Both the position numbers and the translations under genes were made by a program. A DNA stretch of 16,000 nucleotides from Trabulsiella odontotermitis (GTDB taxonomy: Bacteria > Pseudomonadota > Gammaproteobacteria > Enterobacterales > Enterobacteriaceae). The stretch covers positions 7,558 to 23,557 of the forward strand of contig NZ_LIFX01000007.1 in NCBI RefSeq assembly GCF_001297775.1. The letters are read 5' to 3'. The notes under the pieces are model-generated. The model was not told the DNA's origin. It saw only the letters and a program-made list of their open reading frames with translations, and did no database searches. Below, piece after piece: positions 1-16,000 of the stretch (within the stretch, counting starts at the first letter, position 1; the number at the start of each line of letters is the position of its first letter).

Positions 1-104
1 GTACGTGTGGAAACCGACAGTCGCTGCGCCAGTTCATCCTGCGGCAGCGTTTCGTTTTGCAGCAAATCAAACAGTTGCGCTAAACGTTGGTTGGGGAATC
101 GCAC
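1..104 (-). CDS. 5' fragment (first ~35 codons) of a putative winged-HTH transcriptional regulator; the gene continues beyond the left edge
   Basis: GTG at 104..102 is the first start codon after an in-frame TAA (149..147). GAGGAA lies 7 nt upstream. Translation is MRFPNQRLAQLFDLLQNETLPQDELAQRLSVSTRT, matching the LxxLL...(D/E)ELAxxLxVSxRT pattern of N-terminal wHTH domains in DeoR/MtlR/LicR/LevR-type sugar regulators. It is too short and truncated to appear in the ORF track. Confidence 0.4.
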   Translation of the reverse strand, partial: MRFPNQRLAQLFDLLQNETLPQDELAQRLSVSTR

Positions 105-153
105 GTCAGTTTCCTCTCTGATGGGCGGGCGCCTCTCGCACCCGCCTTACCAC

Positions 154-1305
154 TTAGGGTTTTGATGATATGACCATTTGCGATGGGCTTCCCACCGCCG
201 TGTAGTCCTCTGCAAAGGTTAACTTGCCATCGGTCGGCGACACGCTGAAACGGGTGATATTGTCGCTGCGCTGGTTCATCACATACAGCCAGCGGCCTTG
301 TGCATCGAGCGTCAGCGTGCGCGGATAGTCGCCGCGCGTCCAGATATCCTGCTGGTGTGTCAGCGTACCGTCGGCCGTTACAGTAAAGTGACCAATGCTG
401 TTATGCAAACGGTTGGCAACATACAGCTGTTTTCCGTCGTGGCTTAACACCAGACCGGCGGCAAAACTGGTGCCCTTGTAGCCGTCCGGTAATGCCGAAA
501 TCGTTTTACCTTCGCGCAGGGTGCCGGTGGCCGTATCCAGTTGATAGTAAGTTAGCGTAGAGGCTTCTTCGTTAATCAGCCACACGCCGTCGCCTTTCGG
601 AGTGAAAACAAAGTGGCGCGGACCGGCACCGTTCGAGGATGCCGCGACAAACGGCGGATCGTTCGGCGTCAGCTTGCCGCTCGCTGCGTCAAAGCGGTAC
701 TGATAGACGCGATCCAGCCCCAGATCGGTTGAAAAGACATACTTCCCGCTGGGATCAGCGGCGATCATGTGGGCATGCGGACCGTTATGGTCACTGATAG
801 CAAAGCTGCCTTCGACGGCACCTTCAGGTTTTGCCGCGCCCGCCGGACCTTCATCCTGATGCGTATCACTCGCCTCGCCCAGGCTGCCATCCGCTTTCAC
901 CGGCAATACAGCGATCGAACCGCTGACGTAATTCGCCACCAGCAGATGTTTACCGTCCGGCGTCAGCGAGAGATAGACCGGCCCGGCACCACCGGAAGCG
1001 GCCTGATTCAACTCGCTCAGCTCACCCTTTTCATTAATACGCCAGGCCTGTACGACGCCTTTTTCAACTTCGCTGGCGGCATACAGCGTTTTGCCGTCTG
1101 CGGAAACGGTGAGCTGGGCGGCGTTAGGTAGCGTGCTGACCAGCGTTTTGTCGCTGAGTACGCCGGTTTGTGGATCAACCGAAAAACGGTACAGCCCTTC
1201 ACCATTCGGATTGTAGGTGCCCACCCAGGCAAACTGCGTTTGCGCCGTGGCGGCGGTGGCGAGCAGAGAAAATGAAGCAACAAGCAGATGACGTGCAGAA
1301 AGCAT
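154..1305 (-). CDS. Exported 7-bladed beta-propeller lactonase (6-phosphogluconolactonase/YbhE-like fold family), 383 aa
   Basis: ATG at 1305 is preceded by AAGGAG (AAGGAGTTAATATG). The N-terminus MLSARHLLVASFSLLATAATA/QTQ looks like a Sec signal peptide with an AxA cleavage site. There are repeated blade motifs of the form DGK.LYxAN / GxGPRH: SADGKTLYAASE, TPDGKHLLVANY, DPSGKYVFSTDLG, GAGPRHFVFTPKG, SHDGKQLYVANR, DAQGRWLYVMNQ. Confidence 0.8.
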   Translation of the reverse strand: MLSARHLLVASFSLLATAATAQTQFAWVGTYNPNGEGLYRFSVDPQTGVLSDKTLVSTLPNAAQLTVSADGKTLYAASEVEKGVVQAWRINEKGELSELNQAASGGAGPVYLSLTPDGKHLLVANYVSGSIAVLPVKADGSLGEASDTHQDEGPAGAAKPEGAVEGSFAISDHNGPHAHMIAADPSGKYVFSTDLGLDRVYQYRFDAASGKLTPNDPPFVAASSNGAGPRHFVFTPKGDGVWLINEEASTLTYYQLDTATGTLREGKTISALPDGYKGTSFAAGLVLSHDGKQLYVANRLHNSIGHFTVTADGTLTHQQDIWTRGDYPRTLTLDAQGRWLYVMNQRSDNITRFSVSPTDGKLTFAEDYTAVGSPSQMVISSKP

Positions 1306-1340
1306 ATTAACTCCTTGATGGATCGACTGAAATTATTTTC

Positions 1341-1384
1341 CCTTCACTCCCGCCCTCTCCCGACGAGAGGGGGCGAAGGGGCAG
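1341..1384. repeat. GC-rich intergenic palindromic element (CCCTCTC-N5-GAGAGGG stem with a GGGAGTGAAGGG-type tail in minus orientation)
   Basis: Stem 1353-1359 / 1365-1371 (ccctctc / gagaggg). In minus orientation it reads CCCCCTCTCGTCGGGAGAGGGCGGGAGTGAAGGG. It has the same architecture as the element at 12598-12637. It sits between the aldolase stop and the lactonase start and has no U-tract. Confidence 0.6.
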
Positions 1385-1385
1385 G

Positions 1386-2126
1386 TTATTTAACCCGTTG
1401 TTTGGTCATCGCCAGCAACTGGCGTACATCGTCAGGGCGGGTATCACCACTGGCTTTATCAATGATGGAGCTATAGATGTGCGGAATGATTTTGCTGACC
1501 CCGGCGTCGAGCGCGATCTGCAGGATCTCGCCGAAGTTTTCCAGATCGATACCCCCGGTCGGCTCCAGCCAGAAATCATGACGGGCGCAGGCTTCCGCCA
1601 CCGCTTTGTATTCGTCACGGCACTTGAGGCCACCCATCGGGAAATATTTCACCGAACTGCCGCCCATGTCTTTCAGCAGGGCGATCGCGGTGTCAACCGG
1701 CACGATGCCATCCGCGGCGGCGCTGCTCAGCGGACCGGTGGAGATCTTCACCATGCCCGGCGTGCCGGTCGGGGAAATCAGCCCATTTACCACCGTCTGG
1801 TTCTGCCCCAGCAGCGCACGGCTGGTCGCGACGCCGGTGAAAACCTGGTTCACATGCTGCGGCTGTACCTGACGGGAGATTTCACTGACCATGGCCGACT
1901 GGTTCGGATCGCCCGCGCCCAGCCCGACGGACAGCGCGTTATCGATTAGCGCCGCATACTCGCGCATATCCGCCACCGCCGTGGCGACATCCGGGTAATT
2001 TTTGGAAAGCACACCGACCAGCACGTGGCCTTCTGCCGCTTCGTAAATGGCGCTGGCATTCGCTTTGCTTCCCGCCAGCACGTTCAGGCAGACACGATCA
2101 CGATAAAAATTCGGGGTCAGTTTCAT
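1386..2126 (-). CDS. KDGP (2-dehydro-3-deoxy-phosphogluconate) aldolase, DgaF/DagF-type (not the Eda type), 246 aa
   Basis: Full-length ORF. Its ATG overlaps the upstream gene's stop codon as ATGA (2123-2126). The sequence (MKLTPNFYRDRVCLNVLAGS..., GLGAGDPNQS, YFPMGGL, EPTGGID) matches my recollection of the KDGP-aldolase family exemplified by Salmonella DgaF. The gene sits directly downstream of a DgaE-like gene. Confidence 0.75.
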   Translation of the reverse strand: MKLTPNFYRDRVCLNVLAGSKANASAIYEAAEGHVLVGVLSKNYPDVATAVADMREYAALIDNALSVGLGAGDPNQSAMVSEISRQVQPQHVNQVFTGVATSRALLGQNQTVVNGLISPTGTPGMVKISTGPLSSAAADGIVPVDTAIALLKDMGGSSVKYFPMGGLKCRDEYKAVAEACARHDFWLEPTGGIDLENFGEILQIALDAGVSKIIPHIYSSIIDKASGDTRPDDVRQLLAMTKQRVK

Positions 2127-3241
2127 GCTTTTTTCTCCTTGTTCAGTACTTCGGCAATGCGGCGCGCGACGATCTCAAGCTGATCGGCGTTAACGCTACG
2201 CACATCCGCTTCGATGATCCCTTCGTTCGCTTTGTAACCACGGAAATAGATGGCGTACTGCCCTTGCTTAAGAGCGTTGACCAGATCGCCGGTCGCCACG
2301 TTGGTCACCGCTTCATCAAATTTGATTTCGGTACGGGCGATGTCGCGTCCGGCGCTGTCCCATACCACGCGGGCAGTCACACCCTTCAGGGTATTGAGCT
2401 GGTTGATGAATGGCGTCATCTTCGCCACCATCTCATCACCGCTCTCTTTGCTGGCGGTGAGGTAATGTTCGATGGCGCAAGTCAGGCCGAGAATGCCCTC
2501 TTTACCGACTTTCATCGCCCGGCCGATGCCTGCCGTCTGGCGTTTCACCCATTCGACGTACTGCGTTTTACCGATCACCAGTCCGCTGGTCGGCCCTTCG
2601 ATGGCTTTCGCGCCGCTGTAGATCACCAGATCGGCGCCCATGCGGTAGTAGCACTGCAAATCTTCTTCTGCCGCCGCATCAACAATCAGCGGCAGGTTGT
2701 GTTTACGCGCTACCACGGCGGCCTGCTCAACGCTGAGCATGCTTTTCTGTACGCAGTGGTGAGATTTGATATACAGGATCGCCGCAGTGCGTGGCGTGAC
2801 AGCCGCCGCGAGCTGATCGGCAGAGCATTCATTGGCATAGCCCGCTTCCACCAGCTTACCGCCGCCGAGCGCAACCATGGTGCCCACCGGCGCGCCAAAG
2901 TTAACGTTGTGCCCTTTCGGCAGCACGATTTCGTTATTTTCAATCGGCGTGACGTGGAGATTTTCCAGCAACCAGTCGCTGTCTTTTACCAGCACCGCCG
3001 CGACCGACTGCGCGATCCCCGCAGAAGCGCAAGAGACCACCGTCGCCCCTTCCACTTCCAGCAGTTTTGCAATGTATTCCCCGGTTTTGTTGACCAGATC
3101 TTTCATTTCAAAGTAGTGGTTCATGCCGCTCATGACGGCCTCGACCACTTCCGGACGCGGCGTGGAAACCCCTAACGCCGTCATGCGACCGGATGTATTA
3201 ATCACTTGTTTTAAATTGTATTTTTCAAAAATCGAAGGCAT
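2123..3241 (-). CDS. DgaE/SelA-like fold-type I PLP enzyme (putative amino-sugar-acid-phosphate ammonia-lyase), 372 aa
   Basis: The motif YSGAKAIEGPTSGLVIG parallels the SelA PLP-lysine motif SGDKLLGGPQAG. The start ATG lies inside the last codons of the upstream gene (17-nt overlap, 3225-3241). The gene is paired with a DgaF-type aldolase, as in the Salmonella dgaE-dgaF arrangement. Confidence 0.8.
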   Translation of the reverse strand: MPSIFEKYNLKQVINTSGRMTALGVSTPRPEVVEAVMSGMNHYFEMKDLVNKTGEYIAKLLEVEGATVVSCASAGIAQSVAAVLVKDSDWLLENLHVTPIENNEIVLPKGHNVNFGAPVGTMVALGGGKLVEAGYANECSADQLAAAVTPRTAAILYIKSHHCVQKSMLSVEQAAVVARKHNLPLIVDAAAEEDLQCYYRMGADLVIYSGAKAIEGPTSGLVIGKTQYVEWVKRQTAGIGRAMKVGKEGILGLTCAIEHYLTASKESGDEMVAKMTPFINQLNTLKGVTARVVWDSAGRDIARTEIKFDEAVTNVATGDLVNALKQGQYAIYFRGYKANEGIIEADVRSVNADQLEIVARRIAEVLNKEKKA

Positions 3242-4358
3242 GTTCCGTGCTCCCTTGTTCGGTCATATAGCCCTTGCCCGCACGAATAGCGGCCAGCGGC
3301 ACCAGAATATTGTCAGCCTGCAGGCTGTCGTTTTCGGCATCCACCATCACGGTGGGCTGATGTTTCAGCGTGAAGAGGGTCAGATCAGCGTCAAAGCCTG
3401 CTGCCAGGCGTCCTTTACGCGATAAGCGCAGCCCTTCTGCCGCATGGTCAGTGACACAGGCGATCACCTGCGGCAGCGACAGGCCAATGGCGAGAAATTT
3501 CGACATCACACTCGCAAGAGAATGTACCGGGCCGTCAATACGGTTGCGGCAGTAGATATCCGAGCTGATGGTGTGCGGCAGAATGCCCATGCTGATGGCG
3601 CGTCGCGCCACCTCAAAGCTGAAACTGGCCGTGCCGTGGCCCACATCGAGGCGCACGCCGCGCTGAATGGCGCGGGTAATGGAGGCACGCAGTTCGCCCG
3701 CGGGCGTCAGAATGCGGTTTGGTTTGCCGTTATAGCAGTGAGTAATGATATCGCCGGAGGTCAGCAGTTCCGCGATCTCATCCAGATTCGGCGGATTGTT
3801 GCCGATATGCACCATCAGCGGCAGATCGCCGTTCTCTTTCTGGATGCTTTTGGCGCGTTCCAGCGGCGTGATGCCGTTTTCGCCGACCACGCTACTGCTC
3901 ATACGCGCTTTCAGTCCGACGATAAAATCCGGGTGACGTTTGACCGCGTCGCGAACCGCAGCGGCATCAATATTCGCCATGTTCGACAGTTCGTTCTGGG
4001 CAATCAGCCCGACGCGGGATATATTCAACAGCGCATAGACGTCAGTGCTGGCCTGACGGGTCAACTGCCAGAAGTCGTCAATGTCGTCCGCACCGGTGCT
4101 GCCAGCGTCGATGACCGTGGTGACACCCGTCGCGATGCCGACGCTGTCAGGTTCATCGTGATAAATCGGGGATTTTGGGTAGCAATGGACGTGGGAGTCA
4201 ATCCAGCCTGCGCTGACATAAACCTCGCCGTGGAGTTCTACCGTTTTTTTCGCGGGTGCGGTGATATCGCCCAGTGCGGCAATTTTGCCGTCCAGAATGG
4301 CGATATCGGTCAGGGTATCGTCGACGAGGCGCGCACGGCGCAGGAGTAAATCAAACAT
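3225..4358 (-). CDS. Amidohydrolase-superfamily metallohydrolase (deacetylase/deacylase-like), 377 aa
   Basis: The metal-ligand set is visible: DSHVHCY (HxH), GLKARMS (candidate carboxylated Lys), MVHIGN, ITHCYNG and ISSDIY (Asp). The RBS is AGGAGAAAGG before the ATG at 4358. Confidence 0.8.
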   Translation of the reverse strand: MFDLLLRRARLVDDTLTDIAILDGKIAALGDITAPAKKTVELHGEVYVSAGWIDSHVHCYPKSPIYHDEPDSVGIATGVTTVIDAGSTGADDIDDFWQLTRQASTDVYALLNISRVGLIAQNELSNMANIDAAAVRDAVKRHPDFIVGLKARMSSSVVGENGITPLERAKSIQKENGDLPLMVHIGNNPPNLDEIAELLTSGDIITHCYNGKPNRILTPAGELRASITRAIQRGVRLDVGHGTASFSFEVARRAISMGILPHTISSDIYCRNRIDGPVHSLASVMSKFLAIGLSLPQVIACVTDHAAEGLRLSRKGRLAAGFDADLTLFTLKHQPTVMVDAENDSLQADNILVPLAAIRAGKGYMTEQGSTEHAFDF

Positions 4359-4376
4359 ACCTTTCTCCTGTGAAGG

Positions 4377-4394
4377 CGGGCGCCGGAGCGCCCG
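4377..4394 (-). other. Intra-operon RNA hairpin with a C(UCCG)G tetraloop
   Basis: The minus-strand RNA reads CGGGCGC-UCCG-GCGCCCG: a 7-bp GC stem with a UNCG-class tetraloop. It lies in the only sizeable gap of the operon (43 nt, between the DUF4310-like stop at 4402 and the amidohydrolase start at 4358). No U-tract follows, so it is not a classic intrinsic terminator. Confidence 0.5.
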
Positions 4395-4401
4395 TAAAAC
4401 A

Positions 4402-5046
4402 TTAGCTGATAGCGATGGGGAAGATAGAACCGAGGATCATGGCGCCAAGAATGGCTCCCCCGGTGATCGGCTTCTGCCAGAGGTAGAACAGCAGCGCGCC
4501 AATCAGTGAACCCACGCCGATCGGAATGGACGCCGTCATTGCGCTCAGGATAATCAACGGCCCGAGGAAGCGGCCTGACGCGTTACCGGCACCCATCATG
4601 ACGTCAGCACCGTAGGTGGAGTCGCTCTGGTTGATGGTGAACTTACGCGCCAGAATAATGATGTAACCAATCGCCAGACCAATCACCAGACCGGTAATCA
4701 GCGACGCAATGAAATTGGTCACCGGGAACATGATCCCCGCGCCCAGCAACAGCGCCGGAACCCCAAGACCCACACCGGTCTGGATAGCGCCGCCGATATC
4801 AAGGATCCCCACCAGCGAACCTTCGATGATACGGGCAAACAGGAAGCTCGCGCCAAACGCCGCGACCGCACCGTATACGCCGGTATCAATCCCCGCTTTC
4901 AGCATGGCCACGAAGGCCACTTCGTTAAACGCGCCGATACCGTAGAGGTAGTACATGTGCGTCCCGGCGAACACGCCGGAGGAGAGCAGGCCAACAAAGA
5001 TCGGGAACGACCAGTCGGCATACCAAAAACCTTTTTTCTCTTCCAT
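4402..5046 (-). CDS. Polytopic inner-membrane protein, DUF4310-like, 214 aa (function unknown)
   Basis: About 6 hydrophobic, Gly/Ala/Ile-rich segments. The RBS is CAGGAGCC, 4 nt before the ATG at 5046. There are 12 nt after the upstream stop. The family assignment is from recall of the conserved SFCGS/DUF4312/DUF4311/DUF4310 gene neighbourhood. Confidence 0.75.
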   Translation of the reverse strand: MEEKKGFWYADWSFPIFVGLLSSGVFAGTHMYYLYGIGAFNEVAFVAMLKAGIDTGVYGAVAAFGASFLFARIIEGSLVGILDIGGAIQTGVGLGVPALLLGAGIMFPVTNFIASLITGLVIGLAIGYIIILARKFTINQSDSTYGADVMMGAGNASGRFLGPLIILSAMTASIPIGVGSLIGALLFYLWQKPITGGAILGAMILGSIFPIAIS

Positions 5047-5058
5047 TTCAGGCTCCTG

Positions 5059-5835
5059 TTATTTACCGCTGAGAGAGTTATGGATCACATCCAGCCAGTT
5101 CGGGACGGTCAGATGGAAAGATTCGATCATCTTCATGTCGAAGCCGCGGAAGAAGCCGCTCAGAACGAACAGCGCTACAATCGCCACCATCATCACTTTG
5201 GTCACACGATGCCAGCCGCTCTCTTCAACGCCTTTACCGATCAGAATACCCAGTACCAGACCTGGCACGGCGTTACCCATGATCAGTTGCGCTGCGCCAC
5301 CGAAGACGGTTGCCCAGAAGCCGGATTTTTTACCCGCGTCGATAGCCGCCAGCCAGAAGATCACCGGCATCACGGTATTCACCAGCAGGTTTGCCGCCGG
5401 TACCAGTACCTTCACTGCCGTCACCTGCAGTGCTTCCGGTACGGACGAGGCGGTCAGGTTGAGGAAGGTCACCACGATCATGCCGATCACGCCGCAGGCG
5501 ATCGCCATTTTCTTCGGATCATGCAGCGTTTCACCGACATTGCGGTTTTTCAGCATCAGCGCTGCCGCACCCCAGTTAGGAATAATGCGGTGGTCGACGT
5601 CCTGTGTGAAAGAACCCGCCGCAACAGAGGAGGCCCACGCGTTGAAGAAGAAGCCTAACCCAAAGGAGAAGTGAGACGCAGGGTCCCCTTCGCAAGAGTT
5701 CAGTTCCCCCAACGTACGAAACGCGCCCATCCCCTGTGTGGTGGGCGCATGAAACATGCGTGCAGCCCCAGCACCCACGCCGACGCCCACGAGGCCACCG
5801 ATGATGAGTGATTTTATTAAAATTATCAGGAACAT
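5059..5835 (-). CDS. Polytopic inner-membrane protein, DUF4311-like, 258 aa (function unknown)
   Basis: About 6-7 hydrophobic segments (MFLIILIKSLIIGGLVGVGVGAGAA..., VMPVIFWLAAI..., VMMVAIVALFVLSGFF). It is tightly linked to its neighbours on the same strand. Confidence 0.75.
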   Translation of the reverse strand: MFLIILIKSLIIGGLVGVGVGAGAARMFHAPTTQGMGAFRTLGELNSCEGDPASHFSFGLGFFFNAWASSVAAGSFTQDVDHRIIPNWGAAALMLKNRNVGETLHDPKKMAIACGVIGMIVVTFLNLTASSVPEALQVTAVKVLVPAANLLVNTVMPVIFWLAAIDAGKKSGFWATVFGGAAQLIMGNAVPGLVLGILIGKGVEESGWHRVTKVMMVAIVALFVLSGFFRGFDMKMIESFHLTVPNWLDVIHNSLSGK

Positions 5836-5857
5836 TAGTCTGCCCTTTTAGTAAGAA

Positions 5858-6157
5858 TCAGCGTTGCGTGACAAAATCTACCCTGTCGAGGTTGATGGCG
5901 GTCACGTTGACGGTGACATCCAGCTCCACGCTGTACGACCGTCTTTCCCGGCGCAGAAAGAAGAACAAAAACGCTTCCTTACGCACCGCTTCACGCGCAT
6001 GAACAACTTGCACATCCTGTGGCTCAATACGCAGTAAAATGTGCGGTGAACTCTTCATCACCGCTGATTGCACCTGGTTAAGCGCATCGGAAAAAGCACG
6101 TGCTTTTGAGTCGCCTTTGCCCTTAACCCTCACCGTGGTGGTGAACTGCTCTTTCAT
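5858..6157 (-). CDS. Small soluble protein, DUF4312-like, 99 aa (function unknown)
   Basis: The ORF starts 2 nt after the stop codon of the SFCGS gene (TAA-CT-ATG), which suggests translational coupling. There are no hydrophobic segments. Confidence 0.7.
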   Translation of the reverse strand: MKEQFTTTVRVKGKGDSKARAFSDALNQVQSAVMKSSPHILLRIEPQDVQVVHAREAVRKEAFLFFFLRRERRSYSVELDVTVNVTAINLDRVDFVTQR

Positions 6158-6159
6158 AG

Positions 6160-6525
6160 TTATGCGCCGTATTTCTTTTTCCAGGCTTCCACCAGGCGCT
6201 CGCCCAGCTCTTCTTTATCCATAAAGCCAAAACCCAGAACGTTGCAGCCTTCATTGATGGCCGTTACGCCCTCATCCACAGAACGCATGCCGTATTTCGC
6301 TTTGTAGCCATATTTGTTTTGTGCCGTAATGGCGCCCGCGCCACCGCTACCGCAGAAAGAGATGCCGAAGGTGGCGTTTTCCGCTTTCATCACGTCGCCA
6401 AGCTTCATGTCTGCCGCTACGCCCGGAACAACCACGGCACGGCCACCGGCTTTCTCAACGCCTGCAGCCACTTTCTGTCCTTTGCCAAGGCGATCGCCAA
6501 TCACAACGGTAATCTGTTCCATCAT
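6160..6525 (-). CDS. Glycine-rich SFCGS-family protein, 121 aa (function unknown; EIIB-like Cys loop)
   Basis: It contains the literal family signature GISFCGSGGAGAITA (Cys58 codon at 6354..6352). AAGGAG overlaps the stop codon of the upstream PRD gene. The start is a double ATG ATG. Confidence 0.8.
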   Translation of the reverse strand: MMEQITVVIGDRLGKGQKVAAGVEKAGGRAVVVPGVAADMKLGDVMKAENATFGISFCGSGGAGAITAQNKYGYKAKYGMRSVDEGVTAINEGCNVLGFGFMDKEELGERLVEAWKKKYGA

Positions 6526-6532
6526 TTGCTCC

Positions 6533-6853
6533 TTAAAGGTTGTCTTTCGCTACTTCGAAGTGAACGGAGAGCAGCCAGGCTTCTTCCTCAGGGAGATTGC
6601 CGAACTGCGCGACCACTTCTCGGGCGAGCGTCATTGAATCTGGTGAAATTTCTTCGAACAGGCTGGCGTCCACTTCAGGCAGCGGCTCACCGGTCACTGA
6701 CCGATGCGCCATCGCGCGGACGTGAGAGGTCAGCATCTGCTCCTGTACTGCATTGGGGAGAATGTTGTGGCGGCTGAGCAGCGCAAAGGTCTGCTTCAGC
6801 ATGGTATCGGCAAGTTTCTCTGTCTGAACTGCCTGGTCCCCAACGTCGTTCAT
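6533..6853 (-). CDS. Stand-alone PRD (PTS regulation domain) protein, ~106 aa
   Basis: The two conserved His contexts typical of a PRD are present: MLTSHVRAMAHRS and EEAWLLSVHFEVA. I prefer the ATG at 6853 (GGAG, then 5 nt, then ATG) over the track's start at 6946. That start is actually a GTG lying inside a 20-bp palindrome, with no SD. No CAT/RNA-binding or HTH domain is evident. Confidence 0.7.
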   Translation of the reverse strand: MNDVGDQAVQTEKLADTMLKQTFALLSRHNILPNAVQEQMLTSHVRAMAHRSVTGEPLPEVDASLFEEISPDSMTLAREVVAQFGNLPEEEAWLLSVHFEVAKDNL

Positions 6854-6939
6854 TACCGCTCCGTTAATCACTCGTCTTACCCCGTTAATGTCTCTGAGAT
6901 AAAAGTAGCGTTGGGAAACCGGAGTTTGTAGACAGTTGT

Positions 6940-6959
6940 TTTCCACTTCGAAGTGGAAA
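6940..6959. promoter_or_regulatory. Perfect 20-bp palindrome TTTCCACTTCGAAGTGGAAA (candidate operator) upstream of the PRD operon
   Basis: Read directly from the sequence: 10/10 arm complementarity with no spacer. It overlaps a possible -35 (TTCGAA, 6952..6947) that lies 16 nt from a TACAAA -10 (6930..6925) on the minus strand. Confidence 0.5.
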
Positions 6960-6972
6960 GGAAACAGGCAGC

Positions 6973-6988
6973 AGTGATCTGTGCCACA
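6973..6988. promoter_or_regulatory. Weaker CRP-like site (minus strand TGTGG-N6-TCACT)
   Basis: 8/10 match to the TGTGA-N6-TCACA core. The centre is ~6980.5, about 62 bp upstream of the TSS implied by the TACAAA -10, which is class-I-like spacing. It overlaps a sigma-54 look-alike (see rejected list). Confidence 0.3.
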
Positions 6989-7023
6989 TAATTGCGGTGA
7001 ATAAGTTTAATTGACTGGAATTA

Positions 7024-7039
7024 TGTGATGAATATCACG
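7024..7039. promoter_or_regulatory. CRP-binding site candidate TGTGA-tgaata-TCACG
   Basis: 9/10 match to the CRP core TGTGA-N6-TCACA. The left flank is AT-rich. The centre is ~7031.5, which is 51 bp (about 5 helical turns) from the second CRP-like site. Confidence 0.5.
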
Positions 7040-7184
7040 GGGATTGGCGGCAAATCATGGCGTGTCGCAGCGAAAAACCTTGCGAGGCTTCTCGTAAAAA
7101 TGTGATGTCGATAAGGTTTGCTTATAAAAAATCGCTAAGATGCTTGCGGGTGCTTGAGACTTTCCGTCTCAGGCATGGGACGGA

Positions 7185-7300
7185 AAGTGGAAAGCCCCAC
7201 CTGACTATAAATCAAGGTGGGGCCCTAAACTTCACGTCTCAACCGTGGAGGTTAGTGCCTTACCTGCAGAAGCAAGGAGGCATCCATGAAACGACCGCAA
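7185..7300 (-). ncRNA. sok: Candidate Sok-like antisense RNA (exact ends unresolved)
   Basis: There are two candidate minus-strand promoters. One is TTGCTT(7275..7270)-N15-TAACCT(7254..7249), positioned as I recall the R1 sok promoter (TTGCGC-N17-TATCCT). The other is a perfect TATAAT at 7309..7304 with no good -35. On the minus strand the hairpin GCCCCACC-N14-GGTGGGGC (7223..7194), followed by TTTCCACTTTCC, could serve as its terminator. This is an inference by analogy only. Confidence 0.3.
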
Positions 7301-7434
7301 CCAATTATACGGGCGCTGCTGATAATTGCTATGACAATCATCGCAGTGACTCTGATTACCCGGCGATCGCTTTGCGAAATTCGATATCGCAACGGTTCGC
7401 AGGAAGTTGCAGCACGTCTGGATTGCAAATCTGA
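7255..7434 (+). CDS. mok: Possible mok-like overlapping reading frame (modulator of hok translation)
   Basis: This is the 3' part of the track's 7057..7434 ORF. A GTG at 7255 lies 3 nt after GGAGG (7247-7251), and the frame overlaps nearly all of hok, as mok does in R1. The start codon and spacing are suboptimal. An alternative 14-codon ORF (GTG 7245 to TGA 7289) ends in an ATGA overlap with the hok start. Confidence 0.3.
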   Translation: MPYLQKQGGIHETTATNYTGAADNCYDNHRSDSDYPAIALRNSISQRFAGSCSTSGLQI

Positions 7435-7441
7435 CAAGTAA
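7286..7441 (+). CDS. hok: Hok/Gef-family membrane toxin, 51 aa
   Basis: Hand translation gives [51 protein letters not shown]. It has one N-terminal TM helix followed by the family signature TR(K/R)xLCE(I/V)R.R.G..EVAA. Compare R1 Hok (...[28 protein letters not shown]) and E. coli HokB/HokC/HokD. AAGGAGG lies 5 nt before the ATG. The gene is absent from the ORF track because it is under 60 aa. Confidence 0.9.
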   Translation: [51 protein letters not shown]

Positions 7442-7452
7442 GGAGCTATACC

Positions 7453-7475
7453 GGGGGGAGTTCCGAACTCCCCCC
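7453..7475. other. 23-nt near-perfect GC-rich palindrome (GGGGGGAGTTC-C-GAACTCCCCCC) just after the hok stop
   Basis: Read directly from the sequence. It occupies the position of the stable 3' stem-loop of hok mRNAs and lies between convergent hok and cybC. There is no U-tract on either strand. Confidence 0.6.
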
Positions 7476-7513
7476 GCCCCACACAATGAGGGCGTAAGGC
7501 TCAAGCACCTATT

Positions 7514-7903
7514 TTAACGATACTTTTTGTGATAGGTATTGCGCGTCGTCACAAAGCCGTCAGCCGCAGCCTGCGCCTCTTTCACTTTACCTTCGTTAGC
7601 CAGTTTCAGCGCGCCGTCGATTTGCCCGACCAGCGTATCCAGGCCGTGGCGGAAATCTTTCATCTCGGCGCTGTCAGCCGCTTTGCCTTCCAGCTTCGGC
7701 GGCGTCTGTTTCTGCGCATCCAGCGCAGCGGCGCGCATTTTGCTCAGCGCGTCCTTCATGTCCGCGGCGTTATCGGTCTTCTGTACAATTTTCAGGTTTG
7801 CGTTGAGGGTATCCATATCGTCTTCAAGATCGGCGGCAAAGACGTTTGTCGCGCTGAGGACAAGGGAAGACACCGCTAACATCGCGAGGAGTTTTTTACG
7901 CAT
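7514..7903 (-). CDS. cybC: Soluble cytochrome b562 precursor, 129 aa
   Basis: Signal peptide [30 protein letters not shown]. The mature sequence is collinear with E. coli cytochrome b562 as I recall it (ADLEDNMETLNDNL...[32 protein letters not shown]...TTRNxYHxKYR). The heme ligands Met7 and His102 are retained. Confidence 0.95.
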
Positions 7904-7957
7904 TGCTCACTTCCTTTTTTGTTATTAACGGCGCGGCAGGTCGCGCCAATAAGTGAA

Positions 7958-9310
7958 TCATTGCCCGGCGATTTTTATCTCCGGCAACAGCACAGAACCA
8001 CACTGTATATTGCTACGTGTTTCAATATCGTCGGCGATGGTGACAATATTGCGCCACATGTCTTTCAGATTCCCGGCGATGGTGATTTCACTCACCGGAT
8101 ACTGAATTTCGCCATTCTCAACCCAAAAGCCTGACGCACCGCGCGAATAATCACCCGTTACGCCACTGACACCCTGCCCCATCAGTTCGGTCACCACAAG
8201 CCCGGTGCCCATTTCTTTTAGCAACTTTTCAAAACTCAGGCCACGCCCGGCAATGCGCCAGTTGTGAATGCCACCCGCATGCCCGGTGCTTCTGAGGCCC
8301 AGTTTACGGGCTGAATAGTTGGTCAGCAGCCATTGCGTGAGGATACCGTCTTTGATGATATCGCGACGTTCTGTGCGTACGCCTTCGCTGTCGAACGGCG
8401 TCGAGGCCAGCCCTTTACGCAGATGCGGATGTTCTTCGATGGTCAGCCACGCCGGCAGGATCTGCTTGCCGAGGGAATCCAGCAGAAACGTAGATTTGCG
8501 GTAGACCGCGCCGCCAGCAATCGCGCCGACCAGGTGCCCAAACAGCCCGGTCGCCACATCACTGGCGAAAATCACCGGCGCTTTCATCGTCGACAGTTTG
8601 CGCGGCGCGAGACGCGCCAGCGTGCGACGCGCGCACTCTTCACCGACCCACTCCGGCGATTTCAGATCATCAATCGCCCGGCCGATGGTGTAGGCGTAAT
8701 CGCGCTCCATTTCGCCGTTCTCTTCCGCAATAACGCAACTGGAAAGCGAATGGCGGGTCGAGCAGTAGCTTTGCAGCATGCCGTGGCTGTTGCCGAACAC
8801 TTTGATGCCGTAGTGGCTGTTAAAACTGCCGCCTTCGGTGTTGGTAATGCGCTTGTCGGCCTTGAGGGCGATTTGTTCGGCGCGGGCCGCCAGTTCGATG
8901 GCTTCATCGGGTGAGATTTCTGACGGATGGAAGAGATCCAGATCCGGCGCGTCAAAGGCCAGCAGGTCTTTATCCGCCACCCCGGCGTAAGGATCGGCGG
9001 AGGTGTAACTGGCGATATCCAGCGCCGCCTGCACGGTGCGCGCAATCGCCTGCGGGCTTAAATCGGTCGACGAGGCACTGCCTTTGCGATTCTGGTGATA
9101 CACCGTAATGCCGAGCGCGCCGTCGCTGTTGAATTCGACATTCTCCACTTCACCGTAACGCGTGCTGACGCCAATGCCGGTGGTTTTCGACACCGACACT
9201 TCGGCGCCATCTGACTTGCCCGACGCCAGTTCCAGCGCGGTAGAGACCGCTTCTTCCAGTGCTTTACGCTGCTCTGCAACTTGTGTGATTACTTTCATCG
9301 TCAATGCCAT
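7958..9310 (-). CDS. pmbA: Metalloprotease PmbA (TldE), 450 aa
   Basis: Collinear, high-identity match to E. coli PmbA from memory (MALxMKVIxQV...[69 protein letters not shown]...[14 protein letters not shown]). Same length and same neighbours. Confidence 0.97.
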
Positions 9311-9405
9311 AATGTAAAGAGAGTTTCAATGAAGTCTAACAGAGAACCGTTTTCCAGTGCGCGCCTTAACTGGTAACATGTGCCTCTTTTTTTAAGGAGC
9401 CTGAG

Positions 9406-9957
9406 ATGACCAAGCAGCCCAAAGACTGGCTCGACGATGTTCCCGGTGATGACATCGAGGATGAAGATGATGAAATCATCTGGGTCAGTAAAAGTGAAAT
9501 TAAACGCGACGCCGAAGAGTTAAAACAGCTTGGCGCGGAAATGGTCGATCTGGGGAAAAACGCGCTGGATAAAATCCCGCTCGACCAGGATCTCCGTGAC
9601 GCCATCGAACTGGCGCAGCGTATCAAGAAAGAAGGCCGTCGCCGTCAGTTGCAACTGATTGGCAAAATGCTGCGTCAACGCGATGTCGATCCAATTCGCC
9701 AGGCGCTGGATAAGCTGAAAAACCGTCACAACCAGCAGGTTGCGCTGTTTCACAAGCTGGAGCAGATGCGTGATCGCCTGATCGACGAAGGCGACGATGC
9801 CATGGCGGAAGTGCTGAATCTGTGGCCGGATGCCGATCGCCAGCAGATGCGCACACTCATCCGCAATGCGAAGAAAGAGAAAGAAGGGAATAAGCCGCCA
9901 AAATCCGCGCGCCTGATTTTCCAGTATCTGCGCGAACTGGCAGAGAACGAGCAGTAA
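9406..9957 (+). CDS. yjgA: Ribosome-associated protein YjgA (DarP), 183 aa
   Basis: [40 protein letters not shown]... matches E. coli YjgA. AAGGAG precedes the ATG. The gene is divergent from pmbA, as in K-12. Confidence 0.95.
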
Positions 9958-9964
9958 CCGTTTT

Positions 9965-10030
9965 GCCGGATGGCGCTGCGCTTATCCGGCCTACAGGATC
10001 GTAGGCCCGGTAAGCAAAGCGCCACCGGGC
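9965..10030. repeat. BIME: two inverted REP elements between convergent yjgA and mpl
   Basis: REP1 is GCCGGATGGCGCTGCGCTTATCCGGCCTAC (9965-9994). REP2 is GTAGGCCCGGTAAGCAAAGCGCCACCGGGC (10001-10030) in the opposite orientation. Both carry the classic enterobacterial REP consensus ending in CCTAC/GTAGG. Confidence 0.85.
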
Positions 10031-10036
10031 AGTAAA

Positions 10037-11413
10037 CTACGCTTCAACCGCGTCCGTTTTTTTCGCCAGACCGTCCAGCAGTTTCTGATGGATCCCACCA
10101 AAACCGCCGTTACTCATCACCAGAATGTGATCGCCTGGCTGCGCGGATTTCACAATCATCTCCACCAGCGCGTCAACGTCCGCACTCCAGAAGGCTGGCT
10201 GGACGCAGGCTTCCGCCACTTCCGCCACCTGCCAGGGAATATGCTGCGGCTGTAGCAGATACACTTCATCCGCGCGCCCCAGCGACGGCGCCAGATCGCT
10301 TTTGCTGATGCCCATTTTCATGGTGTTGGAGCGTGGCTCCAGCACCGCGATAATGCGCGCCGTGCCGCCCACTTTACCGCGCAGTGCCTGCAGCGTGGCG
10401 AGGATCGCCGTCGGGTGATGCGCGAAATCGTCATACACGCAGACGCCGTTCGCTTCGCCACGCAGTTCCAGGCGGCGGCGGGCGTTGATAAACGACCCCA
10501 ACGCATTCGCGGCATCCGCAGGCGTGACGCCCACATGACGCGCGGCGGCAATCGCCATCAGGCCGTTATTCATGTTGTGTTCGCCAACCAGCGCCCACTT
10601 CACCTGACCGACGACCTCGCCGTCCAGCAGCACTTCCCACTCGGACGCGTCAGTGTTCAGCTTTCTCGCCTGCCAGTGACCCTGTTCGCCCACCAGTTCC
10701 TGTTCGCTCCAGCAGCCCATCGCCATCACCTGTTTCAGGTTAATGTCGTTTTCCGGCAGGATGATGCGCCCCTGACCCGGCACGATGCGCACCAGATGGT
10801 GGAACTGTTTCTGAATTGCTTTCAGATCATCAAAGATGTCCGCGTGGTCAAACTCAAGGTTGTTGAGCACCAGTGTGCGCGGACTGTAATGGACGAATTT
10901 GGAGCGCTTGTCGAAGAACGCACAGTCATATTCGTCAGCTTCGATAACGAAGAACGGGCTGTCGCCGAGACGGGCAGACACATCAAAATTGCCCGGCACA
11001 CCGCCGATCACAAAGCCCGGCTTGTAACCGCAGGCCTCTAAGATCCAGGTTGCCATCCCGGCGGTGGTGGTTTTGCCGTGAGTCCCGGCAATGGCCAGCA
11101 CCCAGCGGTCACGCAGCACGAAATCGTGCAGCCACTGCGGACCGGACATGTACGGAATATTCTTCTCCAGCACCGCTTCCACGCACGGGTTGCCGCGCGT
11201 CATGGCATTGCCGATGATCACCAGATCCGGCTGCGGATCGAGTTGAGCAGGATCGTAACCCTGAATTAAATCAATACCTTGATTTTCCAGTAACGTGCTC
11301 ATTGGCGGATACACGTTGGCGTCCGAACCCGTCACTTCGTGGCCCAGGGTGCGTGCCAGCATCGCCAGTCCGCCCATGAAAGTGCCACAAATTCCCAAAA
11401 TATGAATGCGCAT
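10037..11413 (-). CDS. mpl: UDP-N-acetylmuramate:L-alanyl-gamma-D-glutamyl-meso-diaminopimelate ligase (murein peptide ligase), 458 aa
   Basis: MRIHILGICGTFMGGLAMLAR.LGHEVTGSDANVYPPMSTLLE... is collinear with E. coli Mpl. It carries the Mur-ligase P-loop AGTHGKTTT. Confidence 0.97.
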   Translation of the reverse strand: MRIHILGICGTFMGGLAMLARTLGHEVTGSDANVYPPMSTLLENQGIDLIQGYDPAQLDPQPDLVIIGNAMTRGNPCVEAVLEKNIPYMSGPQWLHDFVLRDRWVLAIAGTHGKTTTAGMATWILEACGYKPGFVIGGVPGNFDVSARLGDSPFFVIEADEYDCAFFDKRSKFVHYSPRTLVLNNLEFDHADIFDDLKAIQKQFHHLVRIVPGQGRIILPENDINLKQVMAMGCWSEQELVGEQGHWQARKLNTDASEWEVLLDGEVVGQVKWALVGEHNMNNGLMAIAAARHVGVTPADAANALGSFINARRRLELRGEANGVCVYDDFAHHPTAILATLQALRGKVGGTARIIAVLEPRSNTMKMGISKSDLAPSLGRADEVYLLQPQHIPWQVAEVAEACVQPAFWSADVDALVEMIVKSAQPGDHILVMSNGGFGGIHQKLLDGLAKKTDAVEA

Positions 11414-11587
11414 AGTTACGTCCTTTCTTTTAGCTGGCGCGTATTTTACTCATATGTTCGACAGCAGCGAAACGCATTTCAGTTAAATCCGTATTTTGCT
11501 GGCGCGATTCACCTGTGCGCTACTATTTGAATCTTTGTTAAGATTGTTGCGGTCGCTTTACTCCACATAAAATGCAGGGAAAGTGTT

Positions 11588-12586
11588 ATGAAAACGTTAG
11601 GTGAATTTATTGTCGAAAAGCAGCACGAGTTCTCTCATGCTACCGGTGAGCTCACTGCTTTGCTGTCGGCAATAAAACTGGGCGCCAAAATTATCCACCG
11701 CGATATCAATAAGGCCGGTCTGGTCGATATCCTGGGTGCCAGCGGTGCTGAGAACGTGCAGGGCGAGGTTCAGCAGAAACTCGATCTGTTCGCGAACGAA
11801 AAACTGAAAGCTGCACTTAAGGCGCGCGACATCGTCGCGGGCATCGCGTCGGAAGAAGAAGACGAGATCGTCGTCTTTGAAGGCTGTGAGCATGCGAAGT
11901 ACGTCGTGCTGATGGATCCGCTGGATGGCTCATCCAACATTGATGTTAACGTTTCTGTTGGCACCATTTTTTCAATCTACCGTCGCGTGACGCCGGTAGG
12001 CACCCCGGTTACCGAAGAGGATTTCCTGCAGCCGGGCAACAGGCAGGTCGCTGCCGGATATGTGGTTTACGGCTCCTCCACCATGCTGGTGTACACCACC
12101 GGCTGCGGTGTTCACGCCTTTACCTACGATCCGTCGCTGGGGGTATTTTGCCTGAGCCAGGAGCGCATGCGCTTCCCGGAAAAAGGCAACACCTACTCCA
12201 TCAACGAAGGCAACTACATCAAATTCCCGATGGGCGTGAAGAAGTACATCAAGTTCTGTCAGGAAGAAGATAAGGCCACGCAGCGTCCGTATACGTCACG
12301 CTATATCGGTTCTCTGGTGGCCGATTTTCACCGTAACCTGCTGAAAGGCGGGATTTATCTCTACCCAAGCACCGCCAGCCACCCGCAGGGTAAACTGCGT
12401 CTGCTGTATGAGTGCAACCCGATGGCCTTCCTCGCCGAACAGGCGGGCGGTAAAGCCAGCGACGGTAAAGCGCGCATTCTGGATATTATCCCGGATAGCC
12501 TGCACCAGCGCCGTCCGTTCTTCGTCGGCACCGATCATATGGTGGAAGATGTGGAACGCTTTATTCGTGAGTTCCCGGACGCGTAA
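11588..12586 (+). CDS. fbp: Fructose-1,6-bisphosphatase class 1, 332 aa
   Basis: [60 protein letters not shown]... matches E. coli Fbp. The metal-site motif [10 protein letters not shown] is present. Confidence 0.97.
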
Positions 12587-12597
12587 TACCTGAACGT

Positions 12598-12637
12598 CTG
12601 ACCCTCTTCCCGATGGGGAGAGGGTCAGTGTGAGGCA
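12598..12637. repeat. GC-rich palindromic intergenic element (14-bp stem CTGACCCTCTTCCC / GGGGAGAGGGTCAG plus GTGTGAGGC tail), same family as 1341-1384
   Basis: The stem spans 12598-12611 / 12615-12628 with one G-U pair on the plus strand and a 3-nt loop. It lies between convergent fbp and the MCP gene. No U-tract follows on either strand. Confidence 0.6.
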
Positions 12638-14209
12638 TCAGACCGCGCCTGCGCCCTGTAGCCTGAACGAGGCCATCGCTTCAATCAGCTCCTGCGACTG
12701 CTCTTCCAGCGAGCGCGTTGCCGCGGAGGATTGCTGTACCAGCGCGGCGTTCTGCTGAGCGGTTTCATCCATCTGGCTGACGGCGATATTCACCTGCTCA
12801 ATGCCACGACTTTGTTCCTGCGACGCACTGGCGATTTCACGCATCAGCTTGGTCATTCGCAATACTTCGGTGGCGATTTCATCCATCGTTTCACCCGCCT
12901 GCAGCGCCAGATCGCTCCCCTCGCCCACGTGACTGCGGGAATCGCTAATCAGCTGACGAATTTCTTTCGCCGCATCCGCACTGCGGCTCGCCAGAATGCG
13001 CACTTCACCTGCAACCACCGCAAATCCACGCCCCTGCTCACCCGCACGCGCCGCTTCCACCGACGCGTTGAGCGCCAGGATGTTGGTCTGAAACGCGATG
13101 CCGTCGATGACGCTGAGGATGTCGGCAATACGATCGGAACTGCTGGAGATATCGCGCATTTTTTCAATGACGTAGCACACCATTTCGCTGCCGCGATCGG
13201 CGGTGTCAGAGACCGCTTTCGCCAGCTGGTGCGCCTGCTCGGCATTTTCAGCGTTCTGTTTCACCGTCGCGGTGATCTCTTCCATGCTCGCCGCCGTCTG
13301 CTCAAGGGAGGTCGCGGTGGATTCTGTCCGCTGTGCCAGGTGCATGTTACCCGCCGCCAGTTCGCGGCTGCCGGTATCAATTTGTGAGCTGGCGTCACGC
13401 ACCCGCAGCACGGAAGACATCAGCGACTGGCGCATGTCGTCGATAGCCGCGTTGAGGCGGTTAATTTCGTGGCTCGCCTGTTTGTCCGTTTCCCAGGTGA
13501 GATCCCCGGCGGCGACATGTTCCAGTTGAGCGATAGACGCATTCAGCGGCTTGAGCAGCATCTGACGCAGCGCCATCCATGCCAGAACGATCACCCCGGC
13601 CGTCAGCAGTGCGACAATGATGATAAACATCATCACCCGCGTTTTACTGCTCTGCACCGCGCTGACCTCTGCTTTTCCGCGCTGGTCGACCCACTTCTGA
13701 TACGCCTGCATGTCGTTGTCAAACTGGCGGGAAACCGGGATCAGGCTCTTTTCGAGCAGATCGTAATAGCCGTCCGCGCTCTGTTTGTTCAGCGCGTCCA
13801 GCATCGGCTTAATGCCCTGTTCGCTGTAAGCGGCGTAGCTGCCCGCCACCGTTTTCAACAGCTTATCGCCCTGCTCGTCCTGCATCGGCGTGCTGAGCAC
13901 CGCAGCCAACACCTTTTGCGCCTGCGCCACTTCTGTATTGATATTTTTGACCGCTTTAGTGGCGTCATCCAGCATCCCGATTTCCATCAGACGTACCGCC
14001 TGACCGGCTTCGTTACGCGCCCGCAAAATCAGGGTATAGCCTTCATTGAGATGCACCATCTGCTCACCCTGGAGCTGGTTGATGCGCTGCAAAGAGGAGG
14101 AACTTTGAGAGAGGGCATAAATGCCCATGCCGCTCACCAGCAAAAGCAGGAGCGTCATCACGGCGAGTACAGAGAGCAGGCCGGTTCGAATCGATAGCGT
14201 TTTTAGCAT
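12638..14209 (-). CDS. Methyl-accepting chemotaxis protein (4-helix-bundle periplasmic sensor, HAMP, 36-heptad-type signalling domain), ~523 aa
   Basis: The signalling hairpin IADILSVIDGIAFQTNILALNASVEAARAGEQGRGFAVVAGEVR is nearly invariant with Tsr/Tar. Methylation-helix motifs are present: SLEQTAASMEEITATVKQNAENA and QQNAALVQQSSAAT. There are two TM segments. I prefer the start ATG at 14209 (MLKTLSIRTGLL..., like the Tsr start MLKRIKIVTS) over the track's ATG at 14242. The latter lies only ~2-3 nt from the TSS predicted from the sigma-28 promoter and has no SD. Confidence 0.9.
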   Translation of the reverse strand: MLKTLSIRTGLLSVLAVMTLLLLLVSGMGIYALSQSSSSLQRINQLQGEQMVHLNEGYTLILRARNEAGQAVRLMEIGMLDDATKAVKNINTEVAQAQKVLAAVLSTPMQDEQGDKLLKTVAGSYAAYSEQGIKPMLDALNKQSADGYYDLLEKSLIPVSRQFDNDMQAYQKWVDQRGKAEVSAVQSSKTRVMMFIIIVALLTAGVIVLAWMALRQMLLKPLNASIAQLEHVAAGDLTWETDKQASHEINRLNAAIDDMRQSLMSSVLRVRDASSQIDTGSRELAAGNMHLAQRTESTATSLEQTAASMEEITATVKQNAENAEQAHQLAKAVSDTADRGSEMVCYVIEKMRDISSSSDRIADILSVIDGIAFQTNILALNASVEAARAGEQGRGFAVVAGEVRILASRSADAAKEIRQLISDSRSHVGEGSDLALQAGETMDEIATEVLRMTKLMREIASASQEQSRGIEQVNIAVSQMDETAQQNAALVQQSSAATRSLEEQSQELIEAMASFRLQGAGAV

Positions 14210-14251
14210 GATGTTATTTCCGGTAGCAGGGGACTTCGGCATAAAATAAAT

Positions 14252-14278
14252 TTATCGGCGGCTACCGGAAAAAGTTTA
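14252..14278 (-). promoter_or_regulatory. Sigma-28 (FliA) class-3 flagellar promoter for the MCP gene
   Basis: The minus strand reads TAAACTTT-(11 nt)-GCCGATAA against the consensus TAAAGTTT-N11-GCCGATAA: 7/8 and 8/8 matches with exact spacing. Confidence 0.85.
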
Positions 14279-14300
14279 GTTTTAATGCAATTTCAATATG

Positions 14301-15299
14301 TTACCGGGTTGTTGCGTTATTAACCCTCGTGACCGGCGAACTCTGGCGATTCTCCCACAGCACCGTCAGGCCACGCTGCAGGGCAATGAAAATGAACAAC
14401 AAAATGCCGATGGCGATCTTGGTCCACCACGAGCTGAGTGTGCCATCAAAGTTAATATAGGTCTGAATCAGCCCCTGGATTCCCACGCCAAACAGCGTTC
14501 CCAGCACCGTACCGACGCCGCCGCTGAGCAGCGTGCCGCCAATCACCACCGAGGCGATCGCGTCCAGCTCCACGCCAACGCCCGCCAGCGCATAGCCCGC
14601 CTGGGTATACACCGAGAACACAATGCCTGCCAGCGTCGCCAGCCCGGTGGAAAGCATGTAGATGCGAATGGTAGTGCTGCGCGTCGAAATCCCCATCAGG
14701 TTGGCCGACGTCGCGTTGCCGCCGATGGCATACACCTGATTGCCAAAACGGGTGCGGTGAGCGAGGAAAATCCCCACTACGACCACCAGCAACATCAGGA
14801 GCCCCATCGCGCTGAGACGCCCGCCGCCGGGAATCGTCCAGGCCAGATCAGAAAGCGAGTCATACACCGGATGGTTAATCGGGATCGACTCTTCAGAAAC
14901 CAGATAGCTGACACCGCGCAGGAAGAACATCCCGGCAAGGGTGATGATAAACGCCGGGATTTTGAGCGCGTCAATCAACAGCCCCATAAACGCGCCAAAC
15001 GCGCAACCCATCACCAGCACCAGCGGAAACGCCAGCAGCGGGGAGATCCCCCAGAAGCCGATCGCTTTCGCCAGAAAAACCCCGGTGAAAGCGATCACCG
15101 AGCCGACGGAAAGATCTATCCCCCCGGAGAGGATCACGAAGGTCATGCCGACAGCGATGATCCCAAGAAACGCGTTATCGGTCAGGATGTTGCAGATGAC
15201 GCGCGTCGAAGCGAACCCCGGAAACTGCGTCAGACAATAGAGATAGCCAAGGATAAACACCCCGAGCGTAATCATCAGCGGTAAATTACGTTTGATCAT
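14301..15299 (-). CDS. yjfF: Galactofuranose ABC transporter permease YjfF, 332 aa
   Basis: MIKRNLPLMIT.GVF.LGYLYCLTQFPGFASTRVICNILTDNAFLGIIAVGMTFVILSGGIDLSVGS... is collinear with E. coli YjfF. The start overlaps the ytfT stop by 14 nt. Confidence 0.95.
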   Translation of the reverse strand: MIKRNLPLMITLGVFILGYLYCLTQFPGFASTRVICNILTDNAFLGIIAVGMTFVILSGGIDLSVGSVIAFTGVFLAKAIGFWGISPLLAFPLVLVMGCAFGAFMGLLIDALKIPAFIITLAGMFFLRGVSYLVSEESIPINHPVYDSLSDLAWTIPGGGRLSAMGLLMLLVVVVGIFLAHRTRFGNQVYAIGGNATSANLMGISTRSTTIRIYMLSTGLATLAGIVFSVYTQAGYALAGVGVELDAIASVVIGGTLLSGGVGTVLGTLFGVGIQGLIQTYINFDGTLSSWWTKIAIGILLFIFIALQRGLTVLWENRQSSPVTRVNNATTR

Positions 15300-16000
15300 G
15301 GCGGCGGATCCTTTTCAGTATGCTGATAAAAGACGGTGACTGGACGATCAGGACGCAGAGCACCACCACCGCTTTCACCACCTGGTTGAGCTCCGGCGGG
15401 AAGCCGGAAAGCAGGATGCCGGTATTCATACCCTGAATAATCAGCGCCCCGACCACCGACAGCAGCAGGTTAAAACGCCCGCCCATCAGCGAACCGCCAC
15501 CGATAACCACCGCCAGAATGGCGTCCAGCTCCAGCCACAGCCCGGCGTTATTGGCATCAGCGCCGCGAATATCGGCGGCAACGATGGTTCCGGCAATCGC
15601 CGCACACACGCCGCTCAGAACATAAGTCAGCATCACCACAATGCGCGTATTCACCCCGGCGTTTTTTGCGGCGCGAATGTTGATGCCGACCGCTTCAATA
15701 AACATCCCCAGCGCGGTTTTGCGGGTGAACAGCCAGAAGACGATCAGCGTCACCAGGGCGATGATCACCGGCGTCGGGAACAACAGGAATTTGCCGCTGC
15801 CGATCCACGCCAGGTTCGGCGCATCAAAGGTGACGATCTGCCCGGCGGTGATCAGTTGCGCCACGCCGCGTCCGGCGACCATTAAGATCAGCGTGGCGAC
15901 GAAAGGCTGGATTTTCAGTATCGCCACCAGAATGCCGTTCCACAGCCCCGCCAGCACGCCTGTTGCCAGCGTCGCCAGCAGAATAACCGGCAGCGAGTGT
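15286..16000 (-). CDS. ytfT: Galactofuranose ABC transporter permease YtfT, C-terminal ~238 codons (5' end lies beyond the right edge)
   Basis: ...LAGLWNGILVAILKIQPFVATLILMVAGRGVAQLITAGQIVTF... matches E. coli YtfT. The reading frame stays open to position 16000, so the Met at 15957 in the track is internal and not the start. Confidence 0.93.
   Translation of the reverse strand, partial: HSLPVILLATLATGVLAGLWNGILVAILKIQPFVATLILMVAGRGVAQLITAGQIVTFDAPNLAWIGSGKFLLFPTPVIIALVTLIVFWLFTRKTALGMFIEAVGINIRAAKNAGVNTRIVVMLTYVLSGVCAAIAGTIVAADIRGADANNAGLWLELDAILAVVIGGGSLMGGRFNLLLSVVGALIIQGMNTGILLSGFPPELNQVVKAVVVLCVLIVQSPSFISILKRIRRHDQT

Follow-up and report, generated by a model that had tools for sequence, protein, structure and literature searches.

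A widespread, mobile bacterial gene cassette with a candidate phosphotransferase-linked importer and a Dga-like catabolic route

The non-phosphorylative GlcNAc1A pathway, whose steps are analogous to those considered here, begins with deacetylation and deamination and phosphorylates KDG last (PMC9537276). The genes of the present locus are known from the TIGR-numbered models of NCBIfam as a conserved-hypothetical set (EF_0829-0839/AHA_3910-3917), and no published characterization of the cassette was found in the literature. A first-pass annotation of the sequence had put it forward as a candidate new system. The window, that is, the whole 16-kb stretch of DNA that was analyzed, contains the following features.

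3 to 104, minus strand: the initial 34 codons, from a GTG at 104, of an MtlR/LicR/FrvR-type regulator of about 640 aa, HTH_11-Mga-PRD-PRD-EIIA_2 (tblastn)
154 to 1305, minus strand: 7-bladed beta-propeller lactonase, 6-phosphogluconolactonase-like (PF10282, E 5e-101)
1386 to 2126, minus strand: KDGP/KDPG aldolase, DgaF-type (PF07071, E 9e-110)
2123 to 3241, minus strand: DgaE-family PLP-dependent ammonia lyase, SelA-like (TIGR01437, 609 bits against a cut-off of 385)
3225 to 4358, minus strand: amidohydrolase/deacetylase of the EF_0837 family, candidate N-deacylase (TIGR03583, 578 bits against a cut-off of 432)
4402 to 5046, minus strand: DUF4310 polytopic membrane protein (PF14187, E 3e-108; TIGR03579)
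5059 to 5835, minus strand: DUF4311 polytopic membrane protein (PF14188, E 1e-121; TIGR03580)
5858 to 6157, minus strand: DUF4312 small cytoplasmic protein (PF14189; TIGR03578)
6160 to 6525, minus strand: SFCGS protein, small and cytoplasmic, RpiB/LacAB fold (PF14272; TIGR03577)
6533 to 6853, minus strand: stand-alone small PRD protein of 106 aa (TIGR03582, 137 bits against a cut-off of 69)
6940 to 6959, no strand: perfect palindrome of 20 bp, TTTCCACTTCGAAGTGGAAA, lying about 90 nt ahead of the PRD start codon
6973 to 6988, no strand: promoter-proximal CRP-like site TGTGGCACAGATCACT, two mismatches to TGTGA-N6-TCACA
7024 to 7039, no strand: distal CRP-like site TGTGATGAATATCACG, one mismatch to the CRP consensus

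The ORF coordinates confirmed a minus-strand run of eight tightly packed genes, and every junction given in the first-pass annotation proved exact: gaps of 7 nt (PRD to SFCGS), 2 nt (SFCGS to DUF4312), 22 nt (DUF4312 to DUF4311), 12 nt (DUF4311 to DUF4310, in frame), and 43 nt (DUF4310 to amidohydrolase) are followed by overlaps of 17 nt between the amidohydrolase and DgaE-like genes and of 4 nt (ATGA) between the DgaE-like and aldolase genes. The unit had been delimited as 1386 to 6946; its genes and their order stood, but it does not end at 1386, since it continues in the same orientation through the lactonase gene into the regulator gene, which is cut off where the window begins. A GTG start at 6946 for the PRD gene was rejected as overextended; TIGR03582 aligns only from residue 40, a conserved RBS and ATG mark the start at 6853, and position 6946 falls inside the operator-like palindrome. 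All eight NCBIfam cassette models scored above their cut-offs in the window, and together with Pfam matches to PF14272, PF14189, PF14188, PF14187, and PF07071, as well as to the SelA/DgaE family and the EF_0837 amidohydrolase, they bear out the family assignments made earlier.

The same eight genes in the same order were found in 80/80 enterobacterial loci, so that the PRD gene, the four genes of unassigned function, and the DgaE-like and KDGP-aldolase genes co-occur throughout. The cassette extends to alpha-, beta-, and gammaproteobacteria and to Firmicutes, is present in at least 522 species, and has a plasmid-borne copy in Bartonella; it is widespread and horizontally mobile. Upstream of the PRD gene, the palindrome, of which the window holds one copy against none expected, occurs singly and with invariant alignment columns in each of the 80 enterobacterial loci and, judged on this conservation, is the probable operator for the MtlR-type regulator. 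The position of the proximal CRP-like site is conserved across genera, and the distal site is partially conserved across loci.

The enzyme half can be assigned with some precision. The aldolase passed the DgaF equivalog model NF047796 (394 bits against a cut-off of 300) and matched TIGR03581 with 412 bits, its closest solved structure being 3M0Z (E 2e-143). The lyase fell below the cut-off of the DgaE equivalog NF047797 (368 against 600 bits) and matched Salmonella DGL (7LC0/7LCE, E 1e-83), whose H162/H163 and phosphate cluster R301/R332/R346 are kept in 15/15 orthologs with the sole exception of H162, which is Ala in Bartonella. For the amidohydrolase, PDB 8WZY is a near-identical match (E 2e-219), and the EF_0837 protein, 2ICS, a more distant one (E 7e-110). 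The route from deacylase to DgaE-like lyase to KDGP aldolase put forward in the first-pass annotation is thus upheld by the DgaF assignment and the conserved DGL phosphate residues, and the enzyme half comprises, in this order, a deacylase, a DgaE-like PLP ammonia lyase whose 6-phosphate pocket is intact, and a DgaF-type KDPG aldolase, which gives pyruvate and glyceraldehyde-3-P. The presence of the three pocket arginines of DGL in all 15 orthologs of the lyase argues for a substrate that is phosphorylated before the KDG stage. The lactonase, which has a signal-like N terminus (MLSARHLLVASFSLLATAATAQ) and sits between the aldolase and the regulator in 52/80 loci, is probably a periplasmic, optional accessory.

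Neither membrane protein matched EII, ABC, MFS, or TRAP families in Pfam or NCBIfam. The DUF4311 profile retrieved just 125 matches from 1.84 billion representative proteins, none outside its own family, and none from the PDB, and its hhalign comparisons with DUF4310, a protein with several hydrophobic segments, and with YhfT were not significant. No hydrophobic or signal segments were found in SFCGS, PRD, or DUF4312, which marks them as cytoplasmic partners rather than binding proteins. DUF4312 has no PDB relatives, and across 10 diverse orthologs A21 is its sole invariant residue and no conserved His or Cys was found; the protein is missing from one lineage (L095/L096) and relocated in another (L092), and from these features appears to be a variable accessory subunit. 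In the SFCGS family, Cys58 is invariant within a CGSGGAG loop. Foldseek searches of the PDB with its AF2 model (pLDDT 91) returned RpiB/LacAB-fold isomerases as the top 38 hits and as 46 of the top 50 (TMq 0.59 to 0.72), with EIIB-Lac (3NBM) only at rank 49 (TMq 0.43), and no sequence match to EIIA, EIIB, EIIC, or EIID families was found among SFCGS, DUF4312, DUF4311, and DUF4310 in Pfam or NCBIfam. The earlier statement that these four proteins are unlike known transporter parts therefore stands for the membrane pair, but SFCGS resembles isomerases, and the proposed two-plus-two correspondence with IIA, IIB, IIC, and IID is not sustained by the properties of SFCGS and DUF4312. SFCGS retains the catalytic Cys (phmmer places C58 on RpiB Cys66) and Ser/Thr positions of RpiB, with an equivalent of Asp9 inferred by positional matching only, but differs from RpiB in having neither His99 nor the C-terminal phosphate-binding helix and misses the Pfam cut-off. 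Its sequence and model make SFCGS a candidate for either a phospho-cysteine carrier or a catalytic subunit, and the isomerase fold with the RpiB catalytic positions makes an enzymatic role equally readable.

The coupling to the PTS suggested in the first-pass annotation has been strengthened. The family of the small PRD protein has a solved member, 3NUF (E 6e-26 with the family profile, against E 0.004 for LicT, 1TLV), and H44 and the histidine of an HFE motif fall on the phospho-His positions of LicT, so that both canonical PRD histidines are kept. A Chromobacterium regulator aligned by tblastn with the window at 104 to 3 (76% identity), where an RBS and an HTH-type N terminus are visible, and a full-length ortholog (L001:15732-17642) has the architecture HTH_11-Mga-PRD-PRD-EIIA_2 by Pfam and matches FrvR (E 8e-23). 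All but one of the enterobacterial loci (79/80) carry a PRD/EIIA_2 regulator, and one with two PRDs and an EIIA_2 domain accompanies the cassettes of Chromobacterium, Gilliamella, Vibrio, Microvirga, and Bartonella; the MtlR/FrvR-type activator is a cassette member. Furthermore, an HPr-EI fusion gene adjoins the cassette in two alphaproteobacterial genera, Bartonella (on the plasmid) and Microvirga. Alphaproteobacterial hosts are generally expected to be without a sugar PTS, and in these two genera the cassette comes with an HPr-EI of its own.

Identity to distant orthologs is 61 to 86% for SFCGS, DUF4311, and DUF4310, the three slowest-evolving proteins (67 to 86% for DUF4310 with orthologs of other phyla or classes), 41 to 72% for the deacylase and lyase, 41 to 79% for the aldolase, and 33 to 62% for PRD and DUF4312. 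SFCGS, DUF4311, and DUF4310 form a slow, coordinately evolving core, alongside which the more variable small PRD protein is always encoded, even beside a GntR-type regulator. In a divergent relative, the PRD-SFCGS-DUF4312-DUF4311-DUF4310 module and a PRD regulator are accompanied by an MBL-fold hydrolase as the sole enzyme, which indicates that the module can move as a unit and does not depend on the Dga-like enzymes. NagA and MupG neighbors in relatives point to GlcNAc-containing precursors.

We tentatively propose, at a little under even confidence, that this is a self-contained, mobile cassette that takes up and breaks down an N-acylated 2-amino-2-deoxy-aldonic acid and is coupled to the PEP:sugar phosphotransferase system. 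The existence of the GlcNAc1A pathway, with its analogous steps, speaks for this reading. By analogy, the substrate is most likely N-acetyl-D-glucosaminate or an epimer, which could derive from oxidized chitin or GlcNAc. DUF4311 and DUF4310 would form the membrane permease, on which SFCGS would dock, bearing phosphate on Cys58 in an EIIB-like role despite its RpiB-like fold. HPr would phosphorylate the small PRD protein on its conserved histidines, and this protein would either pass phosphate to SFCGS, as an EIIA would, or signal to the regulator whether SFCGS is phosphorylated; DUF4312 would be accessory and not phosphorylated. The substrate would thus enter as a 6-phosphate, which would account for the absence of a kinase. 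Expression would be set by the CRP-like sites and by the regulator acting on the palindrome, and a periplasmic lactonase, where present, would open the aldonolactone ahead of uptake.

That the genes form no functional unit, but lie together by chance or in an island undergoing decay, is effectively refuted by the order kept in all 80 loci and across phyla, with intact ORFs under strong purifying selection, although one relative (L098) has a truncated DUF4311, no DUF4310, and a merged lactonase-regulator ORF, and three loci have frameshifted regulators. A possible but rather doubtful alternative is that DUF4311/DUF4310 is an ordinary ion-coupled carrier for a sugar acid, with SFCGS as an RpiB-like isomerase/epimerase or cytoplasmic substrate-handling subunit, a kinase encoded elsewhere (KdgK acting on KDG, or PfkB), and the PRD proteins and EIIA_2 regulator serving PTS catabolite control only. 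The RpiB/LacAB fold of SFCGS with its aligned Cys and Ser positions fits such a carrier, as does the late phosphorylation of KDG in the GlcNAc1A route (PMC9537276). The earlier claim that no sugar kinase is encoded holds for the 16-kb window (Pfam and NCBIfam) and for the nine-gene proteobacterial cassette, including the Bartonella plasmid copy, but in E. faecalis a PfkB kinase adjoins the cassette. MtlR-type regulators require HPr for activation, and the HPr-EI gene could be needed solely for activating the PRD regulator. Against the ion-coupled carrier stand the kinase-free proteobacterial cassettes, the phosphate pocket of the lyase, the departures of SFCGS from RpiB, and the fact that SFCGS evolves in step with the membrane pair and accompanies it even where the enzymes have been swapped.

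It is improbable, in our estimation, that PRD, SFCGS, DUF4311, and DUF4310, perhaps joined by DUF4312, constitute a membrane sensor rather than a permease, serving as a substrate-sensing phosphorelay endpoint, or transceptor, that controls the PRD regulator while another transporter carries out bulk uptake. The tight linkage to PRD proteins fits signaling, the very high conservation would be unusual in a catabolic permease, and the extra EIIC inside the E. faecalis cluster and an MFS transporter within the operon of a termite-gut relative, like the PfkB kinase, show that other proteins could do the uptake or phosphorylation. However, no further candidate for a transporter is encoded in the nine-gene proteobacterial cassette or in the Bartonella plasmid copy, and the module is also kept beside a GntR regulator, a setting in which a sensor for a PRD regulator would lack its target.

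With regard to the phosphotransferase-linked uptake that we prefer, group translocation by the membrane and soluble proteins of the cassette is put no higher than plausible, because no relatives of the membrane pair could be detected and the structure model of the pair reached a pLDDT of only 49. The set of SFCGS, DUF4312, DUF4311, and DUF4310 nonetheless looks like a candidate for a new kind of phosphotransferase-linked importer.

The proteins encoded in the window are 97 to 100% identical to those of two Trabulsiella loci (L001 and L002), and the stretch is a segment of enterobacterial chromosome with the backbone ytfT-yjfF-(MCP)-fbp-mpl-yjgA-pmbA-cybC; according to ORF coordinates, the eight cassette genes are encoded on the minus strand downstream of cybC, and the whole island is accommodated between cybC and nrdG/nrdD. 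Contiguous genes matched every one of the eight NCBIfam models for the EF_0829-EF_0839 / AHA_3910-AHA_3917 cassette above its cut-off, so the cassette is a catalogued conserved-hypothetical unit, and the family assignments made for the eight genes in the first-pass annotation were borne out by Pfam and NCBIfam.

Table. Matches of the eight cassette proteins to NCBIfam models
TIGR03582, small PRD protein: 137 bits, cut-off 69
TIGR03577, SFCGS: 225 bits, cut-off 141
TIGR03578, DUF4312: 141 bits, cut-off 90
TIGR03580, DUF4311: 517 bits, cut-off 301
TIGR03579, DUF4310: 394 bits, cut-off 215
TIGR03583, amidohydrolase: 578 bits, cut-off 432
TIGR01437, DgaE-family lyase: 609 bits, cut-off 385
TIGR03581, aldolase: 412 bits, cut-off 222

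No functional characterisation of the cassette or of its DUF and SFCGS proteins was found in full-text literature searches; the system, real and widespread, is uncharacterised. The ORF coordinates reproduced the close packing described from the sequence, with five gaps (7, 2, 22, 12 and 43 nt) and two overlaps (17 and 4 nt), and the operon does comprise the eight genes, but its proposed end at the aldolase has to be abandoned, as genes for a lactonase and a regulator follow on the same strand. The start assigned to the PRD gene, GTG at 6946, was likewise incorrect: TIGR03582 aligns only from residue 40, and alignment of the upstream regions of 21 loci identified a conserved GGAG-N8-ATG at 6853. 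The DUF4311 stop and the DUF4310 start share a reading frame and are separated by 12 nt (5047 to 5061). We did not accept as natural the database DUF4311-DUF4310 and SFCGS-DUF4312 "fusions" (protein records P0122, P0137, P0148 and P0161), which look like internal deletions, stop loss or misassembly. The features flanking the eight genes were as follows.

3-104, minus strand: first 34 codons of the regulator gene, which is cut by the left edge of the window
154-1305, minus strand: beta-propeller lactonase with a signal peptide, after the aldolase gene and on the same strand
6973-6988: CRP-like site just upstream of a palindrome, aligning across genera as TGTGN8TCAC
7024-7039: CRP-like site upstream of that at 6973-6988
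7148-7288, plus strand: sok (Rfam RF01794, 89.5 bits)
7286-7441, plus strand: Hok-family ORF of 51 codons (NF007279, E 3e-17)

The palindrome, a perfect and invariant 20-bp sequence (TTTCCACTTCGAAGTGGAAA) at 6940 to 6959, encompasses position 6946 and occurs in exactly one copy upstream of the PRD gene in all 80 enterobacterial loci compared. A candidate sigma-54 promoter (TGGCAC-N7-TGC, 6971 to 6986) was rejected; its spacing is one base off the canon, the motif is not enriched, TGGCAC belongs to the proximal CRP-like site across genera, and no bEBP is present. Full-length orthologs of the regulator, such as that at 15732 to 17642 of Trabulsiella locus L001, comprise approximately 640 aa and are related to FrvR (E 8e-23), MtlR and LicR; they share with the MtlR/LicR/ManR/FrvR activators the arrangement HTH_11-Mga-PRD-PRD-EIIA_2, with EIIA_2 at the C terminus, but differ from them in having no recognisable cognate PTS permease and in being accompanied by an extra stand-alone PRD protein. 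The regulator gene was present in 79 of the 80 enterobacterial loci, the contig of the remaining locus ending too early to tell, and the lactonase gene in 52. GC-rich hairpins that lack T-runs are found after the aldolase gene (cgccccctctcgtcgggagagggcg, 1306 to 1385, minus strand) and after the lactonase gene (ggcgggtgcgagaggcgcccgcc, 105 to 153, minus strand); they could act as partial terminators or stabilise the RNA, so transcription of the lactonase and regulator genes may be partly independent. Between cybC and the operon there is a hok/sok type I toxin-antitoxin locus (7148 to 7441, plus strand) that was found at the same position in only 12 of 80 related loci and is therefore a variable insertion. 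A gene for a methyl-accepting chemotaxis protein (12638 to 14242, minus strand), Tcp/Tar-like with scores below the equivalog cut-offs, is located between yjfF and fbp and is, we presume, another insertion in comparison with the gene order of E. coli K-12.

The enzymes encoded by the cassette conform to the deacylase, DgaE-like and DgaF-like route that had been proposed, with each family confirmed by Pfam and NCBIfam. The aldolase, of the PF07071 type, passed the DgaF equivalog NF047796 (394 bits against a cut-off of 300). [quoted passage not shown] The three arginines surround the substrate 6-phosphate in DGL (PMC9529869). The deacylase (3225 to 4358, minus strand) belongs to the EF_0837 amidohydrolase group (2ICS) and is near-identical over its full length to PDB entry 8WZY (731 bits). 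This entry was deposited as "Dihydroorotase" and the related 2ICS carries the label "Adenine deaminase"; for the deacylase family of the cassette, both look like misannotations. The earlier statement that no kinase is encoded proved correct for the window and for the nine-gene cassette. The simplest reading of these sequences is a predicted conversion of N-acyl-amino-aldonate-6-phosphate to amino-aldonate-6-phosphate, then to KDPG or an epimer, and finally to pyruvate and GAP.

Salmonella carries both the dgaABCDEF locus and the cassette, and the two have in common a DgaE-family lyase with the same catalytic His and phosphate-binding Arg residues, a DgaF-equivalog KDPG aldolase and the same predicted logic of a phosphorylated amino-aldonate without a kinase. 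They differ in that no homologs of DgaABCD (EII-Man) or DgaR were found in the window or related loci, in the distance of the cassette lyase from the DgaE equivalog, in the additional deacylase step and in regulation, which is of the MtlR/FrvR type in the cassette and employs the sigma-54 bEBP DgaR in the Salmonella Dga system. On sequence grounds, the enzyme half is predicted to work like the Salmonella Dga route without being a member of it. A second point of comparison is the Ong pathway of Pseudoalteromonas, which processes N-acetyl-glucosaminate (GlcNAc1A) from LPMO-oxidised chitin by deacetylation, deamination to a 2-keto-3-deoxy acid and, at the end, aldolase cleavage (PMC9537276). This pathway possesses an SSS transporter, a D-aminoacylase-type OngB and a D-amino-acid-deaminase-type OngC, with KdgK acting last on unphosphorylated KDG (PMC9537276), whereas the cassette uses other protein families, has no kinase and encodes a lyase with a phosphate pocket, and GlcNAc1A as its substrate is hypothetical. 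That the substrate might be N-acetyl-glucosaminate or a close relative is only a guess, prompted by NagA and MupG neighbours in related loci, by the frequent presence of the periplasmic lactonase and by the same chemical order in the non-phosphorylative GlcNAc1A pathway. The E. faecalis cluster (L081, 10548 to 13283) contains inserted genes for a Lac-family EIIC, a DUF-like 99-aa protein and a MupG-family protein, and a termite-gut relative (L095, 3172 to 4260 and 13402 to 14541) has extra MFS, NagA and MupG genes; these additions hint at GlcNAc-containing disaccharides feeding the pathway.

The two small soluble proteins of the putative transport half had been described as resembling no recognisable EII, ABC, MFS or TRAP component. 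DUF4312 had no relative in PDB (its profile yielded only a non-significant Alba-like match, E 0.22). SFCGS does resemble a known family, RpiB/LacAB, in its fold, with a sequence below the family cut-offs. The SFCGS model had a pLDDT of 91, and its top 38 matches in a Foldseek search of PDB, and 46 of the top 50, were RpiB, LacAB or RpiB-type KduI-like ketol-isomerases; RpiB-type matches gave structural scores (TMq) of 0.59 to 0.72, with E values down to 3e-5, establishing an RpiB-type alpha/beta fold. An invariant cysteine, Cys58, lies in a glycine-rich loop; phmmer placed it on the catalytic Cys66 of RpiB and Ser60 on Thr68, and by position the invariant Asp11 after strand 1 appears to match RpiB Asp9. 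The complete RpiB set (Cys66, Thr68, Asp9, His99, Arg133 and Arg137 in E. coli numbering) is not present, since the position of His99 is Asn or variable and the chain, about 30 residues shorter, ends before the helix that bears Arg133 and Arg137. Scores were 16.6 bits against PF02502 (cut-off 24.7) and 17 to 18 bits against the NCBIfam RpiB models (cut-offs 135 to 168). Thus, SFCGS shares with RpiB and LacAB the alpha/beta fold and a Cys in the beta3-alpha3 CG[ST]G loop but differs from them in length, in these missing residues and in the constant position of its gene next to those for two membrane proteins and a PRD protein. Like the Cys-phosphorylated EIIB proteins (Lac/Chb, Gat, Asc and Mtl), it is a small cytoplasmic Rossmann-like protein encoded beside membrane-subunit genes and has, in a glycine-rich phosphate-type loop, a Cys that looks essential, but the loop comes after strand 3 instead of strand 1, and structural similarity is weak: EIIB-Lac (3NBM) was a marginal match at rank 49 (TMq 0.43). 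No PTS_IIB match to SFCGS was obtained in Pfam.

The small protein encoded at 6533 to 6853 is a PRD protein, as initially described, on the evidence of its TIGR03582 score and of its family profile, which matched the PRD structures 3NUF ("PRD-containing transcription regulator"; E 6e-26) and LicT (1TLV; E 0.004); against Pfam PRD alone, it scored 17.8 bits, below the cut-off of 23. Its His44 is invariant, even when E. coli YhfY is included, and members of the core family conserve the histidine of an HFE motif; HMMER aligned both with conserved histidines of LicT PRD1 and PRD2, which we take to be among His100, His207 and His269. The protein has an invariant His and is not an EIIA family member, and no separate EIIA was found, the sole EIIA domain (PF00359) being that of the regulator. 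The PRD, SFCGS and DUF4312 proteins have no hydrophobic or signal segments, and DUF4311 and DUF4310 have several each; this makes the three soluble proteins partners in the cytoplasm, as opposed to periplasmic binding proteins. The claim that the membrane proteins match no known EIIC or EIID family was upheld, with Pfam and NCBIfam returning only DUF4311 and DUF4310, and a search of PDB with the DUF4311 profile gave nothing. An AF2 model of the database "fusion" P0148, built with a shallow balanced alignment (A6), had a pLDDT of 49 and a pTM of 0.36, and Foldseek with this model of the membrane pair returned noise only (TM < 0.2); the alignment was too shallow because the homologs listed were all at least 72% identical. 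In a forced MAFFT alignment, DUF4311 and DUF4310 shared an N-terminal TM segment followed by H-x5-G-x-GAF at the same position; paralogy of the two was not significant by BLASTP or hhalign, even with a more diverse alignment.

Several observations argue for coupling of the cassette to the PTS. Regulators of the PRD/EIIA_2 class are controlled by HPr and a cognate Enzyme II, yet the proteobacterial cassette, which encodes such a regulator, contains no canonical EII. An HPr-EI fusion gene lies directly beside the regulator gene in Microvirga and on Bartonella plasmids and is absent from gamma- and betaproteobacterial copies of the cassette; alphaproteobacteria usually have no sugar PTS, and gamma- and betaproteobacteria have ptsHI. 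In addition, a phosphate pocket is retained in the lyase, and the cassette supplies no kinase. The PTS link of the permease first envisaged is strengthened by the regulator, the HPr-EI fusion and the lyase pocket, the evidence for EI- and HPr-dependent delivery of a phosphorylated substrate being indirect, but the equation of its two membrane and two soluble proteins with IIA, IIB, IIC and IID fails, because DUF4312 has no invariant His or Cys (Ala21 is its sole invariant residue), is missing from one lineage and has been moved to the operon end in another. The termite-gut relative has a GntR-type regulator and still retains a small PRD gene (TIGR03582, 97 bits) adjoining those for SFCGS, DUF4311 and DUF4310, which makes it unlikely that the small PRD serves solely as a partner of the PRD regulator. 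In a divergent Firmicute-like relative, the regulator, PRD, SFCGS, DUF4312, DUF4311 and DUF4310 genes are accompanied by a single MBL-fold hydrolase gene, and no Dga-like enzymes were found there; the module is therefore a portable front end and not tied to the chemistry of one pathway.

We consider it a serious possibility, a little short of probable, that the module is a PTS-dependent permease assembled from non-canonical parts, in which the membrane unit would consist of DUF4311 and DUF4310, Cys58 of SFCGS would bear the phosphate and the small PRD would be a phosphate donor or a reporter. Against it, the fold of SFCGS and its retained catalytic residues permit an enzymatic reading, the E. 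faecalis cluster contains a PfkB kinase and an additional EIIC, and an MFS transporter is encoded inside the operon of the termite-gut relative. An alternative, a secondary carrier together with an RpiB-like enzyme and a kinase encoded elsewhere, appears to us unlikely, though not negligible; the phosphate pocket of the lyase and the lack of a kinase gene in the nine-gene cassette weigh on the other side. HPr-EI might be needed solely for activation of the regulator, and the membrane pair could conceivably be a sensor, an explanation that we regard as improbable and that has to be set beside the retention of the small PRD next to a GntR regulator. A bolder form of the PTS-dependent permease, which we view as doubtful, is that an unrecognised PTS Enzyme II family is made up of the small PRD, SFCGS, DUF4311 and DUF4310, and perhaps DUF4312, with YhfY/YhfU/YhfT as a second branch of the design. 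Phosphate would then pass from HPr to the stand-alone PRD domain as EIIA-equivalent, on to the cysteine of the RpiB-fold SFCGS as EIIB-equivalent and finally to the amino-sugar acid, moved by a heterodimeric pair without sequence kinship to known EIIC proteins.

The E. coli yhfZYXW-php-yhfUTS cluster is the nearest architectural analogue. It encodes a small PRD protein, YhfY, that weakly matches TIGR03582 (E 1.6e-6), a DUF2620 protein of about 117 aa, YhfU, in which a C-x-[ST]-G-x-G-A loop accompanies a weak RpiB-like match, the polytopic YhfT, and PLP and hydrolase enzymes, and has no kinase; it differs in that its membrane part is a single 434-aa protein and in the nature of its enzymes. Homology of YhfU with SFCGS and of YhfT with DUF4311 or DUF4310 was not significant by BLASTP and hhalign.

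A DUF4311 relative is encoded in at least 522 species according to a genome scan. Carriers of the cassette include Salmonella, Klebsiella, Enterobacter, Citrobacter, Serratia, Yersinia, Aeromonas, Vibrio, Photorhabdus/Xenorhabdus, Chromobacterium and Enterococcus faecalis/faecium; the nine-gene form (the eight genes and the regulator) occurs in Gilliamella, Vibrio, Chromobacterium, Microvirga and on Bartonella plasmids, and Firmicute versions occur in E. faecalis and Brevibacillus. The operon was not found in E. coli complete genomes at the megablast level. A search of 1.84 billion representative proteins with the DUF4311 profile produced 125 hits, with about nine full-length clusters, and no relatives outside the family. 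Identities to distant orthologs fell into tiers.

Table. Identity of cassette proteins to distant orthologs
SFCGS, DUF4311 and DUF4310: 61-86%
Aldolase: 41-79%
Lyase: 41-72%
Deacylase: 44-60%
DUF4312: 33-62%
Small PRD: 39-53%

These tiers and the isolation of the DUF4311 profile suggest that SFCGS, DUF4311 and DUF4310 are a sequence-isolated set evolving slowly and co-ordinately, as would be expected of a tight complex. The cassette is clearly mobile: it adjoins smpB in Vibrio stylophorae (L090, 2394 to 7660), together with an integrase and a resolvase, is carried on 55-kb plasmids in Bartonella (L082) and forms part of a composite transposon in E. faecium (PMC11934601). One locus with an alphaproteobacterial label, L098 ("Martelella alba"), has an enterobacterial-type neighbourhood (pmbA-cybC and rpoN-hpf-ptsN-rapZ-npr) and a decayed cassette in which DUF4311 is truncated, DUF4310 is missing and the lactonase and regulator ORFs are merged; contamination or mislabelling of the record is possible, and it was excluded from the alphaproteobacterial evidence.

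If the membrane pair is an ordinary carrier working with an enzyme, the finding shrinks to the annotation of a known conserved-hypothetical cassette. In bacteria in which the Ong enzymes are absent, of which Aeromonas is a case (bioRxiv 10.1101/2024.02.07.579344), the cassette would offer a candidate route, of the phosphorylative kind, for N-acetyl-amino-aldonates, for example GlcNAc1A released from LPMO-oxidised chitin. Should the permease hypothesis hold, the cassette would be a new family within the PTS, and a PTS-driven core would add an Enzyme II family with parts derived from a PRD domain and an isomerase fold. The recognition of PTS components in genomes would then change, PRD domains, known for regulation, would also serve as phosphocarriers in transport, and the equally obscure yhf cluster of E. 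coli would acquire a testable function.

Follow-up and report, generated by a model that had tools for sequence, protein, structure and literature searches.

Which compound do three adjacent enzymes of Trabulsiella odontotermitis degrade, and where would its phosphate come from when no kinase gene accompanies them? A first-pass annotation of the 16,000-nucleotide stretch analysed here (the window) had described, between positions 1386 and 4358 (minus strand), an amidohydrolase with a complete set of metal ligands, a SelA/DgaE-like PLP enzyme with an SGxK...GP motif and a DgaF-type KDGP aldolase translationally overlapped with it. An N-acylated aminoaldonate phosphate was proposed as the substrate, the phosphorylation step being left to no gene in the window. 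The enzymes are the distal (3') part of a unit that is widely conserved in enterobacteria and yet has no assigned substrate. A search of the literature found no experiment on any protein of the cluster and no published function.

The enzyme trio and its operon

The description of the trio held throughout: the open reading frames lie exactly at the coordinates first given (Table 1), and profile scores identify all three enzymes. The amidohydrolase scores 577.6 bits against TIGR03583 (EF_0837 amidohydrolase; cut-off 432), is about 88% identical to PDB 8wzy and matches PDB 2ics (EF0837) with E 7e-110. The ligand pattern of a binuclear centre (HxH, carboxylated Lys, His, His, Asp) is supplied by H56, H58, K150, H184, H207 and D267, all of them invariant across 10 orthologues from three phyla. 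D-aminoacylases align with this protein only over the N-terminal ~70 residues (E ~2e-4).

The lyase scores 609 bits against the DgaE family model TIGR01437 (cut-off 385) and 284 bits against Salmonella DgaE (PDB 7lc0). Its PLP lysine, K212, lies within S209-G-A-K212...G216-P217. Among 11 cluster lyases K212, H161/H162 and R303/R334/R348 are conserved, both catalytic histidines and the three arginines being invariant. These arginines are the counterparts of DgaE R301, R332 and R346, which were put at the 6-phosphate by manual docking rather than from the structure of a complex (PMC9529869). Membership in the DgaE family is indicated by the subfamily score, the PLP lysine and the counterparts of His162/His163 and of the Arg301/332/346 cluster. 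The protein does not reach the DgaE equivalog NF047797 (368 bits against a cut-off of 600) and is 40% identical to the DgaE encoded elsewhere in the same genome. The aldolase matches PF07071 (KDGP aldolase, 366 bits), NF047796 (DgaF, 394 bits; cut-off 300), TIGR03581 (412 bits) and PDB 3m0z (E 2e-143). Its predicted substrate is KDPG, although KDPGal or unphosphorylated KDG may also be cleaved.

The lyase stop codon and the aldolase start codon share ATGA, as claimed, and a 17-nt overlap of the amidohydrolase and lyase genes can be added. The first-pass annotation was incomplete in scope: five upstream operon genes, a lactonase gene and the start of a regulator gene had been missed. The operon comprises eight genes and extends to 6853, in the order PRD-only protein, SFCGS protein, DUF4312, DUF4311, DUF4310, amidohydrolase, lyase and aldolase. 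All eight products pass the curated cut-offs of TIGR03577-TIGR03583 plus TIGR01437, and the genes are co-linear with that neighbourhood. Downstream lie a periplasmic lactonase gene and then that of the regulator. The conserved unit consists of the operon and the regulator gene, nine genes in all; the lactonase is an extra in this genome.

Table 1. Features of the operon and its downstream neighbours, in window coordinates
Feature	Position	Strand	Basis or remark
Regulator, HTH_11-Mga-PRD-EIIB-like-EIIA_2, 636 aa; first 104 nt (~35 codons) in window	1..104	-	Remainder left of window
Sec-exported 7-bladed beta-propeller lactonase, 383 aa, accessory member	154..1305	-	PF10282 338.7 bits
DgaF-type KDGP aldolase, 246 aa	1386..2126	-	PF07071, NF047796, TIGR03581, PDB 3m0z
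DgaE-family PLP ammonia-lyase paralogue, 372 aa	2123..3241	-	TIGR01437, residues
COG3964 / EF_0837-family binuclear amidohydrolase, predicted de-N-acylase, 377 aa	3225..4358	-	TIGR03583, PDB relatives
DUF4310 / EF_0833 polytopic membrane protein, 214 aa	4402..5046	-	PF14187 360.7 bits
DUF4311 / EF_0832 polytopic membrane protein, 258 aa	5059..5835	-	PF14188 404.7 bits; hydropathy
DUF4312 / EF_0831 small soluble protein, 99 aa	5858..6157	-	PF14189 118 bits
SFCGS glycine-rich protein / EF_0830, 121 aa, RpiB-like fold, invariant Cys58	6160..6525	-	PF14272 203 bits
Stand-alone PRD protein / EF_0829, 106 aa from ATG at 6853	6533..6853	-	TIGR03582 137 bits

Upstream module, neighbours and the source of the phosphate

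The SFCGS, DUF4312, DUF4311 and DUF4310 proteins all fall outside the known EII families; only the DUF and SFCGS families match, and the EIIA, EIIB and EIIC/EIID domains of a canonical PTS Enzyme II were not found. DUF4310 has about five transmembrane segments by hydropathy. It shares 66-83% identity between Proteobacteria and Firmicutes, and DUF4311 66-81% between phyla. A PDB search gave no relative of either membrane protein, and hhalign indicates that the two are unrelated to each other. The AF2 model of DUF4312 (pLDDT 88.7; beta-alpha-alpha-beta-beta) has no fold match in the PDB (TM < 0.4), and its orthologues contain no invariant His or Cys. The PRD-only protein, whose ATG is preceded at 7 nt by GGAG, carries the two PRD histidines H44 and H98, invariant in 10 orthologues.

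RpiB employs a catalytic Cys and His99, while its C-terminal arginines bind phosphate. The AF2 model of the SFCGS protein (pLDDT 91) finds its best PDB folds in RpiB and LacB (TM 0.65-0.72), with no EIIB among the top 50 fold matches. In the alignment with E. coli RpiB, Cys58 falls on the Cys of the CGTG motif, and an Asp of the beta1 loop likewise matches an RpiB catalytic residue. The alignment ends at about RpiB residue 125-130, ahead of the C-terminal segment, so that the phosphate-binding arginines are missing. The protein contains no histidine at all, the His99 position included. The PF02502 profile does not match it, and NCBIfam RpiB models do so only weakly (E ~3e-3). Its identity is at least 76% across Proteobacteria and 61-77% across phyla, compared with 41-54% for the enzymes.

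The eight core genes are complete and in conserved order in all 80 Enterobacteriaceae loci sampled. In 79 of these the operon is followed by the regulator gene, an arrangement shared with Vibrio, Chromobacterium, Microvirga and Bartonella. The unit occupies one chromosomal site in most of the Enterobacteriaceae genera sampled, Klebsiella, Enterobacter, Citrobacter and Salmonella among them; it was also found in Serratia, Yersinia, Vibrio/Aliivibrio, Aeromonas, Chromobacterium, Enterococcus and Bacilli. The lactonase gene, between those of the aldolase and the regulator, is present in 56 of the 80 loci. Its product has a conserved signal peptide and shares only 24% identity with the Pgl encoded in this genome.

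As first noted, the window lacks a kinase: no ORF of the 16 kb matches a Pfam kinase family. A kinase conserved beside the cluster in other genomes had been named as grounds for abandoning the proposal; in the roughly 100 loci inspected, none is conserved. The enterobacterial loci leave no room for such a gene and have no PfkB match within +/-10 kb. The core is also free of a kinase in Aliivibrio, Chromobacterium, Microvirga, Bartonella, Enterococcus florum, Brevibacillus, two metagenomic Firmicutes and four further Bacillota. Enterococcus faecalis provides the sole inspected locus with one: there, the aldolase gene is followed by a PfkB gene of KDG-kinase-like type.

The neighbours point instead to the PTS. 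In the alphaproteobacteria Bartonella and Microvirga the regulator gene has an HPr-EI fusion gene next to it, and in one Firmicute the cluster is followed by ptsH-ptsI. No EIIC of PF02378, PF03611 or PF03609 is encoded in the Microvirga genome, where an EI-Ntr-like protein and PPDK are the only further users of PEP. A Cof-type HAD sugar-phosphatase gene follows all four clusters of a second Firmicute layout. To these HPr-EI and ptsHI neighbours the unit itself adds the PRD-only protein and the PRD/EIIB/EIIA regulator. Since none but the E. faecalis locus carries a kinase, and because of the HPr-EI, ptsHI and Cof-phosphatase neighbours, phosphorylation is probably PEP-dependent, the module of four upstream proteins taking the place of a kinase. 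The statement that no gene in the window accounts for phosphorylation was too strong: the reference Dga pathway itself employs a PTS and no kinase, and the five genes at 4402-6853 and the regulator are linked to the PTS.

Relation to known systems

In Salmonella, dgaABCDEF with DgaR encodes D-glucosaminate-6-P ammonia-lyase (DgaE) and KDPG aldolase (DgaF), the substrate being phosphorylated by the PTS (PMC9529869). The present lyase and aldolase are homologous to these enzymes and share the catalytic Lys, the His pair and the arginine cluster; the predicted end products and phosphorylation by the PTS rather than a kinase are alike. Unlike DgaE, the lyase is too distant for the equivalog, an amidohydrolase is added, and the mannose-family EIIABCD and sigma-54 DgaR are replaced by four uncharacterised proteins, a PRD-only protein and a MtlR/LicR-type regulator. 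A Salmonella-type dga operon was ruled out for the trio, EIIABCD and DgaR not being adjacent. The canonical dgaR-ABCDEF lies on another contig (DgaE 733 bits, cut-off 600; DagR 1490 bits), which indicates that the trio serves a different substrate and is not the glucosaminate system.

The Ong pathway of Pseudoalteromonas degrades GlcNAc1A by means of OngIT, OngB, OngC, OngD and KdgK; KdgK is encoded in the cluster and acts after deamination, and a phosphorylate-first order was raised, not demonstrated, by its authors (PMC9537276, PMC12017989). Both systems share the order of de-N-acetylation by a metal-amidohydrolase, PLP-dependent deamination to a 2-keto-3-deoxy acid and aldol cleavage, and probably the source of the substrate. 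The enzymes are not homologous: the deacetylase OngB is D-aminoacylase-like and from another branch than the cluster amidohydrolase, OngC is of fold-type III, and uptake is by an SSS-family transporter. The cluster examined here has no kinase, which implies that phosphorylation comes first.

The TIGRFAM/NCBIfam neighbourhood EF_0829-EF_0839 / AHA_3910-AHA_3917 (TIGR03577-TIGR03583) is the same unit with identical gene content. That database entry is hypothetical and names no substrate; the exported lactonase is an enterobacterial addition.

Atu3266 and Oant2987, reported by Ornelas and colleagues in 2013 to be acetyl-(R)-mandelate hydrolases, are the only COG3964 enzymes known to have been assayed. 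They share with the amidohydrolase the COG and the ligands of the binuclear centre (PDB 2ogj, 212 bits), but they form another subgroup at ~30% identity and are not associated with a PLP lyase or an aldolase.

The regulator (L002 5751-7661) matches the Pfam families HTH_11, Mga, PRD and PTS_EIIA_2 and carries the motifs 'LLVCDxG' (EIIB-like Cys) and 'GIALPH' (EIIA His). Judged by these domains its architecture is of the MtlR/LicR type; like the PRD activators MtlR, LicR and ManR it combines HTH, Mga and PRD with an EIIB(Gat)-like Cys motif and an EIIA(Mtl/Fru) His motif. In contrast to their systems, the flanked operon has no recognisable EIIA, EIIB or EIIC and is headed by the PRD-only protein. 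MtlR/LicR-type regulators with EIIB/EIIA domains are known from PTS operons only.

Candidate route and competing readings

The reading that we favour, to which we give an even chance, is that the trio carries out the catabolic steps for the conserved EF_0829-EF_0839 / AHA_3910-AHA_3917 unit and acts on a GlcNAc1A-like substrate phosphorylated beforehand via the PTS. The best-supported prediction for the substrate of the trio is N-acyl-2-amino-2-deoxy-hexonate-6-phosphate, and its most likely source is N-acetyl-D-glucosaminate (GlcNAc1A), as produced by the oxidation of GlcNAc or chitin. The lactonase counts as one pointer to amino-sugar acids. Others are a GH18 chitinase gene adjoining the Brevibacillus cluster and the chitobiose-family IIC and MupG-family 6-phospho-glycosidase of the E. 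faecalis cluster.

The compound would arrive partly as a lactone, the ring of which the exported lactonase would open, and the DUF4311/DUF4310 membrane pair would import the N-acylated 2-amino-2-deoxy-hexonate. Phosphate from PEP would be passed via EI and HPr to C6, the carrier probably being Cys58 of the RpiB-fold SFCGS protein. The amidohydrolase would then take off the acyl group and free the alpha-amino group. Beta-elimination by the DgaE paralogue, with loss of water and ammonia, would yield 2-keto-3-deoxy-6-phospho-hexonate, and aldol cleavage by the DgaF-type enzyme pyruvate and glyceraldehyde-3-phosphate. The earlier logic of deacylation, beta-elimination and aldol cleavage is chemically sound and has gained support; the substrate itself is still a prediction. 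Against the favoured route stand the fold of the SFCGS protein, which resembles a sugar-phosphate isomerase and not an EIIB, the lack of EII families among the four upstream proteins and of a conserved His or Cys in DUF4312, the docking origin of the arginine assignment, the KdgK of this genome and its want of an LPMO, and the PfkB gene of E. faecalis. A bolder extension, possible but tentative, is that SFCGS, DUF4312, DUF4311 and DUF4310, perhaps with the PRD-only protein, are PEP-dependent group translocators of an undescribed kind, in which an RpiB-fold Cys protein replaces EIIB. The trio would then belong to the first phosphorylate-first route for GlcNAc1A or an epimer, and would close the gap noted for LPMO-bearing bacteria that lack OngB/OngC, such as Aeromonas.

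The same class of substrate might also enter unphosphorylated, DUF4311/DUF4310 being an ordinary secondary carrier and an unlinked housekeeping KdgK phosphorylating KDG after deacetylation and deamination, so that the aldolase cleaves KDPG while the PRD proteins, EI and HPr regulate transcription only. This order of steps was shown for GlcNAc1A in Pseudoalteromonas (PMC9537276). It would suit the KdgK equivalog found in this genome (522 bits), the PfkB gene of E. faecalis and the want of canonical EII domains in the four upstream proteins; the HPr-EI neighbours may serve PRD regulators alone. We nevertheless consider it unlikely, given that every cluster lyase retains the arginines placed at the 6-phosphate in DgaE and that about 100 other loci have no kinase. 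Sugar-phosphatase genes in the operon of one Firmicute layout, HPr-EI next to a cluster whose genome lacks any recognisable EIIC, and the tie between such regulators and PTS operons also speak against it.

Two other readings concern single proteins. The amidohydrolase might open a cyclic amide or ester or remove another group (O-acetyl, carbamoyl, peptide), the substrate being a different beta-hydroxy-alpha-amino acid derivative. The assayed COG3964 enzymes reportedly cleave an ester, and the database names of the family are inconsistent ('dihydroorotase' for 8wzy, 'adenine deaminase' for 2ics). Yet gene overlap always couples the enzyme to a DgaE-type lyase, which needs a free alpha-amino group. 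The reported preference of Atu3266 for (R)-alpha-acyl-carboxylates corresponds to the configuration of an N-acetyl-D-amino acid such as GlcNAc1A, and the neighbours indicate amino-sugar acids; this makes another activity quite improbable. The SFCGS protein might be a genuine isomerase or epimerase of the RpiB/LacAB type instead of a phosphocarrier. It would then use a phosphorylated intermediate as its substrate, for example interconverting epimers before the lyase, with the phosphate donor elsewhere. The fold and the aligned Cys and Asp fit such a role. It appears very unlikely for a protein of this size that has neither the C-terminal arginines nor a His99 equivalent, that always adjoins two membrane proteins and is conserved far above the enzymes, in an aldonate pathway that requires no aldose-ketose step.

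If the PTS-linked reading is correct, the unit would provide a second, PTS-type route for oxidised chitin sugars into central metabolism and a new permease architecture for the PTS. It would also give a function to proteins and structures annotated as 'dihydroorotase', 'adenine deaminase' and 'selenocysteine synthase'. The present genome has no LPMO; in the order sample LPMO genes occur in 6 of 11 cluster-positive and 30 of 138 cluster-negative genomes, an association in favour of a link to chitin, though weak and confounded by kinship.

Gene row, regulator and flanks

The minus strand of the window carries, from position 1 to 6853, a single closely packed row of ORFs, the members of which were assigned with Pfam and NCBIfam profiles (see the table). 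The source genome, of 4.59 Mb, contains the window as contig C40:7558-23557. All eight operon proteins (8/8), from the stand-alone PRD protein to the KDGP aldolase, score above the curated cut-offs set for the 'EF_0829-EF_0839 / AHA_3910-AHA_3917' hypothetical-equivalog models; Aeromonas is one of the two hosts after which this cluster is named. The coordinates and families that the first-pass annotation had given for the amidohydrolase, the PLP lyase and the aldolase agree with these ORFs and profiles. The Trabulsiella guamensis proteins are 97-100% identical to those of the window.

Positions of the operon genes and of neighbouring features in the window
Feature	Position	Strand	Basis or remark
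Stand-alone PRD protein	6533-6853	minus	TIGR03582
SFCGS protein, glycine-rich	6160-6525	minus	Pfam/NCBIfam
DUF4312	5858-6157	minus	Pfam/NCBIfam
DUF4311	5059-5835	minus	Pfam/NCBIfam
DUF4310	4402-5046	minus	Pfam/NCBIfam
Amidohydrolase, EF_0837-type	3225-4358	minus	Pfam/NCBIfam
PLP lyase, DgaE-family	2123-3241	minus	Pfam/NCBIfam
KDGP aldolase	1386-2126	minus	Pfam/NCBIfam
Spacer, aldolase/lactonase	1306-1385		80 nt
Lactonase, 7-bladed propeller	154-1305	minus	separated from the aldolase by the spacer
hok locus	7148-7512
ORF of 328 aa	14298-15284	plus	no family match
ABC permease gene	14301-15299	minus

The spacer contains a hairpin rich in GC (CCCTCTC...GAGAGGG) that lacks a T-run, and the lactonase gene has an AAGGAG of its own. 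The remaining window genes are a hok-type locus, cybC, pmbA, darP/yjgA, mpl, fbp, a chemoreceptor gene and two ABC permease genes. The 328-aa ORF is antisense to one of the permease genes and is most likely a shadow ORF.

The row extends beyond the left edge of the window with the gene of a 636-aa regulator, which starts at window position 104. This regulator comprises HTH_11, Mga, PRD and PTS_EIIA_2 domains; an EIIB(Gat)-like 'LLVCDxG' motif stands between PRD and EIIA, and the EIIA domain contains the histidine motif 'GIALPH'. MtlR/LicR/ManR-class activators have this architecture. Beyond the regulator are RelB/ParE genes, then nrdG and nrdD. The RelB antitoxin/ParE toxin pair lies between the island regulator and nrdG (5133-5688 of L002, the stretch of contig C40 reaching left of the window); together with the hok locus, it places toxin-antitoxin loci on both sides of the island.

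Three coupled enzymes and their predicted substrate

An ATGA overlap joins the lyase and aldolase genes, as had been noticed from the sequence, and a 17-nt overlap links the amidohydrolase gene to the lyase gene, each of which has a Shine-Dalgarno sequence; all three genes are thus translationally coupled. The metal-ligand set of the amidohydrolase, already described as complete, is invariant (H56, H58, K150, H184, H207 and D267) in ten orthologues from Proteobacteria and Firmicutes. The lyase matches Salmonella DgaE (7lc0; 284 bits) over the full length and carries the SGxK...GP motif noted before as SGAK...GP, with K212, while the aldolase scores above the DgaF equivalog cut-off. The amidohydrolase is about 88% identical to a solved structure, 8wzy, deposited as 'dihydroorotase'; its Enterococcus orthologue, 2ics, was deposited as 'adenine deaminase', and DgaE relatives in the PDB (7lc0/8t7j entries) bear the name 'selenocysteine synthase'. 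These three names are at odds with the gene context.

The possibility that the cluster is the glucosaminate operon itself was rejected, a complete dgaR-dgaABCDEF being present on contig C38 of the same genome. That locus encodes a DgaE of 733 bits (cut-off 600), a DagR of 1490 bits and mannose-family IIA, IIB, IIC and IID. With the genome's own DgaE the window lyase shares 40% identity, and it reaches 368 bits on the DgaE equivalog model (cut-off 600). A second lyase-aldolase pair with different regulation and supply, and with an additional amidohydrolase, speaks for a substrate related to glucosaminate yet distinct from it. In a docking study of DgaE, the phosphate of D-glucosaminate-6-P was placed at Arg301, Arg332 and Arg346, and His162/His163 were named as loop histidines (PMC9529869). 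Each of these five residues has its counterpart in the window lyase (R303, R334, R348 and H161/H162); in a set of eleven lyases, among them those of Enterococcus, Brevibacillus, Bartonella and Aliivibrio, no variation occurs at the three arginines or at H162, and hardly any at H161. This conservation, read against a manual docking rather than the structure of a complex, favours a six-carbon 6-phosphate substrate.

A PLP enzyme that catalyses alpha,beta-elimination requires a substrate with an unblocked alpha-amino group and a leaving group at the beta position, and a class I aldolase of the DgaF type requires a 4-hydroxy-2-keto acid. Since the amidohydrolase gene is coupled by overlap to those of the lyase and aldolase, its product is best read as performing the amine-freeing step. 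The interpretation given by the first-pass annotation is partly supported. An N-acyl-amino-aldonate-phosphate, the substrate class that it proposed, stands as the best available prediction, here narrowed to N-acetyl-D-glucosaminate (GlcNAc1A) or an epimer; its view that the window has no gene to account for the phosphorylation goes too far, this step being most likely covered by the operon itself (see below).

Several independent hints point to an amino-sugar acid derived from chitin or GlcNAc. The lactonase is exported, a Sec signal peptide being kept throughout the enterobacterial loci, and it shares no more than 24% identity with the cytoplasmic Pgl of the genome. The divergent neighbour of the Brevibacillus cluster is a GH18 chitinase with a CBM2 module. 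In E. faecalis, genes for a lactose/cellobiose/chitobiose-family IIC, a MupG-family 6-phospho-glycosidase and a KDG-kinase-like PfkB protein are inserted in the cluster or appended to it. In an order-level sample of 150, LPMO genes are carried by 6 of 11 genomes with the cluster and by 30 of 138 without it, an association that is only suggestive because three of the six genomes with both come from one genus, the window's own genome has no LPMO and kinship is a confounder.

C1-oxidised chitin yields GlcNAc1A, which Pseudoalteromonas imports by an SSS carrier; OngB, a D-aminoacylase-like amidohydrolase, deacetylates it, OngC, a fold-type III PLP enzyme, deaminates the product to KDG, and KDG is phosphorylated by KdgK before aldolase cleavage (PMC9537276, PMC12017989). 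The Ong authors weighed the order 'phosphorylate first, then deacetylate, deaminate' and rejected it for their organism. The enzymes of the window cluster are those that this phosphorylate-first order would call for, from families unrelated to those of Ong. A chitin study in Aeromonas found LPMO, KdgK and KdgA present and OngB/OngC absent, and left other deacetylases or deaminases as a possibility.

Source of the phosphate

In the reference Dga pathway, phosphorylation is carried out by the PTS and there is no kinase. A profile search for kinase families among all ORFs of the 16-kb window gave no match, in keeping with the first-pass annotation. A kinase conserved beside the cluster, which it had named as contrary evidence, was sought with a negative outcome, a PfkB gene being found only in E. 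faecalis. None adjoins the cluster at 80 enterobacterial loci, where the spacing is too tight for another gene and where homologues of PfkB, EI, IIC and MupG are missing within +/-10 kb. Nor is there one at the clusters of Aliivibrio, Chromobacterium, Microvirga, Bartonella, E. florum, two metagenomic Firmicutes, Brevibacillus and four further Bacillota. In Lactococcus a decayed copy of the cluster is followed by an acetate kinase gene.

PTS genes recur as neighbours. A fused HPr-Enzyme I gene adjoins the regulator in Bartonella plasmids and Microvirga, and in one Firmicute ptsH and ptsI lie directly 3' of the cluster; a second Firmicute layout has a Cof-type HAD sugar-phosphatase gene after the aldolase (4/4 clusters). 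The Microvirga genome gave no match to the EIIC families PF02378, PF03611 and PF03609, and its other PEP-utilising proteins are only an EI-Ntr-like protein of 768 aa and PPDK. Both phosphorylatable histidines are retained in the PRD-only protein. The most economical account of the PTS neighbours and these histidines is PEP-dependent phosphorylation via the upstream module, in which the products of genes 4402-6853 would act together with EI and HPr. Alternatively, phosphorylation may be late, with a KdgK encoded elsewhere acting on a later intermediate. KdgK is indeed present in the window's genome; a profile search for it in Microvirga returned a ribokinase, a tagatose kinase and one ambiguous PfkB protein (160 bits versus a cut-off of 400). 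The window pathway is a form of the Dga-type pathway not described before; should the uptake module turn out to be a phosphotransferase, this module would be a novelty of its own kind.

The four upstream proteins all fall outside the known EII families, and searches for a published function of DUF4310/4311/4312, SFCGS, COG3964 or STM4444-47 / EF0833-39 found incidental mentions only. The SFCGS model (pLDDT 91) has RpiB/LacB isomerases as its best fold matches (TM 0.65-0.72); its invariant Cys58 aligns with the 'CGTG' cysteine of RpiB, but the protein has no histidine and stops short of the RpiB C-terminal segment. A plain EIIB homologue was considered and rejected, EIIB being absent from the top fold matches. 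The DUF4312 model (pLDDT 88.7) matches no PDB fold above TM 0.4, and neither His nor Cys is conserved in DUF4312. Both DUF4311 and DUF4310 are polytopic membrane proteins, without match in profile searches against PDB sequences; hhalign detects no relationship between the two, which argues against an IIC/IID-like paralogy. Between Proteobacteria and Firmicutes the four upstream proteins are 61-83% identical, whereas the three enzymes encoded alongside them reach only 41-54%. Such constraint on the upstream module is unusually strong and fits a multi-partner machine. A Klebsiella pneumoniae SFCGS protein, P0034, has an 8-residue insertion and scrambled residues directly after the SFCGSGG motif; this looks like an assembly or adaptor artefact, and the protein was therefore left out of the SFCGS alignment.

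Distribution and divergent copies

The gene order pmbA-cybC-[eight genes]-(lactonase)-regulator-nrdGD is shared by 80 species of Enterobacteriaceae, and within this family the cluster is fixed at one site. The eight core genes are found in 80/80, the regulator in 79/80 (the exception being a contig end) and the lactonase in 56/80. In broader samples the cluster was detected in 6 of 401 Bacillota genomes, in none of 299 evenly drawn Gammaproteobacteria other than the window's genome and in 12 of 150 genomes of the order-level sample, mostly from a few families; a megablast search with the island found no match in 5,426 E. coli genomes, and E. coli K-12 lacks the nine genes from PRD protein to regulator. 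The cluster is sporadic and probably mobile between lineages.

In one Bacillota genome (G328, locus L127, C12:94630-114600) the regulator, PRD protein, SFCGS, DUF4312, DUF4311 and DUF4310 are present, and the amidohydrolase, lyase and aldolase are all absent downstream, where about 1.6 kb without a long ORF precede TetR and ABC exporter genes. This reflects either decay of the enzyme arm or an uptake module that works by itself. On the E. faecalis IDRL-9065 'plasmid' NZ_CP143580.1 (19335-20087 of locus L083) the KDGP aldolase gene, absent from the PLSDB gene table, is broken, a 163-aa ORF being followed by stops. A second, identical aldolase copy exists in E. faecalis as EF2975 (PMC2912369).

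What the first reader, a model, noticed from the sequence alone, without database searches (positions are those of the whole stretch)
7148..7512. Apparently intact hok/sok-type type I toxin-antitoxin locus, absent from the ORF track, wedged between cybC and the accessory operon
Hand translation of 7286-7441 gives a 51-aa protein with the unmistakable Hok/Gef signature (TM helix, then [19 protein letters not shown]) and a strong SD (AAGGAGG, then 5 nt, then ATG). The surrounding RNA features described for hok mRNAs are also present. A 10-nt 5' segment is perfectly complementary to the extreme 3' end (7149-7158 vs 7500-7509), which is fold-back inhibition. There are two leader hairpins, an overlapping upstream reading frame, and a very stable 3' stem-loop (7453-7475). 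Several of the E. coli K-12 chromosomal hok loci are reported to be inactivated, whereas here I see no disruption. Its position at the junction between the conserved backbone (cybC) and the accessory island suggests it may help retain the island. The hok mRNA 3' end abuts or overlaps the convergent cybC stop (7514), so the two transcripts may interfere.
Basis: partly seen in the sequence, partly recalled or inferred. Interest (0 to 1): 0.7.

Follow-up and report, generated by a model that had tools for sequence, protein, structure and literature searches.

The report
Chromosomal hok toxin locus beside cybC
This is a real but ordinary member of the hok family of small membrane-toxin genes, sitting at a chromosomal site conserved across several enterobacterial genera, with one odd point: this lineage lacks the usual upstream "mok" start signals that known hok genes need in order to be translated.

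Summary
7286-7441(+) encodes a 51-aa Hok/Gef peptide (Pfam PF01848, 2.4e-14). The hok-leader model RF01794 matches 7148-7288(+) at 89.5 bits. The 5' end pairs with 7497-7510 in a 14-bp tac/fbi helix that stays paired in all 19 distinct orthologues.

The window is Trabulsiella odontotermitis, and RefSeq already names the gene "Hok/Gef family protein". The same order, EF_0829-cassette - hok - cybC - pmbA, occurs in Enterobacter (the published Hok "cluster 39"), Scandinavium and strain RIT691. hok and both flanks have similar synonymous divergence, so hok is an old vertical resident, not a recent island junction.

"Intact" is only partly right. There is no IS or frameshift, and Hok is under purifying selection (dN/dS 0.1-0.3). 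But the canonical mok start region is missing in the whole lineage: GAGG is GGGG and AUG is ACG. The corresponding single changes inactivate R1 hok. hok instead has a consensus SD 5 nt from its AUG. The sok promoter has a 15-nt spacer. No terminator separates hok from convergent cybC.

Verdict: a new member of a known kind, of modest interest. A mok-independent control mode is a testable lead.

The parts
7136..7141 (+). Candidate hok promoter -10 hexamer, TAAGAT (fits TANNNT), followed by 6 nt and then the mRNA 5' end. There is no recognisable -35.
   Evidence: It has the same geometry as TATGAT, TATAAT, TAGAAT and TGGAAT in four reference hok loci, and as TAGAGT in Enterobacter. The R1 -10, TATGAT, was validated by mutation (PMC9841398). 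The consensus promoter scan found nothing here.
7148..7512 (+). Predicted full-length hok mRNA. The 5' end is inferred by homology. The 3' end is unknown and must lie at or beyond 7510.
   Evidence: The Rfam RF01794 match starts at 7148. The MFE is -157.7 kcal/mol with z = -7.35. The consensus structure has 98.3% of cells paired across 19 orthologues.
7148..7162 (+). tac element, the 5' arm of the fold-back helix. It can alternatively pair with 7166-7173 (metastable hairpin) or with ucb at 7191-7197.
7497..7510 (+). fbi element, the 3' arm of the fold-back helix.
   Evidence: Helix 1 has 14 pairs, all paired in 19 of 19 sequences. Four pairs change on one side only, to G-U-compatible bases. 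One pair changes on both sides (GC in 14, UA in 5).
7153..7173 (+). Metastable 5' hairpin, CUUGAGAC / GUCUCAGG, that would hold tac in the nascent transcript.
   Evidence: It is the MFE structure of the first 28 nt, at -14.8 kcal/mol. The sequence does not vary among orthologues, so there is no covariation test.
7191..7197 (+). ucb box (AAGCCCC). It pairs with tac in the Rfam model structure, or with 7215-7223 in the closed form.
   Evidence: Rfam consensus structure. The 53-nt nascent fold shows the tac/ucb pairing.
7194..7223 (+). Perfect 9-bp GC-rich hairpin, GCCCCACCU / AGGUGGGGC. On the minus strand it is the Sok-type terminator hairpin. Its 3' arm holds GGGG (7219-7222) where other hok loci have the mok SD, GAGG.
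   Evidence: One compensatory C-G to U-A change is seen in a second Trabulsiella copy.
7230..7250 (+). Hairpin homologous to the Sok-target / mok-start hairpin. ACG at 7234-7236 occupies the model columns of the mok AUG. The loop is UCUCAAC.
   Evidence: cmscan alignments. The hairpin folds at -8.2 kcal/mol. The stem is conserved (helix 5).
7245..7289 (+). Candidate leader ORF: GUG plus 13 codons, ending in a UGA that overlaps the hok AUG (AUGA). It has no SD.
   Evidence: The GUG is present in 18 of 19 orthologues and always reads through the hok SD. It is also part of a conserved stem, which could explain its conservation.
7255..7434 (+). Second candidate leader ORF in the mok-equivalent frame. 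It starts at a GUG 3 nt after GGAGG (7247-7251) and is specific to Trabulsiella.
7274..7280 (+). hok Shine-Dalgarno sequence, AAGGAGG, 5 nt from the AUG.
   Evidence: It is invariant in 19 orthologues. The segment is 3 nt shorter than in the reference loci.
7286..7441 (+). hok: a 51-aa toxin with a hydrophobic helix at about residues 7-24, and with Cys30 and Cys47.
   Evidence: Pfam PF01848 at 2.4e-14. NCBIfam NF007279 at 62.1 bits, below its cut-off of 73. RefSeq WP_072170981.1. dN/dS is 0.1-0.3 between genera.
7453..7475 (+). GC-rich 3' stem-loop with 10 bp and no U-tract. It is the likely 3' end protector of the processed mRNA.
   Evidence: It folds at -18.2 kcal/mol. The equivalent R1 stem is needed for stability of the truncated mRNA (PMC9841398). 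Enterobacter has a different but equally strong hairpin at this place.
7181..7243 (-). Candidate Sok-like antisense RNA of about 63 nt: a single-stranded 5' tail, then the terminator hairpin, then UUUCCACUUUCC.
   Evidence: Fold at -28.7 kcal/mol, z = -5.3. Inferred by homology of position with the reference loci. There is no transcript evidence.
7249..7275 (-). Promoter at the position of the canonical sok promoter: -35 TTGCTT (reverse complement of 7270-7275), a 15-nt spacer, and -10 TAACCT (reverse complement of 7249-7254).
   Evidence: The spacer is 17 nt in all reference loci and in RIT691 and Scandinavium.
7304..7331 (-). Alternative antisense promoter candidate: TAGCAA, 16 nt, TATAAT. 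Its start would be near 7297, so the RNA would cover the hok SD and AUG.
   Evidence: PWM score of 7.8, which equals the 90th percentile of the best scores from shuffles, so it is not significant alone. It is weak in Enterobacter.
7514..7903 (-). cybC (cytochrome b562), convergent with hok. Its stop codon starts 3 nt beyond the last paired fbi base (7510).
   Evidence: Pfam PF07361 at 5.3e-32. RefSeq WP_054179612.1. No terminator-like site lies between the two genes.

Best explanation
The locus is a chromosomal hok-family type I toxin gene of Trabulsiella odontotermitis. It is orthologous to the common chromosomal Hok of the Enterobacter cloacae complex (cluster 39 of Escalera-Maurer et al.). 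It has been inherited vertically at a fixed site between the EF_0829-type catabolic cassette and cybC.

Shown here:
- A weak promoter candidate (-10 TAAGAT) would start an mRNA of at least 363 nt at about 7148.
- The 5' tac element can pair with a 3' fbi element (7497-7510) in a conserved 14-bp helix.
- The hok SD can sit in a local hairpin that is conserved across the family.
- The peptide is under purifying selection.

Inferred by analogy with R1:
- The full-length mRNA is a stable, inert store.
- 3' exonucleolytic trimming back to the 7453-7475 stem-loop releases tac and makes the mRNA translatable and open to antisense attack.
- Hok then inserts into the inner membrane and collapses it.

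Different from R1 (shown): the mok SD and AUG are absent in the whole lineage, and hok carries its own consensus SD at optimal spacing.

My best guess (inferred): Hok is made either by direct initiation at its own SD or by coupling to a short non-canonical leader ORF that starts at GUG 7245 or GUG 7255. An antisense RNA ending at the conserved 7223-7194 hairpin is still made, from a non-consensus promoter.
For: Identity:
- Pfam HOK_GEF at 53.1 bits and Rfam RF01794 at 89.5 bits on the sense strand.
- The exact protein is RefSeq 'Hok/Gef family protein [Trabulsiella odontotermitis]'.

mRNA architecture:
- The MFE fold pairs the two ends.
- In 19 distinct orthologues the tac/fbi helix is 100% paired. 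Five of its pairs vary, and all five stay pairable.
- The whole structure is 98.3% paired, against 34-45% when partners are slid by 1-3 columns.
- A complement of at least 10 nt between the ends arises by chance with P of about 5e-4.

Orthology and age:
- 18 of 18 metagenome loci, plus RIT691, Scandinavium and all Trabulsiella contigs, show the same gene order wherever the contig reaches the neighbouring genes.
- The metagenome Hok sequences are Enterobacter proteins.
- dS for hok (0.2 to 1.7) is similar to dS for cybC, pmbA and the cassette genes in the same pairs.

Function:
- dN/dS is 0.07-0.32 between genera.
- The ORF is intact in all 19 orthologues.
- Cluster 39 could be cloned only with mutations (preprint 10.1101/2025.08.07.668861).
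- The C16A mutant of R1 Hok stays toxic, so Ala15 here is not disabling.

mok loss:
- Four reference loci have GAGG followed 7-8 nt later by ATG. This clade has GGGG, then 11 nt, then ACG.
- 52 of 53 hok loci on viral contigs have an SD plus a start codon for a leader ORF that reaches hok. Only 3 of 19 cybC-linked loci do.
Against: - There is no transcript or protein evidence of any kind.
- The consensus scan found no sigma-70 promoter on either strand and no terminator.
- The hok promoter has no -35.
- The sok promoter has a 15-nt spacer here and a poor -10 in Enterobacter, so the antitoxin may be missing or different.
- In R1, loss of the mok AUG or strengthening of the SD/anti-SD stem abolishes Hok synthesis. 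This lineage could therefore be translationally silent.
- Enforcing the classical tac/ucb 'open' form costs 14 kcal/mol relative to the MFE of the truncated RNA.
- Predicted accessibility of the hok SD does not change between the full-length and truncated forms.
- The viral-contig control set is dominated by one E. coli prophage type and was selected with a pattern, so 52 of 53 overstates its breadth.
Confidence: 0.8

Rival explanations
1. This is a fully canonical hok/mok/sok module. The overlapping frame 7057-7434 is mok, Sok blocks mok translation, and hok is translated only by coupling to mok.
For: The mok-equivalent frame is open across hok. The leader matches the family covariance model end to end. 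The Sok-type terminator hairpin and a TAACCT -10, identical to that of the E. coli hokA locus, are present.
Against: The SD (GAGG to GGGG) and the start codon (AUG to ACG) are both absent at the homologous columns, in all 19 orthologues. In Scandinavium the mok frame contains no start codon that reaches hok. The only in-frame GUG with an SD (7255) has a 3-nt spacing and occurs only in Trabulsiella.
Confidence: 0.1
2. The locus is a translationally silent relic. Loss of the mok start region switched hok off long ago, and what remains is kept by RNA-level or neighbouring constraints, or has not yet decayed.
For: The two differences correspond to the R1 loss-of-function mutations A106G and T117C. 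The sok promoter is off-consensus or degenerate. One T. odontotermitis genome carries an IS element in the leader. From memory, several chromosomal hok loci of E. coli K-12 are reported as inactive.
Against: dN/dS is 0.07-0.32 while dS reaches 0.6 to over 1.5, so the peptide sequence is being preserved. All 19 ORFs are intact. A consensus SD at 5-nt spacing is invariant. The Enterobacter orthologue could not be cloned unmutated.
Confidence: 0.15
3. hok acts as an addiction module that keeps the adjacent 'accessory island' (the EF_0829 cassette) in the chromosome.
For: hok/sok stabilises plasmids by post-segregational killing (established knowledge). The locus lies next to a cassette that E. 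coli lacks at this site.
Against: The cassette, hok and cybC are syntenic in Trabulsiella, RIT691, Scandinavium and Enterobacter, with similar dS, so the island is neither recent nor mobile here. hok lies outside the cassette. The window shows no integrase or repeat boundary at the junction.
Confidence: 0.05
4. hok is controlled mainly by convergent cybC transcription. cybC has no terminator of its own, so its transcripts run antisense through fbi, the hok ORF and the leader, and they stand in for or supplement Sok.
For: No terminator-like site lies between hok and cybC on either strand. The cybC stop codon begins 2-4 nt after fbi in Trabulsiella, Scandinavium and Enterobacter. E. coli cybC, which has no hok beside it, has an 11-bp terminator right after its stop. 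A terminator-like hairpin on the cybC strand lies just beyond the hok promoter in Enterobacter.
Against: This rests on anatomy alone. RIT691 has acquired a bidirectional terminator between the two genes and keeps hok. The far-side hairpin is only 4 bp in the window (by direct reading). Rho-dependent termination cannot be judged from sequence.
Confidence: 0.15

Closest known systems
hok/mok/sok (parB) of plasmid R1
   Same: Both have a Hok peptide of about 51 aa with the TR(K/R)SLCEIRYR(D/N)G...EVAA core. Both have 5' tac / 3' fbi fold-back pairing, a metastable 5' hairpin, a ucb box, a Sok-target hairpin, a local hairpin over the hok SD, and a GC-rich 3' stem-loop. The leader matches Rfam RF01794 from end to end.
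   Different: There is no mok SD or AUG; the differences correspond to the R1 loss-of-function changes A106G and T117C. The hok SD is consensus and lies 5 nt from the AUG, against about 9 nt in R1. The first leader hairpin is shorter. The sok promoter spacer is 15 nt, not 17. No terminator follows fbi. The locus is chromosomal and vertically inherited. The protein is about 46% identical to the plasmid Hoks.
Chromosomal Hok of the Enterobacter cloacae complex (cluster 39 in bioRxiv 10.1101/2025.08.07.668861)
   Same: It is the orthologue. The flanking genes match (PRD/SFCGS cassette, cybC, pmbA, darP), the first 11 nt (tac) are identical, and the same ACG and GGGG state, the same AAGGAGG-N5-AUG, and the same fbi abutting the cybC stop are present. 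By my count the protein is about 65% identical.
   Different: In Enterobacter the GUG-initiated leader frame runs on into hok, because Trabulsiella has a 2-nt deletion. The -10 at the sok position is degenerate, CGAACT. The 3' stem-loop has a different sequence. Trabulsiella does not appear in that paper's catalogue.
E. coli chromosomal hok loci (hokA, and a prophage-type locus annotated hokD)
   Same: The leader is 72-78% identical over 7145-7279. The tac is the same, GGGTGCTTGAG, and the -10 geometry matches. The hokA locus has the same sok -10, TAACCT.
   Different: The E. coli loci keep GAGG plus AUG for mok. They are not next to cybC; in about 8% of complete E. coli genomes a relBE-type type II TA is found instead, next to cybC in the two cases examined.

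Membership tests
Hok/Gef toxin family (Pfam PF01848) | Profile match above the gathering threshold | tested here: met
   53.1 bits against a cut-off of 22, E = 2.4e-14, covering residues 7-47.
Hok/Gef toxin family (Pfam PF01848) | A peptide of about 50 aa with an N-terminal hydrophobic helix and the conserved residues T18, L30, C31, E32 and E41 (R1 numbering) | tested here: met
   T17, L29, C30, E31 and E40 are present by direct alignment. The list of conserved positions comes from the preprint. The C16 equivalent is Ala15, but R1 C16A remains toxic.
Hok/Gef toxin family (Pfam PF01848) | Toxicity on expression | not testable with these tools
   The only evidence is indirect: the orthologous cluster 39 could be cloned only with mutations.
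NCBIfam NF007279 'type I toxin-antitoxin system Hok family toxin' (subfamily model) | Score at or above the curated cut-off | tested here: not met
   62.1 bits against a cut-off of 73. This fits RefSeq's use of the generic name 'Hok/Gef family protein'.
hok mRNA / hok-sok locus (Rfam RF01794 and the R1 model) | Covariance-model match of the leader above the gathering score | tested here: met
   89.5 bits against 59, covering the full model 1-157, on the sense strand. The Rfam family is named 'sok', but the match runs in the hok-mRNA orientation and ends at the hok AUG. It therefore shows the leader, not an expressed Sok gene.
hok mRNA / hok-sok locus (Rfam RF01794 and the R1 model) | Long-range tac/fbi pairing of the 5' and 3' ends | tested here: met
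   14 bp, 100% paired in 19 orthologues, with 4 one-sided changes and 1 two-sided change. Chance P is about 5e-4.
hok mRNA / hok-sok locus (Rfam RF01794 and the R1 model) | Alternative tac pairings: a metastable 5' hairpin, and tac/ucb in the processed form | tested here: inconclusive
   Both are predicted for nascent fragments. The sequences do not vary, so covariation cannot be tested. In the truncated RNA the tac/ucb form is 14 kcal/mol above the MFE.
hok mRNA / hok-sok locus (Rfam RF01794 and the R1 model) | A mok leader ORF with its own SD and start codon in the 5' arm of the target hairpin, reading through the hok start region | tested here: not met
   GGGG and ACG replace GAGG and AUG. 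The feature is present in 52 of 53 control loci and in 3 of 19 loci of this lineage, and in those three only through a different GUG.
hok mRNA / hok-sok locus (Rfam RF01794 and the R1 model) | An antisense Sok gene with a promoter and a terminator opposite the leader | tested here: inconclusive
   The terminator hairpin with its U-rich tail is present and conserved. The promoter is TTGCTT, 15 nt, TAACCT, which is off-spacing; it is 17 nt in RIT691 and Scandinavium, and the -10 is degenerate in Enterobacter. There are no expression data.
hok mRNA / hok-sok locus (Rfam RF01794 and the R1 model) | A stable stem-loop that forms the 3' end of the processed mRNA | tested here: met
   7453-7475, 10 bp, -18.2 kcal/mol. 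Its role in R1 is described.

The most novel reading that the evidence does not exclude
The cybC-linked hok lineage (Trabulsiella, Enterobacter, Scandinavium, RIT691) may be a mok-independent variant of hok/sok. In this reading the toxin is translated from its own consensus SD, or through a very short SD-less GUG leader ORF. Repression would then depend less on a canonical Sok acting on mok and more on the fold-back structure, together with antisense transcription from a non-canonical promoter or from read-through of the terminator-less convergent cybC gene.
Probability: 0.35. Interest if true: 0.5.

Novelty: new member of a known kind. Interest (0 to 1): 0.3.

Why it matters
As a hok locus it adds little. 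Hok is reported in about 75-80% of Enterobacteriaceae genomes, and this gene is already annotated.

What could matter is the lineage-wide loss of the mok start region in a toxin gene that is still under purifying selection. mok coupling and Sok's block of mok are the core of the textbook R1 mechanism. A natural, widespread hok that works without them (it is the Enterobacter chromosomal hok, seen on more than 800 contigs) would show how type I toxin control can be rewired. It would also give an accessible system, in E. cloacae, for testing that.

The tight, conserved, terminator-less convergence with cybC also offers a defined case for testing whether a housekeeping gene's transcription feeds into toxin control.

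Tried and rejected
- The word-indexed protein search returned a single hit, so it gave no view of distribution. Exact cluster look-ups did.
- The one genome-contig scan found only two relatives, at 76% identity, and not the source species.
- The first metagenome pattern was too strict and found nothing. The second found 18 loci.
- The consensus promoter and terminator scan found nothing in 6900-7950 apart from one unrelated hairpin. Promoter statements therefore rest on positional homology and on a simple PWM I wrote from remembered frequencies. Its scores are not significant alone: 7.8 is only the 90th percentile of the shuffles' best scores.
- I tested whether 3' truncation opens the hok start region or GUG 7245 in predicted ensembles. 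GUG 7245 opens in the window (unpaired probability 0.00 to 0.97), but this does not recur in the orthologues. hok SD accessibility does not change. I drew no conclusion from it.
- Enforcing tac/ucb costs 14 kcal/mol.
- I considered that the conserved block at 7075-7119 is a class II CRP site for the hok promoter. Its centre is about 38.5 bp upstream, not 41.5, and it could equally serve the divergent cassette. I left it untested.
- Two literature searches for hok loci without mok found nothing on the point. The 2026 preprint says Mok was not analysed because it is hard to call.
- I considered Ala at the conserved Cys16 position as an inactivating change and rejected it, because R1 C16A is still toxic.
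Full report
**1. What is in the sequence**

The ORF at 7286-7441(+) translates to [51 protein letters not shown]. It matches Pfam HOK_GEF at 53.1 bits against a gathering score of 22. AAGGAGG at 7274-7280 lies 5 nt before the ATG.

The only Rfam family above threshold in the 16-kb window is RF01794, at 7148-7288 on the plus strand (89.5 bits, full model). That family is named 'sok'. However, the match is in the orientation of the hok mRNA and ends at the hok AUG. It therefore identifies the hok leader, which contains the Sok-complementary region. It does not show an expressed antisense gene.

Folding 7148-7512 gives -157.7 kcal/mol (z = -7.35). The 5' end, GGGUGCUUGAG, pairs with the 3' end, CUCAAGCACCU. 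A perfect complement of at least 10 nt between the first 20 and last 60 nt arose in 9 of 20,000 shuffles. The cybC stop codon is at 7514-7516 on the other strand.

**2. Where it comes from, and whether it is known**

Exact-sequence look-ups place Hok, CybC and PmbA in Trabulsiella odontotermitis. The Hok peptide is RefSeq WP_072170981.1, 'Hok/Gef family protein'. Public gene calls on ten contigs already carry the ORF with the HOK_GEF label. 'Absent from the ORF track' is therefore a length cut-off, not a gap in knowledge. NCBIfam's stricter Hok subfamily model scores 62.1 bits against a cut-off of 73, which explains the generic RefSeq name.

**3. The neighbourhood is conserved, not a fresh island junction**

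The gene order SFCGS - PRD protein - hok - cybC - pmbA - darP recurs in these sources, wherever the contig reaches the neighbouring genes:
- all Trabulsiella contigs;
- Enterobacteriaceae bacterium RIT691 and a Scandinavium MAG, where Hok is 76% identical;
- 18 of 18 metagenome loci recovered with a leader pattern. Their Hok peptides are exact matches to proteins of the Enterobacter cloacae complex, one of them seen on more than 800 contigs.

Those Enterobacter peptides are 'cluster 39' of Escalera-Maurer et al. (10.1101/2025.08.07.668861).

The 'accessory operon' is the EF_0829-EF_0839 / AHA_3910-3917 cassette with a DgaE-like lyase and a DagF-like aldolase.

Synonymous divergence of hok is of the same order as that of cybC, pmbA, darP and the cassette genes in the same pairs:

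| Comparison with the window | hok dS | Flanking genes dS |
|---|---|---|
| Second Trabulsiella lineage | 0.21 | 0.19-0.64 |
| RIT691 | 0.86 | 0.8-2.2 |
| Enterobacter | about 1.7 | 0.6-1.2 |

hok has therefore sat at this site since before these genera split. The idea that it retains a recently acquired island finds no support.

E. coli has nrdDG next to cybC and no hok there.

**4. RNA architecture across orthologues**

I aligned 19 distinct full-length sequences. RNAalifold recovers the tac/fbi helix as 14 pairs, and no sequence has an unpaired cell in it. Four pairs change on one side only, to G-U-compatible bases. One pair changes on both sides: GC in 14 sequences and UA in 5.

Over the whole consensus structure, 98.3% of cells pair, against 34-45% when partners are slid by 1-3 columns. 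Eight pairs carry two-sided changes. One caveat applies: the structure was derived from this same alignment.

The first 28 nt fold into the CUUGAGAC/GUCUCAGG hairpin, which would hold tac in the nascent RNA. The first 53 nt fold into the tac/ucb stem drawn in the Rfam model. These elements do not vary, so covariation cannot speak to them.

**5. Is it 'intact'?**

Three points favour an intact locus:
- This copy has no IS element, frameshift or stop codon.
- dN/dS between genera is 0.07-0.32, with dS up to saturation.
- All 19 ORFs are intact.

The peptide is therefore maintained by selection. Ala15 replaces the usually conserved Cys16, but R1 Hok C16A is still toxic. The authors could clone cluster 39 only with mutations, which they took as a sign of toxicity.

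Against this, the regulatory half is not canonical. In four reference loci (two plasmids, E. coli hokA, and an E. coli locus annotated hokD), an ATG preceded by GAGG 7-8 nt upstream sits in the 5' arm of the Sok-target hairpin and opens a frame that reads through the hok start. In the window, the same covariance-model columns hold GGGG (7219-7222) and ACG (7234-7236). This holds in all 19 orthologues.

In R1, T117C (AUG to ACG) and A106G (GAGG to GGGG) each abolish Hok toxicity. A106G closes a mismatch in the SD/anti-SD stem (PMC9841398). The window accordingly has a perfect 9-bp GCCCCACCU/AGGUGGGGC hairpin.

As a rough control, 52 of 53 distinct hok loci from viral contigs have an SD plus ATG, GTG or TTG leader ORF that reaches hok. 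Only 3 of 19 loci in this lineage do. The control set is biased towards one E. coli prophage type.

At the same time, the stretch between the hok SD and the AUG is 3 nt shorter than in the reference loci. This gives an invariant AAGGAGG-N5-AUG.

Possible substitutes for mok:
- GUG 7245. It has no SD and opens 14 codons whose UGA stop overlaps the hok AUG. The GUG is present in 18 of 19 orthologues and always reads through the hok SD. It is also part of a conserved stem, which could explain its conservation.
- GUG 7255, 3 nt after GGAGG, in the mok frame. It occurs only in Trabulsiella.

R1 data say that translation up to the hok SD is what matters, not the rest of mok. Either short ORF could therefore serve in principle.

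**6. The antitoxin side**

The minus strand carries a Sok-type terminator, which is the same 9-bp hairpin followed by UUUCCACUUUCC. A 63-nt RNA from about 7243 to 7181 would fold as a free 5' tail plus that hairpin (-28.7 kcal/mol, z = -5.3).

At the position of the canonical sok promoter the window reads TTGCTT, 15 nt, TAACCT. The -10 is the same as at E. coli hokA. However, a 2-nt deletion shared by all Trabulsiella copies shortens the spacer from 17 to 15 nt. RIT691 and Scandinavium keep 17 nt with TACCCT. Enterobacter has CGAACT, which lacks the critical A.

A second candidate (TAGCAA, 16 nt, TATAAT, start near 7297) would give an RNA that covers the hok SD and AUG. It scores no better than the top decile of shuffles, and it is constrained by the coding sequence. 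Whether, and from where, an antitoxin RNA is made cannot be settled from sequence.

**7. Relation to cybC**

No terminator-like site lies between hok and cybC on either strand. The cybC stop codon begins 2-4 nt after fbi in Trabulsiella, Scandinavium and Enterobacter. E. coli cybC has an 11-bp terminator directly after its stop. RIT691 has gained a 53-nt insertion with a bidirectional terminator.

There is no functional evidence.

**8. Mechanism proposed**

Shown:
- a hok toxin ORF under purifying selection;
- a conserved 5'/3' fold-back;
- a conserved local hairpin over the hok SD;
- a strong 3' stem-loop;
- loss of the mok start region.

Inferred by analogy with R1: the full-length mRNA is inert, slow 3' trimming to the 7453-7475 stem releases tac, and the processed mRNA is the form that is translated or destroyed.

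My commitment: Hok synthesis in this lineage does not use a canonical mok. Direct initiation at the consensus SD is the most likely route (about 45%). Next is coupling to the GUG 7245 or GUG 7255 leader ORF (about 30%). No translation at all comes last (about 15-20%).

Thermodynamic modelling did not help to choose. tac/ucb is 14 kcal/mol above the MFE of the truncated RNA. Predicted hok SD accessibility is the same in both forms. The opening of GUG 7245 seen in the window does not recur in the orthologues.

**9. Comparison and novelty**

The locus works like hok of R1 and is a member of the Hok/Gef protein family and of the hok-leader RNA family. It fails one defining feature of the hok/mok/sok regulatory module (mok), and one is undecided (the sok promoter).

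Hok is reported in about 75% of Enterobacteriaceae chromosomes and more than 95% of Enterobacter genomes. The same study states that Mok and Sok were not analysed. I found no description of a hok lineage without mok in the held literature. That is a weak negative.

I file it as a new member of a known kind. The mok-independent reading is a lead: probability about 0.35, and moderate interest if true.

Noticed in passing
L018:1415-3003 (T. odontotermitis CP125781.1); insertion point equivalent to window 7218/7219: In a complete genome of the same species, a 1.45-kb IS3-family element with IS150-like ends (TGTACTGCACCC...) and a 456-aa transposase sits inside the hok leader. It splits the promoter, tac and ucb from the hok ORF and cuts the Sok terminator hairpin. 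From memory, this resembles the IS-associated inactivation reported for hok loci in E. coli K-12.
   Followed up: partly
L039:3288-3810 (E. coli RMDEC465), next to cybC at 4001-4387: In E. coli the spot downstream of cybC holds a type II RelE/RelB-DinJ toxin-antitoxin pair in some strains. That DNA is present in 455 of 5426 complete genomes, and it is next to cybC in the two cases examined. The cybC-distal intergenic site therefore hosts different TA types in different genera.
   Followed up: partly
window 7075-7119: A block between the hok promoter and the divergent cassette is conserved across genera. It holds a CGAG-N4-CTCG palindrome whose loop varies while the stem is kept, then AAATGTGA (a CRP-like half-site) and GATAAGGTTT. 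On the minus strand, in Enterobacter, it reads as a terminator-like hairpin followed by a T-run (L024:2388-2403). Its role is not determined: it could be a regulator site for hok or for the cassette, or a terminator for cybC-strand transcripts.
   Followed up: partly
window 6940-6959: A perfect 20-nt palindrome, TTTCCACTTCGAAGTGGAAA, lies in the 5' leader of the small PRD-domain gene (EF_0829 family). It is identical in all the Trabulsiella loci that were checked. It may be an antiterminator or RAT-like target.
   Followed up: no
window 154-6856 (minus strand): The 'accessory operon' is the EF_0829-EF_0839 / AHA_3910-3917 cassette (DUF4310, DUF4311, DUF4312 and SFCGS proteins). It also encodes an amidohydrolase, a DgaE-like PLP ammonia-lyase, a DagF-like KDPG aldolase and a lactonase-like protein. 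This looks like an amino-sugar-acid catabolic unit of unknown substrate. It has co-diverged with cybC and pmbA in this clade.
   Followed up: partly
L011:6240-6292 (RIT691): A 53-nt insertion between fbi and the cybC stop carries a bidirectional intrinsic terminator (GGGGAAAACGAATTTCCCC flanked by A/T runs). It is absent from Trabulsiella, Scandinavium and Enterobacter.
   Followed up: yes
L019:2864-2915 (T. odontotermitis JBLYEP010000017): One strain has AAAACCCC instead of AAAGCCCC in the ucb box, which breaks a tac/ucb pair. In R1, changes that weaken this stem abolish Hok synthesis.
   Followed up: no
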